From a virus (lineage: Duplodnaviria; Caudoviricetes), in the IMG/VR virus record IMGVR_UViG_2930305612_000002, positions 2,176 through 66,175 of that record: DNA of 64,000 bases. One strand, 5' to 3'. Of this stretch, positions 1 to 64,000 are shown piece by piece. Both the position numbers and the translations under genes were made by a program. The notes under the pieces were generated by a model. The model saw nothing but the letters and a program-made list of their open reading frames with translations. It was not told the DNA's origin and did not search any database. How positions within the stretch are numbered: the first letter of the stretch is position 1; each line of letters opens with the position of its first letter.

Positions 1-29
1 TGTGGCAGCCCACCCCGACAGCCGTAGAC

Positions 30-45
30 TCGAACACATGTCCGA
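30..45. promoter_or_regulatory. Putative LexA (SOS) box overlapping start codon of a likely leaderless gene
   Basis: TCGAAC-ACAT-GTCCGA, one mismatch to actinobacterial TCGAAC-N4-GTTCGA; TAGACT -10 at 25-30; ATG at 38. Confidence 0.65.
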
Positions 46-370
46 CCTGCCGCCTGATCTGCCCCGCCTCCGCACCCTGGAGCACTGGCACGTCGTGCAG
101 CTCGACCGCATCCGGGCCGCCATCACCACCGCCCAGCAGCGGGAAGCCGAAGAGCAGCGCAAGCGGCCCCTGCCGCCGCCCCCGGACTGGGTGATCCAGC
201 ACGGCATCGGCCAAGGCGGGCCACCCCTCGCCGTACACGTCGGCGGGTGCAGGCTCGGCGGCGGACGCATCAAGGCCATCAGCCGGGAGCAGGCGCTGCG
301 GGCGCTCGTCGAGGGCGTCGAGGCGTGCCAGGTGTGCCGGCCGGACACGGAACTCGGCTACCTCGGCTAG
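38..370 (+). CDS. DUF6233-like small Cys/His protein
   Basis: MSDLPPDLPRLRTLE..., HVGGC, EACQVCRPDTELG pattern. Confidence 0.7.
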   Translation: MSDLPPDLPRLRTLEHWHVVQLDRIRAAITTAQQREAEEQRKRPLPPPPDWVIQHGIGQGGPPLAVHVGGCRLGGGRIKAISREQALRALVEGVEACQVCRPDTELGYLG

Positions 371-1239
371 GCGCTCGACTTCCGGCTGGGCTTTTTCGCA
401 TTCTTCTTTGCGGTCTTCCGTTCGGCGTGCTCCGCCATGTCGTGCACGTTCGCGTCGTCGTCCTCGCCGCGGGCCTGGCGGGCGGACTCGACGGACTCGC
501 GCAGGGCGGCCATGAGGTCGACGACCGGGGCCGCCGTCGGCTTCTCGGGGGCGCCTTCCGGCTTCGCACCCTGGGCCTTCGCGCGGATGACCTCTTCGAG
601 CGCGTCCCTGTAGTGATCACGGAACCCCGAGATGTCGTCGATGGCCATGGCTTCCATGAGGTCCACGGCGGCGTCGATCTCCTCGTCGTCGACCTCCACC
701 GGGCGGGGCTTCAGCGACTCCGGGGAGCGGATCTCGTCGGGCCAGCGCATCGAGTGAAGGACGATCGCGTCGCCCTTGACCCGGAGCAGGCCGAGGCGCT
801 CACGTCCGTGCCACGCGAACTTGGCGATGGCGACCTTCGAGCTGCGCTCCAAGGCCATGCGCAGCAATTTGTATGGCTTCGCGGCGACCCCGTCGGCGGC
901 CAGGTAGTAGCTGTCGCCGATCCGGATCGGGTCGATCGACTCAGCTGGGACGAACGCGACGATCTCGATTGCCTTGGCCGTGGGCAGGGGCATCGCGTCC
1001 AGATCGTCGTCGGTCACCTCGATGACGGTGTCCTTGGAGATCTCATAACCGCGCCCGATCTCGCTCTGGTCGAGCACCTGCCCGTCCAACTCGCAGATTT
1101 TTTGGTACCGGATCCGGCCCATGTCGGCCTGGTGGTACTGGTGGAAGGCGATGCTGTGGTTCTCGGTGGCTGGCAGGACCCGGATCGGGATGGTGACCAG
1201 GCCAAAGCTGATCGCGCCGGACCAGATGGGGCGGGGCAT
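367..1239 (-). CDS. ku: Ku DNA end-binding protein
   Basis: RPIWSGAISFGLVTIPI, RIRYQKICE, VVDLMAALRESV, basic C-terminal tail. Confidence 0.95.
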   Translation of the reverse strand: MPRPIWSGAISFGLVTIPIRVLPATENHSIAFHQYHQADMGRIRYQKICELDGQVLDQSEIGRGYEISKDTVIEVTDDDLDAMPLPTAKAIEIVAFVPAESIDPIRIGDSYYLAADGVAAKPYKLLRMALERSSKVAIAKFAWHGRERLGLLRVKGDAIVLHSMRWPDEIRSPESLKPRPVEVDDEEIDAAVDLMEAMAIDDISGFRDHYRDALEEVIRAKAQGAKPEGAPEKPTAAPVVDLMAALRESVESARQARGEDDDANVHDMAEHAERKTAKKNAKKPSRKSSA

Positions 1240-1358
1240 GACGTACCTCCGTGACAGCCCCGAGACCACCAGCGTAAGCACCAAGCGGCGGCCTGGCGCA
1301 TCTCGTGCCACGGTGGATGGGGACGTTTGGGGGGCTAGTCAGCTGGACGGAGCACGCC

Positions 1359-1637
1359 ATGGTCATCAAGAAGCTGCACGGCATGGGCATACGCAGCGAG
1401 CACGCCTACACGGCCGCCCTCGCCTCCATCGGCCTCACCGTCGCCGTCTGGGCCGGGTCGCTCAAGATGGAGCCCGGTACCGGCCTCGCTCGCGCTGACC
1501 GCTGGGGTTTGTTCGTCGGTGAGTGGGCGCCCACGTTCTTCGGCCTCGGTCTCGCCCTCTCCCACTACGAGCAGCAGGACGGCACCCTCACCGCCAGCGG
1601 TGCTGACGTGCGGGACCTCCACCGCAACGTCGGATAA
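1359..1637 (+). CDS. Small membrane protein
   Basis: GGAG RBS; ADRWGLFVGEWAPTFFGLGLAL hydrophobic motif. Confidence 0.7.
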   Translation: MVIKKLHGMGIRSEHAYTAALASIGLTVAVWAGSLKMEPGTGLARADRWGLFVGEWAPTFFGLGLALSHYEQQDGTLTASGADVRDLHRNVG

Positions 1638-1918
1638 CACCTGCTCGGCGCGACACAGGGGCCGACGCCGCGCAGGCGTCGGCCCTCCCGCAGGGAGGTC
1701 GGGAGGGACGGCGCGGCCCCGCCCAGGTCAACGGGCGGGGCCAAGGGGTGGCGCCTCCGCCTCGGGAAGGTCGAGGGCGTCTCCGATCACCACACTGCAC
1801 CAGAACCAGCCACAGCAATAGGGGCGTGACTGAAAAACGTTGATCGCGTGGCGGGGTGGGGAGAGGGCCGGCAGGGAGCAGGGGGAAGGTCTGAGCGAAA
1901 ACGTGCCACGGTGAACGC

Positions 1919-2131
1919 ATGGACAAGCCGCGACAGCGATACCCCCGATCCGAAGCCCGCCGACTCCGACCCCACCCCTGCCCCGACTGCGGGCGCATCA
2001 GCCGGCCGCGCCTCTCCGCCGAAGATCCCGGCCTGGCGGCGGCCGAAGCCGACCCCGAAGTGCTCGTTGCCTGGTACTGCCCCGAGGTGACTTGCAACCA
2101 GCACGACGGGTTCTTCATCGAGAGTCGCTGA
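1919..2131 (+). CDS. Small Zn-ribbon-like protein
   Basis: CPDC...CPEVTC. Confidence 0.45.
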   Translation: MDKPRQRYPRSEARRLRPHPCPDCGRISRPRLSAEDPGLAAAEADPEVLVAWYCPEVTCNQHDGFFIESR

Positions 2132-2138
2132 CGTGACA

Positions 2139-2168
2139 GCGCTCCCGCCGGGATTCCGGCGGGAGCGC
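2139..2168. terminator. Hairpin between convergent genes
   Basis: GCGCTCCCGCCGG-gatt-CCGGCGGGAGCGC, perfect 13-bp stem. Confidence 0.7.
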
Positions 2169-2179
2169 GAGACGTTCCC

Positions 2180-2332
2180 CTACTCGCCAGCCGCCTGATC
2201 GCGGGCACGTCGCCGCTCGATGCAGCGGTGAGGAGGCAGGCTCGTCAGGTTGCTGCAACGGACCAGCGTTCCGCAGTCGTCGCAGCGAAGCTTTCCCGTG
2301 TGCAGCCACTGTTCGTACTCGGCGTCAGTCAC
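2180..2332 (-). CDS. Small Cys-containing protein
   Basis: GTG start after AAGGAG, overlapping recombinase end; CDDC...C...HRC. Confidence 0.5.
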   Translation of the reverse strand: MTDAEYEQWLHTGKLRCDDCGTLVRCSNLTSLPPHRCIERRRARDQAAGE

Positions 2333-3362
2333 TGGGGTCTCCTTCAGGCTGGAGCCGTGCCGCGAGCCGTGACGCCAGGGCGTAGGCGGGGTGGTCATCG
2401 AGCATCCGCCTGCGCCGGTTGTACCTCTGGGTGGTTCGGGGGTCGGCGTGGCCGACGGCGTCTTGGACGTCCTGGAGGGGGACCTTGTTGGCGAGGTTGT
2501 CGGTGATGAACTGGTGCCGCAGCGTGTGGGGTTTGATGCTGGCGGCCTGCGGGATGCCTGCTCGTCGGGCGAGGACGCGCAGGTGTTTCCACACCTCGGG
2601 CTGGGACCAGCGGCGGCCGGAGTCGGTGACGAGCAGCGGGCCGTCGGTGCGGTCGCCGAGGTAGGCGAGGAGCGCGTCGAGGGCGAGCGGCGGCACGGGG
2701 ACGGCCTTGCGCTTGTTGCCCTTCTGGGTGAGGGGCAGGGTGCGATGCCCTCGGTCATAGCCGAGCTGGTCGGCGTTGAGGGCCAGGATCTCGTCGACGC
2801 GGGCGCCAGTGAGGTAGAGCAGCGTGACGAGCGCGTAGGAGCGGGGGGCCCAGTCGCGGGCGGTTTCGATGAGGCGGGCGGTCTCCTCCTCGGTCATGCC
2901 CTCGGTGGGCGAGTAGTCGGGGTCGACGTAGGGCCGGTTGACCGCACCGAACGGGTCGCTGTCGACGGCCTGGAGGCGGGCGGCGTAGGTGTAGAAGGAC
3001 CCGGCGGCGGCGAGGGCTTGGGCCTGAGTGGTCTCGGCGGGCGGCTTGCCGTTCCTCGTCGGGGTCTTGGCGAGGTACTTGGCGTATGCGTCGGCGAGCG
3101 GCAGCTTCGCCTGGAGCGGGTGGATGCCTGTGAAGCGGGCGTACTTCTCCCACGCCTTGAAGGTGCGGACGTAGGCGCGTCGGGTGTGGCGGCTCTTCTG
3201 GCGGGCGATCCATCCTCCGGCGAGGGTGGGGAGCGGATCGCGGTCGCCGTAGATTCCGGTGAGGTGGTCGGCGAGCGCGCGGGCTTCGTCGGGCCAGTCG
3301 TCGCGGGGGTCGTGCCGGTCGGTCGACAGCTCCGCCGACGGGCGCGGAACGAGTGCGGTCAC
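2325..3362 (-). CDS. XerC/D-like tyrosine recombinase (resolvase type)
   Basis: Catalytic set TGARVDE, KGNK, HTLRH, GHAD, QRY; no arm-binding N-terminal domain apparent. Confidence 0.92.
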   Translation of the reverse strand: MTALVPRPSAELSTDRHDPRDDWPDEARALADHLTGIYGDRDPLPTLAGGWIARQKSRHTRRAYVRTFKAWEKYARFTGIHPLQAKLPLADAYAKYLAKTPTRNGKPPAETTQAQALAAAGSFYTYAARLQAVDSDPFGAVNRPYVDPDYSPTEGMTEEETARLIETARDWAPRSYALVTLLYLTGARVDEILALNADQLGYDRGHRTLPLTQKGNKRKAVPVPPLALDALLAYLGDRTDGPLLVTDSGRRWSQPEVWKHLRVLARRAGIPQAASIKPHTLRHQFITDNLANKVPLQDVQDAVGHADPRTTQRYNRRRRMLDDHPAYALASRLAARLQPEGDPSD

Positions 3363-3372
3363 GTCCTGCTCC

Positions 3373-4023
3373 CTAGGCGGCGAGATTGATTGTATGGAGT
3401 CCTGCGACCTTTGCCGCCTCGTCACCGTCTATGCGGCGGTGCTCGACGACGTGGTGGGCCAATTGCAGAACGTTGCTCCATACCGGGTCGAGGGATTCGT
3501 CGGTGCGGTCCATGACCCAGGCGTAGTCTCCCGGGTCGCTATGGGTGCCATGGAAGGTCAGATCCTTGCCGGATCCGTCTCGGTAGGCACTGCCGAGCTG
3601 GCTGCGGTCTCGCCACGCGAGACGCTCTGACACCCACGCCCGGTCTGGTGTCCACAGCCCGTTCTCTCGCATCCATCGATCCTCCGCCCGCTCCCCGGCG
3701 GCGCACGTCACTGCCCAGTCGAGCCACGGGCCGGAAGCGGGCAGGTAGTTCACGTGCGCCCGGCCGCCGTGGCTGTGGTCCTCTGGCTCATGCAGGGCGA
3801 TGTGGCCGATCCGGTAGCCCGCCGCCATGTACACGACGGCATGTGCGGCCTCGTGTATGGCGGTGCTCATCGTCTGCTCTTCCGGCGTGTAGGCGGATAC
3901 GGCGTCGGTGCCGATGTGCTCCCAGTCGTACAGCGGCGGCGGGTTGCGGGTATAGCGCACCCAGGGTGCGCGCTCATCGCCGTCCAGAGCTGCTAGGGCG
4001 TCAGAGTTGGCGTGCCAGGCCAT
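3373..4023 (-). CDS. HExxH zinc metalloprotease-like protein
   Basis: STAIHEAAHAVV...CAAGERAE, resembling the M41/FtsH protease core. Confidence 0.65.
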   Translation of the reverse strand: MAWHANSDALAALDGDERAPWVRYTRNPPPLYDWEHIGTDAVSAYTPEEQTMSTAIHEAAHAVVYMAAGYRIGHIALHEPEDHSHGGRAHVNYLPASGPWLDWAVTCAAGERAEDRWMRENGLWTPDRAWVSERLAWRDRSQLGSAYRDGSGKDLTFHGTHSDPGDYAWVMDRTDESLDPVWSNVLQLAHHVVEHRRIDGDEAAKVAGLHTINLAA

Positions 4024-4199
4024 CACTGGACCCCCCTTCGCGTCAGGCTCGCCACCACGTTGGCAGCCTCGTGCCAGATCTGCGCCTTCTCCTCCAGGTC
4101 CCGGCGCATCTCCTCCTCGGCCATGTCCGACAACTCCCCAGCCTTCGACCGAAGTGCAGCCTCGGCCTCTTGCAGCGCCTTGGTGCGCGGGTCGCTCAT
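4023..4199 (-). CDS. Hypothetical helical protein
   Basis: AAAGGAG RBS; MSDPRTKALQEAEAALR; stop overlaps next start. Confidence 0.55.
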   Translation of the reverse strand: MSDPRTKALQEAEAALRSKAGELSDMAEEEMRRDLEEKAQIWHEAANVVASLTRRGVQ

Positions 4200-4249
4200 G
4201 CGGCTCTCCTTTCAGTGTCGCTGTATCGGGACGAGGGCGGCGGGGCCGG

Positions 4250-4465
4250 TCACGACGCTTCCGGGTCAATGAAGTCGGCGACGGCGTACACCGCCATCTG
4301 CGGGTCAGTGAATCCTTCGGCTTCCGCATCCCAGTTCCGCTGCTTCGCCGCAAGTTCGTGAGCATGCTTGGCGAGCGCCGCCAACACAATCCGTTCGTCC
4401 TCGGCTGCCGACTGGTCGGGGCGGCGGGTGACGAGTGCGGTCATCAGGTCCTGGTAGGCGCTCAT
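4250..4465 (-). CDS. Hypothetical protein
   Basis: AGGAGG RBS before ATG 4465. Confidence 0.55.
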   Translation of the reverse strand: MSAYQDLMTALVTRRPDQSAAEDERIVLAALAKHAHELAAKQRNWDAEAEGFTDPQMAVYAVADFIDPEAS

Positions 4466-4482
4466 AGGGCGGAGCCTCCTTA

Positions 4483-4510
4483 GTGTTGGATAACTGTCAT
4501 TATCAACCAT
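4483..4510. other. dif/res-like tyrosine recombinase core site
   Basis: GTGTTGGATAA-CTGTCA-TTATCAACCAT, 11-6-11 layout with ATAA/TTAT inner ends. Confidence 0.55.
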
Positions 4511-4646
4511 AGAGTTGCGTGATCGCCAGCACTTCCGAGAACACGAAGGGCCCCACCCGTCGACCGGAGTGGAGCCCGCGATACGGCATGTTATCGAGGG
4601 TCAACTCACCCAAGCCGGCGCGCTTCAGGGAACGTTATGCGCTACC

Positions 4647-4685
4647 TGTAGACACCTCTACATGCGGCCTGTAGAGTAGTCTACA
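4647..4685 (+). promoter_or_regulatory. Promoter overlapped by two palindromic operators
   Basis: TGTAGA-N4-TCTACA at 4647-4662 and 4670-4685; TAGACA-N17-TAGAGT. Confidence 0.7.
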
Positions 4686-4718
4686 GATGGAGCGATGGTC
4701 GCTCCCGGAGAGGCCGCC

Positions 4719-5051
4719 ATGCTGACGATCACCAACCGCACCGGCAGCTACTACGGCGACGCCAGCAGCAACCACATCTGGGAAACCCTCGACAACGACG
4801 GCACTGTCCTCGCAGAGCTCTACGTCTCCACCGAGCGCAACGAAATCATGAACGTCTGGGTCCACGAAGATCACCGCGGCGAAGGCTACGCACGCGCCCT
4901 GTACGAGACGGCCTCCAGCCAGATGGACGTCTTCCACGCACCCGTGGCCCACCGCACCCCCGAGGGCAACGCCTTCGCAGAGGCCGTCGGCGGCGAGACC
5001 GTCGCTCCCTACGCCTGCGACTGCTACACCTGCGACTCCCTGGAGGACTGA
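4719..5051 (+). CDS. GNAT-family acetyltransferase
   Basis: Motif A VWVHEDHRGEGYARALY; GGAGAGG RBS. Confidence 0.8.
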   Translation: MLTITNRTGSYYGDASSNHIWETLDNDGTVLAELYVSTERNEIMNVWVHEDHRGEGYARALYETASSQMDVFHAPVAHRTPEGNAFAEAVGGETVAPYACDCYTCDSLED

Positions 5052-5056
5052 CCACC

Positions 5057-5416
5057 ATGCAGCTGCACGAACTCGAAGCCTGGCTCGGTGACAATCACGG
5101 CCTCAACGAGGACGAGCTCACCGAACTCCTCGACGAAGCTAGAGAGATTGAGGAGCGCTACCCCGACCAGGACGACCAAGCTGAGCGGGACGCCGCGCTC
5201 TCGGTCGCCTATCGCCTAAAGGTCGAGCCCGCCGAGGATGTCGTTGCCGACTTCAGCCAGCAGCGCACCGCAGCCCGCGTCGCCGAAGCCGCAGCATCGG
5301 CTGGACTCCGACAGGCAGCCGGACTCCTTGTGCAGGACGGCAAGCTCAGCGAGGCAGGGTTCGCCCGCACCGCCAACGTGGACCGCATGACCGTCCGCAA
5401 GTGGCTGGGGAAGTGA
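5057..5416 (+). CDS. C-terminal HTH DNA-binding protein
   Basis: SEAGFARTANVDRMTVRKWLGK. Confidence 0.75.
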   Translation: MQLHELEAWLGDNHGLNEDELTELLDEAREIEERYPDQDDQAERDAALSVAYRLKVEPAEDVVADFSQQRTAARVAEAAASAGLRQAAGLLVQDGKLSEAGFARTANVDRMTVRKWLGK

Positions 5417-5440
5417 CTGCTCGACCCATGAAGGGCCACG

Positions 5441-5668
5441 TCACGCGGCGGGGTGCACTTTCAGATTGCCTTCGCTCGTCAGCCGCACGACACGGCCTGG
5501 ATAGACGAGCTGGGCTGCGGCCACGTCACGTTCGTCGAACGGTCCGCTCATCCAGGTGAAGAGGATGACGCCCTCGATGAGTTCGGCTTTGTGTACCCCT
5601 GTGGGCCAGCGGCGGATGAAGGCTTCCGTCGTCATGGGCTCACTGGGCGGAGGGAAGGTTGCAGGCAT
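5441..5668 (-). CDS. Hypothetical protein
   Basis: 75-aa ORF convergent on HTH gene; KAELIEGVI. Confidence 0.45.
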   Translation of the reverse strand: MPATFPPPSEPMTTEAFIRRWPTGVHKAELIEGVILFTWMSGPFDERDVAAAQLVYPGRVVRLTSEGNLKVHPAA

Positions 5669-5703
5669 GTGGGCAGCCTAGGCGCCAGCGGACACAGCGA
5701 AAC

Positions 5704-5731
5704 GCCCCTCCCACCAACAGGCGGGAGGGGC
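5704..5731 (-). terminator. Hairpin at end of lysis operon
   Basis: GCCCCTCCCACC-aaca-GGCGGGAGGGGC. Confidence 0.55.
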
Positions 5732-5735
5732 ATGG

Positions 5736-5975
5736 TCACTTCTGCGGGCTGGTGGGCTTCTTCTGCTTCAGCCACCCGGCGACCGCTTCGACGTCGGCCG
5801 GGTCGAGCTTGGCGAGGGCGTCGATGACAGCCTCGTCGCCGGCTGCCTTCTCCACGCCGGCGTCGACGAGCGCGGACTGAAGCACCATCTCGTTCGCGCG
5901 CTCCATGCCCGACTGGGCTTCGTCGGGCAGGCTGGGCGGCGGGGGCAGTGACGGCTCCGGTGGCGGGTCGGCCAT
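5736..5975 (-). CDS. Hypothetical protein; start uncertain
   Basis: Protein-like C-terminal part of ORF 5736..6194. Confidence 0.45.
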   Translation of the reverse strand: MADPPPEPSLPPPPSLPDEAQSGMERANEMVLQSALVDAGVEKAAGDEAVIDALAKLDPADVEAVAGWLKQKKPTSPQK

Positions 5976-6055
5976 CCCCAGCTCGATGAGCGAACCAAGG
6001 TCGCCAGCCGCCGGATCGATTCTGCGCTGCGTCGGGTGCTGCGGCACGAGACCTC

Positions 6056-6760
6056 CTACGGGTACTGGCGGCGGAACGGATCCAACCCGGCGGACTGATT
6101 CGCCGGCGGTTCCGGGTCGGGCGCACCGTCCTTGCGGCAGACCTTGGCGTTCGGGTCGTAGTCGGGGGTCTGCCAGCTGTACCCGTCGGGGCATGCCTGG
6201 CCGTCCGTACCGTCTCGACCGTCCGCACCAGGCTCCCCTGGCGGGCCCTGTTCTCCGGGCGGCCCTTGCTCGCCGGCGGGACCAGCTGGGCCGGGTTCGC
6301 CCTGAGGTCCAGCCGGACCGGGCGGGCCCACGACCGTGGCTCCGTCGGTGCCCGGCTCGCCCGGCTGGCCTGGCTTGCCTGGTTCACCAACGCCGTCCGA
6401 GCCGTCGTCGCCGTTGGCGCCCGGCTTCCCGGAAGGGCCGACCGGACCCGTGGGCCCAGGCTTACCCGGATCACCCTCGGGACCAGGCGGCCCGGAGGGT
6501 CCCGGCTCACCACGGCCGGGGTCACCGCGGCTACCAGGCGGGCCCGCGACGGGTTCGCCGCCCATGTTCTGCACTTGGCGAGCGAGGGCGTCTCGCGCCG
6601 CACGCTCGGTCCGGAGCTCCGCACCCTGGGTGCGGAGTTCGGAGCCCTGCCCGTGCATGGTGATGACGATCCAGGCGAACGCTCCGATTGCGGCCAGGAC
6701 TGTGAGGGCGTACCGCAAGTCCGCGAGACGGGGCCGGGTCGGCTGCTTGTGGGCGGTCAC
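6056..6760 (-). CDS. Membrane-anchored collagen-like (Gly-X-Y) protein
   Basis: N-terminal TM helix, coiled coil, long GPP/GEP repeats, C-terminal Cys pair. Confidence 0.85.
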
Positions 6761-7101
6761 GATCCGGCTCCCCTCGTCGCGAGGTACACCTGCAAAAACA
6801 CGAGCAGGACCGGCACGACGAGCGCTGAGAACAACAGCCGCTTGTCCGTGCGGCGCTGAGCCTCCAAGGCGCGCCGGTCCGCATCGGCTTGCCGGGACTC
6901 GGCGAGGCGCGCGTCCTCGATGGCTTTCACCCGCTCGATCAGCTGACGGTGCGCCTCGTCGCCGTAGTGCTGGTCCGTCTGGTAGCGCTCGACCGACACG
7001 CGTTTGTCGAGCTGGGCTTGCACGTTCTGCAAGTCCTCGCGGACGTCGGCGAATCGCTCGTTGTACCGGCGCTCCAGTTCGCCCGCAGTCGGATCAGACA
7101 C
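6757..7101 (-). CDS. Lysis-cassette coiled-coil membrane protein
   Basis: Charged helix plus C-terminal [17 protein letters not shown]. Confidence 0.75.
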
Positions 7102-7122
7102 AGCAGGCTCCGATCAGATCTG

Positions 7123-7347
7123 TCACACGCCAGCCGGCCCGCGGTGCGTATGCCGGGCAGCCCACCCCGAGACGAACGTGATGGCCGTCGGTACGAGGGC
7201 GAGCAGGAACGGCTCCACGCCGTCGGGCAGTCCGCCGACGAGGCCGCTGTTGTCCTGGATCGCAGTGAGTATGGCCAGGAGGCCGGTGCTGGCGAGGTAC
7301 GCCGCGACGGTGGCGGCGGTGACCTTCTTCTCTACGGGTGCAGGCAT
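7123..7347 (-). CDS. Holin
   Basis: 74 aa, two TM segments, directly after endolysin. Confidence 0.8.
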   Translation of the reverse strand: MPAPVEKKVTAATVAAYLASTGLLAILTAIQDNSGLVGGLPDGVEPFLLALVPTAITFVSGWAARHTHRGPAGV

Positions 7348-7361
7348 GGTGGTGTGTCCCT

Positions 7362-8210
7362 TCAGGGGGTGATGTCGAGACGGACGGTGACGTTCTCGAT
7401 GGCCTCGGTGATGCGGGCGACCAGCGCCTCCGGGTCGATCACCGCGTGGTGCGAGGCGAGTGCTGCGGCGAGCTGCTTGATGGCTTCGCCCTGTGCGGCG
7501 GTGCGGGCGTCCATGGCGCGGACTCGGTTGCCGATGTCCTTGAGGTAGGACTGAGCTTGCCAGTTGACGTTGGTGGTCTTGTCGCTGGCCGTGTTCGGGG
7601 CTGCGATCTTGTCGGTGAACCAGACGGCCTTGAAGATCTCGTCGGGGGTCATCTCGTCTTCCTCCTCTGGGGGAACGGTCTGGCCGTTGGCGCGGGCGGC
7701 GATCCCCGGGAAGACGACCTCGCGGAACTGCTTCACGCGCGCGTCGCCGGGACAGGCGGTGCCAGACACGGCCCACGCGGAGTGCAGGCGGTGGTAGCCG
7801 AAGCCGGGGTCGTCGTGGGTGCGGCAGATCCGCAGCGGGATGTCGTGCCGCTTGTGCAGCCACACGCCGAGGGCGATCAGCTTCTCGACCTGTGCGGGCG
7901 TCCACGGGTCGGAGCCCTGCAGATTCGAAGCGGTCTCGATGGACACCGCACCAGTTCCGTCTGGCCGCCGGTTCGCCGATGCGTTCGCGTCCGCGCGGGT
8001 CTCGGTGCCGATGAACTGACCCAGGTCCCCCTCGTAGCCGAGGCCGAAGTGGGATTCCAGGTTCGTCGAGTCGCGCCAGTACTCATACGTCCGCTTCGCC
8101 GTCCACGGCGCGATGATCGAGTGAACGATGAACTGCGTTGGTCGGATGGCCGGCTGACTATCCGACTCTGGCTGCAGCTCGTACTTCGTGGCGCCCGGAT
8201 ACCAGGCCAT
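7362..8210 (-). CDS. Endolysin, N-acetylmuramoyl-L-alanine amidase
   Basis: FIVHS, SHFG, SIET, GYHR, TACPG amidase_2 motifs. Confidence 0.9.
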   Translation of the reverse strand: MAWYPGATKYELQPESDSQPAIRPTQFIVHSIIAPWTAKRTYEYWRDSTNLESHFGLGYEGDLGQFIGTETRADANASANRRPDGTGAVSIETASNLQGSDPWTPAQVEKLIALGVWLHKRHDIPLRICRTHDDPGFGYHRLHSAWAVSGTACPGDARVKQFREVVFPGIAARANGQTVPPEEEDEMTPDEIFKAVWFTDKIAAPNTASDKTTNVNWQAQSYLKDIGNRVRAMDARTAAQGEAIKQLAAALASHHAVIDPEALVARITEAIENVTVRLDITP

Positions 8211-8229
8211 ACGCCCTCCTCGGGGCATG

Positions 8230-8251
8230 AAAAAAGCCCCGGTCAAGGGGC
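8230..8251 (-). terminator. Rho-independent terminator between tail and lysis genes
   Basis: Minus strand GCCCC-ttgacc-GGGGC-TTTTTT. Confidence 0.65.
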
Positions 8252-8268
8252 GGCGGGGGTGGGGCGGG

Positions 8269-8865
8269 TCAGGTGGCGGGGACGAACGTCAGGGTGAAGC
8301 GCAGGTTTCTGGTGGCGACGATGCCGCCGCCGCCGGACCAGCTGCGCAGCACGATGAGCCCGGTCGAGTCGACGCTGACGTCGCCGTTGCCGAAGCCGTC
8401 GCCGATCGACGTGTACACCGTCTCCGGGGGGCGCCAGCCGGACGGGAGGGTCCCGATGCTGACGTCGGTGATGTTGCCGTCGGCGTCCGCGAGGAGAGTC
8501 GCGCCGGTGCGGGTGTACGCGGCGTTGACCATAGCGACGAACCCGCTGATCTTCCGGCCGGACATCGACACCACGTCAAAGCCGGGGCTGGCTGTCGCGC
8601 CGGATGAGGCGGTCGTCACGACGGGCGGCGGGGTCACCCACGCCGACCCGTTGTAGACCTCGAACCGGTTGACGTCCATCAGCCACGACGCCATGCCCTC
8701 GACGGGACTGGTGATGGTGGCCGACCGGGCGGAGGCGGAGGCGAATTGCATGACGCTCTTGACGACGAGGCCGTCGACGATCGCGTTGGCCAGGGTCGCC
8801 GCATCGGGCGGGTCAGTGAGGCTGGCGATCTGTACGCCCTGCCCGTAAGCGTCAGTTGTAGGCAT
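8269..8865 (-). CDS. Minor tail protein
   Basis: Position; FASASARSATITSPVEGM...YNGSAW, GTLPSGWRP. Confidence 0.8.
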   Translation of the reverse strand: MPTTDAYGQGVQIASLTDPPDAATLANAIVDGLVVKSVMQFASASARSATITSPVEGMASWLMDVNRFEVYNGSAWVTPPPVVTTASSGATASPGFDVVSMSGRKISGFVAMVNAAYTRTGATLLADADGNITDVSIGTLPSGWRPPETVYTSIGDGFGNGDVSVDSTGLIVLRSWSGGGGIVATRNLRFTLTFVPAT

Positions 8866-8880
8866 GTGCTGCTCCTGGGG

Positions 8881-9420
8881 TCAGGGGGCGACGGCGATCC
8901 ACTGCACCGGAATCGAGGCGCCGGACGACGTAGCAGTGGACACGGGCGCGAAGAGGAACACCGTGAAGCCGGTGGTGGTGATGTTGATGGCGCGTGAGCC
9001 CCAACGGGCCACGGCGCCGTCCGAGCTGTGGATGTTGGTCATGACGCGGGGGGCGGTGCTGAACGCGACCGGGAAGATCACGGCCTGCTGGATCGATGAC
9101 ACCGTCGTCCACGACATGTTGAGAGTCCCGGACTGCTCCGCCCGCGCTACACCAGGGCCCGCGAAGCGCCCGGGGGTCACCCAGTCCCCGGCGCTGGACC
9201 GAAAGAGCGTGATCAGGTCACCCACGGCCGGGGCCTGGTACACCTCCAGGCGGCGCGCGACGATGCTGTCCGCCGTCACCGTTCCGTCGGCGCCCACCGC
9301 ACTGACCACGGCCTGCCGGTAGTCGCCGCCCCGCACCGCCGGAGCAGTGGCACCGACATGCTCAACGTTCCTGCGCAGGGCGCCGGCCAGGGCTCGCGTC
9401 TGGGTGTGAGAGGAGGTCAC
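8881..9420 (-). CDS. Minor tail protein with H-type-lectin-like C-terminus
   Basis: VIFPVAFSTAPRV...ITTTGFTV...VQWIAVA. Confidence 0.75.
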   Translation of the reverse strand: MTSSHTQTRALAGALRRNVEHVGATAPAVRGGDYRQAVVSAVGADGTVTADSIVARRLEVYQAPAVGDLITLFRSSAGDWVTPGRFAGPGVARAEQSGTLNMSWTTVSSIQQAVIFPVAFSTAPRVMTNIHSSDGAVARWGSRAINITTTGFTVFLFAPVSTATSSGASIPVQWIAVAP

Positions 9421-10508
9421 GCGTCCTCCTTCGCGCTGATCGTGGCAATCGGGAATTCGCCGCCCACGTCGAGCGGAACAGTGAAGGACTGCACCTGATG
9501 CAGCTCTTTCAGCCCATCGGGGTGGGTGACGCGCAGGACATCGCCCGGCTCCAAGGCCGGGTTCGGCAGCGAGCTGAAGTCGCCGCTGGCGTTCGGGGCC
9601 TTGGCGGCGATGAGCTGTACGCGTGCCGCCTGTTGACAGAGCCCGACTGTGACCAGCAGCGATGAGCCGTAGAACTTGGGGCGGTGGCCGTAAGGGCCAC
9701 TCCAGTACGTCGGGCTGCCGGAGTCGTCGTCGACCGCCAAGTACTGGACGGGTGCGGCCCCGTCGGCGGCGTTCTCGCCCCTGGCGAGCACCCCGTTGTA
9801 GACGCCATCCGCGCTCATGCCCCGGTTGCCGGAAACGTAGACGCCGCCCTCTTTCGCCTCCACGCCCCACACGGGATCGCTCGTAAGGGGGTCCGGCAGG
9901 GTTGCGATGACGAACGTGCCGTCGGCCGAGCAGTAGCACTCGGCGCCGGCCGCCCCAGCGATCTCCTGGACGGCGGCCCATGGGTCGGCTTCCACATCCC
10001 AGGTGCGGGATCCGATCGAGACGTCCGTGATGGTCGAAACGATCTGGGCGTCCGGCATCGACCGCTGGATCAGCGTGGTGATCGCGCCCACCACGGTGCC
10101 CGTCGACCGGTGCGGGGCCAGCAACTTGTCGTCAGCGACGATGCATTCGAGGCTCTTGCCAGCCAAGGTGACGGGCCCGTCGGCTGGGTCGCCGGCGACG
10201 CTGTCGAGCCTGAAGACGCCGAGAGGAACAAGTTCCTGAGTGCCGTCTCCGTAGTCCACGCCGCGGGAGATCCGTAGACGCGCCCCGTAGATGAGGGCCT
10301 CGTCAGTGGCCGTGCGAGGAATCAGGGAGACGTCGGCGCTGGTGACGGAGCAGGTTCGGCGGATCGCTTGCCCGCGGTCCACAGGGACCGACCCGCCGGT
10401 GTGCTCCAAGGGTCGGACGTTGCCGTCCGTGGTGAAGAGCAGCACCTCCGTTACTGGTGCGTGATCCTCGGCAAGACGGGGCAGGAATCGGGCGCTCACG
10501 GGGTACAC
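9417..10508 (-). CDS. Baseplate hub / DUF5047-like minor tail protein
   Basis: VPLGVFRLD, YNGVLARGE, PNPALEPGDV; position after Dit-like gene. Confidence 0.8.
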   Translation of the reverse strand: MYPVSARFLPRLAEDHAPVTEVLLFTTDGNVRPLEHTGGSVPVDRGQAIRRTCSVTSADVSLIPRTATDEALIYGARLRISRGVDYGDGTQELVPLGVFRLDSVAGDPADGPVTLAGKSLECIVADDKLLAPHRSTGTVVGAITTLIQRSMPDAQIVSTITDVSIGSRTWDVEADPWAAVQEIAGAAGAECYCSADGTFVIATLPDPLTSDPVWGVEAKEGGVYVSGNRGMSADGVYNGVLARGENAADGAAPVQYLAVDDDSGSPTYWSGPYGHRPKFYGSSLLVTVGLCQQAARVQLIAAKAPNASGDFSSLPNPALEPGDVLRVTHPDGLKELHQVQSFTVPLDVGGEFPIATISAKEDA

Positions 10509-10512
10509 GCGC

Positions 10513-12750
10513 TCACTCCATTCGCCGGTCGAGAAGGACGTCTTCCCAGGTCGCATACGTGTCGAGCAGGTCGCCCCACGTGGCGAATTCGGAAAGGATG
10601 TCCTGCCAGGTGCGGCCCGCACTCCCGTTGACGCCTGTCGTAACGGGCAGGTCCGCCTCGGTGAGCGGCAGGGACCAGGACCGCCACGGCTCCATTGCCG
10701 TGCCGTCCGTGCGTGCCTCGGTGATGCCGGCGACGTTGACGTACATGTCGGTGACGCCCATGCCTGGGGCGGCCTGCCACAGCAGTACGTTCCCGGAGTC
10801 CAGCAGCCAGTGCAGGGCGGCCCGCTCGTCGTCCGTGCGGGTCCAGATCGCCAGCTCGCCTTCAAGGCCCTGACGTCGGCCGGACAGGACCACCTTGTTG
10901 CGGCGCGCCTTGACGACGTAGGCGGACTGCTCGATGGGCCGCTGCCAGTCCGGGGCCCGCTGCACCATGACCTGCGCGTTTCTTTGCGGGTTGCCCGGGT
11001 CCTTGAGCCAGGCCAGATTTACGTCGCCAGCCGCGATCGTCACCGAGTCCGACGTGCGGGTACTTTCCAGAGCACCAGTCGCGGGGTCCCGGATCTCAAC
11101 CAGGTACGACACGGGGACACCCAGCGGGGCCTCGTAGTCCTCGATGATGAGGATGTCGGAGGCGATGAGCATTTGGTCCATGAGCCCAGCCGGTCCGCGG
11201 ACCAGGGTGCGCGTTCCGTCCGCCCCGACCCGGTAGACGGTGATCAGGTCGTCGGCGGTCAGCTCGCGCAAGGTGAGCGTGATGGACGCTGAGGAATCGA
11301 CCGCAGCTACCGTGACCAGCGGTAGTGCCACCCACAGGGCCACTTTGTCGACACGCAGCACCGAGTTGGCGGCGGTCGCGGTAAGTGTCCACTCAATGGC
11401 CGCTTGCGTAGCGCCGGCTGGGGCTACGACATCGTTGGACAGGTACCACCAGCCCGACCCGGGCACCGCTGCCACGCCGCTCGCAGTGAGGCCGAGATCA
11501 ACGTCGCCGGCGTCGTACCAGCGGACGCCTCGGCTCGCCGTCCACCCGCCCGCTGTTACCTGCGAGCCCAGCATCACGCGGAAGCCAAGCCCCCCTGAAC
11601 CCGCCTTCAGTGGGAACTTTGCGCTGCGGATCGTCGAGGCAGTGGCGGTCGACGATGTGATGGTCAAGGCGTAGGAGCCGTCGAGCGCATAGGCGCCCCA
11701 CGGCGTGGAGCGGGCCAGAGTCGCCACACCGGCAATTCTCGTCCAGCTGCCGACTCCATGCTCGAAGCTGCTGTCGGTGTACGAGACGACCGTGCCTGCT
11801 TGCAGGGCGTAGGCGACCATGATGACGACGGTTTCCAGGCGCGTCACCTGACCGGCGCTGGCCCCGGTAATGCCCGCAGCGGCAGAGCACGTCGCCGCCA
11901 GAGCAGGCGCTGGTGCTGAGACTCGTTGCCGGTAGAAGCCGGTGCCAGGTGCGGCGAGCGACGAGCGGGTGGCCTGGATCTGGGTGCCGGCCGAGTTGTA
12001 GAAGCGCAGCTCGATCCACGTGTCGGAGGCCGATGTCGGCGGGTTGAGGTAGGCGTAGGCCAGGTATTCGCGGCCGGGGGTGACCGCGGGCCGGTCCACG
12101 CACAGCGCCGACGCGTTGCCAGCCGCGGTGGCTGTGATGGCCAGGGTGTGGCCGCCTCCGAGGTAGTTGTCGACGGACCACGTGACCACCGGCACTTGCC
12201 GGGAGATCGTGGCGTTGGCCTCGGATGCCCACCCTGACGCGTCTATCTCCGTTGTTTCCGTTCCGAATGGCAGGAGGTTGCCAGTCGTGCGGATCGGCAG
12301 GCCGAGGTACACGTTCTCGGCGAAGGTGACGACGTTGGCGGCGGCCGGGGTCGACGAGATGACGACCTGCGCGCGCACCGCACCCACTGGGGCCGTGCCC
12401 GCCACGCTGACCCGGTGCCACGTCGACGAAGCGGTAGTCGTAGTCAGCGACCACAGAATGCTGACCTCGGCGTTCGCTGCATTCAGCCAGCGGATGCCGA
12501 TGCGCTCCGGGACTGTGCCCCCGGCTGCATCGGCGAACGTGTAGTAGACGGTGCCCGCCGTGACCGCATAGGAGGACACGGTGCGGGCCCGCATCTCCCC
12601 CGCCGCCGCGGACTTGATGGACAGGCAGCCGTCACCGTTCCTTCCGCCAGTGCCCTTGCTGATCGTGCAGTTCAGCAGCGGAGTCCAGCCCGACGTGTTC
12701 GGGTCGATGGACTCCGTCACTGCCGACAGGAAGTTCCCGGGGATCGCCAC
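10513..12750 (-). CDS. Distal tail-like protein with three carbohydrate-binding-like repeats
   Basis: Follows tape measure; three similar beta-rich units. Confidence 0.75.
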   Translation of the reverse strand: MAIPGNFLSAVTESIDPNTSGWTPLLNCTISKGTGGRNGDGCLSIKSAAAGEMRARTVSSYAVTAGTVYYTFADAAGGTVPERIGIRWLNAANAEVSILWSLTTTTASSTWHRVSVAGTAPVGAVRAQVVISSTPAAANVVTFAENVYLGLPIRTTGNLLPFGTETTEIDASGWASEANATISRQVPVVTWSVDNYLGGGHTLAITATAAGNASALCVDRPAVTPGREYLAYAYLNPPTSASDTWIELRFYNSAGTQIQATRSSLAAPGTGFYRQRVSAPAPALAATCSAAAGITGASAGQVTRLETVVIMVAYALQAGTVVSYTDSSFEHGVGSWTRIAGVATLARSTPWGAYALDGSYALTITSSTATASTIRSAKFPLKAGSGGLGFRVMLGSQVTAGGWTASRGVRWYDAGDVDLGLTASGVAAVPGSGWWYLSNDVVAPAGATQAAIEWTLTATAANSVLRVDKVALWVALPLVTVAAVDSSASITLTLRELTADDLITVYRVGADGTRTLVRGPAGLMDQMLIASDILIIEDYEAPLGVPVSYLVEIRDPATGALESTRTSDSVTIAAGDVNLAWLKDPGNPQRNAQVMVQRAPDWQRPIEQSAYVVKARRNKVVLSGRRQGLEGELAIWTRTDDERAALHWLLDSGNVLLWQAAPGMGVTDMYVNVAGITEARTDGTAMEPWRSWSLPLTEADLPVTTGVNGSAGRTWQDILSEFATWGDLLDTYATWEDVLLDRRME

Positions 12751-12752
12751 GT

Positions 12753-15700
12753 CTACATCCCCCCGCCTGCGTTGAGGACCTGGATCAGTTCGCCGTTGGC
12801 CTTGTGCACCTCAGTGCGCGCGATGTGGGTGAGCTCCTCGTTGCCGACGAAGACCTTCACCGACAGGTCGCCTAGGCTGCGCGATGCCGCCATGCCTGTC
12901 AGGGCGTTGGCCTGCTGCGACGTAAAAACCGGCTCGGGCCGCCCTGTGCCGTTGTAGGCAAGGTTGAGCCCGGGCTGGAGGTAGCCGCCGGAGTCGTACT
13001 TGCCGGGCATGAAGCCGTACCGGTGGGTGAACATCGGCGCGGTTGCTGGCCGTGCGCGGGAGCCGACGACGACGCCGTCTCCGCCTCGGCTCTCCACGTT
13101 GACCTTGTTGATCGTGCCCGCGGTGTGGCCAACGCCGGCGTTGGTGATGCCGATCTGGTACGGCGACTTGCCGTTGAGGACCCAGCCACCAGGGGCCGTC
13201 TTCCCGGCGAAGGCGCCAGTGGCCCACCTGCGGTGCGGCTTCTGGCCGCGGATGACGGACTCGATCGCCGACAGGAAACCGCTGCAGTCCCAGCTGGGGT
13301 TGCCGTTGCCGCCCCACTGGTAGGGCTTGCCGTTCTGCGTGCGGGCCCACTTGAGGCCTGCCTGCATCCGAGGGCCGCCGATCCCGCCGGCTCCCTTCTT
13401 GTCGGCCTTCTCGCTGTACCCGAAGATCGAGTCGAGGATCTTCTTGGGGATGCGGCGGATCATCTTGCCGAAGTCGCCACCGGCTCCGGGGAAGGCGTTC
13501 ATCAGTGGGTTGACGACGCTGTTCAGGCCCGCGCGCGCGGATGCCTCCACGGTGTCCGCCAGCCACGACGCACCCTTCTTGACGCCGTCCCACGCCTTCG
13601 AGCCCACCCCCTTCACGGTCTTGCCGATCCAGCCGAAGATGCCACCGTCGGCATACTTCTGTGTGGTCGGGTTGCCTCCGAGTGCGGGCGCGAGTGCAGC
13701 CTTGACGCCGGTGGCGCCGCGGCTGCTTGCGATCCGGTTCATGGTGGAGACAAAGCCCGAGCCGACCGCGCGGGTGAACTCGGGCCGCATGATGGCCTCG
13801 CCACCGGACAGTTCCAGGCCGCCACCGGTGGGGCTGTAGAACTTGTGGACGTCCTTGCCGGGGGTGTAGCCGGGCAGGACACCGCCGGTGGCCCATCCCT
13901 TGATGTTCATGGGCTTGATCTCGGGGGCGCCAAATGCGCTGGCCACCTTGTTCCAGGTGGGCACGATGCCGTTGTTGTAGATCTTGTCGATGATGAAGCG
14001 GACGGGCTTCTTGGCGATGTCCCGGACCCTGTCCCACGCCTTGCCGATGAAATCCTTCGCGTCCTCGAAGGAGTCGCCGACGGCTTTGACGCCCTTCTTG
14101 ATCATGTCGAAGGAGGGCTTGAGGGACTTGTCCCACAGGGCCTTGGCCTTGTCGCCGATCCACCCGAAGACCGGCTTCGCGTAGTCGTTCCACAGCTCCT
14201 TGATCTTGTCGCCGACGAGCTTCATTCCGATTTTGAACGCGTCCCAGGCAGGCTTGATCTTCTCGGTCCAGAGCCAGGCAGCCTTCTCGCCGATCCAGGT
14301 GAAGATCGGTTTGACGTAGGTGTTCCACAGCTCCTTGACTTTGTCTGCGACGAGGCCGATGCCGATCTTCAGTCGGTCCCACGCGGGCTTGATCTTCTCC
14401 TGCCAGAGCCAAACCGCCTTGTCGCCGATCCAGCCGAAAATCGGACCCAGGACGTTGTCCCACAGCCAAGTCGCGATGGCGGCCATAGCCTTGAAGGCGA
14501 GCACGTAGGGCAGGACCAGCAGGGTCACGATGATCGTGATGAGGATCTTCGCGGCGGTGCCGATGAAGCTGAACACGGGCGACAGCACCGTGTTCCACAG
14601 CCACATGGCTACGTCGGCGATGACGCGGAAGGCGGCTGCGAAGGCGTCGAAGATGGGCTTGAGGACGTTGGTCCAGGCCCACATCGCCGCCGTCTGGATC
14701 GCCGACCAGACTGCGTTGACGAAGTCGCGGAACCAGCCGAAGTTCTTGTACGCATAGATCACCGCGGCGACAAGCGCGAGGACCGCGAGGACGATCAGCA
14801 CGACCGGGTTCGCGCTCATGACGACGTTGAAAATGATCATTGCGAGGGTCCAGAGCTTCGTCGCAATCCACGCCAGATAGAGCAGCTGGATAAGCCACGG
14901 CAAGGTCTCGACTATGGATCCAACTACTCGCGCGACAGCAGCCAGCGCGAGGTAAGTAATGGTGGCAACCGGGGCAAGCGCCTGCGCCAGCCGCAGAACG
15001 GCGCCAAGCATGTCCCGCAGCGCGCTAGCGACCACCGGGCCCATCTCTGCCGAGTAGGAAAGGAACCTCTCGAACTCCGGGGACCCCTTCAGGCCGGTCG
15101 CCCAATCCGCGAACCGGCCAGTGAGCCGCTGCATGATCCACGAGATCGAGCTCATGTGCGGCAGGAAGGCGCCCACGATGCCGGCCATGCCCTTGAAGAT
15201 GCGCCCGAAGGAGATGCCGAGCCCTTCAATGGCCGGCTGTACCGAACCGGCCAGATCCGACTTGAACGCCTTCCACCACGGCGACTTGAAGCCCGCGCTC
15301 ACCCGGTCCTGCAGATTCCCGATGGCTTTGGCCGCGGCCAGCACGAACGGGGTCAAGCCCGGGAGACTGTTCTTGATGCCCTCCAGTGCCCGCGTGAAGA
15401 TCGGCATTACGGCGGGCTGCAGCGACTTCGACCATTCACCGAAGGCGCTCTTCAGTGACACGAAGGCGTTGAACGTCTGCCTCGCGGCCGGCGTCAGCTT
15501 CGCCAACGCGGCCAGGTACTTCTCCTGTGCGACGGCAGCCTGATCAATGCCCCCGGCCGCAGTCGTGGCCGCCGACTGCTGGGCGGAGGCGATCTGACGC
15601 TGTGCCGAGGCGATCGAGTCGGCCGCGGACTGCTGGGCCGCCACCAGGCTCTCCTGCGCGCGGACCACCGAGCGGGCCCCGTCCTCCTGGACGCGGGTGA

Positions 15701-17342
15701 CGTTGCGCTGCGACTCGGCTACCTTCTCCTGCGCCGTCGCGATGTCCTGCTGGTTCTCGATCTGCTGACGCGCCGCCTCGGACCGCGCCTTGCCGAGCGC
15801 CTTCTGCTGCTCGCCGACATTGCGCTCAGCGTCAGCAATCCGCTCCTGAGCGGCCTTGACCGTGTCGGAGCCCTCGACGCCCGCCTTGTCCGCGGCAGCT
15901 TTCTCGGCCTTCAGGTTCTTCGTCTCGGCCTGCTGCTCCTTGAGCCGCTGCACCGCCTGGTCGTAGCCGAGCTGGGCGCGCAGCCGCTCCACCGCAGAGG
16001 CCTTCGAGCCGACAGCGTTGACCTTCTGGAGGCGGTCCTGCGCCTCCTGCACCGACAGGACAGCGTCACGCTCGGAGAGCTGGGCGTTGGCGAGCCGGTC
16101 CCCAAGCTCAGCCAGCTCCAGGGCCGCATCCTTGCGGGCCTGCGTCAAATCCTGCTGAGCCTGACGGGCAGAGCGCTGAGCATCCGCAAGGGAATCCTCT
16201 GCCTGCGTGACGCGTTCGGCTGCATCCCGCTGCCGGTCCGCGGCCTGCTGCACCGCGTCGGCCAGTGACCGACGCGCCTCCTTGACCTGGCTGGACGCCT
16301 GCACGTTTGCCTCGGCCGCCGAACGCACCGCGTCCGTGACGGCCTGCTCGGCCTGTCCGATCTGGCGCGCCGCGTTGCGGTGCGCCGACGCAAGGGCTTG
16401 CTGGGCCCCAGCCATCTGCAGAGCCTTCGAGGCTCCCTGGCTGGCCGACTGGCCGCCTCGGGTCGTCGCCGTCGAGGCGGCTTCCTGCGCGGCCTTCTGT
16501 GCCTGCAGGGCTCCGGCAATGCCCACGAAGGCGGGGATGGCGACGGCAGCGAGCGCGCCAACGCCGGCCCCGGCCGCAACAGCGGCTGAGGCGATGGAGC
16601 CGATTCCCGCTGCGAGGATGGGGATGGCGGGGATGAGAGCCAGGCCGCCGATCGCGACGGCGAGGTGAAGGACCGCGCCGAGGGCCCCAGAGGTGTCAAC
16701 GTCGATGCGGGCACGCTTGCCGTCGACCGCGTCGATCGCAGCGCGCACGGCCATGAGTTCGGCGCGGGCTGCTGCCGTGTCGGCCCGTACCTGCACGTTC
16801 GGGTGTTTCGCGCCGAGTCGGGTCAGCTCGGCTTCGATGAGCTTGATCTCAGCCTTGGCGGCCCCCGCGTCGATGTCGATACCGATGCGCTTGCTCGCCA
16901 GGGTCTCCATACGGACCCGCAGGGCCTGCAGGTCCGCGTCGGCCTCGGACGTGTTCGCGTCGATGTTGATTTTCGGGAGCGACCGGAACGCCGCTTCGAG
17001 CCTCGTCTTCAGGGCGCGGGAGAAGGCGCCGCCCGTCTGGTCGCCCTGACGGACGGCAGACGCACGAGCCTGCGTACCCCCCTGGGTGATGCCGTCACGC
17101 ATGGCGTCACGGATCGCAGCCGTGATGCGGGAGGCGATCTGCTGGCCGATCTGCTGGCCAATGGACAGGCCCAGACCGCCCACTTCGGACTGCATCGCAG
17201 GACCGAAGGAGCGGCCGGCGGCACTGCCTGCGTCCTCGCCGGCCCGCGTCGCGGCCGGTACGAGAGCACCACGCAGCCGCTGGTAAATCCCCTGGGTGTT
17301 GGGGATGACGTCGACCTCGACCGAACCGACAGTGATCGCCAC
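12753..17342 (-). CDS. Tape measure protein with C-terminal NlpC/P60-like domain
   Basis: 1529 aa, Ala/Gln coiled coils, Trp-periodic repeats, GKPYQWGG...WDCSGFLS...GHTAG. Confidence 0.95.
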   Translation of the reverse strand: MAITVGSVEVDVIPNTQGIYQRLRGALVPAATRAGEDAGSAAGRSFGPAMQSEVGGLGLSIGQQIGQQIASRITAAIRDAMRDGITQGGTQARASAVRQGDQTGGAFSRALKTRLEAAFRSLPKINIDANTSEADADLQALRVRMETLASKRIGIDIDAGAAKAEIKLIEAELTRLGAKHPNVQVRADTAAARAELMAVRAAIDAVDGKRARIDVDTSGALGAVLHLAVAIGGLALIPAIPILAAGIGSIASAAVAAGAGVGALAAVAIPAFVGIAGALQAQKAAQEAASTATTRGGQSASQGASKALQMAGAQQALASAHRNAARQIGQAEQAVTDAVRSAAEANVQASSQVKEARRSLADAVQQAADRQRDAAERVTQAEDSLADAQRSARQAQQDLTQARKDAALELAELGDRLANAQLSERDAVLSVQEAQDRLQKVNAVGSKASAVERLRAQLGYDQAVQRLKEQQAETKNLKAEKAAADKAGVEGSDTVKAAQERIADAERNVGEQQKALGKARSEAARQQIENQQDIATAQEKVAESQRNVTRVQEDGARSVVRAQESLVAAQQSAADSIASAQRQIASAQQSAATTAAGGIDQAAVAQEKYLAALAKLTPAARQTFNAFVSLKSAFGEWSKSLQPAVMPIFTRALEGIKNSLPGLTPFVLAAAKAIGNLQDRVSAGFKSPWWKAFKSDLAGSVQPAIEGLGISFGRIFKGMAGIVGAFLPHMSSISWIMQRLTGRFADWATGLKGSPEFERFLSYSAEMGPVVASALRDMLGAVLRLAQALAPVATITYLALAAVARVVGSIVETLPWLIQLLYLAWIATKLWTLAMIIFNVVMSANPVVLIVLAVLALVAAVIYAYKNFGWFRDFVNAVWSAIQTAAMWAWTNVLKPIFDAFAAAFRVIADVAMWLWNTVLSPVFSFIGTAAKILITIIVTLLVLPYVLAFKAMAAIATWLWDNVLGPIFGWIGDKAVWLWQEKIKPAWDRLKIGIGLVADKVKELWNTYVKPIFTWIGEKAAWLWTEKIKPAWDAFKIGMKLVGDKIKELWNDYAKPVFGWIGDKAKALWDKSLKPSFDMIKKGVKAVGDSFEDAKDFIGKAWDRVRDIAKKPVRFIIDKIYNNGIVPTWNKVASAFGAPEIKPMNIKGWATGGVLPGYTPGKDVHKFYSPTGGGLELSGGEAIMRPEFTRAVGSGFVSTMNRIASSRGATGVKAALAPALGGNPTTQKYADGGIFGWIGKTVKGVGSKAWDGVKKGASWLADTVEASARAGLNSVVNPLMNAFPGAGGDFGKMIRRIPKKILDSIFGYSEKADKKGAGGIGGPRMQAGLKWARTQNGKPYQWGGNGNPSWDCSGFLSAIESVIRGQKPHRRWATGAFAGKTAPGGWVLNGKSPYQIGITNAGVGHTAGTINKVNVESRGGDGVVVGSRARPATAPMFTHRYGFMPGKYDSGGYLQPGLNLAYNGTGRPEPVFTSQQANALTGMAASRSLGDLSVKVFVGNEELTHIARTEVHKANGELIQVLNAGGGM

Positions 17343-17361
17343 GGGAGCCTCCTCCCGCGCG

Positions 17362-17820
17362 TCAGGCCGCGCCGCCGTTGATCAGTTCGAAGAGGACTTT
17401 GGCGCCGCGCTCCGACAGCTCCTCGCGCTTCTTGCCGCCACCGACACCCGGCCGCCGCATCGGCTCCGGACGCTTGGGCTTGCGGCCCTTACCGTCGGAA
17501 TTGGCGACGACGAGGATGTACTCCAGCTGGTGCAGCGAGTCCGTGATGCCTGCCAGCAACTGCTCCGCCATCGACCAGCGGCCCTTCTCCGGCTCCCCGC
17601 CGCGCGCCTGCTGCTCGTACTCCTCAGCTGTCATCTCGTTCCGGAGCGCGGTCATCGTCGCGGACTCAGGCGGCAAGTTCTGGATCAGGACTCGCACTTG
17701 CCGCCACGTCATGTCCCCGCGGTGCGCGTCCAGGAGATCGCGCTGGTAGTAGCGCCAGAGGTCAGCTTCTACCGCCTCCGCGTGGTCCTCGACGACGCCC
17801 TGGGTCCACCGGACTTTCCC
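17362..17820 (-). CDS. Tail assembly chaperone, -1 frameshift (T) extension
   Basis: -1 frame is open from GGGAAAG (17814-17820) into ORF 17362..17712. Confidence 0.85.
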   Translation of the reverse strand, partial: GKVRWTQGVVEDHAEAVEADLWRYYQRDLLDAHRGDMTWRQVRVLIQNLPPESATMTALRNEMTAEEYEQQARGGEPEKGRWSMAEQLLAGITDSLHQLEYILVVANSDGKGRKPKRPEPMRRPGVGGGKKREELSERGAKVLFELINGGAA

Positions 17821-18161
17821 AGGCTCTCCCCGGCCGCCTCACTGGCCTCCTCCATGAAGGCGTTGATCTCCTCGTTCGTCGGGTCCAGTTCGAGGTACAG
17901 GTCGTAGGAGTCGGGGCTGAGGACGTCCTCCATGAAGCCGTCCATGTCGCCAGCCTTCAGCTTGCGCATCGACGACTGGCGCCACGCGCCCGACGGGACG
18001 ATCTCAACCTCCGAGCCGCACAGCTGCGCTGATACGTAGTGACCGGTGGCCTCGATCTCCTGCGCCTCGGCGGCACTGACCTTCTCGGCGGGTGCGGTCG
18101 AGCGTGCAGGGCGGGTCTTCGGGGTCGTGCGGGTCGTGCTCACAGTTCGGTTCGCGGCCAT
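17769..18161 (-). CDS. Tail assembly chaperone (G)
   Basis: Between tail tube and tape measure genes; slippery site near 3' end. Confidence 0.85.
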   Translation of the reverse strand: MAANRTVSTTRTTPKTRPARSTAPAEKVSAAEAQEIEATGHYVSAQLCGSEVEIVPSGAWRQSSMRKLKAGDMDGFMEDVLSPDSYDLYLELDPTNEEINAFMEEASEAAGESLGKSGGPRASSRTTRRR

Positions 18162-18252
18162 GGGCGCGGGCCTCCTCAATTACGGCGCGGGCAGGGATGG
18201 TGAAGGGTGGGCGGGTCGGGCCCGCGCCAGCAGAAAGACCCGCCCACCCAGC

Positions 18253-18855
18253 TCAGGACGCCGGGTCAGCAGGCGTCAGCGGCAGCTTGTCGACGTGGTA
18301 GACGGTGTTGCCCGCCGCGTCCGGGTAGGTCGTGATCGTCCACTCGAAGGCGCTGATCTCGTCCTGCTTATACGTGACGTCGGAGCGCTCGCTGATCTCG
18401 CCCTGGGGAACGTAGAAGCCCCTCGCGTTGTCGCCGTCAAGGACGATGAACCAGAACGCGCGGCGGTCCGGGGTCGGGCTCGCGGTCTCGGCGAACTTAG
18501 TGATGCCGCTGCCGTCGGGTACCAGGTCGGCCTCGTCAAGGCGGTAGTGGAGGCTCATGACGGGGACACGGGAGGTCTCCCACATCGTCGCCTGGAACGT
18601 CCTCACGGACTTGGTGATCTGGGTGCGGAACGGGGAGGTCAGACCCCACGGGGTGAACTCCTGCGAGTCCTCATCCCAGCCGTTGACGAGACCGTCGTCG
18701 GAGATCGCACCGAGCGCAGCCCACGGATCCGTGGGCTGCGTCAGGGGCGACGCGAGCGCGGGAGTCCCGACGGGGCTCACCCAGCCGCCTCCGTTGGCGC
18801 CGACCATCGTGAGATCGCTGGCGCGGGTGATGTTGACCATGATGTCTCCAGACAT
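18253..18855 (-). CDS. Major tail (tube) protein
   Basis: WAALGAISDDG, FEWTITTYPD; start may be 18840. Confidence 0.9.
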   Translation of the reverse strand: MSGDIMVNITRASDLTMVGANGGGWVSPVGTPALASPLTQPTDPWAALGAISDDGLVNGWDEDSQEFTPWGLTSPFRTQITKSVRTFQATMWETSRVPVMSLHYRLDEADLVPDGSGITKFAETASPTPDRRAFWFIVLDGDNARGFYVPQGEISERSDVTYKQDEISAFEWTITTYPDAAGNTVYHVDKLPLTPADPAS

Positions 18856-18906
18856 GGAAGAGCCCGCGCACGGGCGGGTTGAGGGCGCTGGCGCGAGCCC
18901 AACCGG

Positions 18907-19305
18907 TCAGTCGACCGGGTGACTGTGGATCTCGTAGGTGCCGCCGACTCTGCGGAGGGCGGTGTTCTCGTAGGGGCGGGCAGCGGGGCGGCTGATAGTG
19001 CCGGTTCGGCCGACCACCGCGGTGGTCGTGGTCGAGCCGCGCAGCTCGGTCAGCACGGCGCCGTGGATGACGGCAGCCAGCGCGATGGCATCCGCACGCG
19101 TGGCGGCGTACACGTCGATGTCGACGAGAGCCCGGTCCAGGCGGAAACCGTCGTCATCACCGCCGACGACGTTGACCTGCACAGTAGGCAGCTCGTTGGC
19201 GAGGTTGTTGTCGAGCTCGGCGCGCACCACCACGGCGGCGCCGAGCCGGGATTGCAGCCAGCCCAGAAGAAGCAGCTCCACGTCGACGGATCCGACGGCC
19301 GCCAT
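18907..19305 (-). CDS. Tail terminator
   Basis: Size, position, VDIDVYAATRADA. Confidence 0.8.
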   Translation of the reverse strand: MAAVGSVDVELLLLGWLQSRLGAAVVVRAELDNNLANELPTVQVNVVGGDDDGFRLDRALVDIDVYAATRADAIALAAVIHGAVLTELRGSTTTTAVVGRTGTISRPAARPYENTALRRVGGTYEIHSHPVD

Positions 19306-19640
19306 CAGTTACCACCCGCCCGCGCTGCACGCAGCAGCACGTGGTGAGCCGGGACTCGCTCGGTGCCGTACTCCACCCAACGGGCGTAGTAGGCGCTGTT
19401 GCCGACCGTGGCCGTAGCGCGGTCTCTGCGTCGGCCGCCGCGAGCCGTGGTCGTCACGTAGAAGCTGGCCTTGTACCGGCCCCGGTGCGGATCACCCGGA
19501 CCGCCCACTGGGGCAATGGCCTGGGCCACCGCTTCGATCTGCTCGGCCCGGTGCAACATGTCCGCCTGGATCATCCGAGACTTCAGCAGCTCCCCGACAC
19601 CCTTCTTGGACATCTTGAATCGTGCGGGCATCATGACCAC
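19305..19640 (-). CDS. HK97 gp10-like tail completion protein
   Basis: GRYKASF...YARWVEYGT. Confidence 0.85.
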   Translation of the reverse strand: MVMMPARFKMSKKGVGELLKSRMIQADMLHRAEQIEAVAQAIAPVGGPGDPHRGRYKASFYVTTTARGGRRRDRATATVGNSAYYARWVEYGTERVPAHHVLLRAARAGGN

Positions 19641-19661
19641 CTCTACTCACCAGGGGGCGGC

Positions 19662-19988
19662 ATGGACGTCAAAGGCGTCATGGGCAGCGTCAGCTTCGAC
19701 GGCGAATGGATCACCATCACGAAGAAGGAGATCGGCCAGCAGGCCCGCGAGTTCCGCATCCGAGCAGCCGAGGTCACCGGCACCCGACTCAAGCCAGCCA
19801 GCTGGGCGTTCCACGGCTACATGCAGTTCGTACTGCCCGGCAGCGCACCCGCCGACGAATCAAAGAGCCTCCTCGTAGGCGGCCGGCCACCACAGTCCGA
19901 CCCACACAGCCTGTCCATCCCCCGCCGCAGCAACGACGCCGCGAAGAAGCTCATGGCCGCCGTCGAGCAGGCCCGCCCTACCCCTTGA
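19662..19988 (+). CDS. DUF4429-like protein, opposite strand within virion operon
   Basis: MDVKGVMGSVSFDGEWITI...GYMQFVLPG...DPHSL. Confidence 0.75.
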   Translation: MDVKGVMGSVSFDGEWITITKKEIGQQAREFRIRAAEVTGTRLKPASWAFHGYMQFVLPGSAPADESKSLLVGGRPPQSDPHSLSIPRRSNDAAKKLMAAVEQARPTP

Positions 19989-20340
19989 CCCGGTCCGCCG
20001 CGAACTGCACCGGCCCAGACATGCCAGTGAAGACGTTGCGGCCCCAGTCGCCAGGCTCACCCGTGACCTCGCAGACCTGACCGCGAATGCGGCACTGGTC
20101 GGTCGTGAGCACATCGGTTCCAGGCGGGGCGTACACAGTGAACCCGACGATGACCGTGTCCCTCTCCTGCTGCTGCGCACCGCCCACCGACGGCGTCTCC
20201 GCGCGCGGCGCCACCACGCAGCCGACGATCGGGGTCTCCGTAAGAGGGCCTGGGATGGGCTGCCCCCGCGGATCCCGGCCCGGTGACGGCCCGCGGCGCA
20301 GGCGCACCACCGTCTCCCCATACGGGTACGGGGCGGGCAT
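19978..20340 (-). CDS. Head-to-tail stopper
   Basis: Position; TVYAPPGTDV...EVTGEP. Confidence 0.8.
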   Translation of the reverse strand: MPAPYPYGETVVRLRRGPSPGRDPRGQPIPGPLTETPIVGCVVAPRAETPSVGGAQQQERDTVIVGFTVYAPPGTDVLTTDQCRIRGQVCEVTGEPGDWGRNVFTGMSGPVQFAADRVKG

Positions 20341-20756
20341 CAGACCCAGCCCCAGCCAGGCTCGTACTCCAGCCCCGGACCGAACGTGTCATCCATCGGC
20401 CACGTCGGCGACGGGTCAGCTGTCGTGGGCGTCGGGTCGATCGTGAAGGCCCCACCACGGCCAGCAAGGGACTTGAGGGCCGCCTTGTCCGCCTTGGTCA
20501 GGTACAGCCCGCCCGAACCGCTCGGGCGCTGCACCGACATGGGGCCGATCGTCTCGTAGGACACCTGCTGCGGATTGACGTAGGCACGGCCGGCGACTGA
20601 CAGGACCACCGCGGTCGCCTGGTCCGGCAACGGCTTCACCACCGATTCGGCCAGGGCCACCGCCTGGGCGATCAGCAGATCAGCTCGGTCACCCTGGATC
20701 TCCTCCAGCCCCAGATAGAGGGCCAGCTGCTCAGCCGTCGGAGCTACGAACGCCAC
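20340..20756 (-). CDS. Head-to-tail adaptor
   Basis: RAYVNP...ETIGP...GLYLT. Confidence 0.8.
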   Translation of the reverse strand: MAFVAPTAEQLALYLGLEEIQGDRADLLIAQAVALAESVVKPLPDQATAVVLSVAGRAYVNPQQVSYETIGPMSVQRPSGSGGLYLTKADKAALKSLAGRGGAFTIDPTPTTADPSPTWPMDDTFGPGLEYEPGWGWV

Positions 20757-20768
20757 GGTCGCCTCCTA

Positions 20769-21800
20769 TCAGGCCAGAGATTCCACCGCGTCGCACCAAG
20801 CAGCCAGGTCGGCCGCCGGGTTGAGCTCCGCACTACGGGCCTTCGCCCGCTTCGCCGCCAGCCGGTACTCGGCAGGAGCCGCGAGCTTCCGCAGCACCGC
20901 CTCGTACCCCGCGACGTCGTTCCGGTCCACGAAGATGCCTGCTTCGCCCAGCGACTCGCACAGACCAGGCGTTGGGTGAGCCAGGACGGGGATGCCGGAC
21001 GCCAACGCTTCGACGCCGGCCCGGCCCCACGATTCGTAGGAGCTGGGCATGAGCAGGACTCGCGTGCGGGAGTAGACCCGTTCCCGCATGGCCTGGCCGT
21101 CGATGTGCTCGACGATCCCGACATTCGGAAGGTCCGGGAGAATCTGCTCGCCGTAGGCGCCGCGCACCGCCATGAACTCGGTGTCTGGCATCCGGCGAGC
21201 CAGGGACTCAAGGACCCGGCCCCCCTTCTCGGGGTTGCAGTTGATCAGGGTGACCTTCTTGCCGGGCTTCGTCGCGTAGTCCTCGGCGAACACCGGAGGG
21301 TTGACGATCAGCTCGGCAGCGGGGCGAACCGACTTCGGGTATTCGGCGAAGAACAGCTCTGCTTCAGCTCGCATCCACTGCGAATTGAAGACCGCCAGGG
21401 CCGTACCGCCGGCCGCCATGTCCCGGAACGTCGGCCGGTGCGTGTTGTGGCAGATCACCACCACCGGCTTGCTGTACCCGCGGGCCAGCGCCGACGTCGA
21501 CGGCACGCACTCCAGGTGCGACATCAGCACGTCCGCCTTACGGACCGCTGCTGCAAAGTCCATCCGGGCCCCAAGCGGCACGACTTTGATGCCCCGGTAC
21601 TCGTAGGGCTCGTGAGCCTTCCCGTACCGGGACAGCCAAACGGACACGTCGTGACCGCGGTCCACCAAGGGCCGCAGCATGCTGACGAGCATGTGCTCAG
21701 CCCCCGCATTGTGCTCCGGGGGCATCGCGTGGACCCTGGCGACGATCTGTAGCGGCTTGGCCGCCCCGCCCGGCGCGGAAGCCGGGACAGCCCTAGCCAT
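20769..21800 (-). CDS. GT4-like (GT-B fold) glycosyltransferase
   Basis: HNAGAEH, EKGG, MPSSYESWGRAGVEALASGIPV (E-x7-E). Confidence 0.9.
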   Translation of the reverse strand: MARAVPASAPGGAAKPLQIVARVHAMPPEHNAGAEHMLVSMLRPLVDRGHDVSVWLSRYGKAHEPYEYRGIKVVPLGARMDFAAAVRKADVLMSHLECVPSTSALARGYSKPVVVICHNTHRPTFRDMAAGGTALAVFNSQWMRAEAELFFAEYPKSVRPAAELIVNPPVFAEDYATKPGKKVTLINCNPEKGGRVLESLARRMPDTEFMAVRGAYGEQILPDLPNVGIVEHIDGQAMRERVYSRTRVLLMPSSYESWGRAGVEALASGIPVLAHPTPGLCESLGEAGIFVDRNDVAGYEAVLRKLAAPAEYRLAAKRAKARSAELNPAADLAAWCDAVESLA

Positions 21801-22759
21801 CAGGTCCCCGAGGGGCTGCTGGTGAACTTGACGAAGGCTTCCTCGTCGCCGAGGACGAAGCCGTAGTAGGCCTCAGCCAGCAACAATTCCAGGTTCTCCT
21901 GGAACGCCGAGTGGACGCCGCCGTCCTCGTCGATGTATGTCGCCTCGCGGGACCGCTTGATACTGATCTCCATGCCCACGCCGTAGGCCGCCTGTGACCA
22001 GTCGCCACCGATCGCACGCAGCCCAGAGTCGGCGCTGCCCGACTGGCGACGGAGCTTTCCGGACACGCTGCGGGAGTAGGCGATCGGCTCGCCAATCAGT
22101 TCGCCCTGAAGCGCAGCCCCGGTACCGTGCCCCGGTTGCCGGGTCGCCACGAACAGCGGCTCACCCGTCGTGCTGGTAGCAGCCAGCAACTTCGGCTTGA
22201 GGCGGTTATCGGCGACGGTGCCGGTGTAGTCCCAGTCGTCGTCGATGATCTCCTCCATGCCGTCGACGAAGTCGCGCCAGATGCCGCCCGTCCCCTGCGA
22301 CGCTGTCCCCAGCGAAACGCTCTTGGTCGTGGCCGCGAGGTAGTCCTGGAACGGACCGGCCCCCCCTCGCATGTTCTTGCCGTGAATGGTGGCCATGTCA
22401 AAGGCGCGGGCGAACGCCGTCGGCAGGTCACGTTGCAGCTGAGTCCACAGCCCCGCAGCGTTGGACTGCACGACCTCCATTGAGACGGGGATGAGGACGG
22501 CGATCTTCTTGCCAGACATCTGCTTGACTTCGATCCCACCGGACGAGAGGGGCTTGCGGCCACCTTCCGACACCCAGTCGGCGGTCGGCACGTCCAGCGG
22601 CACAGGCACGGCGGTGTTCGCCGACATGCTCAGGGGGACGCGCCGCGCTAGCGACATGACGGCTGACCCCTCGACCGACTTATCGAAGATGGGGGCGACC
22701 AACGTCTCCGGCAAGAAGACGGGGTCGACGGTAGAAAGCTTGATCGGGCTAGTGGCCAT
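21800..22759 (-). CDS. Major capsid protein (HK97 fold)
   Basis: ADWVSEGGRKP, KKIAVLIPVSME, GDWSQ, FQENL. Confidence 0.92.
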   Translation of the reverse strand: MATSPIKLSTVDPVFLPETLVAPIFDKSVEGSAVMSLARRVPLSMSANTAVPVPLDVPTADWVSEGGRKPLSSGGIEVKQMSGKKIAVLIPVSMEVVQSNAAGLWTQLQRDLPTAFARAFDMATIHGKNMRGGAGPFQDYLAATTKSVSLGTASQGTGGIWRDFVDGMEEIIDDDWDYTGTVADNRLKPKLLAATSTTGEPLFVATRQPGHGTGAALQGELIGEPIAYSRSVSGKLRRQSGSADSGLRAIGGDWSQAAYGVGMEISIKRSREATYIDEDGGVHSAFQENLELLLAEAYYGFVLGDEEAFVKFTSSPSGT

Positions 22760-22774
22760 CGGGGACTACCTTTC

Positions 22775-23368
22775 TCAGCGGCCCCGTGTGAGGCCCTGCT
22801 TCATGAAGGCGGCAAACTCGGCCGCCGGATCGTTGGAAGTGCGGTTGTTGTTGCCCGAGGAGCCCTGTGTGCGATCTGGACGGGGGGAACGCGGCCCCCC
22901 ATCTGGCCTGCCCCAGTGCGGCTTCCGCTTCAGCAGGTCGGCCAGATCTGACTTGATGCCCTCGGTGTCGATGACGCCGTCGTCATCCACGTAGGCGGCG
23001 AGGTCGAGAGCGCCAGCGGCGTCCTCGGGATCGGCGAACTCCGCCGACGCGAGAGCCTCGACCTTCGAGGCGACCGCGGTACGGACAGCCTTCGCGGCCC
23101 GCTCCTCGGCGGCCGTAAGCTGCCCTTGAAGACGCTCCGCGTCCGACTTTTGCGCGTCCTTCAGCGCCTGCGCCTCGCGGGCAAGGGGCTCCAGATCGCT
23201 CGCCTTGGTGCGGTACTTGGCCGCCTCCTTACGAAGCTTCTCGATCTCCCTGCGTGCCGCATTCGGGTCGGCCCACGGGTCCGCCTTGGTCGCCTCCGCC
23301 TCCGGGGCGGTCTCGGTCTCCTGCGACTCCGTCTCAACCTGCTGCTCTGTCTGGGTCTCTTCGGGCAT
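22775..23368 (-). CDS. Capsid scaffolding protein
   Basis: Acidic N-terminus, KLRKEAAKYRT coiled coil; precedes capsid gene. Confidence 0.85.
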   Translation of the reverse strand: MPEETQTEQQVETESQETETAPEAEATKADPWADPNAARREIEKLRKEAAKYRTKASDLEPLAREAQALKDAQKSDAERLQGQLTAAEERAAKAVRTAVASKVEALASAEFADPEDAAGALDLAAYVDDDGVIDTEGIKSDLADLLKRKPHWGRPDGGPRSPRPDRTQGSSGNNNRTSNDPAAEFAAFMKQGLTRGR

Positions 23369-23373
23369 GACTG

Positions 23374-23417
23374 TTTCGCCCTCCAGGGGCTGAGAAAGGC
23401 CACCTCCAGGGCGGCCA
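23374..23417 (-). promoter_or_regulatory. Two CUGGA-loop hairpins in scaffold leader
   Basis: GGCCGCC-CTGGA-GGTGGCC and GCCC-CTGGA-GGGC, the latter containing the SD. Confidence 0.6.
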
Positions 23418-23424
23418 TTGGGGA

Positions 23425-24195
23425 TTACAGAACGGGCATGTGCCCGTGGTCGGCGAGAGCCTGGCGGAACCGCCTCAGCTGATCGCCCGAGTGGGGCGCC
23501 GCGAACTCGCGGTACAGCCGCTCCCACTCACGCGCATGATCGGACAGCTCGAACCGCTGCCCTCTGAACACCGGGACCACGCCGCAATGACAGCCGTCGT
23601 GGGCACGGAAGTCTGCTGTGTCCTGCTTGTACACGGCCCGGCGAGTGACCAGCATCTTGCAAAACGCGCATGCACCCAACGCGGCGGAACGAGCCCACGC
23701 TGTTGCCTGACCATCTCGGCGCACCGCCTCCTGGACAGTGCCCCTTCCCTGGTCGGCGACGAGCTTCTGCGCGACCGCCTCGGCCTTCTTCTCCGCCTGG
23801 GCCAGCCTGATATCGAGAGGCTCGCGCTGGGCTTCTGTGGTCGCCGGATCCTCTGGATCTCGCTCCCAGATGTCCTTCGTCGCCCAGCGAAGACTGTTCT
23901 GCACCTGCTCCTCGGGTGGCGGGTCCAGCAACGGCACCGTGAACCGGCCCGTCACCCGGGCCGCCACACGCTCCGCCTCGTAGTAGTCCGCCGCCAGCGC
24001 CGCTGACGCAGTCCCGTACTGGTCAACCAGAGCACGCACAGCCTCGATCCAGTCCGGGACCGTCGCCTGCAGCCGGGACGGGATGATGAGCCGCCGCAGA
24101 CCTCGCATGTCCCGCACCAGCATCCTCGTCAGGCCGCGCTGGGCCCGGCGGTTACGGTCCGCCGAAGCGCCACCGTCAGAGACCCTCGTCGCCAT
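23425..24195 (-). CDS. MuF-like / VG15-like minor head protein
   Basis: ACAFCKML...AHDGCHC; between portal and scaffold. Confidence 0.75.
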   Translation of the reverse strand: MATRVSDGGASADRNRRAQRGLTRMLVRDMRGLRRLIIPSRLQATVPDWIEAVRALVDQYGTASAALAADYYEAERVAARVTGRFTVPLLDPPPEEQVQNSLRWATKDIWERDPEDPATTEAQREPLDIRLAQAEKKAEAVAQKLVADQGRGTVQEAVRRDGQATAWARSAALGACAFCKMLVTRRAVYKQDTADFRAHDGCHCGVVPVFRGQRFELSDHAREWERLYREFAAPHSGDQLRRFRQALADHGHMPVL

Positions 24196-25618
24196 CCGGC
24201 GCCTCCGGGTCCTCATCCGTTTCCGGATCCTCTTCATTGCCAGCCTGCGCCAGACGTTCCAGTAGCTGCCTGCCCTGAGCCCGGCGCCGGTCCGCGGCAA
24301 TCCGGCGACGCTGGTCCTCGGTGAAGCCGGCCATCTCCAGCAGCACATCCGAGTCCGCCGGCACGATGCCGGCCTGGGCCAGCTTCACGGAGGCGTCAGT
24401 CTGGGCTGCCAGCGTCGGCGTTGCCGGGTTCCGCCACACGGTCTCGATGCGCCGGGTCTTGTCCGGCGGCTCGCCGTCACGGAACCACAGCGCCAGACGC
24501 ATGTACTCGCGGTGCGTGGCGCCGAACCGGCGGATGCGCCTCTCGGCCTTCTTCACCAGCGAGTTGTCTGCGAACCGGATCGCGTCGGCGGAAGCCGGGT
24601 TGTCGCTGCTGTATCCGAGCGTGTGGGGCGCCACGGAGAGCTGTGAGGCCATGATGCGGGCGTACAGGTCGATGATCTTCGTCATGCCGGTCGGGTCGTG
24701 AGCCGAGAACTGGCCCACCGTCGGCACCGCGCCGTCCTCGTCCCGCTCCAACGCCAAAACGCGGCCGATGTACGTCTCCCAGGCGCTCTTGGCATTGCCC
24801 TCGGCGTCCTGGAACGCCGACTCGGAGGCGCCGAGGATGTACCGCTGTGGGGCGCCGAAGAACTCGGCCGCCACCTCGATACCCATCAGTCGGCGGCAGG
24901 CCGCATCCGTGATTGACATGACCTCGGGGGTGATCTCCGACTTCCCGACCCTGTCCGCGGTCCGCTGGCGGTTCGCCATGCGCAGCACCGGGGGTACGCC
25001 CAGCCCGTGCATGTCCCGCTCGATCACTTCCCAGCCGCCGCTCGACAAGCCGACCGCATGGATCGTCTGCATCGGCATGTACAGCGTCACCAGTTTGTCT
25101 TCTGGCGCCAGCCCGAAGTCGAACCGGTCCTCGCACTCGCGCAGGCCGTACAGCGGCATCCGCAGTCGGGCATCCCACATGAGCGTCATGTCCAGCGGCG
25201 ACTCGAACGTGATGATCGGCGGAGCGTCGTCCGCGTCCGCCGAGCCAACCGTCACGTACTCACGACCGTAAGTCAGCGCATCCAAGTGCGCCAGGCTCGC
25301 CTCGTCGAACAGGTCATTCGCCTCGGCGATCTCCTTCAGGTCGGAAGCGTCCGAACCGTCGGCCCACCGAAAGGCCTCCAAGTCGAGGCGCTGCTCCAGC
25401 GCCTCGACGCCGATCCGCGGCCAGCCGATGACCGTATGCAGGCCCTCAAGCTGCGGCGGGATGGAGATCTTCAAGTCGCGGACCAGCTGCTCGCCGTTGA
25501 AGTACGCGTCCAGGAGTTCCAGCTTGAAGCGGGCGCTCGACAGATCCGACCGAAGCGTCGTCAGAATCTGTACCTCGTCATCCGACAGCCCAAGCAGGGG
25601 AAGGGTTGGGATCGTCAT
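24176..25618 (-). CDS. Portal protein (SPP1 gp6-like)
   Basis: GWPRIGVEALEQRL, NPASADAIR, WRNPATPT. Confidence 0.92.
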   Translation of the reverse strand: MTIPTLPLLGLSDDEVQILTTLRSDLSSARFKLELLDAYFNGEQLVRDLKISIPPQLEGLHTVIGWPRIGVEALEQRLDLEAFRWADGSDASDLKEIAEANDLFDEASLAHLDALTYGREYVTVGSADADDAPPIITFESPLDMTLMWDARLRMPLYGLRECEDRFDFGLAPEDKLVTLYMPMQTIHAVGLSSGGWEVIERDMHGLGVPPVLRMANRQRTADRVGKSEITPEVMSITDAACRRLMGIEVAAEFFGAPQRYILGASESAFQDAEGNAKSAWETYIGRVLALERDEDGAVPTVGQFSAHDPTGMTKIIDLYARIMASQLSVAPHTLGYSSDNPASADAIRFADNSLVKKAERRIRRFGATHREYMRLALWFRDGEPPDKTRRIETVWRNPATPTLAAQTDASVKLAQAGIVPADSDVLLEMAGFTEDQRRRIAADRRRAQGRQLLERLAQAGNEEDPETDEDPEAPDGDEGL

Positions 25619-27345
25619 CGCAGCACCACCACCCGTCCCTTACCGCGCGCCGACGAGCGCTTCGCCCACGCCGCTGAGTTCATGACGATCCGGCGCAGCA
25701 TCCGCGCGCCGATCGCACACACCAGCAAGTCGATCTTCCGAGCGGACTCACGGTGCTCCTTCATGACCGTGTAGCCCCAGGCGTTCGTCCGCCGCCGGCC
25801 GTTGGACACGTGCTGCCGCAGCACTTTGTGGCCGTCGTGCAGCATCTGCCGCTCCAGCACATCGCGGTAGAACCGGTCCACAGCCTCCGTGAAGACCTGC
25901 TGGCGGCGCCGGTCACGCATGTCCCACATCACCGCGTGCTGGCCGTGGCCGCTGGAAACGGCCTTCAGCTTCAGCCTCTTGCCGTACCGCTGCGCCCACG
26001 CGTCCACGAAGCCGTCCCAGTACCGCTCCCCGTCCGCCTCGTCCTGGCCCGCCCCCGGGTCGGCGAAGAACGCCAGAGGCTTGTAGTCGGCGAACACCTT
26101 GTCCACCACCCCGTCGACCTGGTCGCGGGGCACGCGCCAAGGGGTGCCGTCCGGCCAGTTCGCCGGCTTCTGCCACACGCCCAACGTCTTGAGGAAGCCG
26201 TCCGACAGACGGCATCCGACCAGGCCCGTCGCGTCGTCCGACTTGGAGCCGTCGAAGAACAGGACGATCTCGTCACCGGGCTGCAGGTCCATGCCCTCGT
26301 GCGGGCAGGCGTCCCACTCATACGGGGCCAGGAACGCGTCCTCGGCGGCCACGATCTGGTTGAACCAGAAGCGGCGCGACCTGCTCGCCGGGTTGCGGAC
26401 ATCGAGAATCGACGCCTTCAGCCGCTCAATGTCCAGCCACGTCGAATCGCCGCGCACAGCCTTCAGGGTGGGAACGATCCACGCCTCGCTCAGCTTCGCC
26501 TCGGCCGGAGCCTCCAAGCTGTCGTAGAACAGGCCCACGTCAGCCGCGCGTCCGGCCTCCGCCGACTCGAACGCTTCTCTGGTTCGCTCGGCCACCGAAT
26601 CTTCGCCCGGCTCATAGGCGTTGGTGTTCGCCAACGTCCGGGCCTGGCCGTCGGCGCTCTTCGTGGCGTTGCGCTCGATCACGGCCGCCATCTCGTGGCC
26701 ACTGTTCGACTCCACCCAGTGGTGCGTCTCGCCGAGGCTCACGAACGTCGGCCTGCCGCCCTCCAGCGCCCTCGGGGAGCTCGTCACGGCCTCAATCCGG
26801 GCCCGCCCCTTGTCGGCGTAGATGATCTCCTTGCCGAGGTCGATCCGGAACTCTTCGATCGCCCTCTTCGTCAGGATCGACGGAAACAACGTCATCGTGT
26901 TCCGCGTCTGATCCTGGCTGACGGCAGCGATCTGAACCCAGGCTGCCGGATGTTGAACACCCAGAGGCTGCCCCGGCGGTACGCCCCACTCGTTACCTTC
27001 ATCGGCGATCCCGCCGAACCGGCAGGGCCCCACGAACTCGAAGGCGGCATAGGTCGCGACCAAGGGGTCCTTCCCGTGCCCCTTCATTCGCTGGATCACG
27101 CCGTCGCGCCACACGAAACGGCCCGTGACCGGATCCATCGCGTACCACCACAGCGTCAATCGCGCCTGCTCCGGGGTGTACCGCCACGGCGCTCCGACGT
27201 AGTGCTGCAGGTACTCCGACGTCCACGCCAGCGCCTGCCAGCCCAGCGTGAACTCCGGCAGCACGAACTTGCCGTCCGGGCCACGCTTCCAGGTCGGGCC
27301 GACCGTGAAGGGGGTGACAACCTCGGGGACTTCCTCGTCAGCCAC
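25615..27345 (-). CDS. terL: Terminase large subunit
   Basis: RMKGHGKDP Walker A, LGETHHW, FFDGSKSDDAT, RKIDLLV. Confidence 0.95.
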   Translation of the reverse strand: MADEEVPEVVTPFTVGPTWKRGPDGKFVLPEFTLGWQALAWTSEYLQHYVGAPWRYTPEQARLTLWWYAMDPVTGRFVWRDGVIQRMKGHGKDPLVATYAAFEFVGPCRFGGIADEGNEWGVPPGQPLGVQHPAAWVQIAAVSQDQTRNTMTLFPSILTKRAIEEFRIDLGKEIIYADKGRARIEAVTSSPRALEGGRPTFVSLGETHHWVESNSGHEMAAVIERNATKSADGQARTLANTNAYEPGEDSVAERTREAFESAEAGRAADVGLFYDSLEAPAEAKLSEAWIVPTLKAVRGDSTWLDIERLKASILDVRNPASRSRRFWFNQIVAAEDAFLAPYEWDACPHEGMDLQPGDEIVLFFDGSKSDDATGLVGCRLSDGFLKTLGVWQKPANWPDGTPWRVPRDQVDGVVDKVFADYKPLAFFADPGAGQDEADGERYWDGFVDAWAQRYGKRLKLKAVSSGHGQHAVMWDMRDRRRQQVFTEAVDRFYRDVLERQMLHDGHKVLRQHVSNGRRRTNAWGYTVMKEHRESARKIDLLVCAIGARMLRRIVMNSAAWAKRSSARGKGRVVVLR

Positions 27346-27775
27346 CGATACGGGACTGATAGTCGGCGATCGCTGTCACGCTCGCCGGCCCCTGCTTGGC
27401 CGCCGGCTTCCGCTCCAGCTCCATGCGCGCACGTCGCCGTTCCCCCTCGGTCGACAGCAGCGACGACATCACCGAGTTCAATGCAGCCACCAGTTGCCCA
27501 TTCGGCGGCCGGTCGGACTGCAGGGCTCGGGACATCAGCTCGGCGGCGTACCGGGCGACAGCCCAGTCCGACGGCTCGTAGAACGCGGCCTGACCGGATT
27601 CCCGCAGTGACAGATACCAGTCCACCGCGATCTCGTGCCAGTGCTCCGCCGGCTCCGGCAGATCGGGGAGTTCCGCGGGCGGGCCCGCCGGGGCCTGCAC
27701 CAGATCCGGGCCGTCGTCCTTGTTGCGGCGCCGGCGCTCCTCACTGCGCTTCGGGATCGGTCCGTGAGCGCCCAT
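27338..27775 (-). CDS. terS: Terminase small subunit
   Basis: GPIPKRSEERRRRN...TEGERRRARMEL; GGAGG RBS. Confidence 0.88.
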   Translation of the reverse strand: MGAHGPIPKRSEERRRRNKDDGPDLVQAPAGPPAELPDLPEPAEHWHEIAVDWYLSLRESGQAAFYEPSDWAVARYAAELMSRALQSDRPPNGQLVAALNSVMSSLLSTEGERRRARMELERKPAAKQGPASVTAIADYQSRIGG

Positions 27776-27776
27776 G

Positions 27777-27853
27777 TCGACCTCCAGGGTCAAGCGCCAC
27801 CAGGGCGCGAAAGGGGCTGAGAACGCATCGACAAGGGACGCCACCAGGGCATT
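27777..27853 (-). promoter_or_regulatory. Three CUGG(A/U)-loop hairpins in terS leader
   Basis: ATGCC-CTGGT-GGCGT, GCGCC-CTGGT-GGCGC, TTGACC-CTGGA-GGTCGA. Confidence 0.6.
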
Positions 27854-27973
27854 CCTTGATCACGATGAAAGGTTGTTGCAGGTCAGGGGCCCTAGGGAAC
27901 CCGTACAGACAGACAGGTGCTATACGGCCCCGATCCCTGAAGATCGCCGGGAGGGGGTATCCCCCCAGGGTGA

Positions 27974-28177
27974 TCACGCGGCGAGGCGTTGGAAGTTGAT
28001 CTCGCTGGACCTCAGCGCTGCGCCGGCAAGGGCCCTGGCGTGTGGATCAGTCGAGGTTGTTGCGATGTTCGCGAGAACGTCAGCGAAGAGCTGATCTTCG
28101 AGTCCGTGAGCATGTTCGTAGTCCCGTGAGACATCGGCTATCGCCTGCACACGCTGCTGCACATGGGAGACGTCCAT
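27974..28177 (-). CDS. Hypothetical protein
   Basis: GGAGG RBS; DYEHAHGLEDQLF. Confidence 0.6.
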   Translation of the reverse strand: MDVSHVQQRVQAIADVSRDYEHAHGLEDQLFADVLANIATTSTDPHARALAGAALRSSEINFQRLAA

Positions 28178-28196
28178 GCCTGCCTCCCTCCGTGCC

Positions 28197-28433
28197 CTAC
28201 CGCCTGCGCCTGCCGGCGTTGGCCCTGCTCCCTGGCCATGCACCTGTGCGTGCTCGGTGCATGCGTGCGCAGTAGCCCTTGGCTCGTGGTCCTAGGTACT
28301 TACTCAGCTGCCTGTTGCACCTGGTCCAGTCGCCTGGTGTACCCCACCTGATGCGTGCTGCACCTGCGCCCTGTCCCCAGTAGGCCCTGAGTTGGGCAGC
28401 GTTGCCTGCCCTGCTGCGCCCCTTGCCTGCCAC
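28197..28433 (-). CDS. Small basic phage protein
   Basis: GAGGAG RBS; IRWGTPGDWTRC...GYCARMH. Confidence 0.65.
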   Translation of the reverse strand: MAGKGRSRAGNAAQLRAYWGQGAGAARIRWGTPGDWTRCNRQLSKYLGPRAKGYCARMHRARTGAWPGSRANAGRRRR

Positions 28434-28438
28434 GTGGA

Positions 28439-28639
28439 TCACTCCTCGTGCTGGTTGTCCTCGGGTTCGTCGATGCGGGTGATGGTCGCCCCTGCGTGTG
28501 CAGGGATGGCAAGGCATGGTCCGTGCTGGTCTGTGAGGACTGCCCATTCACCTTGGATGGTGAGCTTGAGTTCAGGGTCCTCGACGAGGATGTCCTCACC
28601 TTGCTTCCCCTTGGGGTGGGCGATCAGGTAGCGGGGCAT
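28439..28639 (-). CDS. Hypothetical protein
   Basis: AAGGAG RBS; closely follows HNH gene. Confidence 0.65.
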   Translation of the reverse strand: MPRYLIAHPKGKQGEDILVEDPELKLTIQGEWAVLTDQHGPCLAIPAHAGATITRIDEPEDNQHEE

Positions 28640-28641
28640 GC

Positions 28642-28938
28642 CTACTCCTTCAGCCCGGGGTGCTTCTCGGCAGGGCGCGTTCTCCCTGGCCGAGGGTTCG
28701 CACGCTGGGCGGCGTTCCCTTCAGCGCTAGACTTTTGATCGTGGCAGGGGCCGCATACGCCTTGAAGGCCGACCTCGGAATGATCGTCCTTCTTCGCTTC
28801 GATGTGGTCGCAGAAGGCGGATGGTCTGACGTCGCAGATCTTGCAGATCGGGTCGCGCGCCAGGATGCGGGCCCGGATCTTCGACCAGCCGGAAGGTAGC
28901 CGATTCTTGCGGTCCGAGCCCTGCCAGCCGCCGCTCAC
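28642..28938 (-). CDS. HNH endonuclease (terminase-associated type)
   Basis: CKIC...CDHI...LQGVCGPCHDQKS. Confidence 0.9.
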   Translation of the reverse strand: MSGGWQGSDRKNRLPSGWSKIRARILARDPICKICDVRPSAFCDHIEAKKDDHSEVGLQGVCGPCHDQKSSAEGNAAQRANPRPGRTRPAEKHPGLKE

Positions 28939-29276
28939 TGGACGGCGGCTCGTGCGTCGGCTTGAGCCTTGGCGACTGCGTCCATGACCTGCTCGTGGAA
29001 GCCTGTGAGGTCGGGCTCGACTCGGATCCGGACGACGTTGCCGTCTGCGGCTTCGGTCAGGGTGACCTCGTTGGCAGGGATGTCGATGGTCTCTTCGAAG
29101 ACGAGGACGGCCCGGGCGCCGATCTTCTGGGCGACACCTTCGAACTGGTCGACAGGCTCGGGCTGGTCGGGGCCGATTATGTAGCGCTGCGTCACGTACT
29201 CGTCGACGACGAGGACGAAGGACGGCCGTTCGTCTCCGGCGCCTTCGGGAAGTTCGAGGATCTGAATGCGGGCCAT
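28935..29276 (-). CDS. Hypothetical protein
   Basis: MARIQILELP; conserved leader. Confidence 0.7.
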   Translation of the reverse strand: MARIQILELPEGAGDERPSFVLVVDEYVTQRYIIGPDQPEPVDQFEGVAQKIGARAVLVFEETIDIPANEVTLTEAADGNVVRIRVEPDLTGFHEQVMDAVAKAQADARAAVQ

Positions 29277-29292
29277 GGCGCGGGCTCCTGGG

Positions 29293-29574
29293 TTAGCGGG
29301 GCAGTGTGCGAGCGAGACGCTGGCCGTGGGACTGGAGCGCCCGACCGATGGCTTCGCGCAGCTTGCTGTCGTCGAGGTAGAGGTCGACGGTCGTTTCGCT
29401 GGCGAGGGGCGGGTTCTTGCGAACGCTAAGGACGTTGTCGGCGGGGACGAGGAGGACGATGCCCTCCTTGTCGCAGACGGCGCGGAACATGCGCTCCGCC
29501 TCGTCGTAGTCGACCCGGTCGGCGCCGATCCGCTCGCTAATGCCGTTCAGGAACTGGAAGAGATATGAGGCCAT
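29293..29574 (-). CDS. Hypothetical protein
   Basis: Same 20-bp leader as neighbouring gene. Confidence 0.6.
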   Translation of the reverse strand: MASYLFQFLNGISERIGADRVDYDEAERMFRAVCDKEGIVLLVPADNVLSVRKNPPLASETTVDLYLDDSKLREAIGRALQSHGQRLARTLPR

Positions 29575-29599
29575 GGCGCGGGCTCCTGTGGTGGTGGGG

Positions 29600-29836
29600 T
29601 CAGTCGTCGTCTTCGACGTTGACGTAGCCGCTGTTCTCGACGGCTTGCGCGGCTGTGACCATGCCGAGCGCGGTGATCCAGTCGAGGGATTCTGAACGGC
29701 CTTTGACGAGGGAGACGGTGCCGTCTTCCTTCACGAGCTTGAGAATCACGATGGCGTCGACGGCCATGTCGCCTTCGTCGAGGTCGGCTACCACGCCGAT
29801 TGCGTCGAGCATCTGCCCGATCTTCTGTTCAGGCAC
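29600..29836 (-). CDS. Hypothetical protein
   Basis: GTG start overlapping methyltransferase end. Confidence 0.6.
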   Translation of the reverse strand: MPEQKIGQMLDAIGVVADLDEGDMAVDAIVILKLVKEDGTVSLVKGRSESLDWITALGMVTAAQAVENSGYVNVEDDD

Positions 29837-30356
29837 GGCGCGACCACCACCAGCATCCGAGCGTGTGGCCCCGCATCTTGTCGACTGTGCCGCCGAGATC
29901 GGCGAACACGCCGTCCATGTCGGCGGCGTCCCAGTGGTGGACGTGCGCTTCGGCGGCGTTCCCGTCCACTTCACCTTGCGGGGCGTCGACGATCGGAACG
30001 GAGACGAGGATGTGCCAGGCGCCGGCTGCCTCGATGCGCTTCAGGAGGTCGACGGCCTCGTCGCGCTCCATGTGCTCCAGCACGTCCCCGCAGATGACGA
30101 GGTCGCGGTGGAACAGGTGACCAGGTGCACGGCGGGCGTCGAGGTTGTGGACCTCGTCGTACTTCGCCTTGAGCTTGTACCGCCCGATGTACGGCTTGTG
30201 GATCTCCACGGCTGTCCACCACACGCCCTCATTGGCCGGGCGGAAAAGCTTGACGTAGGTGCCGTTGCCAGGCCCGACGTCCGTGACCGTGTTCGGCTTG
30301 TAGCGCTCGAACCGTTCGAGGGACCAGTCCTTGCCCTCGTCGATGCTGGTGGGCAT
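29829..30356 (-). CDS. Class I SAM-dependent methyltransferase (non-DNA type)
   Basis: VTDVGPGNGTY, AVEIH, DLVICGDVLEHM. Confidence 0.85.
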   Translation of the reverse strand: MPTSIDEGKDWSLERFERYKPNTVTDVGPGNGTYVKLFRPANEGVWWTAVEIHKPYIGRYKLKAKYDEVHNLDARRAPGHLFHRDLVICGDVLEHMERDEAVDLLKRIEAAGAWHILVSVPIVDAPQGEVDGNAAEAHVHHWDAADMDGVFADLGGTVDKMRGHTLGCWWWSRRA

Positions 30357-30367
30357 GGATAGTCCTC

Positions 30368-31174
30368 TCACGCGGTGGTGTTGTCGACGATGAGTCCGAG
30401 GTTGGCAAGGGCGGTCGCAAGTGAGGCGCCTGCGCTGCCGTCAGCCCATGAGCCGGTCACGGTCTGCTTGGTGATGGGGGCTGCGCCGTGGAAGCCGAGC
30501 TTGTCGTTGGTTCCGTCCAGCGTGTGCTTGAACGCGACGTTTACCAGGCTTGTGTTGACGGCGGTCAGGAAGGCGGTGCCGCCTTCGATGGCGGCGATGC
30601 GGGCGAAGATGTCGCCGAGGTAGCCGTCCAGCGTGGCGACAGTCCCGTTGGTCGTCGTCAGGGCCGTGATGGTCGCGAACTGGTTCGTAGCCCAGGCCCG
30701 GTCGCCGTGAGGGTCGAGAGTAACCACGTGGGCGGCGACCGCCGCGTCGGTGTACGCCTCGGCTTCCGCCTCGGATCCGTCCGCACCGGGCGGGCCCTGC
30801 GGCCCTGTGACGACGACGTACACCCCGGCCGCGGGTGCGGTCGGCGCAACGTCGGCAAGGTCCACGGTCGACGCCGTGGCAGGCAGGGACAGCGGATACG
30901 AGCGGCCCGGGGCGTCGTACCAGCGCTCGGTAACCTGGTACGTCCAGCCGGACGGCGTCACATCCGCATCGTCAGTCGCCAGCAGAGTCACCGACATGGC
31001 GCCGTCCACATCGAGCGGCACTTCGAGCGTGCCGAGGATGAGCGTGCCGTGCGCGGCAGAGGTGAGGATCGCCGGCTCTGGGGTGAAGAGCAGCTTGCCC
31101 TTGAACGGGGTCCCGTCCGGGTGCTTGTACGTACCGGTGACGGTGACGGTGGAGAGGCCTACGGGCAGCGGCAC
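30368..31174 (-). CDS. Virion fibre/decoration-like protein
   Basis: Beta-rich N-terminus, GPQGPPG, AHVVTLDPHGDR, LANLGLI. Confidence 0.6.
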   Translation of the reverse strand: MPLPVGLSTVTVTGTYKHPDGTPFKGKLLFTPEPAILTSAAHGTLILGTLEVPLDVDGAMSVTLLATDDADVTPSGWTYQVTERWYDAPGRSYPLSLPATASTVDLADVAPTAPAAGVYVVVTGPQGPPGADGSEAEAEAYTDAAVAAHVVTLDPHGDRAWATNQFATITALTTTNGTVATLDGYLGDIFARIAAIEGGTAFLTAVNTSLVNVAFKHTLDGTNDKLGFHGAAPITKQTVTGSWADGSAGASLATALANLGLIVDNTTA

Positions 31175-31197
31175 GGCACCTCCAACGGCGTGTCGGG

Positions 31198-31428
31198 TCA
31201 GGCGGCGCGGGCTCCAGCGGGGAGCGGCGGCGGCTGACCGGGGCTGATCAGCTCGCGCGTCCATTCGTCCCGCTCAGCCTTGTTGAGCTCGAAGACGTTG
31301 TAGCGGACGTTGCCGCGGCCTGAGCCGTATCGGCGGATGCGGCCTTCGTGGGCCCAGCGGCGGATGGTCACGCCGGGCCGGCCTGCGTAGTAGGCGGCGG
31401 CTTCTTCGTTGACGAGTGCGGAGGCCAT
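31198..31428 (-). CDS. MerR/excisionase-like HTH protein
   Basis: EAAAYYAGRPGVTIRRWAHEGRI. Confidence 0.75.
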   Translation of the reverse strand: MASALVNEEAAAYYAGRPGVTIRRWAHEGRIRRYGSGRGNVRYNVFELNKAERDEWTRELISPGQPPPLPAGARAA

Positions 31429-31504
31429 CGCGCACCTCCTTGGGCAGCAGAAAGGGCCGCCAGTATCAGGCGGCCCTCAAAGTCACAAGTGTCCAGTGAG
31501 GCAG

Positions 31505-31533
31505 ACGATACGTTCGGTCTTCAACCTCGTCAA
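31505..31533 (-). promoter_or_regulatory. Sigma70-type promoter at head of late operon
   Basis: Minus strand TTGACG-N17-TATCGT. Confidence 0.55.
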
Positions 31534-31634
31534 GTAAGTCGCTGGTCAGACAACTTGCACGCGCCCCTTCTTCCTTCGGGCGCACCTCCCCCGTTCACCC
31601 TCACTGCGACCCTCATGCCGGGCAGACTGCCCGC

Positions 31635-31817
31635 ATGGGGGTTTCGTACATGGTCCGCGCCGGATCCCGCGAGCAATGCGCGCTCGCGTTGGATGAGTTG
31701 TGCCGGCTGCTGGGCGCGGAGCCGACGTTGCGGCCGACGGACACGATCGGCCCGGGGTGGGTGGCGCGGGCACGAGTCGCGGCCCCCGCCGTAAAGGACG
31801 AGGGCCGCGAGGCGTAG
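31635..31817 (+). CDS. Hypothetical protein
   Basis: 60-aa ORF convergent on transfer operon. Confidence 0.5.
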   Translation: MGVSYMVRAGSREQCALALDELCRLLGAEPTLRPTDTIGPGWVARARVAAPAVKDEGREA

Positions 31818-31820
31818 CCG

Positions 31821-32255
31821 TCAGAGGTTGGTCGTGCTCTTGCCCCACAGCTTGTTCGTGTTCGTGACGATCTGAGTGCTGTTCTGGACGGGCCCGTTGT
31901 TGTGGTTGTGGATCTCGGGCGGGGCGGCTTGCACGGCGGCTTTGAAGAGCCTGCTGAGGGCGAGGACGAGGACGGCCGGGGCGCTGAAGACGGCGATGCA
32001 CACGCCCAGGTCGGCGTACTGCGACACGTACATGAGCCCGGCGGTGGTCCCGCCGACCATGACGGTGCTGACTCCTCCGGCGATCATCAGGACACTTACA
32101 TCGGTCGCCTGCTGCGACATCGCGGCCCGGCCAGGCTGCTGCACGGGCGGGGCGGTGCCGATGGGCGGCGGCTTCGTCGCGTCCTTGAAGAAGGTCGGGC
32201 CGTGGTAGATCGCTTCTACGTCGGCGATGAGCTGGGGATCGGGCTGGGCGGTCAC
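31821..32255 (-). CDS. Two-TM Spd-like membrane protein
   Basis: Pro-rich N-terminus, two hydrophobic helices, EIHNHNNGPVQ tail. Confidence 0.6.
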   Translation of the reverse strand: MTAQPDPQLIADVEAIYHGPTFFKDATKPPPIGTAPPVQQPGRAAMSQQATDVSVLMIAGGVSTVMVGGTTAGLMYVSQYADLGVCIAVFSAPAVLVLALSRLFKAAVQAAPPEIHNHNNGPVQNSTQIVTNTNKLWGKSTTNL

Positions 32256-32263
32256 GGGGGCTC

Positions 32264-34279
32264 CTAGGCGGCTTGGTCGAGGCCGGCGGTCTCTGCGGGG
32301 CTTTCGGCGTGGTCGGGGTGGGCCCAGATGCCGCGCTCTACGTCGACGACGAGGCCCTTGCTCTTGAGGCGGGTGAGGGCGCTTTTGACGGCGCCGACGG
32401 TGAGGCGTGTCTCCTGGGCGATCGTGTTGCGACCCACAGGTCGGCCTCGCTGGGCGAGGAACGCGGCGACCTTGTCGTCGGTGCCGGCGGGGGCTTCGGC
32501 TTCGATGGCTGCGGCGGCCTGGGCGATGGGGTCGGTGGACGGGGCGAGGCGGGCCGGGTCGGTGCTACCGGCTTCGAAGGCGTCGTCGGGCAGGACCGGC
32601 GTCTCTCCGCGCAGGCGGGCGGCAAGCCGGTCGAGGCGCTCGGTGTACGCCTTCCCGGTGCAGGCCGCGGCGGAGGCTTCGATGGTGGGCGTGGTGCCGG
32701 TCGTGGCCCAGTGGGCGGGGTCCCGGTCGAAGAAGGCGCGCATCATCGCCTGCCGGTTGTCGGGGCCCTTGATGTAGCCGAGACCGGCGGTTGACGTCTT
32801 GTTCGGCCAGTACATGGGCAGCTGGGAGGGGTTGATGTCCCAGCCGGGCAGGCCGATGGAGTCGGTGAGGCTGGAGGCGGTTCGGAACATGATCGTGTTG
32901 CCGGACTGGGCCTGCTCGCGGATATCGGTGGACTCGGGGGCGCTGCCGTACATGTTGGCCTTGGGGCCTTGGAAGACGAGGCGCATCTTGATGCCGCACT
33001 TGCGGGCCATCTGGATGAGCTCAAGGACCAGCTCTGGCGCTCCCGTGAGGTTGAGGACGCGGTGGGCTTCGTCGATGGTGACGGAGATCAGCGGGTCGGG
33101 GTCGTTCACGACGAAGTGGTCACGCCCGCGCAGCTGGCGGCCCTTGTGGTCGATGAATTCCATCATCGAGTAGCGGGCCGACCGCTCGTACATGATTTTG
33201 CGGACCTCGTGCAGCATGGCGAGGCCGCCCTGGGCGGTGTCCTCGTACCAGTCGACGGCCTCGCGCCAGCGGGGCAGGGACTGGCCGCCCTGCGGGTCGC
33301 AGACCCAGGACACGATGCCGTTGTGGCGCTCGGTGCCGAGGAGCATGTCGAGGAAGCGGCTCTTGCCGCCGTCGGTGGCGCCGTAGACGACGCTGTGGAC
33401 GGGGCCGGAGGGCTTCCAGAAGGCGTAGTGGGCCGGATCCCCGTCGTAGAAGATCCCCACCTGGGCTTGGCCTGTCTTCGTGTTCAAGATCTGCGGGCCG
33501 GGAAAGTCGAGGATGTCCTGGAGGGGGTTGCGGTCGAACACCGCGATGATCGCCCGGCGGGCGGACTTCCCCGCCGCCTTCTCGATCTGCAGCATCTCCT
33601 CGGGGATGTCGAGGTCGCCGGCGATGTCGTTGGCTGCGGACACGGCGCGGCGCCAGTTGCCCTTGCGGAGGACGATGACGGCGGTCCAGCCGTAATCGGT
33701 GGTGACGACGTCGACGAGGCGCGAGCCCGCCAGGGAACCGTCGGCGCTGGCGACGTTGTCCTGCCACTCCTGCAGCTGTTTGCTGAGCGACGGGGCGGGA
33801 CCGGCGGTCTTCTTGCCGCGGCGCCACCAGTAGATGCCGTGCCCTATGCCCCAGGCGGCGAGGAGTGCCGGGTAGGGGCTGTCGCCGGGCTGGAGACCGC
33901 CGGTTGCGGCCATGGCGGTGACGAGGCTGCCGCCGGTGGTGACGGCGGATGCGGCGGCGATGAAGTCGGCGCGGGCTGGGAGGCGCTTGCGGAGGCGGCG
34001 TTTGCCGACGCGTCCTTCCCAGCGGCCCCAGGCGACGGTGGTGGCGGCTCCAGCCGCGGTGACGGCGAGCGCGGTCTTCCATCCGTCGTCAGGGACTGCG
34101 AGAACACTGCCCGCTACGGCCTGGGCGGCGGTGGCGTAGATCGGGGCCATGCCGCGGCGGGTGCGGTAGGCGACACGCATCGCGCGGCGGGCCCCTTTGG
34201 TGGAGCGCTTCTTGCTGGGACGGCCGCCCTTGCTGTCGCTCGTCGTATTGACCTTGTCGACGGTGATGGTCTCGGGCAT
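32264..34279 (-). CDS. traB: TraB-like FtsK/SpoIIIE DNA translocase
   Basis: N-terminal TM helices, Walker A GATDGGKS, Walker B VTIDEAH, ARKCGI...Q, C-terminal winged helix. Confidence 0.8.
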   Translation of the reverse strand: MPETITVDKVNTTSDSKGGRPSKKRSTKGARRAMRVAYRTRRGMAPIYATAAQAVAGSVLAVPDDGWKTALAVTAAGAATTVAWGRWEGRVGKRRLRKRLPARADFIAAASAVTTGGSLVTAMAATGGLQPGDSPYPALLAAWGIGHGIYWWRRGKKTAGPAPSLSKQLQEWQDNVASADGSLAGSRLVDVVTTDYGWTAVIVLRKGNWRRAVSAANDIAGDLDIPEEMLQIEKAAGKSARRAIIAVFDRNPLQDILDFPGPQILNTKTGQAQVGIFYDGDPAHYAFWKPSGPVHSVVYGATDGGKSRFLDMLLGTERHNGIVSWVCDPQGGQSLPRWREAVDWYEDTAQGGLAMLHEVRKIMYERSARYSMMEFIDHKGRQLRGRDHFVVNDPDPLISVTIDEAHRVLNLTGAPELVLELIQMARKCGIKMRLVFQGPKANMYGSAPESTDIREQAQSGNTIMFRTASSLTDSIGLPGWDINPSQLPMYWPNKTSTAGLGYIKGPDNRQAMMRAFFDRDPAHWATTGTTPTIEASAAACTGKAYTERLDRLAARLRGETPVLPDDAFEAGSTDPARLAPSTDPIAQAAAAIEAEAPAGTDDKVAAFLAQRGRPVGRNTIAQETRLTVGAVKSALTRLKSKGLVVDVERGIWAHPDHAESPAETAGLDQAA

Positions 34280-34355
34280 GGCGGTCGCGTCTCCTTGGAT
34301 GCTGAGCGGGTAAGGCGAGGGCGGCCCCGACAGGTCGGCCGGGGCCGCGGGCGGG

Positions 34356-35210
34356 TCAGGCGTCGGCGGTGTACGCCTTCTTGGCGGCCATGCGCCCGCC
34401 GGTGGCGGCGACGGCTTCCTGGATGCCGCTGTGCCGGGTGTGGATGTTCCGCGAAGACTGGGCGGCGATGGCCGCGTTGTCGACTGCGGCCTTCTGTAGC
34501 GCCTGGGCGGCGGCGAGGGCGGAGGAGTACTGGTCTCGGAGGGCGGCGAGTTCCTGGAGGGTGCCGCCGTCGTCACCGAATTCGAGGGCACCAGCCTGCT
34601 CAATGGCGGCTTCGATGGCGGCGAGCTGCTCGGCGGCGCGCTGGGCGAGAGCGCCGGCTTCTTCGGCGGTGACGCCGGCTTCGGAGGCGAAGCGGGCGAC
34701 GGCCGACCTGAGGGTGTTGACGCCGGTGATCTCGGGGATGGTGGCGAGGGCCATGGGGTCTCCTGTGGTGGTGTCGGGCTGGGTGGGGTCGGGCGCCTCG
34801 TCGTTCTTGACGAGGACGAGGGACGGGCCCTTGGGGGCGGGACCTGCGACGGGGAGCGTCGGCTTTGGCTTCGGTGGGGTCGTGACAGCCGCGGGTGCGC
34901 CGTCGGGACCGACGTCGTCGCCGACCCCGAGCTCCGGCTCGGGCTTGCTGCGGCCGAACTTGGTGGCGGCGCGCTTCTTGGCCTTGGGCCACTCGCGCTT
35001 CCATCCGCGCTTGAAGCCCTTGGCGAAGCTGCCTGCGGCCGTGACTCCGGTGGCGGCCCAGGCGGCGAGCTTGGCGCCGGTGCGGCGGCCGTTCTTCTTC
35101 GTGGTCTTGGCGATGCGCTTCTTGCGCTTCTTCGACACGTCGTCCATGCCGTTTTCGATGGCACGGGCGCAGGCGTAGGCGATGGCGAAGAGGAGGATGA
35201 GTGCGAGCAA
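34356..35210 (-). CDS. TraA-like transfer accessory protein
   Basis: Immediately upstream of traB-like gene; Ala-rich helical C-terminus RHSGIQEAVAA. Confidence 0.5.
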   Translation of the reverse strand: MLALILLFAIAYACARAIENGMDDVSKKRKKRIAKTTKKNGRRTGAKLAAWAATGVTAAGSFAKGFKRGWKREWPKAKKRAATKFGRSKPEPELGVGDDVGPDGAPAAVTTPPKPKPTLPVAGPAPKGPSLVLVKNDEAPDPTQPDTTTGDPMALATIPEITGVNTLRSAVARFASEAGVTAEEAGALAQRAAEQLAAIEAAIEQAGALEFGDDGGTLQELAALRDQYSSALAAAQALQKAAVDNAAIAAQSSRNIHTRHSGIQEAVAATGGRMAAKKAYTADA

Positions 35211-35211
35211 G

Positions 35212-35679
35212 TCATCCCCCCATCAGCCAGGCGACGAGCGAGCCGACCTGGGTGGCGATGAAGCCGAGCGTGCTGGCCGCTCCTTCACCGACCGTGCCGG
35301 GGATCATCACGCACAGAACCGGGGTGAGGGCGGCGAGGATGAGCGTCCGGGTCTGGACGCCGCTCATGAAGTCGCTGATCAGCCACAGCAGGGCGGTGAG
35401 AGCCAGGGCGAAGGTGATCCCGAAGCCCGTCCACTCGCCGACGAGGGAGCTGACCATCCCGTTCACACGGGTCACCAGGCTGTTGAGCACGAGACCGACC
35501 GGGGTGGACGCCAGGCCGACGGAGGCGGCGAGGATGAGCGCTACCTGAATCTGCGGGCTCTTGATCTTCGCGGCGAACTTATTGATCCATGGGAGGCGGT
35601 CGGCGACGTACAGCACGCCGGCTGCTCCCAGGCAGGTTCCGCCGGTGGCGGCGGAGATCCCTGCGTCGATGACGGGCAT
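35212..35679 (-). CDS. Multi-pass membrane protein of transfer operon
   Basis: About four hydrophobic segments. Confidence 0.7.
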   Translation of the reverse strand: MPVIDAGISAATGGTCLGAAGVLYVADRLPWINKFAAKIKSPQIQVALILAASVGLASTPVGLVLNSLVTRVNGMVSSLVGEWTGFGITFALALTALLWLISDFMSGVQTRTLILAALTPVLCVMIPGTVGEGAASTLGFIATQVGSLVAWLMGG

Positions 35680-35809
35680 TTCGGTGTCCCCCTTGCGGTG
35701 ACGGTGAGTTAGTGGTTTCCTCGCGTGCGCGCGGGCGCGCTGGGGCGCGTTGGAATCTTTCGGCTCGGCCCGGACGGCTTGAGCCGAGCCGTTGAGCCAT
35801 TACGGACAG

Positions 35810-36043
35810 TCAGTGCTGAGCGATGGACTGGCGGAGCTGGTCGAGCAGTTGAGTGGCCTGCGCTGCGGCCTGGGCACGGTCCGCTTCGGGGAGCCGGGCG
35901 ATCGTGGCGCGCAGCTGGTCCACAGCCACGGGCAGAACGGTGAGGGGGCCTTGGGCTTCCGCGGCCCGGCGCCGGTCGCCCAAGTGCTGGGCGGAGCGGG
36001 CCTGACGTTCGGCCTGCCTCGGGCGCCGGGTGCGGGTGGCCAT
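35810..36043 (-). CDS. Hypothetical protein
   Basis: AGGAGG RBS; MATRTRR. Confidence 0.6.
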   Translation of the reverse strand: MATRTRRPRQAERQARSAQHLGDRRRAAEAQGPLTVLPVAVDQLRATIARLPEADRAQAAAQATQLLDQLRQSIAQH

Positions 36044-36235
36044 CGGGTCCTCCTGTCGGTTCGGGGTTCGTCTGCTGTGGCAATCCGGGTCTGCTCGCCG
36101 GGTCTGCGAAAGTGCCGCTCGCCGGGTCACTCACCGGGGTTGACCTGTGGTTTTGCTGGTTCGACTGCTTCCGGCAGTCTCAGCAAGGACCAGAACCGTG
36201 GGGTGCTGGGCCTCACTGGGCGGGCCGGACGCGGG

Positions 36236-37297
36236 TTAGCTGACCTGCACTTCGCGGGTTTCGATCTCGCCCCAGATGCGGCGGACACGCTCTTCGCGGG
36301 CCGTGAAGCCAGCCGCACGGAATTCCTTCTGCGCCTGCCGGTAGGAGCGGGGCGGCTCCATGCTGTAGCGCAGCCACCGCAGAACGACGGCGAGCTGTTC
36401 GTCGGAGAGCGTCACCCCCGGGAGGGGTAGTTCGACACCGGCTACATCGGCGAGTTCGTTGAGCGCCACGGCGCCCTCTATCGGCGCCTGTCCGTCACCC
36501 TCGATCGTGTCCGTTTCGACACGAGTCACGGGCGGGATGGTCACGGGCTCGATTTCCGGCCTGGCCTGTGTGACCACGGTGTGACCACCGGCTGTGACCG
36601 CAGGCCGTGACCCGACGACCGCCAGGTCGCGCCCCATGAAGGCTCGGGCGGCCTCTCCGTGCTTCTTGTCGGCGTCCGCGAGCACCTTCTCGGCCTGCGC
36701 GCGGGCCTTGTCGATCTCTGCCTGCGCCGCGGTGAGAACCTTGGCGCGGGCGATCTGCCGCTGCATCTCGGCGAGGTGCTCGGCGGTCTCGGTGACCACG
36801 TCGGTCGTCGCCCCGGACCTCAAGTGCCGGGCGTCAGCTGCGGCCAGGGCTCGGGCGTTCCGGTCGGCTGCGGACTGCTCGGCGATCCGGGCGGCGGTCG
36901 CCGGGTCGGCGAGCACGTTGCCGACGAACAGCCGCAGGCCCATGAACAGTGCGGCGGCGATGGGAACGCCGGCAAACACCTGGGCGTGGCCGAGGATCAG
37001 CAGGGTGGCAGTGGAGACGCCGACCGCTACGGCTGACAGGCCGAGCATCACGCCGATGCCCACCTTCGACCGCTGCCGGATCGCCACCTCAGACATGCGC
37101 AGGGCGCCGATCCACAAGGCGTCGTACACGAGGGCGATGGACCAGCCGGCGACCGAGGCGGCCGGGCCGTGCAGGCCGAGCATCTGCCCCAGCTGCCCGC
37201 CGACGGTGACGGCGACCAGGACCAGGGCGGCCAGGGTGAGCAGCGTCTCGACGACGGCGAACACATTCAGGCGGCGGATGTGACGAACGATGTGCAT
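36236..37297 (-). CDS. SpdB-like spread protein
   Basis: Four N-terminal TM helices, coiled coil, low-complexity linker, C-terminal HTH-like domain. Confidence 0.65.
   Translation of the reverse strand: MHIVRHIRRLNVFAVVETLLTLAALVLVAVTVGGQLGQMLGLHGPAASVAGWSIALVYDALWIGALRMSEVAIRQRSKVGIGVMLGLSAVAVGVSTATLLILGHAQVFAGVPIAAALFMGLRLFVGNVLADPATAARIAEQSAADRNARALAAADARHLRSGATTDVVTETAEHLAEMQRQIARAKVLTAAQAEIDKARAQAEKVLADADKKHGEAARAFMGRDLAVVGSRPAVTAGGHTVVTQARPEIEPVTIPPVTRVETDTIEGDGQAPIEGAVALNELADVAGVELPLPGVTLSDEQLAVVLRWLRYSMEPPRSYRQAQKEFRAAGFTAREERVRRIWGEIETREVQVS
36494..36612. repeat. Cluster of GTGAC(C)/GTCAC repeats (clt-like candidate)
   Basis: GTGACC at 36570, 36581, 36594, 36607; inverted GTCACGGGC at 36525, 36540; GTCAC at 36494. 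Confidence 0.45.
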
Positions 37298-37308
37298 GGC
37301 CCCTCCTC

Positions 37309-37458
37309 TCAGGAGTGCTTCTGCTGGCAGGCGTGGGGGCACGGTGCGCAGCACGGGCGGGCGGCGGGCTCGGAGCGGGCCATCAGCGACTTTCGGGCGG
37401 CCGTCACGAGTGCGAGGCCGATTCCGGCGACGACGATCGCCAGCAGCAGGGCGGCCAT
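37309..37458 (-). CDS. Small membrane protein with Cys-rich tail
   Basis: MAALLLAIVVAGIGLALV...PCCAPCPHAC; absent from ORF track. Confidence 0.55.
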   Translation of the reverse strand: MAALLLAIVVAGIGLALVTAARKSLMARSEPAARPCCAPCPHACQQKHS

Positions 37459-37670
37459 CAGGCGACGTCACCGAGGCGGGCGCCGTACAGCTCGTCGGCA
37501 AGCGGGTAGGGGCCCGGGTTGTGCTCGTCGTAGCGGATGGCCTCGGCGAAGATCGCCAGCTGTACGAACGGGTCCACGGCCGACGCGTACCGGGTGACCA
37601 GGTCGGCCCGGTACGCGGCGTCAGTCGACGGCTGGGCGGACGGGGCGGAAACGATCAGGCGAAGAGACAT
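37458..37670 (-). CDS. Hypothetical protein
   Basis: GAAAGG RBS; stop overlaps next start. Confidence 0.6.
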   Translation of the reverse strand: MSLRLIVSAPSAQPSTDAAYRADLVTRYASAVDPFVQLAIFAEAIRYDEHNPGPYPLADELYGARLGDVA

Positions 37671-37709
37671 GGTGTGGCCTTTCGGGTGGTCAATCCGGGT
37701 GGGGGTGGG

Positions 37710-37937
37710 TCAGAGCTGGTTGCGCTCAAGGGAGAAGAAGGTGGTGTGGCCGCCGGCGATGAGGGGCTGCCGGGCTTCGTGCTGGGCGGTGAGCCACACG
37801 TAGACGTCGTAGCGCGTGGCGGCGGCCGGGGGCGTCAGGTGGCCCGACCAGGTGAAGACGGCAGTGGTCCCGTCGGGCTGGGCCTTCTCCGTGGTGAGGA
37901 CGAAGTGGTGGGTGCCCTGAGGCTCAATCTCGGTCAT
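37710..37937 (-). CDS. Hypothetical protein
   Basis: MTEIEPQG...FFSLERNQL. Confidence 0.6.
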   Translation of the reverse strand: MTEIEPQGTHHFVLTTEKAQPDGTTAVFTWSGHLTPPAAATRYDVYVWLTAQHEARQPLIAGGHTTFFSLERNQL

Positions 37938-37978
37938 GGCAGCGCCCTTCGGGTGGTCAGGCTCGGATCGGGTGGGGG

Positions 37979-38209
37979 TCAGGCGGTGGGGCGGGGCATG
38001 GCCCGGCATGTCTCGGCGTGGGACTGGGCCCATCGGTGGGGGTCGCTGCTGCCGGGCCCGCCGTCGCGGTTCGACGCGATGCAGCCTGAGCAGAGGGCTC
38101 GGACCGGGGACCATTCGTCGGCGTCCCACACCCCGACGGTTGAGCCGCCGACAGTGAGGTACCGGGCGGTGAGACCTTCGGGCCAGGCGGGCTGGGTGGT
38201 CTCGGGCAT
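37979..38209 (-). CDS. Small Zn-binding protein
   Basis: ARYLTVGG...CSGC...WAQSHAETCRAMPRP. Confidence 0.65.
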   Translation of the reverse strand: MPETTQPAWPEGLTARYLTVGGSTVGVWDADEWSPVRALCSGCIASNRDGGPGSSDPHRWAQSHAETCRAMPRPTA

Positions 38210-38436
38210 GGCTGTGCCTTCCGGTGGTCATGCGGATGGGGTGGAGAGCCGCGGGCGAGGGGCGGGGGTGGACACCTCGCCCGCGGCGGTCTGGGGTTAG
38301 CGGCGCTGCGCTTCAGCGGCTTGGCGCAGCCACTCGGCATGCTCGGCAGCCTGCTGGGCGGCGCGGGCGGCTTCCTGGGAGCGGGCAACCTGCTCAGCCA
38401 GGGCGGCGTGCGCGGCCTCCTCGGTGGTCACCGCGG

Positions 38437-38892
38437 TCACCGGCTGAGGAGGTGGTGGGCGCGACGCGGGGCGGTGGGCCAGGAGGACGTGACGCGGATG
38501 TCGTTGCCCCACTTCGGGTGGGCGACGCGCACGACGCGCAGCGGCTGGCCGGTGCGGTCGGTGATCTCCCACTCCTCGACGGTGGCGCCCTCGGCGAGCG
38601 ACTCGGCGATCTCCGCCTCGGTCTCCTCGGTGGTCGAGAAGCCCCAGAGGGAGCCGTGGTTGTCGAAGTTCGCGACGGTCTGCTCGGCGAACGCCAGCTC
38701 CAGCCGGTGCAGGGCCTCGACGGCGATCGTCGTCAGGGGCTCGGTGCCGCGCTTCACGCCAGCGGCGACCAGGCGGCGGGACTGGGTGGGACGGACGTGG
38801 GACGCGGCGGCGTGAGCGGCGGAGTCGGCCGGCGACATGGAGGCCGGGGCGTCGGGACTCGTGGGTGCCGACGTAAGGTATGCGGTGGCCAT
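38437..38892 (-). CDS. First gene of leftward transfer operon, hypothetical
   Basis: GGGAG RBS; downstream of promoter at 39062-39090. Confidence 0.6.
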   Translation of the reverse strand: MATAYLTSAPTSPDAPASMSPADSAAHAAASHVRPTQSRRLVAAGVKRGTEPLTTIAVEALHRLELAFAEQTVANFDNHGSLWGFSTTEETEAEIAESLAEGATVEEWEITDRTGQPLRVVRVAHPKWGNDIRVTSSWPTAPRRAHHLLSR

Positions 38893-39031
38893 CAGGTTCT
38901 CCCTAGCAGGTGCCTGTTGGTTGGCGGGTCGGTGCGTGCGCGATGTAGGAGTCGCAAGCGCCCGGCCCGTTTTCTGTTGTGTGATGCCGTCCGCGGACTG
39001 GGTCCGGTAGGAGTGGACGACTGCGCTCCTC

Positions 39032-39126
39032 CAAGCGGCGCTTGAAGTGGCGTTGGTGATGACAGTAGGACTCTCCGCACTCGGCGTCAAGCACTGCTTG
39101 TCGATGGGCTGAATCCGCCCTACCCT
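39032..39126. promoter_or_regulatory. Divergent promoters with two CAAGC-N3-GCTTG operators
   Basis: Operators 39032-39044 and 39088-39100; leftward TTGACG-N17-TACTGT; rightward TTGTCG-N17-TACCCT. Confidence 0.7.
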
Positions 39127-39132
39127 CAGGGC

Positions 39133-39369
39133 ATGACCGAGACCCTGGACACCGCCTACGCCGCCCTGGTCGGCGCCCTCAAGGAGAAGCCCGACCCGGA
39201 GCAGTACAAGGCGATCAAGGATCTCGAAGAGCGGTTCGACACGGACATGAAGCAGCTCAAGGCCGCAATCGCGAACCGCCTGCACGATGGGCGCTCCTGG
39301 AGCGAGGTCGGCAAGCTGCTCGGCGTAACCGGATCGCGGGCGGAACAGATCTCCCGTGCCGCACGGTGA
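39133..39369 (+). CDS. Small HTH repressor, probably leaderless
   Basis: RSWSEVGKLLGVTGSRAEQI. Confidence 0.8.
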   Translation: MTETLDTAYAALVGALKEKPDPEQYKAIKDLEERFDTDMKQLKAAIANRLHDGRSWSEVGKLLGVTGSRAEQISRAAR

Positions 39370-39489
39370 ATGGCTCTTCTTCATGCCTTCGAGCCTGAGC
39401 CCAGCCGACCTACCGCACCATGAGCGCCATCAGTACCGACTCCGTCTCTTTGGCCCGCGCTGGCACGTTCACGGCAGCGGGCCAGCACC

Positions 39490-40164
39490 ATGTCAGTACC
39501 TCTCCGCCAACGACCCGACCGGGGCTGGATAGTGGAAGTCATTAACGCATGGACCGGGCGTCGAGCTGTCGCGCTTCAGCAGGCGTATCGGTTGACGCAG
39601 GAGCAGTTCGCGGCTCGCCTCGGGGTGTCGCCGCGGACGGTCGGCAAGTGGCACGCCGCCCCTGACGGGAAGATCTCCCGCCCTCACATGCAGCAGATTC
39701 TTGATGTTGCCTACGAAGGGGCCGAGGAGAGCGTGCGAACACGGTTCAACCTGCTGGTCCGCCCGCCTGCGCCAGTTATTCAGGCACAGGCCCTGCGGGT
39801 GGCGATCGCCGTGGTGCGGCGCGGAGATGAAGTGCTCCTCGTCTGCCGGCGCGGCGAGGACGCCCTGTCGTGGCAGTTCCCGGCGGGCATGGTGAAGCCG
39901 GGCCGTACCCCCGCCGCGGTCGCTGTCGAGGAGACGCACGCGGAGACCGGCGTGCGGTGCGCGGTCCGCCGCCATCTCGGCAGCCGGGTTCACCCCGTCA
40001 CGGGCGTGCTGGCCGAGTACCAGTTCGCCGAGTACCTGATGGGCGAGGCGACGAACCGCGACGACCGGGAAAACGACGCCGTCACCTGGGTGCCGATCGC
40101 CGACCTGCCCCGCTTCATTCCGACCGAGCAGATCTATCCGCCCATCCTGGAGGTACTGGCGTGA
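39490..40164 (+). CDS. XRE-HTH fused to degenerate Nudix domain
   Basis: LTQEQFAARLGVSPRTVGKW; WQFPAGMVKPGRTPAAVAVEETHAETGV; start could be GTG 39532. Confidence 0.85.
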   Translation: MSVPLRQRPDRGWIVEVINAWTGRRAVALQQAYRLTQEQFAARLGVSPRTVGKWHAAPDGKISRPHMQQILDVAYEGAEESVRTRFNLLVRPPAPVIQAQALRVAIAVVRRGDEVLLVCRRGEDALSWQFPAGMVKPGRTPAAVAVEETHAETGVRCAVRRHLGSRVHPVTGVLAEYQFAEYLMGEATNRDDRENDAVTWVPIADLPRFIPTEQIYPPILEVLA

Positions 40165-40577
40165 CCAACACGACCGACAAGCAGCAGCCCATCTCCATGG
40201 CGATCATCGTCCGGGACGGGCTGGTGCTGATGATCCGGCGCCGGGAGCAGGAGGGGAAGCTGCTGTGGGCGTTCCCCGGCGGCGGCATCGAGGGCGACGA
40301 GACGCCGGAGGAGGCCGCGGTGCGGGAGGTGGCCGAGGAGGTCGGGCTCGACGTCAAGGCGGTCCGCGTTCTCGGCGACCGGGTGCACCCGCAGACTGGC
40401 CGGCACATGACCTACGTCGCCTGCGAAGTCGTCGCCGGTGAGGCCCGGGTGGCGGACGCCGAGGAGCTGGCCGAGGTCGCGTGGGTGGCTCACGGGGACA
40501 TCCCGGGGCTGGTGCCGTGGGGCCTGTTCGCGCCGGTGCAGGCGTACCTCGACGACGCGCTGACGCCCACGTCGTAG
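40161..40577 (+). CDS. Nudix hydrolase
   Basis: Canonical box GGIEGDETPEEAAVREVAEEVGL; GTGA overlap with upstream gene. Confidence 0.92.
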   Translation: MTNTTDKQQPISMAIIVRDGLVLMIRRREQEGKLLWAFPGGGIEGDETPEEAAVREVAEEVGLDVKAVRVLGDRVHPQTGRHMTYVACEVVAGEARVADAEELAEVAWVAHGDIPGLVPWGLFAPVQAYLDDALTPTS

Positions 40578-40589
40578 CCCGCACGCAAA

Positions 40590-40623
40590 GAAGCCCCCAC
40601 CTGCCGTCGCAGGTGGGGGCTTC
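40590..40623. terminator. Bidirectional terminator
   Basis: GAAGCCCCCACCTGC-cgtc-GCAGGTGGGGGCTTC, 15-bp stem between convergent units. Confidence 0.8.
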
Positions 40624-40761
40624 GTCATCGGGTGCGCAGGATGGACCGGCAGTCGATCGCGTCCGCTTCCTCGTCGACGACCCCGGCGAGCCGCTCGACG
40701 TCGTCGGTGCCGGTGACGATGGGGATGCGGTCGCTGGTCGGCGGGATGTGCTCGTGGCCGG

Positions 40762-41376
40762 TCATGCTGCGACCCGCCGTTCGGCCGCCGGGAGCTGGAG
40801 CACTTCCGTATGCCCGTACTGGGTTGAGCAGCTGGGGCAGCGGGCGCCGGGGGTGTCGAGGGTGACGCGCATGGTGCCGCCGCAGGGGCAGGCGACGGTG
40901 ACCCGGCGGGGCGGGGCTTCCCCGGTGACGAGCCGCCTGGCCTGGCCGGCTATCTGTCGCAATTCGTCGCTGAATTCTCGCGCGGCCGGGTGCTCGGTGA
41001 CGATCCACGGCAGTTGGAGGCGGAGGAACGCAACGCATCCGATGACGGTCTGCTGGGTGCTGCCGCGGAAGGGGCGCAGGTCCCAGCCGAGGATGGATCG
41101 CACGTCGTCTTCCCAGCTGCCGAGGATGCCTTCGATGCCACCGTGGGCGCGGAGGTCTAGGGCGTCGAGGTTGCAAGGGATGGGTGCGGTGCGGGTGCCG
41201 GTGCGCCCTTCGCCGCCTCGCCGGCCGGGGTACAGGGCGTCTTCGAGCTCGACGTAGAGGGCGGGCAGGGCGGCCAGGTTCTCGTCGAGCTTCGCTTGGC
41301 AGCCCTCGTGCACGGGGCCGTTGCAAGGGCGGTCACACAGGGGGCAGGGCCAGGACTGCGGGGCGGCTTCGATCAC
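40762..41376 (-). CDS. Zn-binding phage protein at end of early region
   Basis: CPLC...HEGC, CPCG...CPSC. Confidence 0.7.
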   Translation of the reverse strand: MIEAAPQSWPCPLCDRPCNGPVHEGCQAKLDENLAALPALYVELEDALYPGRRGGEGRTGTRTAPIPCNLDALDLRAHGGIEGILGSWEDDVRSILGWDLRPFRGSTQQTVIGCVAFLRLQLPWIVTEHPAAREFSDELRQIAGQARRLVTGEAPPRRVTVACPCGGTMRVTLDTPGARCPSCSTQYGHTEVLQLPAAERRVAA

Positions 41377-41399
41377 GGCGTACTCCTTGCGGGGCGGGC

Positions 41400-41696
41400 T
41401 CAGGCGGTGGGGCGGCGGCGTGTTTGGCGGGCTCCGGTGTCGACGCCGTTGAGGTAGTCCCAGGCGCTGCGGAACGTGTGCGGGCCGGAGCTGCTGGAGC
41501 CGACGACGAGGTTGTAGAAGCCGGGCACGCTTTCGCCGTTGACCTTGTACCGGCCGGGGTGGATGGCGATCCGGAGGCCGGTGTCGTGGGTGACGACAGC
41601 CGCGTGCCAGGCGAGCCTGGTGAGCTCGGACCAGGCGGGGTCGAGCGGCGGTTCGATGTGGCTGCCGCCCTCGGTGCGGACTCGGGTGACGTTCAC
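41400..41696 (-). CDS. Hypothetical protein
   Basis: AGGAG RBS; AWDYLNGVDTGA. Confidence 0.6.
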   Translation of the reverse strand: MNVTRVRTEGGSHIEPPLDPAWSELTRLAWHAAVVTHDTGLRIAIHPGRYKVNGESVPGFYNLVVGSSSSGPHTFRSAWDYLNGVDTGARQTRRRPTA

Positions 41697-42365
41697 GGCT
41701 GCTCCTGCGGGTCGGAGAGGGCGGGCTTCAGGTCCGCCGCTGCCGCTTGCCGGATGACGTCTTCGAGGTCGGCGTGGCTGTACGGGTCGTCGTCCCGCAT
41801 GGCCCCGGTGTCGCAGAGGGCGCGGCGGATCCCGTCGAGCTGGTGCTCCTTGGCGCGCCGGGCCTGGTGGGCGAGGTCGAGGCGGCGCTCGGCCTGCTCG
41901 GCGCGGGCGGTGAGTTCCTCGACGCGGGTGTCGCGGACGGCGAGGATGGCGTCGGCGTCGCCTGCGTAGGCGAGCAGGTCGTCGGGGTGGGCGTCAGCCC
42001 ATCGGCGGGTGGGGTTGTTGCGCTCGTAGATCGCCGCCGCGTACTGGTCGCGCAGGTCGTCCGTCGTCGCGGGCTTGCTGCACGGGTTCGCCCCGCAGGC
42101 GCAGTTGGCGCAGTGGCCGCAGAAGGGCTGCTCGCGGTAGTTGCGGTAGACGACGGGCCCCTTGCCGCAGGCGCAGCAGTTGTCCGCCGCATCCCCGCCG
42201 GTCGCGGGGTTGTTCGGCGTTGTTCGCCACCAGCGCATGCCGGTGTCGGTGGCGTGGCTGCCGGAGTGGCCGGGGCGCAGGACGCATTCCCCGGAGGGGA
42301 TGGCCCCGTTGAGGCCGAGTCCGGGCGGCAGTTCTCCGCAGTGCTCGATGGGCTGGTCGGTCATT
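41693..42365 (-). CDS. Mosaic Cys-rich/coiled-coil phage protein
   Basis: CVLRPGHSGSH, CCACG...CGHCANC, DDLRDQYAAAI. Confidence 0.6.
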
Positions 42366-42378
42366 TCGGTTCCTTCGG

Positions 42379-42753
42379 TCAACTGCTCTGGCGGATCGAG
42401 GATTCTGGGCTCTGAGCGCCGCTCTGGAGCCCGGAGGTCTCCAGGGACCCACGAGCCGAATTCGGGCGGGAGGCGGGCACTGAGGGCCCTTCTCGGGTGT
42501 CGCCCGCCCCGCTCCACCGTTCGGGGACGCGGATGTCGTCGAGGTCGATCAGCCCCAACCGCAGCGCCACCGCCACCGCTTGGGTCCTCGATGCAGCCCC
42601 CAGCGACCGGGCCGCCAGCGTCAGCCGGAGGTGGATGGCCGCTTCCGTCACGCCGACACGGCTGGCGATCTGCTTGCTGGTGTGACCGTTCGCGGCCAGC
42701 CGGAGCGCGGTCAGCTGGCCGGGGCTGAGTCGGCCGTCGAGGACGCGCGGCAT
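42379..42753 (-). CDS. LuxR-type HTH regulator
   Basis: LSPGQLTALRLAANGHTSKQIA...LGAASRTQAVAVALRLGLI. Confidence 0.85.
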   Translation of the reverse strand: MPRVLDGRLSPGQLTALRLAANGHTSKQIASRVGVTEAAIHLRLTLAARSLGAASRTQAVAVALRLGLIDLDDIRVPERWSGAGDTREGPSVPASRPNSARGSLETSGLQSGAQSPESSIRQSS

Positions 42754-42973
42754 CACAGCCACCCCCCGACCACATCGACCGTTTCGGCTCCGCGCGCCCA
42801 GTCGGCCCACCGGCGTCCCCGGCTGGGGCTGGACCCGTAGTCGCCGGTTATCGCCTGCTGCGGGCCGTGGAGGTCGAGGAACGCCCGCTCGTCCGCGTCC
42901 GCGGTGTCGCACGGCTCGGTCGCCCAGTCGTCGGGCCACAGCGGCGGCTGGACAGCGCCGGCGAGCGTGTCGG

Positions 42974-43540
42974 TCATCGCTGGGCCTTGGTGGGGGCGAA
43001 GTCCCGCGCCTTGATCTTCGCCATGCGCCCGTCGGGGTGGTGAAAGACGAGCCCTTCCCACTGGTGTCGGCGGAGGAAGTCGGCGACGCCTTCGAAGGTG
43101 CGCTCGTCGAAGTCGGGGTCAAGCTGCTCAGCGGTGGCGTGCCGGATAAGCGTGTGCCGCTCAAGTCCCTCGGGATTGCCGTTGATCTTCGGGCCGCAGA
43201 GTTCGTAGGTTCCGTGCGGCCAGTTGTGGTGGATTCCCGCAGCTTCGGCGTGGATCTTGGCGTAGCTCGACTGCGCCATGGGCTCCCACCCGACGGCCTT
43301 GCCGGTCTCCGGGTCGAAGGAGATCTGCGCGAACCGGGGAGGCGGAGTCTTGCCGGGCTTCACCTCGCGACGGGCCCACCATTCGCCGGACGCGTCGAGC
43401 ATCACGCAGGTGCCGTCCCACTTGCGGGTGGCCTTGCCCTCCCCGGCGATCACCCACTCGCAGCCGGAGGTGACTTCGGGCAGAACGAGGGCCGGGCGGG
43501 CGTCGAAGTCTCGGACGAACAGGGTCGGGATCTTGCGCAC
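42974..43540 (-). CDS. RNA ligase-like nucleotidyltransferase (DUF5565-like)
   Basis: Motif I TRKWDGT, YELCGPKINGNP, EGLVF, AKIK. Confidence 0.8.
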   Translation of the reverse strand: MRKIPTLFVRDFDARPALVLPEVTSGCEWVIAGEGKATRKWDGTCVMLDASGEWWARREVKPGKTPPPRFAQISFDPETGKAVGWEPMAQSSYAKIHAEAAGIHHNWPHGTYELCGPKINGNPEGLERHTLIRHATAEQLDPDFDERTFEGVADFLRRHQWEGLVFHHPDGRMAKIKARDFAPTKAQR

Positions 43541-43557
43541 GGTGGTTCTCCTTCGGG

Positions 43558-43824
43558 TCAGGGGCGGGTGATGTGCAGTCGGCGTCGGCCGCCGCGGTCC
43601 ATCTGGTCGGGGATCACGCAGTAGCCGGCCGTCTGGAGTGCGAGCCGGTACCGCTTCAGGGCGTCCTGTTCGCCGGGCCCGTCGTGGAAGACGTTGACCT
43701 GGCGGCGGCCGTCCTGGGCGGTGCGGTAGCCGGGGTCCCAGTCGCCGTCGATGAACTCGGACGGTTCGTAGCCGCCGTAGGCGAGCACGGCGTCGATGTC
43801 TCGGGCGCGCAGGTGGCGGGCCAT
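43558..43824 (-). CDS. Hypothetical protein
   Basis: MARHLRARD; start overlaps MazG-like stop. Confidence 0.6.
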   Translation of the reverse strand: MARHLRARDIDAVLAYGGYEPSEFIDGDWDPGYRTAQDGRRQVNVFHDGPGEQDALKRYRLALQTAGYCVIPDQMDRGGRRRLHITRP

Positions 43825-44147
43825 CAGGCGGTCGCCTTCGCTCGGGCGGCGATCTTGGCGAGCTTCGCGTCGAGGATGCGGCTCGGCTCTGCATAGGTGA
43901 TCGACGCGAGGGCCACGGCAGCGGTGACGATCACGTCGCACAGTTCGTCCTCGACATCGGCACGGCTGTGCGTCACACCCTTGCGCGGGTTCTGGCCCTG
44001 CATGCCGATGTACGCCTGGGCGGCCTCGCCCGCCTCCTCGACGAGTTTCAGCAGGCGCATGCTGATCTCGTGCTGGTTGCGGCCGTTCTGCCGGTCCAGC
44101 CACTCGACAAGGCCGGTGATCGTCTTCCACTGGTCTGGGGTCAGCAC
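43824..44147 (-). CDS. MazG-like nucleotide pyrophosphohydrolase
   Basis: KLVEEAGEAAQA...QNPRKG...EDELCDVIVTA. Confidence 0.85.
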   Translation of the reverse strand: MLTPDQWKTITGLVEWLDRQNGRNQHEISMRLLKLVEEAGEAAQAYIGMQGQNPRKGVTHSRADVEDELCDVIVTAAVALASITYAEPSRILDAKLAKIAARAKATA

Positions 44148-44227
44148 GGTGGTTCTCCTTCGGGCTCGTGATCTGCTGGCGGGGTGGCCGCCCCGATTCG
44201 AGCGGGGCGGCCACAGGGGGCAGACAG

Positions 44228-44548
44228 TCAGGCGTTGGGGTGCTGGCCGCCGAGGTCGACGAGCAGGGCAGTGAGGCTCTTCAGGCCGGACGGCCCGAAC
44301 TGGCTGGCGGTCGTGATCGCGTTGCGCGTCCAGTCGACGAGCGAGCCCACCTTCTCGGCGGCAGATCCGGCGGCATCCTCGCTGGCGAACGAGGCCAGTG
44401 CCGGACCGTCGTGGTGCGCGAGGATCCAGCGGTACGGGGAAGCCGTACTGACGTCGGCGGGCACCTCGTAGACGTGCAGCCCCGGGACGGGCTCGGTGAT
44501 GTCTACGGTGACTGGTCCGGCCGAGGTGGAGATGGTCGTGGTGCTCAT
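44228..44548 (-). CDS. Hypothetical protein, paralog of 53034..53573
   Basis: VPGLHVYEVP...SPYRWILAHHDG...VDWT. Confidence 0.65.
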   Translation of the reverse strand: MSTTTISTSAGPVTVDITEPVPGLHVYEVPADVSTASPYRWILAHHDGPALASFASEDAAGSAAEKVGSLVDWTRNAITTASQFGPSGLKSLTALLVDLGGQHPNA

Positions 44549-44623
44549 GTGGTTCTCCTTCGGGTTGTGTGGTGGGGTGGGGGCTGAGCCGTGCCGGATA
44601 CGCCCCGGCACGGCTCGCCTGCG

Positions 44624-45058
44624 TCACGGGGCGGTGTTGATCCGGGCGGGGAGGAAGCGCGCGCCCTCGCCGGTCATCACGTCGAGCCACAGGAACTGGC
44701 CCTTGGTCCGGTCGGGGTTGGTCTGGAACATGCAGTCGGCGTACTCGGGGCGGCCCAGCTCGGCGAGCACGGGCTCCATGTGCGGCCGAGCGTGGGCGAC
44801 GACGGCACGCTGGAGGACGTTGATGTCGTCGGTCGTCACCACCAGCGGCGGTACAGGACGCGAGGCGCCGAGCAGGCCGAACTCGATGCGGTAGGTCACG
44901 ACCGGGGCCTTACCAGCGCCGGGGCAGGTCTCGCCGGTGGAGAACCCGGCGGGCGTCATCCCGACGTGGCGGAACATCGTGCCGCTCTTGGTGAGTCGGA
45001 AGTCGAGTCCACAGGTCGGGCAGTTGGCGCGCTTCCGGGTGGTGGTCTGGGCGTTCAT
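44624..45058 (-). CDS. Zn-finger-containing hypothetical protein
   Basis: CPTCG...RH...CPGAG; AAGGAG RBS. Confidence 0.6.
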   Translation of the reverse strand: MNAQTTTRKRANCPTCGLDFRLTKSGTMFRHVGMTPAGFSTGETCPGAGKAPVVTYRIEFGLLGASRPVPPLVVTTDDINVLQRAVVAHARPHMEPVLAELGRPEYADCMFQTNPDRTKGQFLWLDVMTGEGARFLPARINTAP

Positions 45059-45128
45059 GCGGGTCTCCTTGGTCGCAGTGCGTGCGGGTTCGGGGTGGTG
45101 GGGCGTCAGGCAGGGCCTGGGTCGCGGG

Positions 45129-45401
45129 TCAACGTGCGGGGGTGCGGAGCCCGGCGAGGAGCGCGGCCCGGTTGGCGGCTTGCTGGGCGGGCGACATGGG
45201 CATGCGGGCGGGCTTGTAGTCGCGGATTTGGCCGGTGGGGACGGCTTCGGCGTAGAGGCGGCCCAGGGCGTCTGTGGACGGCAGGCGCAGGGCGTGCCGG
45301 ACGCGGTTGACGGTGCCCCGGCCGCAGTTGAGGCGGCGGGCGATCGAGGCGTCGGAGTGTCCGGCGCGAACCAGGGCGGCGATGTCGGCGCGGATCTTCA
45401 T
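45129..45401 (-). CDS. HTH protein
   Basis: AGHSDASIARRLNCGRGTVNRVR. Confidence 0.7.
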   Translation of the reverse strand: MKIRADIAALVRAGHSDASIARRLNCGRGTVNRVRHALRLPSTDALGRLYAEAVPTGQIRDYKPARMPMSPAQQAANRAALLAGLRTPAR

Positions 45402-45781
45402 GCGGCGGCCTCCTTGGCGCGGGCGTGCTCGTAGCGGGTGCGGGCAGCGATGAACTCGGCGTCAGTGCCGCCGCGATCCGGGTGAGCGGCGGCCATGGCC
45501 GCTTTCAGCTCCAACAGGGAGGGCGGCTTCGGCTGGCCGGGGATCTCCGGGGGCGCCAGGTGCAGGAGGCGCCGGGTGTAGCCGTGGCGGAACTCGCCGT
45601 CAGCTTCGATGCGCTGACGGTCAACAAACCCGGCGTGCCCGTTCCACACGAAGTAGATCCGCTTCGGCGTCTTCTTCGTGATCTCGTGGCGGAGGATCTG
45701 GTAGTTGCCGAGCGGGCCGTCGTCCCAGTTGGCGTCCCACAGCTCGTACAGGTACTCGACCTGCATCGGGGAGTTGCTCAT
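45398..45781 (-). CDS. Protein with C-terminal J-domain-like motif
   Basis: AAAHPDRGGTDAEF. Confidence 0.6.
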   Translation of the reverse strand: MSNSPMQVEYLYELWDANWDDGPLGNYQILRHEITKKTPKRIYFVWNGHAGFVDRQRIEADGEFRHGYTRRLLHLAPPEIPGQPKPPSLLELKAAMAAAHPDRGGTDAEFIAARTRYEHARAKEAAA

Positions 45782-46086
45782 GCGGCTGTCCTTTCGGTTT
45801 CGGTGTACCGCTCGGCGTGGACGGTGCCGCCGGGGAGAGCACGCCCGTCGCGGTGGCAGGGGATGGTCGGTTCGACCTGGCAGGTGGGGCAGCAAGCGGT
45901 GGTTTGCGCCCAGGTGGCCATGCGCTGGGGGTGGGGTTGGACGTGCTTGCCGTTGGTGCGGAGGTGGCAGGGCTGGTGGGGGTGGGCGCCGCAGTGGGGG
46001 CAGGCGTGGGCGCGGGCGGGGTGCTGGCCGGCGCGCATCATGTGCCGCAGCGAATCCGGCATCGGGGCCTGGGAGTGACGGTTCAT
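45778..46086 (-). CDS. Double zinc-finger protein
   Basis: CPHC...PC...HPQR and CPTC...PC...HAER. Confidence 0.7.
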   Translation of the reverse strand: MNRHSQAPMPDSLRHMMRAGQHPARAHACPHCGAHPHQPCHLRTNGKHVQPHPQRMATWAQTTACCPTCQVEPTIPCHRDGRALPGGTVHAERYTETERTAA

Positions 46087-46517
46087 GACGCCACCTGCTC
46101 GCGGTCGAGCGTGATCACGGTCGGGCACGGCCACTCGTACCGGTCGGACCGCCAGCCGGGTCCGTCATCGTCCTCGTTCACGCACGCGGCGCAGACGAAG
46201 CCGAGGCGCTGGCGGGCGCACAGGTACTCGCCGCCCTCGTCGGACTCGCAGTGATCGTCACCCCATCCGTCACCGTCGGGGTCGCATCCGCAGTCCTCGG
46301 CACGCGGCAGGATCTCCTGCCGGGAGTGCTCGAACCGCTTGACCATCTCGGGGTGATGCCGCTCGGCGAAGAACCGGATCCGGCTAGCAAACTCGGCAGC
46401 GGTCTCGTTGGTGTACGGCGTCATGTTCAGCGCCTGCCAGGCCACGGCCTCGGCGGCAGCCAGTCGGCGCTGCGTCATGTCGACGCCGATGCGGTTCAAG
46501 TCGTCGGTGAGTGTCAC
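46083..46517 (-). CDS. Hypothetical Cys-rich protein
   Basis: CAAC...EWPCPT. Confidence 0.6.
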   Translation of the reverse strand: MTLTDDLNRIGVDMTQRRLAAAEAVAWQALNMTPYTNETAAEFASRIRFFAERHHPEMVKRFEHSRQEILPRAEDCGCDPDGDGWGDDHCESDEGGEYLCARQRLGFVCAACVNEDDDGPGWRSDRYEWPCPTVITLDREQVAS

Positions 46518-46828
46518 TGGTTCTCCTCGGTGTCGTCGTCGGGTGTGCAGGTGCCGCATTCGCAGGGGCTGTTGTCCTGGGTGCCAGCCCGGAGCCGGTC
46601 AAGGGCGGCTATCCACAGGCCGGGCGGGTGCGTGGGTGGCGGGTCCGGGGGCCGGGTGCCGACCGGCCAGGCACCAGGCCGGTGACCGGGCGGCGGGGGC
46701 GGCTTGACGGGGGCGGGCTTCTCGCGGCGGGCTTTGCCATTGGTGATCTGCTGTCGCATGAACGCCCGGAAGTCCGCGCCGCCGTTCTCGGCGCGCATCG
46801 CCTTCACGTCATCCGAGTCGACGTCCAT
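46514..46828 (-). CDS. Hypothetical protein
   Basis: Start overlaps loader stop; GHRPGAWP. Confidence 0.6.
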   Translation of the reverse strand: MDVDSDDVKAMRAENGGADFRAFMRQQITNGKARREKPAPVKPPPPPGHRPGAWPVGTRPPDPPPTHPPGLWIAALDRLRAGTQDNSPCECGTCTPDDDTEENQ

Positions 46829-47547
46829 CACGACGCCTCGCGTCGGCGGTCGCGGCCGTTGATCTCGACGACGGTCGTCATCTGGGAGAGGCGGGAGGTG
46901 ATCCGTTCGCCGAGCTTGTCGACGAGGTCCGGCCCGTCTGCGCACTGGGTCGGCAGGTTGCTGGTGATGATCAGCGGGCAGCATTCGTTGTACCGGGCGT
47001 TCAGCAGCCGGTACGTGGCTTCCTCGGTGAACTCGCTGATCTTCTCGGTGCCGAGGTCGTCGATGAGCAGCAGCGGGGCGCGCATGAGCCGCTTCACTTC
47101 GTACTCGGGCCCGTTGTCGCTGCCCTTGGGGCGGAGCAGGGCGTACATGTCGGGGGCGGTGAGGGCGATGACCTCATACCGCTCCGGCCCGGCGTCGGCG
47201 ATCCGGCGCAGCGCCCCGTAAGCCTCGTGCGTCTTGCCGGTGCCGAACGGGCCGGTGAGCAGCAGGAACCCGGCCGCCTTCGGGGTGGTTGCCGCCCGGT
47301 CGGCCCAGGCGATGACGTCGGGGTGGGTGGCGGTCGCCGTCTGGTAGCGGTACGGGGTGGCGGTGGCCCAGCGCTTGAGGGCCCAGTCGGCGCGCCGCTT
47401 GCGGTGGTACTCGGGGTGGCCGGGCTCGGCCGGCTCGGGCTCGTCGTCGATGGGGCCGGGTTCGACGTGGTCGAGGCCGCGGGCTTCGAGGATGCGTTGG
47501 AAGCGGCGGGTGACCGCTTCGCCTCCGAGGGTCTGGGGGTCGGGCAT
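46828..47547 (-). CDS. DnaC/IstB-like AAA+ helicase loader
   Basis: GPFGTGKT, LLLIDDLGTE, IITSN, GERITSRL. Confidence 0.9.
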   Translation of the reverse strand: MPDPQTLGGEAVTRRFQRILEARGLDHVEPGPIDDEPEPAEPGHPEYHRKRRADWALKRWATATPYRYQTATATHPDVIAWADRAATTPKAAGFLLLTGPFGTGKTHEAYGALRRIADAGPERYEVIALTAPDMYALLRPKGSDNGPEYEVKRLMRAPLLLIDDLGTEKISEFTEEATYRLLNARYNECCPLIITSNLPTQCADGPDLVDKLGERITSRLSQMTTVVEINGRDRRREAS

Positions 47548-47549
47548 GG

Positions 47550-48503
47550 TCAGAATCCCTTCGAGTAGTCGACGTTCTTGGGCAGCTGGAAGGGCCGGTA
47601 GCCGTCACCGGACACGGCTCGCAGCTGGGGCTTGCCGGGGGTGTCGGGCTCGTCGTCGTAGCAGCCCTTGTTCAGCCAGGTCGCCGGGTGCTTCGTGAAC
47701 TTGGGGTCCTCGCCGGCCCGCTCTCTGGCGTAGCCCTGGGCGGCGTCGACGATGTGCTGCGGGTCGGCTCCGCGCTCGATGGCGGCGACCCACGCCTTCT
47801 TGGCTTCCTCGCGGGACTTCTTCTTCGGGTACGTCAGCCAGAAGGCGCCGAAGGCTTCGAGGTGGTGATCCTGCTGCGGGCCGCCCTTGGCGAGCGCCGG
47901 GGAGATGGCAGCAACGGGAGGAGCCGGGGCGTCGGTCTGAGCCGCAGGCGAAGAAGAGTCTTTGGTTACTGGTGGTTGAGCTGACGGTTGGTTGGTGGTT
48001 AGGGCGGCACTGCGTGCGTTACATACGGACGTAGAATCCGTTACGTAACGCAGTTCAAGTGCGTTACTAACGGACGCAGAATCCGTTACATCGCTCTCGG
48101 TAACGGACGTAGAATTCGTTACGCGCTTGGCCTGGCGGTGCTTGCGAACACGAGCCGCAGTGGCCTCCCGCTCTGCCTCCTCGGCCCGCTCGATCTCCTC
48201 CCAGTCCGACGCTGGCCGGGTCAAGCTCATCGACAACTGCCACTTGATCCGGTCCTGCACCATGCCGCTGCGACTGATGAGCTTCGCGTCCTCCAGCCGT
48301 CGCAGGGCGCGCTGCACGGTGCGCCGGTCGTAGCCAGTGCGGTACTGGATCCTCAGCACCGAGGGGTGCGCGTTGGAGCCGTCCTTGTGGGCATGCTCGG
48401 CAAGCGCCTGGAGGACGTGGCGCGACGTGGTGTCGGGCTTGCCCTTCTCGGTGCGCAGCATGGGCGCACGGTCCATGGCCCAGTGCACTGCCTCGTTGCT
48501 CAC
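47550..48503 (-). CDS. Phage replication initiator (lambda O-like organisation)
   Basis: N-terminal HTH RRTVQRALRRLE, C-terminal FWLTYPKK...HPATWLN, internal iterons. Confidence 0.85.
   Translation of the reverse strand: MSNEAVHWAMDRAPMLRTEKGKPDTTSRHVLQALAEHAHKDGSNAHPSVLRIQYRTGYDRRTVQRALRRLEDAKLISRSGMVQDRIKWQLSMSLTRPASDWEEIERAEEAEREATAARVRKHRQAKRVTNSTSVTESDVTDSASVSNALELRYVTDSTSVCNARSAALTTNQPSAQPPVTKDSSSPAAQTDAPAPPVAAISPALAKGGPQQDHHLEAFGAFWLTYPKKKSREEAKKAWVAAIERGADPQHIVDAAQGYARERAGEDPKFTKHPATWLNKGCYDDEPDTPGKPQLRAVSGDGYRPFQLPKNVDYSKGF
48015..48122. repeat. Iterons, putative replication origin
   Basis: ACGGACGYAGAATYCGTTAC at 48025, 48070, 48103; locally AT-richer. Confidence 0.75.
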
Positions 48504-48735
48504 GGGATCTTCTTCCTGGCGGTACGGATAAGGCGGGGAGCGGGCCGGCCGGAACCGGTCTCGCGGAGCGGCTACTCGGGAGCGCTGGGGCAGTTGTGCG
48601 GGAGGTCGACTTGCTGCCCGTCGATGCAGTGGCGCCACCAGCCGGGCCTGCCGGGAATTGCGATGGGTGGCCAGCCGGACGTAGCGGTGACTTCGTGGGG
48701 CACGGGTGGGTCGTCGCGGACGACGTGGAGGTGAC

Positions 48736-49443
48736 TCATGCCGCGGCTCGCTGCGTGCTGAGGACGCGGGCTGCGTGAACCCCGATCGCCTCGGCGTAGG
48801 CGGGCGGGATCGCCTCGGCGATCTCTTTGCGGACGTCGGTCCAGTCGATGCCCATGGCCTGCTGCCAGTCGGCGATCGTTCCCTTGCCGCCGCCCTCGCC
48901 GTAGACGGCGAAGTACGGGCCGGTGAACCACTGGCCGTGCCGCATGCCGGCGACCCGGCCGCGGTGCTTGAGGTGCTTGGGTTGCGGCATCGACCATCCG
49001 CCGAGCTCGAAGTTGCGGTGGCGTAGCACGCCGAGGCCGAACATTTCGCCGCAGAGCTTGATGTCGACGCGCATCCGCTTCGCCGCCTTGCCGGGCGGCT
49101 GCTCGATGGCGTAGGGGCGGCCGGCGGATTCGAGGGCGTCCCTCGTCGGCTCCAGCAGGTCGGGGTACTCGAACTTCCCGGCATTGGTGCCCGCGGTAAG
49201 GGTGCAGTCGTGCTGGCACGGGGGTCCGGCGTGGATGAGGTCGTACTCGTGGCCGTGGGCGCGGATGTACTCGATGGCGTCACCCTGGATGAACTCGTCC
49301 CCGCAGTAGCGGGGCTGGTCGGCGAGGTCAATGCCGGTGACGTGGAAGCCGGCCCGCTGGTAGCCGCGGGTGCATCCACCGACACCGCAGAAGGCGGCGA
49401 GGAGACGGAGACCGTTGGAGAGGGGCGGCTGGAATGCAGTCAA
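48736..49443 (-). CDS. Short C5 cytosine DNA methyltransferase-like protein; start uncertain
   Basis: FCGVGG, GPPCQ, EAIPPAY. Confidence 0.8.
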   Translation of the reverse strand: MTAFQPPLSNGLRLLAAFCGVGGCTRGYQRAGFHVTGIDLADQPRYCGDEFIQGDAIEYIRAHGHEYDLIHAGPPCQHDCTLTAGTNAGKFEYPDLLEPTRDALESAGRPYAIEQPPGKAAKRMRVDIKLCGEMFGLGVLRHRNFELGGWSMPQPKHLKHRGRVAGMRHGQWFTGPYFAVYGEGGGKGTIADWQQAMGIDWTDVRKEIAEAIPPAYAEAIGVHAARVLSTQRAAA

Positions 49444-49632
49444 GGAATCCCCCTGGGTGGAGGCGGATATGGGGGCCGAGTGGGCGCACGGAACCAGGCC
49501 CGTGTGGTCGCCAGCTTTCGCGTCGGCGTGCTTCGAGAGTACCGCAGGGTGTGTAGTCACCCGCAATACATCAGCAACACGATTAGAGCGCGGGAGGTGT
49601 GTAGTCAGTGCCCAGTCAGCTACGCTGTCGAC

Positions 49633-49821
49633 ATGACGACGAAGGGGACGCCCGGCCGCATGGTCCGCATCGATGACGAGATGTGGGAGGCCTACGGGCA
49701 GCTGTGCGCGGAAGAGGGCACGTCGCGCGCCGACGACATTCGCCGTCACGTCCACTCGCGCGTCAACGCCTGGCGCAAGAAGCAGGCCATTCAGCGCCGG
49801 CTGGCCACTCAGGACGACTGA
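49633..49821 (+). CDS. Ribbon-helix-helix protein
   Basis: RMVRIDDEMWEAYGQLCAEEGTSRADDIRRHV; followed by hairpin at ~49846-49871. Confidence 0.75.
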   Translation: MTTKGTPGRMVRIDDEMWEAYGQLCAEEGTSRADDIRRHVHSRVNAWRKKQAIQRRLATQDD

Positions 49822-49880
49822 CTGCATATCCCCTCCTCCTCCGGACCCCGCGGCGTTCACCGCGGGGCTTTGTCGTGCGG

Positions 49881-50300
49881 TCAGGCGGCGGCTTGCCGCT
49901 TCGCCCTGGCCTTGGCGCGCTGTTGGCGGCTGGCTTCCTTGGCGCCGTCCTTGCAGGCTCGGCAGCGGCAGCCCTTGGTGTAGCCGCAGCGCCCGTGCTG
50001 GGAGCGGCCGATGTCGATCGGCAGCGGGTCCGTGTCGACGGGCGGGGGCTGCCAGCCGTGGGCTTTCCAGCCGGCGACGGTGTTGCGGTCGGAGCCGACA
50101 CGCCTGCCGATCGCGGAGAAGTCGAGGCCGCGGCCGTCGAGGATCTGGGCGGCGCGGATCTTCTCGGGGACGGTCAGCTGTACCGGTTCGCCGTTGAGCG
50201 CGTACTCGATCGCGATGAGGTCGAGGTCGTCCTCGTAGGTGCGGGTGGTGGAGGCGTGGATGTAGGCGCGGTCGCCACCGATGCGGGTCGCGGCGGTCAT
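49881..50300 (-). CDS. HTH / Zn-binding protein
   Basis: DLIAIEYALNG, IGRRVGSDRNTV, HG...Y..GCRCRAC. Confidence 0.65.
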   Translation of the reverse strand: MTAATRIGGDRAYIHASTTRTYEDDLDLIAIEYALNGEPVQLTVPEKIRAAQILDGRGLDFSAIGRRVGSDRNTVAGWKAHGWQPPPVDTDPLPIDIGRSQHGRCGYTKGCRCRACKDGAKEASRQQRAKARAKRQAAA

Positions 50301-50659
50301 GCGGCTTTCTCCGTCCGTGCGGCGCGCTGGGCGGCGATGGCGTGGCCCTTGGCGGTCAACTTCCAGACGCTGAGGCGGTGTCCGTGGGTGGGGCCGGAGG
50401 TGGACGGGACCATGGCGCCGGTGTGCTCGATGACCCCGGCATTCCGGAGCCCGTTGATGGCGGCGCCTAGGTAGCCGTGGCCCATGTCGGGGAGGACGTC
50501 GCGCAGGTCGTTGCAGCTGAACTCCTTGTTCTCGCTGCCGAAGATGAGGACGGCCTGCTCGACGAGGAAGAGCGACCACTGGGACTGCTGGACTATGTCG
50601 GCGAGGAGTGCGTTCTTGTCCGTGGCGGCGAGACGCTCGGCGACAGAGAGGCGGGTCAT
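50297..50659 (-). CDS. Winged-helix-like hypothetical protein
   Basis: EFSCNDLR...PSTSGPTHGHRLSVW. Confidence 0.65.
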   Translation of the reverse strand: MTRLSVAERLAATDKNALLADIVQQSQWSLFLVEQAVLIFGSENKEFSCNDLRDVLPDMGHGYLGAAINGLRNAGVIEHTGAMVPSTSGPTHGHRLSVWKLTAKGHAIAAQRAARTEKAA

Positions 50660-50788
50660 GGCAGGCTCCTTTCGGAGATGAATGGGACACCTGGGTTATG
50701 TGGGGGCTGGCGTGAAATGTGACGCGGAGCTTTCATGGAGTCCGGGAGCCGCCGCAGGTTCGGGCCGCGGCGGCTCCCGAAAAGCGGG

Positions 50789-51742
50789 TTAGCTGGCGTT
50801 CTTGAGTGCGGTGCCGCGCTCGCGGATATAGGCGCCGAGGTTGGTGGCCTGCTGCGTCTTCGGGTGCGTGTACGGCGTAGCCAGCGCGCTGGCAGCTTCG
50901 AGCTCCCGGTAGAGGGCTAGCAGGCTGTCGGGGGTGGCGTCGTCGGCGTTGGCGCGGCGGATCCAGGCGTCCCTGTCGACGTCCTTGGCTCCGTCGCGCA
51001 GCCAGTCCAGATAGGGCTTGGCGATGTCGCGGGCGCCGTCCGGCTGGTTGAGGAACAGGCCCCTGAACGCGGGGCATCGGGACTTGATGAACCGGAGCCG
51101 GTTGTCCTTGTCCATCTCGGCCGCGACACCGAACTCGAACTCGATGCCCTTGCGCTGCTCGGCGCGCATCCCCATGTTGACCGGCGCCCCGCCTTCGAGG
51201 ACCCAGTGGACGTAGGACCGCATCGTGACGACCACGTGCCCGGGGTAGGTCATGAGCGCTTCGATCATTTCGTTCTGGATCGGGGTGCCGTCCTTCCAGC
51301 CGGCGAACTTGTTGCCGCCGTACTTGGACTTGGCCTTCTCGACCTGGTCGAGGGTGCCGTCGGCGCCCTTCCAGTAGTGGCTGAGGGAGTCGACCATCAC
51401 GACCGGGTATCCGGCCTTGGCTGCGGCGGCCAGGGCCTTCTGGAGATCACGCGGGTCGTAGCGGTGCATGGGCAGGGTGTCGAAGGTGACGTCGAGGTCG
51501 TTGACGTACAGGGCTGCGGCGCCGCGCTCGGTGTCGATGACGGCGAACCGCTGGCCTTCGGCGAGGCCGCTGGCGATGCGCAGTCCGGTCCACGTCTTGC
51601 CGGACCCGGAGGGGCCCTGGAGGGCGACGGTGGCGGTGAAGCCGTCCTTGGTAGCCGGGCGGAAGGTGAACGGTCCGTCCTCGTACTCATCGTTCGACTG
51701 CTGCGGCGGGCGTCCGGTGCGGACGGGAGGGGGCAGGGTCAC
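50789..51742 (-). CDS. Sak4-like AAA ATPase (recombination)
   Basis: GPSGSGKT, VIDTE, MVDSLSH, EFEF; next to exonuclease. Confidence 0.85.
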   Translation of the reverse strand: MTLPPPVRTGRPPQQSNDEYEDGPFTFRPATKDGFTATVALQGPSGSGKTWTGLRIASGLAEGQRFAVIDTERGAAALYVNDLDVTFDTLPMHRYDPRDLQKALAAAAKAGYPVVMVDSLSHYWKGADGTLDQVEKAKSKYGGNKFAGWKDGTPIQNEMIEALMTYPGHVVVTMRSYVHWVLEGGAPVNMGMRAEQRKGIEFEFGVAAEMDKDNRLRFIKSRCPAFRGLFLNQPDGARDIAKPYLDWLRDGAKDVDRDAWIRRANADDATPDSLLALYRELEAASALATPYTHPKTQQATNLGAYIRERGTALKNAS

Positions 51743-51752
51743 GGCGGGTCTC

Positions 51753-52580
51753 CTAGGTGTACTGGCGCTCAAGCCAGGCGGGCGGTGAGATGAGCGCGGT
51801 CTCGGTCGTGTACGCCGGCCAGTGGCCGGAGGTGCGGCAGGTGTTGTAGATGAACAGGGCGCGCTCGCTGAGCTGGTGGGCGATGTCGCGCCACAGGTCG
51901 AGGCGGACGACGGTCACCAGGTAGGGCGGGTCTTTCTCCTGGAAGATGAAGGGGAACGGGGCCTGCTCGTCGACCAGGCCGAGGGCTGCGGCGCCGCGGC
52001 GGTACCAGTCCTCTTGGACGTGATAGCCGTGCTCCTGGATGGCCTTCTGGATGGCGTCGGGGTGGGCGGAGCGGCAGGTCTTGTAGTCGACGAGCTGGTC
52101 GTCGCGCAGGAAGTCGACCCGGGCCCGGCACCAGACGCCGCCGATCTCCCAGAACAGGGACTGCTCGGCGACCCCGCTGCCGGGGGCGAGGAGGTCGGCC
52201 GCCTCGGGGTCCTCGCTGAGGGCGGTGGCCATGTCGTGGACGCGCTGGAGGTCGGCCCGCTTGAGCGGGATGTCCCCGGCCGCCCGTATGCCCGCCAGCC
52301 GGGCTTTGGTGGCGTTCGTGTCCCACCGGGCCTCGTCGACCAGGACGAGCTCGGGCCCGTCGCCGAGGACGAGCTTGTGGGCGGCGGTGCCGAAGTCGAA
52401 GACCGCCTTGTACGGCTGCGGGTGGGTGAGGTCGTAGTGGAACCGGGCCGGGCACTGGTTGACCAGGGTGCGGGCCCCGGTGGAGGAGAGGCTGCCGCCG
52501 GGGATGGGGTCGCTGTGGTAGAGCTCGGCGGGGATGTCGTACATCCCCGGCACGACGGTCTCCTCGACGGCGGCGCTCAC
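51753..52580 (-). CDS. RecE/DUF3799-like PD-(D/E)XK exonuclease
   Basis: LSSTG, FGTAAH, RARVD, VDYKT, YHVQ, QEKDPPY. Confidence 0.88.
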   Translation of the reverse strand: MSAAVEETVVPGMYDIPAELYHSDPIPGGSLSSTGARTLVNQCPARFHYDLTHPQPYKAVFDFGTAAHKLVLGDGPELVLVDEARWDTNATKARLAGIRAAGDIPLKRADLQRVHDMATALSEDPEAADLLAPGSGVAEQSLFWEIGGVWCRARVDFLRDDQLVDYKTCRSAHPDAIQKAIQEHGYHVQEDWYRRGAAALGLVDEQAPFPFIFQEKDPPYLVTVVRLDLWRDIAHQLSERALFIYNTCRTSGHWPAYTTETALISPPAWLERQYT

Positions 52581-52912
52581 ATGACACCGCCGAGCGGCAC
52601 GGGCCGGGCGCACGGCTCGCACAGTCCGTCCGAGGTGAACGGGCCGTCGGTGTCGGTGCACCGGGTGCACCGCGGGGCGACCATGTCCTTCAGCTGCTGG
52701 ATGCCGTCCTCGTGGTGCTTGGCGAGGAGGATCGCGCCGGCCAGGTCGGGGAACGCCTCGGCGAGGATGGCGGCGTGCTTGCAGTCGGCGCACTCGATGG
52801 CCGCGGCGAGGTGCTGGGTGAACCGGCCGGGCTGCTGGCCGCCGGGGTGGCCGAACATCCACAGGACGTGGCGGGCGGTTTCGGGGGTGATGGTGAGTGG
52901 CGTGGTGCTCAT
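52577..52912 (-). CDS. Hypothetical protein
   Basis: GAAAGG RBS; QPGRFT...LAEAFP. Confidence 0.6.
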   Translation of the reverse strand: MSTTPLTITPETARHVLWMFGHPGGQQPGRFTQHLAAAIECADCKHAAILAEAFPDLAGAILLAKHHEDGIQQLKDMVAPRCTRCTDTDGPFTSDGLCEPCARPVPLGGVM

Positions 52913-53033
52913 GTGGCTGCCTTTCGAATGTCGTGGTGCGGAAGCCGCCGCCCCGCCTGGGGGGTGCGAAGCGGCGGCTCCAGCTGGCCGGAGCGCTGGG
53001 GGGAGGTGCGCTCGACGGCCGTCTTGGGGTGGG

Positions 53034-53573
53034 TCAGGCGGCTTCGGCGAGTTCCGCGATGCGGTTGTGCGCTTCGTTGAACTCGTCGGTGTCGAGGCCG
53101 CACCAGGGGATGCGCCCGGACATGGCGACGAGGATTTCAAGGGCGTTGTAGCCGTCGGCCTTGAACTCGGCGGCTGTCCGCTGCAGCTGCTCGTCGGTGT
53201 ACCGGCCGTTGCTGCTGGCATCCGCACTGGGGCCGAGCGGTTCGCTGGCGGGGGCGATGCAGTACTTGTAGCTGAGCTTCACGAACAGGTCCGTCGCGTC
53301 GATGCTGGCCTTGAGGGCTGCGGCGTCCTGGGTCCAGTCGGCGACGGTGCCGAGGAGTTCGGCTCCGGCGACGGCGTCTTCGCGGAGCATGGCGTCGGCG
53401 ACGGACAGGCCGCTGTGGTGGCCGATGCGCCAGCGGTGGGGGCTGCTGGGGTGCATGCCCTCGGGGATGCGGTAGACGAGGAGGCCGGGGACGATCTCCG
53501 TAGCGTGGTCGATGGTGTACGTCTTGGAGCCGTCGGCCCCGCAGGTGAGGGTGAGTTCACGGAAGGCGCTCAT
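53034..53573 (-). CDS. Hypothetical protein, paralog of 44228..44548
   Basis: VPGLLVYRIP...SPHRWRIGHHSG...ADWT. Confidence 0.65.
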   Translation of the reverse strand: MSAFRELTLTCGADGSKTYTIDHATEIVPGLLVYRIPEGMHPSSPHRWRIGHHSGLSVADAMLREDAVAGAELLGTVADWTQDAAALKASIDATDLFVKLSYKYCIAPASEPLGPSADASSNGRYTDEQLQRTAAEFKADGYNALEILVAMSGRIPWCGLDTDEFNEAHNRIAELAEAA

Positions 53574-53682
53574 GGGGTTCTCCCTGGGATGCTGGTGGGG
53601 CGCCCCGCCGAATTCCCGCCGGCGGGGCGGCCTTAGGTGGATCGCCGGGTCGTGGGCCGGTGGCATCCGACGGCCCGGCGGG

Positions 53683-54474
53683 CTAGGTGGCGTCGATGAG
53701 GTCGGCGATGTGTTCTGCGGCCTTGACGCGTTGGACTGCGAGTTCGGCATTGGCCCGGTTGATTTCCACCAGGAAGGCGCGGCGGCCTTCGAGGACTGCG
53801 GCTACACCGGTGCTGCCGGATCCGGCGCACGGGTCGACGACGAGGTCGCCCATCACTGTCGACGACTCGATGAGTTCGGCCATCAAGGGCACCGGCTTCT
53901 CATTCGAGTGGCGGGCGCTGCCCCGGCCTGGCCGCTGATAGCGCAGGATCGATCCACGGCGCAGGCGGGCCGACAGGTTCCCGGCGCCCTTTTGTCGGTC
54001 GCTGGCCCGCTTTACGTGGACACCGAAGGTGATCCGTTCGTGGCTCGGGCTCCACGCTGCGGTCAGATTCCCGCTACCGAGGTCGACCTTGTCCCACACG
54101 AGATCGGCGGTACCGCCCAAGCGCAGCGGTCCTGTGAGGTCCGTCGGCGTGTAGCCGAAGACGTAAACGTGACGGGACGGGGCCAGGCCTCCATTGAAGG
54201 TGCCTTCAGGGCCAACCCATTTGGCGAGCACTCCGGGCCAGTCGACGGTGCCGTCGTCTCCGGGAATCTCGGTGAACCGTTGGCTGCGGTTGGAGTTGTA
54301 GGCGATGCCATAGGGCGGGTCGGTGGCGAGCAGCCCGTACCAGTCCGGCGCCTGGGCGATGACCTCCGGGTCACGACAGTCGCCCCAGATGATCGTGGCC
54401 CGAGCGGACTGGTGGAGGATCTGCCCGCCGGGCGGCGGGGTCACGGTGACGTTGAGCGTGTCGGTGACAGTCAC
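53683..54474 (-). CDS. Amino (N6-A/N4-C) DNA methyltransferase, beta class
   Basis: DPPY precedes HSNEKP and DPCAGSGST. Confidence 0.9.
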   Translation of the reverse strand: MTVTDTLNVTVTPPPGGQILHQSARATIIWGDCRDPEVIAQAPDWYGLLATDPPYGIAYNSNRSQRFTEIPGDDGTVDWPGVLAKWVGPEGTFNGGLAPSRHVYVFGYTPTDLTGPLRLGGTADLVWDKVDLGSGNLTAAWSPSHERITFGVHVKRASDRQKGAGNLSARLRRGSILRYQRPGRGSARHSNEKPVPLMAELIESSTVMGDLVVDPCAGSGSTGVAAVLEGRRAFLVEINRANAELAVQRVKAAEHIADLIDAT

Positions 54475-54779
54475 AGCACACCTGCTTCGATGCCTGCGAC
54501 AGCCCCGTAGAGGGCGCCCCGCACGTCGGCGACGGTGCAGCCGGTGGCCCATTCGTCGAGGGGCACGTCTTCGTCAGCGCCGGGACTGTCGGGGTTGATC
54601 CACACGGTGACGGCGTCGACGGATTCCTCAACAAGGAGCGAGTCGGTGGTGTCGTCGAAGGGGAGGGTGACGTCGGGACGGCCGTAGACGGCGGCGCGGA
54701 TGCAGCCTTCGGGGTCGGGGCCGTAGAGGAGAGTGAGCTCGGCAGCCCGGTTGAGGATGGTGATCAGGTCGGCGAGCAT
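54471..54779 (-). CDS. Hypothetical protein
   Basis: Overlapping start/stop chain in early operon. Confidence 0.55.
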   Translation of the reverse strand: MLADLITILNRAAELTLLYGPDPEGCIRAAVYGRPDVTLPFDDTTDSLLVEESVDAVTVWINPDSPGADEDVPLDEWATGCTVADVRGALYGAVAGIEAGVL

Positions 54780-55228
54780 CAGGCCACTCCCGTCTGCTGG
54801 TTGCGGGCGCCCCAGCCGGTCTGTCCGGGGTTGGTGACGGCGGTGCCGAGCGCGGCCTGGAGGGTCTTGACGCAGAACGGCTCGGTGGCCTGGTCCTCGA
54901 AGGCGGACGTGTCGCGGACCATCGGCGGGACGGTGACGGCGGTGGCGTTGGCCTCGGCCGCTTCGAACGAGGCGAGGCGGGCTCGCAGATGGAGGTTCTC
55001 CTCGGCAAGGCAGGCGGCGAGCTGCTCGGCTGCGTCGCGGTCTGCTGCGGCCTTCTGCCAGCAGGCGTAGACCTGGTCGCGGTCGTCCATGAGGAGCGCG
55101 AAGAAGTCGTCGGCGGCGGCCTGCCGGTTGAGGAGCAGCCGGTTCTCCTCGCGCAGCTCGGCGGGGGACGCGGCCCGATGCTTGCGCTGCTTCGGTTCCT
55201 GGCGCCGGCCAGGGAGGGTGAGGTTCAT
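54779..55228 (-). CDS. Coiled-coil hypothetical protein
   Basis: ANATAVTVPPMVRDT. Confidence 0.6.
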   Translation of the reverse strand: MNLTLPGRRQEPKQRKHRAASPAELREENRLLLNRQAAADDFFALLMDDRDQVYACWQKAAADRDAAEQLAACLAEENLHLRARLASFEAAEANATAVTVPPMVRDTSAFEDQATEPFCVKTLQAALGTAVTNPGQTGWGARNQQTGVA

Positions 55229-55536
55229 GAGGAGGCCTCCAGCGTCTGCTGGGTCGTGGCGCCCTTGAGGTGCGGGCACCGTGCGCTGAGGTCGACGTCC
55301 CTGCGGTACCGGTCCCAGCCCATGAGCTCCAGGCGGTAGCCCTGCTTCATGTGCCGGTCCCGCTCGCGCTTCGTCGGGTAGATCTGCCGGAGCGCCTGGT
55401 CCTCGGTGGCGAAGGCTTCTCCGTCCCAGGCGGCGGTCAGTGCGCCGACCGGGCAGCCGCACGGCGCGTAGGTGATCCAGCAGCACTTCGTGAGGGGCAG
55501 CGTCTGCCCGTCGATCACGACCATCAGGTCAGGCAT
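55225..55536 (-). CDS. Hypothetical protein
   Basis: W..YAPCGCP. Confidence 0.6.
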   Translation of the reverse strand: MPDLMVVIDGQTLPLTKCCWITYAPCGCPVGALTAAWDGEAFATEDQALRQIYPTKRERDRHMKQGYRLELMGWDRYRRDVDLSARCPHLKGATTQQTLEASS

Positions 55537-56226
55537 GGGTTCCCCCGTGGTTGAGTCGGTAGCCAGCCCAGAAGAGCCCGGCGCTGGTGGCGGTGAGTGC
55601 GGCCATGAGGGCAGCGCACTGGAGCGGGAAGCGGGCCATCACGCACCCGCCTTGACCAGCGCGGCGGTGCGGCGCCGGTTATCGTCGTAGCGGCGGACCC
55701 GGCACGGCGTGCACGTGCAGGTCTGCGAGTGCCGGGCTGCCTTCCGTGCACGGGCGGCAGCCAGGTTGCGGATCAGCGTGGCTTCCTTGCGTGCCGTGAG
55801 GAGCTGGGCGCGGGCGTCGAAGCTGTTCCAGTCGGCGCCCATCAGGCCGCCGCCTCGTAGCCGGGGGCGAACTGCTGGTGGACCTTGGCGATCGCGTCGA
55901 GGTACGTCTCGATCTGCCACGGCTTCCAGTACCGCTCGGGCCCGTAGTAGTCGTGCAGGTCGGCGTCGACCTGGGCGAGCGCCTGCTCTTCCAAGTCCTC
56001 GGCGCGGATGATCGGGATGGGGGTCATGACCCCTCCTCGGCGTTGTGGACCCACAGGAGGCGACGGACGGTGGCCAGGAGCGCGGTGTGCGATGCGGCCA
56101 GCGCGTTGAGGTCCCGGGTGTCTGCGGGCGGGGCTGCGGCGACTTGGGCTTGGGCGTCCGTCAGGGCGTCAGCCAGCAGGCGGGACTCGGCGGTGGGGGC
56201 CCAGGTGGCGTCGATCGTCGGGGCGG

Positions 56227-56979
56227 TCATGCCGCCACCTCGGCAGCCTTACGGGCGGCGTCGTACTGGCCGATGCCCCAGACGATCGCGTGGCACTGCC
56301 AGACGTAGTGGTAGTCGAGGCCGTGGATGTTCCACTCGGAGATGTCGTCGAAGTCGAAGCCTTCAAGCTGCCGGGTCCTGGCCTGGTGCTTCTTTCCGAA
56401 CTCCCGTTCGTGCTTGATCTTCCACATGACGCCCTTATCCATGGGGCGAGCGTCGTCGTCGGTGGCGCCGCACGAGCACTCGCTGCGGGTCTTCACGCCG
56501 AACTGGAACTCGCTCACGACCTGGACGGCGGTGGCCTCCTGGTCGAGGCACCCGCTGTCGAGCACCTCTTCGGTGACGGCCTTGCCGACGCCTCGCGGTG
56601 CGTAGCCTTCGCGGATTCCCTCAACCGTGGCCTCCCGCACCCTCTTCTCCAGGAGACTGCGGTCGTACTTGGCGACGGACTCGCGGCCGTTGACCAGCAT
56701 CCGCGCCCAGTGGTCCGGGTCCACGCGCCCCTTGCCTCGGCCACGGAAGGCGGTGAACATGTCCTGCCTGTCGTCGGCGTAGTGGGCGAAGTGGAACGAC
56801 CCGTGACTACCGGCGACGACCAGGTTGTGCGGCCACGTGACGAGCTCGATGACGGTCATGCTGGTCTTCGGGGCGGCGAACCGCAGGTACCGGAAGGGGC
56901 CGTCCTCGCGGTGGGCCGTGAGGGTGTGGTTCGGAGTGTCGCTCTCGAAGTGCTTGGCGATCTCGGGGTAGTCGCTCAT
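56227..56979 (-). CDS. Conserved phage hypothetical protein
   Basis: ELVTWP...WQCHAIVWGIGQYD. Confidence 0.7.
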   Translation of the reverse strand: MSDYPEIAKHFESDTPNHTLTAHREDGPFRYLRFAAPKTSMTVIELVTWPHNLVVAGSHGSFHFAHYADDRQDMFTAFRGRGKGRVDPDHWARMLVNGRESVAKYDRSLLEKRVREATVEGIREGYAPRGVGKAVTEEVLDSGCLDQEATAVQVVSEFQFGVKTRSECSCGATDDDARPMDKGVMWKIKHEREFGKKHQARTRQLEGFDFDDISEWNIHGLDYHYVWQCHAIVWGIGQYDAARKAAEVAA

Positions 56980-57284
56980 GCGGTCTCACCGGCCTCACCC
57001 TTGAGGCGGGCGATCTCGGCGCGGGCTGCTTCGAGCTCGTCGGCGGCGGTGCGCTGCTGCTCGGCGTAAGCGACGATCTCGTCACGCCACTTGCTGACGC
57101 CAGCCAGGATCTGCTCGGCGACCTTCATCCGGTTTTCCCCGGTCAGACTCGTCGGCATCTGGAAGGTGACAGAGCCGCCTCCGTGCCATCCGTCGGGCTC
57201 GATGTACAGGACCGGGTGCACGCCGGCGCTGCCCCGAGCCTGGGAACGCTCGGTGAGGAAGAACGTGGCCTGGTAGTTGCTCAT
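56976..57284 (-). CDS. Hypothetical protein
   Basis: GGAGG RBS; ADELEAARAEIARLK. Confidence 0.6.
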   Translation of the reverse strand: MSNYQATFFLTERSQARGSAGVHPVLYIEPDGWHGGGSVTFQMPTSLTGENRMKVAEQILAGVSKWRDEIVAYAEQQRTAADELEAARAEIARLKGEAGETA

Positions 57285-57519
57285 CGGGTCCCTCCGGGGG
57301 TCCAGCCGGGGTAGTCGGCGGCGGTGGAGCACTTCTCGGGGTGGGTGCAGGCGAGCCGGGCGAACGGGGTGTCGCACGGGTCGACCAGGTGGCGCAGCTC
57401 GGCGGACTGCCCTACGGAAAGACGCTGCGACCGCAGGCGGGTCACGAGGGCCTCCACCTGGGCGGCGACAACCTCCGCCGGCACGTCCAGGGCGTCGATG
57501 CGGGGAGGGCGGGTCGTCG

Positions 57520-57924
57520 TCATGACCGGGCCTCCGCTGCGGCGTTGCGCTCGTCGCGGTCGACGACGTCCACGCCGATGCCGTGCTCCCAGTCGTCCGG
57601 GTCCTCGCCCTTGAGTACGTCCGCGAGTTCGTCGGAGCAGTCGAGGAGCTGGAGAGAGCGCCCCTCCTGCTTGTCGGCCAGCCCGGGGTGCAGGTCCATG
57701 ACCTGCGACTTGGCGAAGGCTTCGTGCTCGGTACTGGCCTGCTTCCAACCGGCAACCAGCTTCTGTGCGCGGAGCTTCACCGCATCCAGCTCGGCGCGAA
57801 GGCGCTCGACCTCGGCGGCCTGCTCGGTGCGGGCCTCAGCCTCTACGGCGGTCAGGATGCGGTCGGCGTCGACGTCACCCACCGCGTTGCGTAGCGCCTC
57901 GAAGGCGCCCTGGAAGGCGGTCAT
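57520..57924 (-). CDS. Coiled-coil hypothetical protein
   Basis: ATGA overlaps at both ends. Confidence 0.6.
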   Translation of the reverse strand: MTAFQGAFEALRNAVGDVDADRILTAVEAEARTEQAAEVERLRAELDAVKLRAQKLVAGWKQASTEHEAFAKSQVMDLHPGLADKQEGRSLQLLDCSDELADVLKGEDPDDWEHGIGVDVVDRDERNAAAEARS

Positions 57925-58169
57925 CGCGCACCGCCGGCGAGCCGAACCGGGTACGTCGCCAGGACCTTGTCCGCCTCAGCGAACTTCGCCAGCGCCGACT
58001 CGCGGTCCGCAAAGTCCTCGACATCCAGGACCGGGCCACGGAAGCGGCGCAGCTCACGCTCCGCGTCATCCAGCAGCAGCATCGCGGTCAGCATGCGGTC
58101 CGGGGCCAAACGCTGCTTGAGCAAGCCGACAGCCGGAGGGATAGGGACAGGTGACAGACTGGGGACCAT
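57921..58169 (-). CDS. Hypothetical protein
   Basis: GAAAGG RBS. Confidence 0.55.
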   Translation of the reverse strand: MVPSLSPVPIPPAVGLLKQRLAPDRMLTAMLLLDDAERELRRFRGPVLDVEDFADRESALAKFAEADKVLATYPVRLAGGAR

Positions 58170-58259
58170 GGGGTCCGCCTTTCGCGTGAAGGTTCGGGTG
58201 GATCTCGTAGGCCCCGATTGCCGGGATTAGGCCCCCGGCGGTTGGGGCCGATTGCCGCT

Positions 58260-58574
58260 CTAGGCGGCGGACCGGACGCGCTTCGTCAGGTCGATCGGTG
58301 CGACCGCGTGACGAGCGTTCTCCTGGCGGATGTCTTCAGCGGTGAAGGTGATGACCCCGCCGTCCTTGTGGCAGTGGACCTCGTGCTTGTAGGCCTTCTC
58401 CCGGAGCACGCGTGCGCTCTTGTACGGGAGCCACCGGTACTCAATGACCTCTTCGGGGGTGTATCGGCGGAGGTCCGCCTCCTCCGAGGCGTTTCTCTGC
58501 GTGCTCTCCGAGGTACGCCTCGGCTTGGCCTTCCGAGCTGCGGTGGGGGGCGCCGCTGTGGCCTTGGCGGTCAC
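58260..58574 (-). CDS. Excisionase-like DNA-binding protein
   Basis: YTPEEV...SARVLREKA...ITFTAEDI; follows cro-like gene. Confidence 0.6.
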   Translation of the reverse strand: MTAKATAAPPTAARKAKPRRTSESTQRNASEEADLRRYTPEEVIEYRWLPYKSARVLREKAYKHEVHCHKDGGVITFTAEDIRQENARHAVAPIDLTKRVRSAA

Positions 58575-58780
58575 GTCTTCTCCTTGTGAGTTATGGCGTC
58601 AGGGGTGACGTCGAGTGCTGCTGCGACCTTCTGGACCGGCTCGTCGGCCGGCTCGCGGATGTGCCCCCTCTCCATGCGGGAGAGGTAGCCCCGGTTCAGG
58701 CCGGTCTTCTCTTGGAGCGCACGGAGGCTCATTTTCTGAGCTTCTCGAATTGCCCTCATTGCCAGTCCGTTCGGTCTCAC
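58571..58780 (-). CDS. Cro-like XRE HTH protein
   Basis: SLRALQEKTGLNRGYLSRMERG; divergent from repressor. Confidence 0.85.
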   Translation of the reverse strand: MRPNGLAMRAIREAQKMSLRALQEKTGLNRGYLSRMERGHIREPADEPVQKVAAALDVTPDAITHKEKT

Positions 58781-58995
58781 GCTCAAAATCTAGGCTCTTA
58801 CTGGCTACGAACGCAAGCGCTCTGCCTACATTTTCGGCACAGATCTTGAGCGTGACACTGGGTGGCAGGGGGCGTGCAGTGAATATGCGGGGCGCATGAT
58901 GCAACCCTGGAAGCTTGAAATGACTACTAATGCGCAGGTCAAAGGCCAGGATCTAGGCTTTTGGGTTGCAGACACTTGAGGCATGATGAGGACCC

Positions 58996-59523
58996 ATGGA
59001 CCACGACCTGGCACAACTGGGGGCGGCACTGAAGGCCACACGCGTGGCTCGAAGGCCGAAGCTCACACAAGAAGAGGTGGCGTCGAACCTCGGCGTCAGC
59101 CGCGCGACGGTGCAGAACATTGAGCGCGGGGTCGGCTTCAGCAAGGTCACGCCGACAATTCGCGCCTACGCCCACCTGCTCGACTGGACAGCAGACTCCA
59201 TTGATCGCGTACTGGCCGGCGGGGAACCCGGCCTAGTGCACGACGCGAGCGCCAGCCCCCGTGCGACTTCCGTCCCGCCGGCCAAACCGTCCCGCCTGCC
59301 GCTGCGCGTGGTGGACGAGATCGAGTCGAGCGGAGCACTGGTCGACACGGCCGTCATTCCGTTGGGTGACGGCGGGAACATGGTCGTCATCGTCACCGGC
59401 AAGGAAGATGCGACACCGGAGGAGCGGCAGCGCAACCTTGACGCGTGGCGGCAGGCTCAGCAACGGCTGCAGGAGCTCAGTCATCCCGGCCGCAGCGCGT
59501 CACCCGATGCGAACGGCTCCTAA
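58996..59523 (+). CDS. Immunity repressor (XRE HTH)
   Basis: LTQEEVASNLGVSRATVQNIERG; GAGG RBS. Confidence 0.85.
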   Translation: MDHDLAQLGAALKATRVARRPKLTQEEVASNLGVSRATVQNIERGVGFSKVTPTIRAYAHLLDWTADSIDRVLAGGEPGLVHDASASPRATSVPPAKPSRLPLRVVDEIESSGALVDTAVIPLGDGGNMVVIVTGKEDATPEERQRNLDAWRQAQQRLQELSHPGRSASPDANGS

Positions 59524-59630
59524 CACAGAGGCATTTCAGTCACTCCAAGCACTCTACAAGTGACCCAAAAGTGTGGTTGCATGACTGAACGCTGGCGATG
59601 GGCCCACCAATCGGAACAAGCGGGGTGCCG

Positions 59631-59843
59631 ATGTGTGTCCATGTTTTCAACGCGCGTCAGATGCCGAACGGGACCCTGGTATGGGTCGATCGTCAGCCCG
59701 CGCACATCTACGTCTACGTCGATGAGTCCCTGGTCAACGGGCCGTCGGGCGTGTTGACGTCGCGAGGCGTCGACAAGGTCAATGAGGCGCTCGCCTCCTT
59801 GCCCGGTGCACCCAGCCTCGAATCTGCCAAGGCCTGCCGTTAG
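59631..59843 (+). CDS. Small protein between repressor and integrase
   Basis: MCVHVFNARQMP; GGGG RBS-like motif. Confidence 0.55.
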   Translation: MCVHVFNARQMPNGTLVWVDRQPAHIYVYVDESLVNGPSGVLTSRGVDKVNEALASLPGAPSLESAKACR

Positions 59844-59900
59844 CACCGCTGTCGGGGGCGGCTCGTTAATGATGTAAGGAGACACCTGAGGGGGTGTGCG

Positions 59901-61217
59901 GTGGCCCATGCCGAGAAGGTCTACAAGGTCCGCAACGGCAAGCAGACGAAGCAGTTCACGTGGCGGGTCCGGTACAAGAAGCCGGACGGGACGTGGGGGT
60001 CGGAGCCAGGCTTTCCGACCAAGAAGACGGCGGAGGACTGGGGGGACGGCCAGGAGGCAGCGATCAAGGCGGGCCGATGGATTGACCCGGACCTCCAGCG
60101 CAAGCACTTCGGGGAGTTCGCCCGGACGTTCATGAAGGCTCGGGTCAAGCGCGGCCGGACGATGGACAAGAGGTGGGATTTGCTGCAGACCCACATTCTG
60201 CCCAAGTGGGAACACGCCCCGCTGATCGGCATCACATGGTTCGACGTCGACTCGTGGCAGATGACGCTCGACTGCGAAGACGTGACGGCAGGACATGCGG
60301 TGTCACTGATGTCGACGATCCTGACGGCCGCGGTGGACGCGAAGCACATCACGGTGAATCCGCTCTTCGGTCGGCGCCGCACGCAGCCCTCGGCGCCGGC
60401 GCCCAAAAAGCCGAAGAAGACGGACGAGGAGAAGTGGGCGCCGCCGGAGGTTGTCATTCAGCTCGCGCAGCGCCTGGGGCCCGCCACTGGCATGCACGTG
60501 CTGACGACAGCCTTCACTGGGCTGCGCTGGGGTGAGGGTGCGGGTCTCCACCGGGACAACGTCCTGAAGACGCGGCGGCAGGCGAACGATGGCGGCTGGT
60601 TCGAGTGTCCTGTCATCAAGGTGGTGCCCGACGTGGGTGAGCTGTCCGAGGTCGAGTTGCGCGACGACGAGGGCAACAAGCTCGGCACGGTGTTGCGGCT
60701 GGAGAACCCGAAGAGCGAGAAGGGTGTCAGGGATATCGATCTGCCGCCGTTTCTTGCGCAGTTGCTGCGTTACCACCTCGACGACTGGCCGCATTCTTAC
60801 GTCTTCTGCACTCCGTCGGGGAAGTTCTGGCGGCGGGGCAACTGGGGGAAAGTGCTGCGGCCGGCGGCGGACGGGCGCCCCGAGCGGGAGAAGCGGCAGG
60901 GGGTGTCGCCCCGGCCGGCCTGGGAGCCGATCATGCCAGGGCTGGATATGAGGGCGCTGCGGCACACGCACGACACTTATCAGGATCAGATCGGCGTGCG
61001 GCCTTCTCTGGCGCACGAGCAGGCCGGGCATAAGATGAGTGGCATCAAGGGCGTGTACCAGCACCCAACGCCGACGATGCGGCAGGAGCGCCTGGACGGT
61101 CTTGAAGAGATCTTCTGGCGCGGGATGCGCAACCTGGGGCTGAAGACGCTGTGGAACAGAGTTGATCTCCGGAAAATCCCCCAAACGATCAACGACGATC
61201 TAGCCAATGCGGCTTAG
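59901..61217 (+). CDS. int: Tyrosine integrase
   Basis: Arm-binding N-terminus WRVRY...GFPTKKTA; TGLRWGE, PKS, ALRH, GH, VYQH. Confidence 0.93.
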   Translation: MAHAEKVYKVRNGKQTKQFTWRVRYKKPDGTWGSEPGFPTKKTAEDWGDGQEAAIKAGRWIDPDLQRKHFGEFARTFMKARVKRGRTMDKRWDLLQTHILPKWEHAPLIGITWFDVDSWQMTLDCEDVTAGHAVSLMSTILTAAVDAKHITVNPLFGRRRTQPSAPAPKKPKKTDEEKWAPPEVVIQLAQRLGPATGMHVLTTAFTGLRWGEGAGLHRDNVLKTRRQANDGGWFECPVIKVVPDVGELSEVELRDDEGNKLGTVLRLENPKSEKGVRDIDLPPFLAQLLRYHLDDWPHSYVFCTPSGKFWRRGNWGKVLRPAADGRPEREKRQGVSPRPAWEPIMPGLDMRALRHTHDTYQDQIGVRPSLAHEQAGHKMSGIKGVYQHPTPTMRQERLDGLEEIFWRGMRNLGLKTLWNRVDLRKIPQTINDDLANAA

Positions 61218-61263
61218 GCGCAGGTCAGGGAGCCGAGCCAGGGTTACAGAGGCCCATTTATGC

Positions 61264-61310
61264 CCGCTCTCCTAAAGCGGGTGTCGCAGGTTCGAATCCT
61301 GCCGGGGGCA
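61264..61310 (+). other. att core: 3' part of tRNA-Arg(CCT), not a full tRNA
   Basis: Anticodon arm CCGCT-CTCCTAA-AGCGG, T arm GCAGG-TTCGAAT-CCTGC, acceptor 3' strand CGGGGGCA; no D arm or 5' acceptor strand upstream. Confidence 0.88.
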
Positions 61311-61337
61311 CAGCCTGCGTAGCAGGTCAGGACCCCT

Positions 61338-61378
61338 AAGTGGCCCCTCGTTCATTCGAACGAGGGGCCACTTTCTTG
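61338..61378 (+). terminator. Rho-independent terminator after tRNA fragment
   Basis: AAGTGGCCCCTCGTTC-attc-GAACGAGGGGCCACTT followed by TCTT. Confidence 0.85.
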
Positions 61379-61498
61379 ATTCAAGTCCACGTAGAGTCCA
61401 CATCCCCATGGAAGGCTTCATTCCGAATCCTCCAAAACGCGGGACGCCAGCAGCGTCGCCCCGTAGACTTTTGATCTTGAAACCGCGAACGTGAGCGA

Positions 61499-61737
61499 GT
61501 GCCGCGCTCTATCCCCCCGCCCGACTGGTCCTTGCCCGTCGCCGTGCCATCGGGGACCAGATTCGCGCGGCCAGGCTCTACGCGAACCTGACGCAGGAGG
61601 TCGTGGCCGAGCGGGCAGGGATGGACCGGGCGGCGTACAACCGCATCGAGCAAGGCCACTCCGCCGCGCTGATCGACACCCTGATCCTCATCACCGACGC
61701 GATCGGCGTACCACTGAGCGACCTCGTCAGGCAGTGA
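61499..61737 (+). pseudogene. XRE HTH gene with apparent 1-bp frameshift
   Basis: GTG frame reads PRSIPPPDW; VLARRRAIGDQIRAARLYANLTQEVVAERAGMDR continues in another frame lacking its own start. Confidence 0.65.
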
Positions 61738-62016
61738 AGAGCCCCGGCCGGCGCCGATGCGGCAGACGACCGGGGCCTGAAGTGACCTACAGGGCGGGCG
61801 CGCCCGAGCCGGGGCAAGTCTCCGTGCCCGTGCCGCCGGCCTGGTGGGTCGTCGTGGGCGAGCCCGTCGGCGAGCCGACGCCCGCGCCGCATACGGGGCA
61901 GTTGCCGGCGACCTGGCCGGGGTCGAATCGGTTAGACGTGGTGCACATATCAGTTCCTCCTGTTTGGAGTGGTGCTGACAGAGGTGGTGCCACCCGCCCC
62001 ACGTAGGGCGGGAGTC

Positions 62017-62490
62017 TCAGACGGCGGCCTGGAGATCGAACGCGCGGCCGCCGAGGGCTTGGCCGGAGCCGGCAGTGTGGTGGAACAGGCAGAACGCCCT
62101 AGCCCCGCTGTGGAAGATCACGCCGAATCCGGGGTTCTGGCTGGCGGAGTCGTAGCCGTAGACCTGCGCGATCTGCCGGTTGCCTGCGTTGGTGATCGCG
62201 GCGGTGAGGTACTGCTGTGCGCGGGTGGGGGTGACCTTGCCGCCCTCGTACAGGTCCGGGTACTGGACCTCGGCCGGCGCGTCGCCCTCGACGGGGACCT
62301 CCGGGCCTTCCCACTTGTCGCCGGGGGCGGCGGCCGCGGTGATGCCGAGCCACAACTGTGCGCCCGTGGTGAAGACGACGTGCGCCCCGCGCAGGTGCTC
62401 GGCTTCGCCGCTCCAGGCGTCCGCGGACTGTACGTCCGGGGCCTTGGCAAGCGCTTCGAGGGCGAACTGGTGGAATGTATCAAGGCGCAT
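62017..62490 (-). CDS. Hypothetical protein
   Basis: AGGA RBS; 157 aa with protein-like composition. Confidence 0.65.
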   Translation of the reverse strand: MRLDTFHQFALEALAKAPDVQSADAWSGEAEHLRGAHVVFTTGAQLWLGITAAAAPGDKWEGPEVPVEGDAPAEVQYPDLYEGGKVTPTRAQQYLTAAITNAGNRQIAQVYGYDSASQNPGFGVIFHSGARAFCLFHHTAGSGQALGGRAFDLQAAV

Positions 62491-62525
62491 TTGTGATCAT
62501 TTCCTTCCGTGGCGGCCGGCCCAGT

Positions 62526-62738
62526 CTAGGTGGGGTGCGAGTCGCCGCGAGGGTCAGGCCGGAGAAGCGCGGGCAGTGCGGGCAACGGCGTGGCGCGCGA
62601 CGCGTGGGGCTCCGGCGTGAAGTCCTCGGGTGTGATCGGCGGCCCGTGCCAGAGCAGGGTCACCCCGTCCTCTGCGCAGTAGGCGCCGGTCTCGTCCTCG
62701 ACAGGGAACTCGTGGTCACCCTTGACGCACTTGGTCAT
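62526..62738 (-). CDS. Small hypothetical protein
   Basis: C...H...DETGAYC...GVTLLWHG. Confidence 0.5.
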   Translation of the reverse strand: MTKCVKGDHEFPVEDETGAYCAEDGVTLLWHGPPITPEDFTPEPHASRATPLPALPALLRPDPRGDSHPT

Positions 62739-62892
62739 CGCCGGGCCTCACGTTCAGCTCGTCGCAGGCGTACGCCGACGGGGCACCTGGACTCGAAGCA
62801 GTGGCGGCACGTGACGGAGTGCTCCAGAACGGCTTTGTACGCCGTGTCGTCCGGGAGTGCCGGTGCGGTCTGCGGTCGGCCCGCGCGCTGAG

Positions 62893-63099
62893 TCACTGCT
62901 CTACCTCTCTGTCGAGTTCCGCCCAGACGATGTCGCCGCCTGTGGTGCGGTCGTGTCCGTACCGTGGTGCTCGTGCGAGCGCGGTAAGGACGGCGGTGCG
63001 GGTGATCGAAGGGAGATCTTCGGGGAGGTCCGCCTCGACGCGGATGCGGCCCGGCGCCTTGTCGAGCGTGGGCTCACTGCCGGTTGCCGCGGCGAGCAT
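62893..63099 (-). CDS. Hypothetical protein; start uncertain
   Basis: RYGHDRT...VWAEL. Confidence 0.5.
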   Translation of the reverse strand: MLAAATGSEPTLDKAPGRIRVEADLPEDLPSITRTAVLTALARAPRYGHDRTTGGDIVWAELDREVEQ

Positions 63100-63241
63100 G
63101 GCGGCGAGGGCGGCGGCCTGGGTCTCGGCGGAACATATAGGGGTCCCCTCGTGATCGTCCGATCACCGGTTGTGATGCTGAGTAATCAACCTGATGGGTT
63201 AGCTTTGTCAATGTCGAGTACGACCCCCGGAGCTGCCGCAT

Positions 63242-64000
63242 ATGCCACGCGAAACGCCTTACCTTCAGGTGGCCGACGCCTTGCGCGCCCGGATCAAAGC
63301 GGGCGAGTGGGCCATCGGCGAGAAACTCCCCAGCCGTGCCCGGTTCGCCGAGGAATACGGGGTCGGGCAGAGCGTCGCCCAACGTGCGATGGAGCGGCTC
63401 ATCATCGAGGGGCTCCTTGAAGGCCGGGCCGGATCCGGCACCTACGTCCGCCGGCCGCGCGAGCGCCTGCGCATGATCCGCTCACGACACCGCGAACGCC
63501 GAGGCGGGTCGCCGTTCCGTGCGGACATGAAGGAGCAAGGGCGGGCAGGCACTTGGGAGTCACGGAGCCAGGCCCGCACACCCGCTCCGGAGCGCATCGC
63601 CGACCGTCTGGCCATCGAGCCCAACGCCCTGTGCGTCGTCACCCGGTACGAGTTCCTTGCCGACGGTCAGCCCGTGCAACTCTCGGAGTCCTGGGAGCCC
63701 ATGGCCATCACCGATGGGACTCCCATCGTGCTGCCCGAGATGGGGCCGTACGCCGGCGCGGGAGTCGTCGAGCGCATGAGATCCATCGGCGTCGAGATCG
63801 AGACCGCAGTCGAGATCCCTCGCCCTGCTCGCGCCAGTCAGGAGCAGGCCAACCTCCTCGGGATCAGCATCGGGGACCTGGTCATGGAAATCGAGCGCAC
63901 CTATTACGACACCGATGGGCGCCCGGTGGAGACTGCGGACATTGTGGTCGCGGACATCCGCTGGGAGATCGCGTACGAGATCGGCATACAGCGCGACTGA
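63242..64000 (+). CDS. GntR (HutC/UTRA) transcriptional regulator
   Basis: YLQVADALRARI...LPS...GSGTYVR; C-terminal ERTYYDTDGRPVE. Confidence 0.92.
   Translation: MPRETPYLQVADALRARIKAGEWAIGEKLPSRARFAEEYGVGQSVAQRAMERLIIEGLLEGRAGSGTYVRRPRERLRMIRSRHRERRGGSPFRADMKEQGRAGTWESRSQARTPAPERIADRLAIEPNALCVVTRYEFLADGQPVQLSESWEPMAITDGTPIVLPEMGPYAGAGVVERMRSIGVEIETAVEIPRPARASQEQANLLGISIGDLVMEIERTYYDTDGRPVETADIVVADIRWEIAYEIGIQRD

Follow-up and report, generated by a model that had tools for sequence, protein, structure and literature searches.

Six short hairpins with one loop design accompany the translation starts of terS and of the head scaffolding gene in a Streptomyces prophage, and we show here that these hairpins are conserved, covarying, strand-specific and tied to the start sites of the two genes. 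We read them as translational operator arrays that would be recognized by one putative trans-acting factor, a reading to which we assign a probability of about 0.4.

The hairpin set of the prophage

The window denotes the whole 64-kb stretch of prophage DNA that was analysed. The original prediction had placed five CUGG(A/U)-pentaloop hairpins (here A to E) on the minus (mRNA) strand of this Streptomyces prophage, in the terS and scaffold leaders. Each sequence and place matches the minus strand exactly; however, the actual number is six, with a further hairpin (F), absent from the earlier list, found 58 nt into the scaffold ORF. All six have a CC/GG-closed stem and a C-N-G-G-(A/U/C) pentaloop.

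In the terS leader, hairpin A (27838..27852, minus strand; AUGCC-CUGGU-GGCGU; -4.1 kcal/mol) is the most distal one and can be extended to 27832-27858 (CAAGG...CCUUG). Hairpin B (27794..27808, minus strand; GCGCC-CUGGU-GGCGC) is the upstream partner of hairpin C (27777..27793, minus strand; UUGACC-CUGGA-GGUCGA; -5.4 kcal/mol), which carries the terS Shine-Dalgarno (SD) sequence GGAGG, ending 5 nt upstream of the terS ATG. The terS gene itself, encoding the terminase small subunit (27338..27775, minus strand, stop included; ATG 27775-27773), matches Pfam Terminase_7 with an E value of 7.8e-46. In the scaffold leader, hairpin D (23398..23416, minus strand; GGCCGCC-CUGGA-GGUGGCC; -12.5 kcal/mol, z -3.1) lies directly 3' of the stop codon of a VG15/MuF-like gene, and UUUCUCA comes next. 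Hairpin E (23378..23390, minus strand; GCCC-CUGGA-GGGC; -5.3 kcal/mol) carries the scaffold SD, with its GGAGG upstream of the scaffold ATG at 23368. The expectation that the start-proximal hairpin holds the GGAGG SD in both leaders is thus borne out by C for terS and by E for scaffold. Hairpin F (23296..23310, minus strand; CCGCC-CCGGA-GGCGG; -7.7 kcal/mol) is located inside the scaffold ORF. The head scaffolding protein gene (22775..23368, minus strand, stop included; ATG 23368-23366) was assigned by Pfam Phage_scaffold, with a match under the curated cut-off (E 1.7e-5), and by PHROG scaffold families, with E values down to 5.6e-13.

The 64-kb window contains 8 copies of CCCTGGWGG (2.31 +/- 1.70 expected; 1 of 100 shuffles reaches 8), and five of these lie on one strand within the two leaders, which are about 75 and 40 nt long. 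Moreover, when a model was built from scaffold leaders alone, the terS leader was its best non-self match in the window (20.9 bits, E 0.003), and the claim that the two leaders have these hairpins in common is upheld at the level of RNA elements. The folding energies of the whole leaders were unexceptional in comparison to shuffles (z -0.40 and +0.18). A long-range minimum-energy fold of the scaffold leader was rejected, being devoid of covariation support and equalled by 500 of 500 shuffles. A promoter scan of 21500-29500 gave no promoter-like site, and a terminator scan of the same interval called no terminator at any hairpin, D included; the other five hairpins lack a U tract.

It had also been proposed that both leaders share the 12-mer TTCTCAGCCCCT. 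This is correct as far as the window is concerned, where UUCUCAGCCCCU is exact at 27812..27823 in the terS leader and at 23385..23396 in the scaffold leader (both minus strand), the latter copy covering the linker between D and E as well as E's 5' arm. However, the 12-mer is not conserved in the terS leaders of relatives: among 95 unique ones it is exact in a single sequence, the window's own, has 2 mismatches in 3 and at least 3 in the rest. With up to 2 mismatches allowed, TTCTCAGCCCCT is not enriched (6 found vs 4.69 expected). TTTCTCAGC is conserved in scaffold leaders only, and UUUCUCAGC is present in the consensus of 87 of them.

Conservation, covariation and recurrence of the hairpins

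For comparison we used 121 related Streptomyces prophage loci (1.46 Mb), in which CCCTGGWGG was found 508 times in the sense and 19 times in the antisense orientation, concentrated at the terS and scaffold leaders at fixed offsets. A stem of at least 4 bp flanks 441 of the 514 sense copies (related loci and window together) vs about 16% of 16,739 control CCN5GG sites. Among leader copies the figures are 233/241 in terS and 173/173 in scaffold; of the 44 copies located within terL, the capsid gene or the next ORF, 42 have just the 2 forced pairs. The spacing is also kept: the loop of hairpin C starts 12 nt before the terS start in 107/107 loci, the loops of B and C stand 18-20 nt apart in 78 of 106, and the D-to-E spacing is 21-25 nt in 68 loci and 30-31 nt in 31 loci.

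The original prediction had noted that the outer stems pair despite differing arms and had suggested covariation in homologous leaders as a check. We assessed pairing site by site; the filter used in building the site tables forces the three inner pairs. Site A showed 79.9% paired cells (69 unique sequences). Site B, with 74 unique orthologues, showed 93.6% paired cells and 36 double-change cells vs 11.0 in shuffles, and none of 500 shuffles equalled it. The scaffold leader was 99.8% paired overall, with 0/500 shuffles as good; among the 87 unique scaffold leaders, the seven pairs of site D were 99.7% paired and the value dropped to 20% at the eighth position, and site E was 100% paired with one G-C to A-U exchange. 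Hairpins C and E are barely variable and almost no covariation comes from either; the core of C, GACC-CUGGA-GGUC, is nearly invariant and therefore yields no covariation signal. G-U cells outnumbered A-C cells by 89:2 and 57:2. The covariation of the stems, the sharp helix ends and the large excess of G-U over A-C together argue that the structure belongs to the sense-strand RNA.

The motif extends into the scaffold ORF, where a motif hairpin occurs at +30 to +110 in 71 of 89 unique 5' ends, always in the same frame; in 99 unique relatives, none was found in the first 200 nt of the terS ORF. The codons at hairpin F, GCC-CNG-GAG-GCG, are identical in 50/50 sequences, and the encoded residue varies (P, L, Q or R). 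To judge from these codons, synonymous change is suppressed at hairpin F while the amino acid varies.

Beyond these loci, the design is present upstream of small terminases of the Terminase_4/phrog_1496 family, which is non-homologous to the window's TerS, and upstream of divergent scaffolds from other PHROGs. It is also carried by the cultured Microbacterium phage Footloose (39.7 kb), in which six motif hairpins have stems of 4 bp or more; five of them lie in the terS/scaffold regions and the sixth is a 4-bp antisense one. The design has been kept across phages with diverged or replaced proteins. When both leaders were compared by blastn with 50,697 phage records, nothing relevant was matched. 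As for the host, the 11-mer GCCCTGGWGGC has 104 copies in an 8.2-Mb Streptomyces genome vs 52 for the reversed control; a host regulon was considered and rejected, since at the 30 of 104 copies examined the stems were at chance level (3 bp in 19, 4 bp in 7, 5 bp in 3 and 6 bp in 1).

That the pattern is a by-product of chance and base composition in a 70% G+C genome has a virtually negligible probability. Such an origin would agree with the folding of whole leaders, no better than that of shuffles, and with the 12-mer, which lacks enrichment at 2 mismatches, but it is refuted by the comparative data, namely the conservation at orthologous sites, the strand bias, the covariation, the suppressed synonymous change and the recurrence in distant phages.

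We also considered that the motif is a duplex DNA site, either a cosB-like TerS site beside cos or an oriented repressor site resembling the L5 stoperators. Two cos-associated boxes, CCGTATAG and CGGGTTCCC, are found at 27895..27927 (minus strand), outside the hairpin set, and their sequence can be aligned to the physical genome termini of Streptomyces phage Attoomi, Mycobacterium phage Bernal13 and Microbacterium phage Footloose; we infer a left genome end near 27921. In lambda, cosB adjoins cos, and hairpins A-C of the window, 70-145 nt from the inferred cos end, match that placement; the 9-mer is moreover asymmetric and always in one orientation. However, in relatives the box pair lies either 104-157 nt or 690-892 nt upstream of terS, and among loci with at least 1 kb of upstream sequence the hairpins are at the terS start both in 43 loci with the boxes within 200 nt and in 34 whose boxes are 650 nt or more distant, on the far side of an inserted ORF. 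The hairpins thus stay with the terS start at either cos distance, which argues against a cosB DNA site and disfavours a double-stranded terminase-binding site, named as a refuting outcome with the original prediction. The same motif is found 4.4 kb away at scaffold and precedes TerS proteins from two unrelated families; its arms covary around a fixed centre, the reverse of a protein-bound inverted repeat, and G-U is far above A-C. The separate conserved boxes beside cos are better cosB candidates. A cosB has a fixed position by the cos cleavage site, which the hairpins lack, with copies also at scaffold. Stoperators of the L5 type are many oriented asymmetric DNA sites placed genome-wide and need no flanking complementarity, whereas the hairpins occupy two loci only and have covarying stems in which G-U greatly exceeds A-C. 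We thus regard a duplex DNA site as very improbable.

The proposed operators and other readings at the RNA level

In the operator model, the hairpins would be cis-acting elements of the late mRNA, forming two arrays over initiation regions, A/B/C at terS and D/E/F at scaffold. Each array has a single weak hairpin, C at terS and E at scaffold (about -5 kcal/mol), whose 3' arm holds half of the SD GGAGG, and the neighbouring hairpins present the same C-N-G-G-N pentaloop closed by CC/GG. A single trans-acting factor could recognize the loop and the closing pairs; when bound to two or three adjacent hairpins it would stabilize the SD hairpin, and initiation would be lowered or otherwise set. In this way, the scaffold-capsid module might be tuned together with the packaging module, which comprises terS and, coupled to it, terL, portal and MuF. 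Binding of the factor, its identity and the sign of its effect are parts that we infer. The presence of the pentaloop at sites devoid of an SD, as well as inside an ORF, was counted for the operator reading.

The main rival, possible but in our estimate unlikely, requires no protein reader. Here, the 16S rRNA 3' tail, i.e., the anti-SD of the 30S subunit, would read GGAGG or GGUGG directly, and the hairpins would be structured standby or landing sites, or ribosome-bound 5' stabilizers like STAB-SD and SP82; as an outcome, the translation and mRNA stability of terS and scaffold would be raised or made steadier. The 16S rRNA 3' tail contains CCUCC and UCACC, which are complementary to GGAGG and GGUGG, respectively. 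The invariant core consists of GG-W-GG and its pairing partners. Its letters can be described by GGWGG, a pair of complementary C's and a loop C unable to pair with A or U. At site D, a loop A goes together with U at the third position of the 3' arm (GGAGGUG) in 19 of 34 sequences, vs 6 of 49 for a loop U, a link that would hint at a longer anti-SD pairing. A universal reader would also explain the unchanged motif across TerS families and hosts and the absence of a shared phage RNA-binding protein. On the other hand, U or C at loop position 5 makes for poor SD pairing; this position is U in 46, A in 23 and C in 4 of 73 unique site-B sequences, and more relaxed at site A (30 U, 17 A and 22 C in 69 unique sequences). 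Sites A and B lack the A/U association of site D. A covarying stem buries half of each pentamer, which is unexpected for a landing site, and the conserved in-ORF hairpin F is hard to account for.

Rather improbable, in our view, is that the hairpins serve as punctuation of the late mRNA, with D protecting a 3' end or terminating weakly and the SD hairpins protecting the 5' ends left by endonuclease cleavage in the U-rich linkers, so that the terS-to-MuF and scaffold-capsid segments would differ in stability. The linkers are indeed the most U-rich parts of these leaders. D, a strong GC hairpin, directly follows a stop codon and has UUUCUCA on its 3' side, many relatives have UUUCUCAUUUCC directly after it, and in Bernal13 the hairpin equivalent to D has a different loop and a UUUUGUG tail; some relatives also retain the site-A hairpin with an unrelated loop. 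Punctuation leaves unaccounted for, however, the identical loop and closing pairs at six sites and in distant phages, as well as hairpin F inside the ORF. D was not called by the terminator scan in the window, and a terminator ahead of the most abundant head proteins would be counter-productive.

There is a faint chance that the pentaloops are read by another RNA and that the arrays act as minimal tRNA-charging sensors governing terminase and scaffold translation. The analogy is with T-box leaders, which pair U-G-G-N with the free N-C-C-A end of uncharged tRNA, and the hairpin loop contains the same tetranucleotide, U-G-G-N. If true, this would be a protein-free RNA-RNA checkpoint of head assembly in phages of several actinobacterial genera.

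Returning to the operator reading and its putative factor, the small basic protein encoded at 28200-28433, named earlier as a candidate reader, does not follow the hairpins and is disfavoured in that role: 13 relatives with the hairpins lack it at its usual place, and it is present in a relative that has none. The analogy with CsrA, drawn at the same time, did not hold either. Since loop position 5 is U in 46 of the 73 site-B sequences, GGA is not required, and a search for CsrA (PF02599) matched neither the provirus (100% complete by CheckV) nor the 8.2-Mb Streptomyces genome, in which a related prophage resides; its controls, E. coli, B. subtilis and T. maritima, were positive. By tblastn, the proteins common to Footloose and the window prophage are limited to TerL, an HNH endonuclease and the MuF-like protein, and therefore a dedicated phage RNA-binding protein is not evident. 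The putative reader would then be one of these three proteins, a protein of the host, or a small one that tblastn misses because of its divergence; a host-protein reader with no apparent host targets would be odd.

Known systems and significance

CsrA/RsmA sites have GGA in hairpin loops, one of them over the SD. The present arrays resemble them in having several G-G loops 18-30 nt apart, one overlapping the SD, and differ in that loop position 5 is mostly U or C in the upstream hairpins and that the genomes searched have no CsrA match. The lambda/P22 boxB hairpins, bound by N, likewise have a short stem and a conserved pentaloop, occur at two places in the genome and are read as RNA. However, boxB has a purine-rich GNRA-like pentaloop, belongs to early operons, where it lies downstream of an early promoter, is accompanied by a boxA element and does not overlap start sites, whereas the loop described here is C-N-G-G-N and stands at the ribosome-binding sites of late head genes. 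In MS2 and PP7, the coat protein represses translation via a single hairpin at the ribosome-binding site; these operators are single hairpins of unrelated viruses, as opposed to the three-hairpin arrays before two genes found here. Synthesis of the P22 scaffold is controlled post-transcriptionally, and we know of no RNA site defined for its autoregulation. The STAB-SD and SP82 stabilizers of Gram-positive bacteria are single-stranded polypurine tracts near the 5' end. Like them, the leaders contain SD-like sequences that are not used for initiation; unlike them, the SD-like pentamer is half buried in a covarying hairpin.

Another parallel is provided by the Start-Associated Sequences (SAS/ESAS) of Cluster K mycobacteriophages. 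According to PMC3203893, the 13-bp SAS (GGGATAGGAGCCC) is present in 11-19 copies at non-structural genes only, and ESAS has conserved 17-bp arms with a variable spacer. As described there, SAS and ESAS are, like our hairpins, short oriented actinobacteriophage repeats just before start codons, SD region included, with group-wide conservation and a suspected role in translation control (PMC3203893). The hairpins differ from these repeats in their sequence, in being limited to six copies at terS and scaffold, and in having a conserved loop with covarying arms.

The Rfam comparison suggested with the original prediction matched no family. A cmscan of 22000-29500 on both strands against Rfam 15 (E up to 10) gave five matches of 16.6-23.4 bits, all far under the gathering scores and none of a bacterial or phage leader family. 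No description of the motif was found in the literature covered, subscription journals and supplements lying outside that coverage. The recurrence of the design in many related actinobacterial phages points to a shared control of head assembly by such hairpins that is apparently undescribed.

Beyond a few models, little is understood of how phage morphogenesis is controlled post-transcriptionally. The hairpins provide a covariation-backed RNA signature that marks terS and scaffold in Streptomyces prophages, Footloose and many uncultured relatives, the same two genes being marked even where the small terminase family differs. They give a testable handle on the balance of the packaging and shell-building modules, and they represent a candidate new RNA family for annotation and a possible marker of actinophage terS and scaffold starts. 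Since Footloose can be grown, the question of the hairpins is directly testable.

Hairpins in the terS and scaffold leaders

The five hairpins of the original prediction were reproduced exactly on the minus (mRNA) strand, three in the terS leader (A, 27838-27852; B, 27794-27808; C, 27777-27793) and two in the scaffold leader (D, 23398-23416; E, 23378-23390), with C and E carrying the GGAGG Shine-Dalgarno (SD) sequence. In each, a stem closed by CC/GG surrounds a pentaloop of the form C-N-G-G-(A/U/C). The 12-mer said to be common to both leaders (23385-23396 and 27812-27823) also matched exactly. The word CCCTGGWGG occurs eight times in the window versus 2.31 expected, a count reached by 1 of 100 shuffles, and five of these copies belong to the two leaders, on the minus strand. 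A relaxed scan brought up a further hairpin, F (CCGCC-CCGGA-GGCGG, 23296-23310, minus strand), within the scaffold ORF. Energies of the single hairpins were -4.1 (A), about -4.4 (B, calculated with coordinates shifted by one base), -5.4 (C), -12.5 (D), -5.3 (E) and -7.7 kcal/mol (F), and the folding energies of the whole leaders were unexceptional (z of -0.40 and +0.18). For the scaffold leader, the fold of lowest energy is a long-range one that competes with the hairpins, but it was rejected, as its alignment support was no better than that of shuffles (500/500 equally good).

The provirus record is 66 kb long and 100% complete by CheckV, the window being a part of it, with a G+C content of about 70% and nearly all genes on the minus strand. 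On this strand, the head region starts with an HNH endonuclease gene and three small ORFs (28938-27974), followed by the inferred cos site, terS (27775-27338; Pfam Terminase_7, E 7.8e-46), terL, the portal gene, a VG15/MuF-like gene, scaffold (23368-22775), the major capsid gene and a glycosyltransferase gene. Since terS overlaps terL, terL overlaps portal, portal overlaps VG15 and the scaffold-capsid gap is 15 nt, the terS and scaffold leaders are the sole sizeable gaps in the head module. The glycosyltransferase gene (20772-21800, minus strand), directly 3' of the capsid gene, is of the GT4 family (Pfam Glyco_trans_1_4, E 2.2e-11; phrog_26352, E 8e-166) and could signify virion glycosylation. 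Elsewhere in the window, a stretch resembling a 3' half-tRNA (GGATTCGAACC, about 61290-61320, minus strand) adjoins a 438-aa plus-strand ORF (59901-61217); ARAGORN found no complete tRNA in the window, and the stretch is possibly an attachment-site remnant beside a putative integrase.

Conservation and covariation of the stems

Relatives were collected from TerS and comprised 80 viral and 41 genome-contig loci, nearly all from Streptomyces (1.46 Mb). The 9-mer CCCTGGWGG was present there in 508 sense versus 19 antisense copies, recurring in terS leaders at about -77, -33 and -14 and in scaffold leaders at two places. Of the 514 sense copies (relatives plus window), 441 had a stem of 4 bp or more, versus about 16% of 16,739 CCN5GG controls. 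With seven distant or truncated loci left out, stemmed copies made up 233/241 in terS leaders and 173/173 in scaffold leaders, whereas of 44 copies within the coding regions of terL, capsid and the ORF that follows capsid, 42 had only the two forced pairs. The helix at site D ends sharply (pairs 1-7 paired in 96-100%, position 8 in 20%), and at site B pairs 4-7 were paired in 100, 89, 90 and 75%, with 26% at position 8; the filter imposes pairs 1-3 as well as a loop of the pattern C..GG., so that free evidence comes only from the outer pairs.

Covariation in homologous leaders, one of the checks proposed originally, supported the stems in the scaffold leader and at site B, and less strongly at site A. 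In the scaffold leader (D and E; 87 of 88 unique sequences, one locus left out) 99.8% of cells were paired, with 8 double-change cells on four pairs. Site B (74 sequences) had 93.6% paired and 36 double-change cells versus 11.0 in shuffles, and site A (69 sequences) 79.9% and 42 versus 24.5; in all three cases none of 500 shuffles was as good. Slid registers paired in 40-65% (scaffold leader) and 24-62% (site B) of cells, while at site A double changes were even more numerous in one slid register than in the true register. As C and E are almost invariant, they provide nearly no covariation. G-U cells exceeded A-C cells by 89:2 in the scaffold leader, 57:2 at site B and 41:14 at site A, which places the structure on the sense strand, i.e., in RNA.

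Copies inside genes and reach of the motif

Of the 89 unique scaffold 5' ORFs, 71 had a motif hairpin of at least 4 bp between +30 and +110, always in a single frame; the usual positions were +58, +61 and +103 to +109. In terS ORFs no such hairpin was found (0/99). An x-A-(P/L)-E-A peptide is encoded by 50 of the scaffold ORFs, and all 50 use the codons GCC, C(C/U)G, GAG and GCG for it, while over all in-ORF scaffold copies the loop-encoded residue could be P, L, Q or R. Synonymous change is thus suppressed where the amino acid is free, which points to an RNA-level constraint at hairpin F. Separately, 17 loci (e.g., L007:10699), though not the window, have GGUCC-CUGGU-GGACC or a weaker form at about +300 in the VG15/MuF gene, with 5 bp in 7 of the 17; it may be an additional site or may result by coincidence from coding for S-L-V-D.

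IMG/VR was scanned for a tandem pair of motifs ahead of a start codon, a pattern that forces the loop sequence by design; this returned at least 120 stretches, with 94 matches in 80 loci among the matches listed. Both stems reached 4 bp, among the matches listed, at least 28 times before scaffold homologues, at least 15 times before Terminase_7 homologues and at least 18 times before proteins with no blastp link to those of the window. Ten of these unlinked proteins were checked. Five belong to other PHROGs of head scaffolding proteins, and five are small terminases of another family, all matching phrog_1496. Four of the latter had Pfam Terminase_4 matches (E 7e-6 to 0.003), with the curated cut-off passed by that of locus L191 only, and the fifth (L193) had no Pfam match. 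Among the well-stemmed matches listed there is one clear exception, the viral contig L158 (766-996), where the protein encoded after the tandem motif has 65 aa and resembles at its N-terminus the window's 113-aa ORF (28938-29276), not terS or scaffold.

In an unbiased sample of 11 loci, collected as relatives of one phrog_1496 TerS (G+C 0.58-0.73), two hairpins preceded terS in 10; in eight of the 11 a pair also preceded a gene about 4.2-4.3 kb downstream, and several had an F-like hairpin further in. Identities of these phages to the window were 42-52% for TerL, 24-45% for portal, 24-37% for VG15 and 32-45% for HNH. Microbacterium phage Footloose has the full design, with six motif hairpins of at least 4 bp in 39.7 kb. 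Five are in sense orientation, of which two precede terS (gene 1; positions 43 and 65), two precede scaffold (4305 and 4327) and one is inside scaffold (4577); the sixth is antisense and has 4 bp. Bernal13 has the SD hairpins only, Attoomi has CCCTGGAGG at three start sites and lacks good stems, and Endor2 has no motif hairpin before terS. A covariance model of the scaffold leader found the terS leader as its best non-self match in the window (20.9 bits, E 0.003) and had matches in 9 of 151 sampled Streptomyces genomes. Its weak match at 7339-7411 (minus strand; 19.9 bits, E 0.005), before a 74-aa ORF and with a CUGAA loop lacking G-G, is probably a chance or degenerate copy.

We conclude that the RNA hairpin motif is real and conserved and marks the terS and scaffold start regions in a broad group of actinobacterial phages. 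It is apparently undescribed: the original prediction knew of no description, and none was found in Rfam 15, which had no match to the hairpin region, or in the main texts of openly searchable full-text literature. The closest published concept, the SAS/ESAS repeats of Cluster K mycobacteriophages, differs in sequence, copy number, gene class and architecture (PMC3203893). CsrA sites, boxB-N, coat-protein operators, stoperators and STAB-SD each have some features in common with the hairpins, but for each at least one defining feature is lacking here.

The cos region and candidate readers

The hairpins might instead be a duplex-DNA site for terminase, resembling cosB. On the upstream side of hairpin A, the window can be aligned to the physical genome ends of Attoomi, Bernal13 and Footloose. 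The left end of the genome would accordingly be near 27921, at 146 nt upstream of the terS ATG, and given this end A-C occupy a cosB-like position in this prophage. However, the distance from terS to a pair of conserved upstream boxes on the cos side differs between relatives: it is 104-157 nt in one class and 690-892 nt, with a 214-aa ORF between, in another. The hairpins stay at the terS start in all loci with at least 1 kb upstream, whether the boxes are near (43 loci) or far (34 loci). Added to the copies at scaffold, the presence before two TerS families, the covariation of the arms and the excess of G-U, this constancy leaves a duplex-DNA role, one of the refuting cases named originally, unlikely. 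The inferred cos region itself (27895-27970, minus strand) contains boxes CCGTATAG and CGGGTTCCC and the word AGCACCTGT, matching the left physical ends of Bernal13, Footloose and Attoomi, and an inverted repeat, CCCTGGGGGGATACCCCCTCCC (about 27948-27970), kept in the Attoomi right end and a Nonomuraea prophage (L118); as candidate sites of recognition by terminase, these elements are preferable to the hairpins. The 214-aa ORF, with a Cys-rich N-terminus, is found in L007 (6277-6921) and about 35 other relatives and is missing in the window; its stop codon overlaps hairpin A.

With respect to what reads the RNA hairpins, the invariant letters are loop G3 and G4, the two closing G's with their C partners, and loop C1. 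C is the sole base unable to pair with the A or U found at loop position 5, where G was never seen. A protein recognising the loop would be slightly ahead of the other reading, the anti-SD tail of the ribosome, since conservation extends to loops that are not SD-like (U or C at position 5), selection maintains the stems and one copy (F) lies inside an ORF. The proposed analogy with CsrA was not borne out, as CsrA was found neither in the provirus nor in one host genome. A host regulon was likewise not apparent: in an 8.2-Mb Streptomyces genome, stems were chance-like in the 30 examined of 104 copies of GCCCTGGWGGC. In tblastn (E 1e-4), what the window has in common with Footloose was limited to TerL, HNH and part of MuF, to which more sensitive methods might add. 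The small basic protein suggested as a reader is common but not universal in relatives, and this proposal fared poorly, the protein being missing from its usual place in 13 hairpin-bearing relatives and present in a hairpin-less Nonomuraea prophage. Encoded at 28200-28433 (minus strand), it has 78 aa, is very basic, belongs to phrog_6439 and to no Pfam family, and has Arg-rich ends and an IRWGTPGDW motif.
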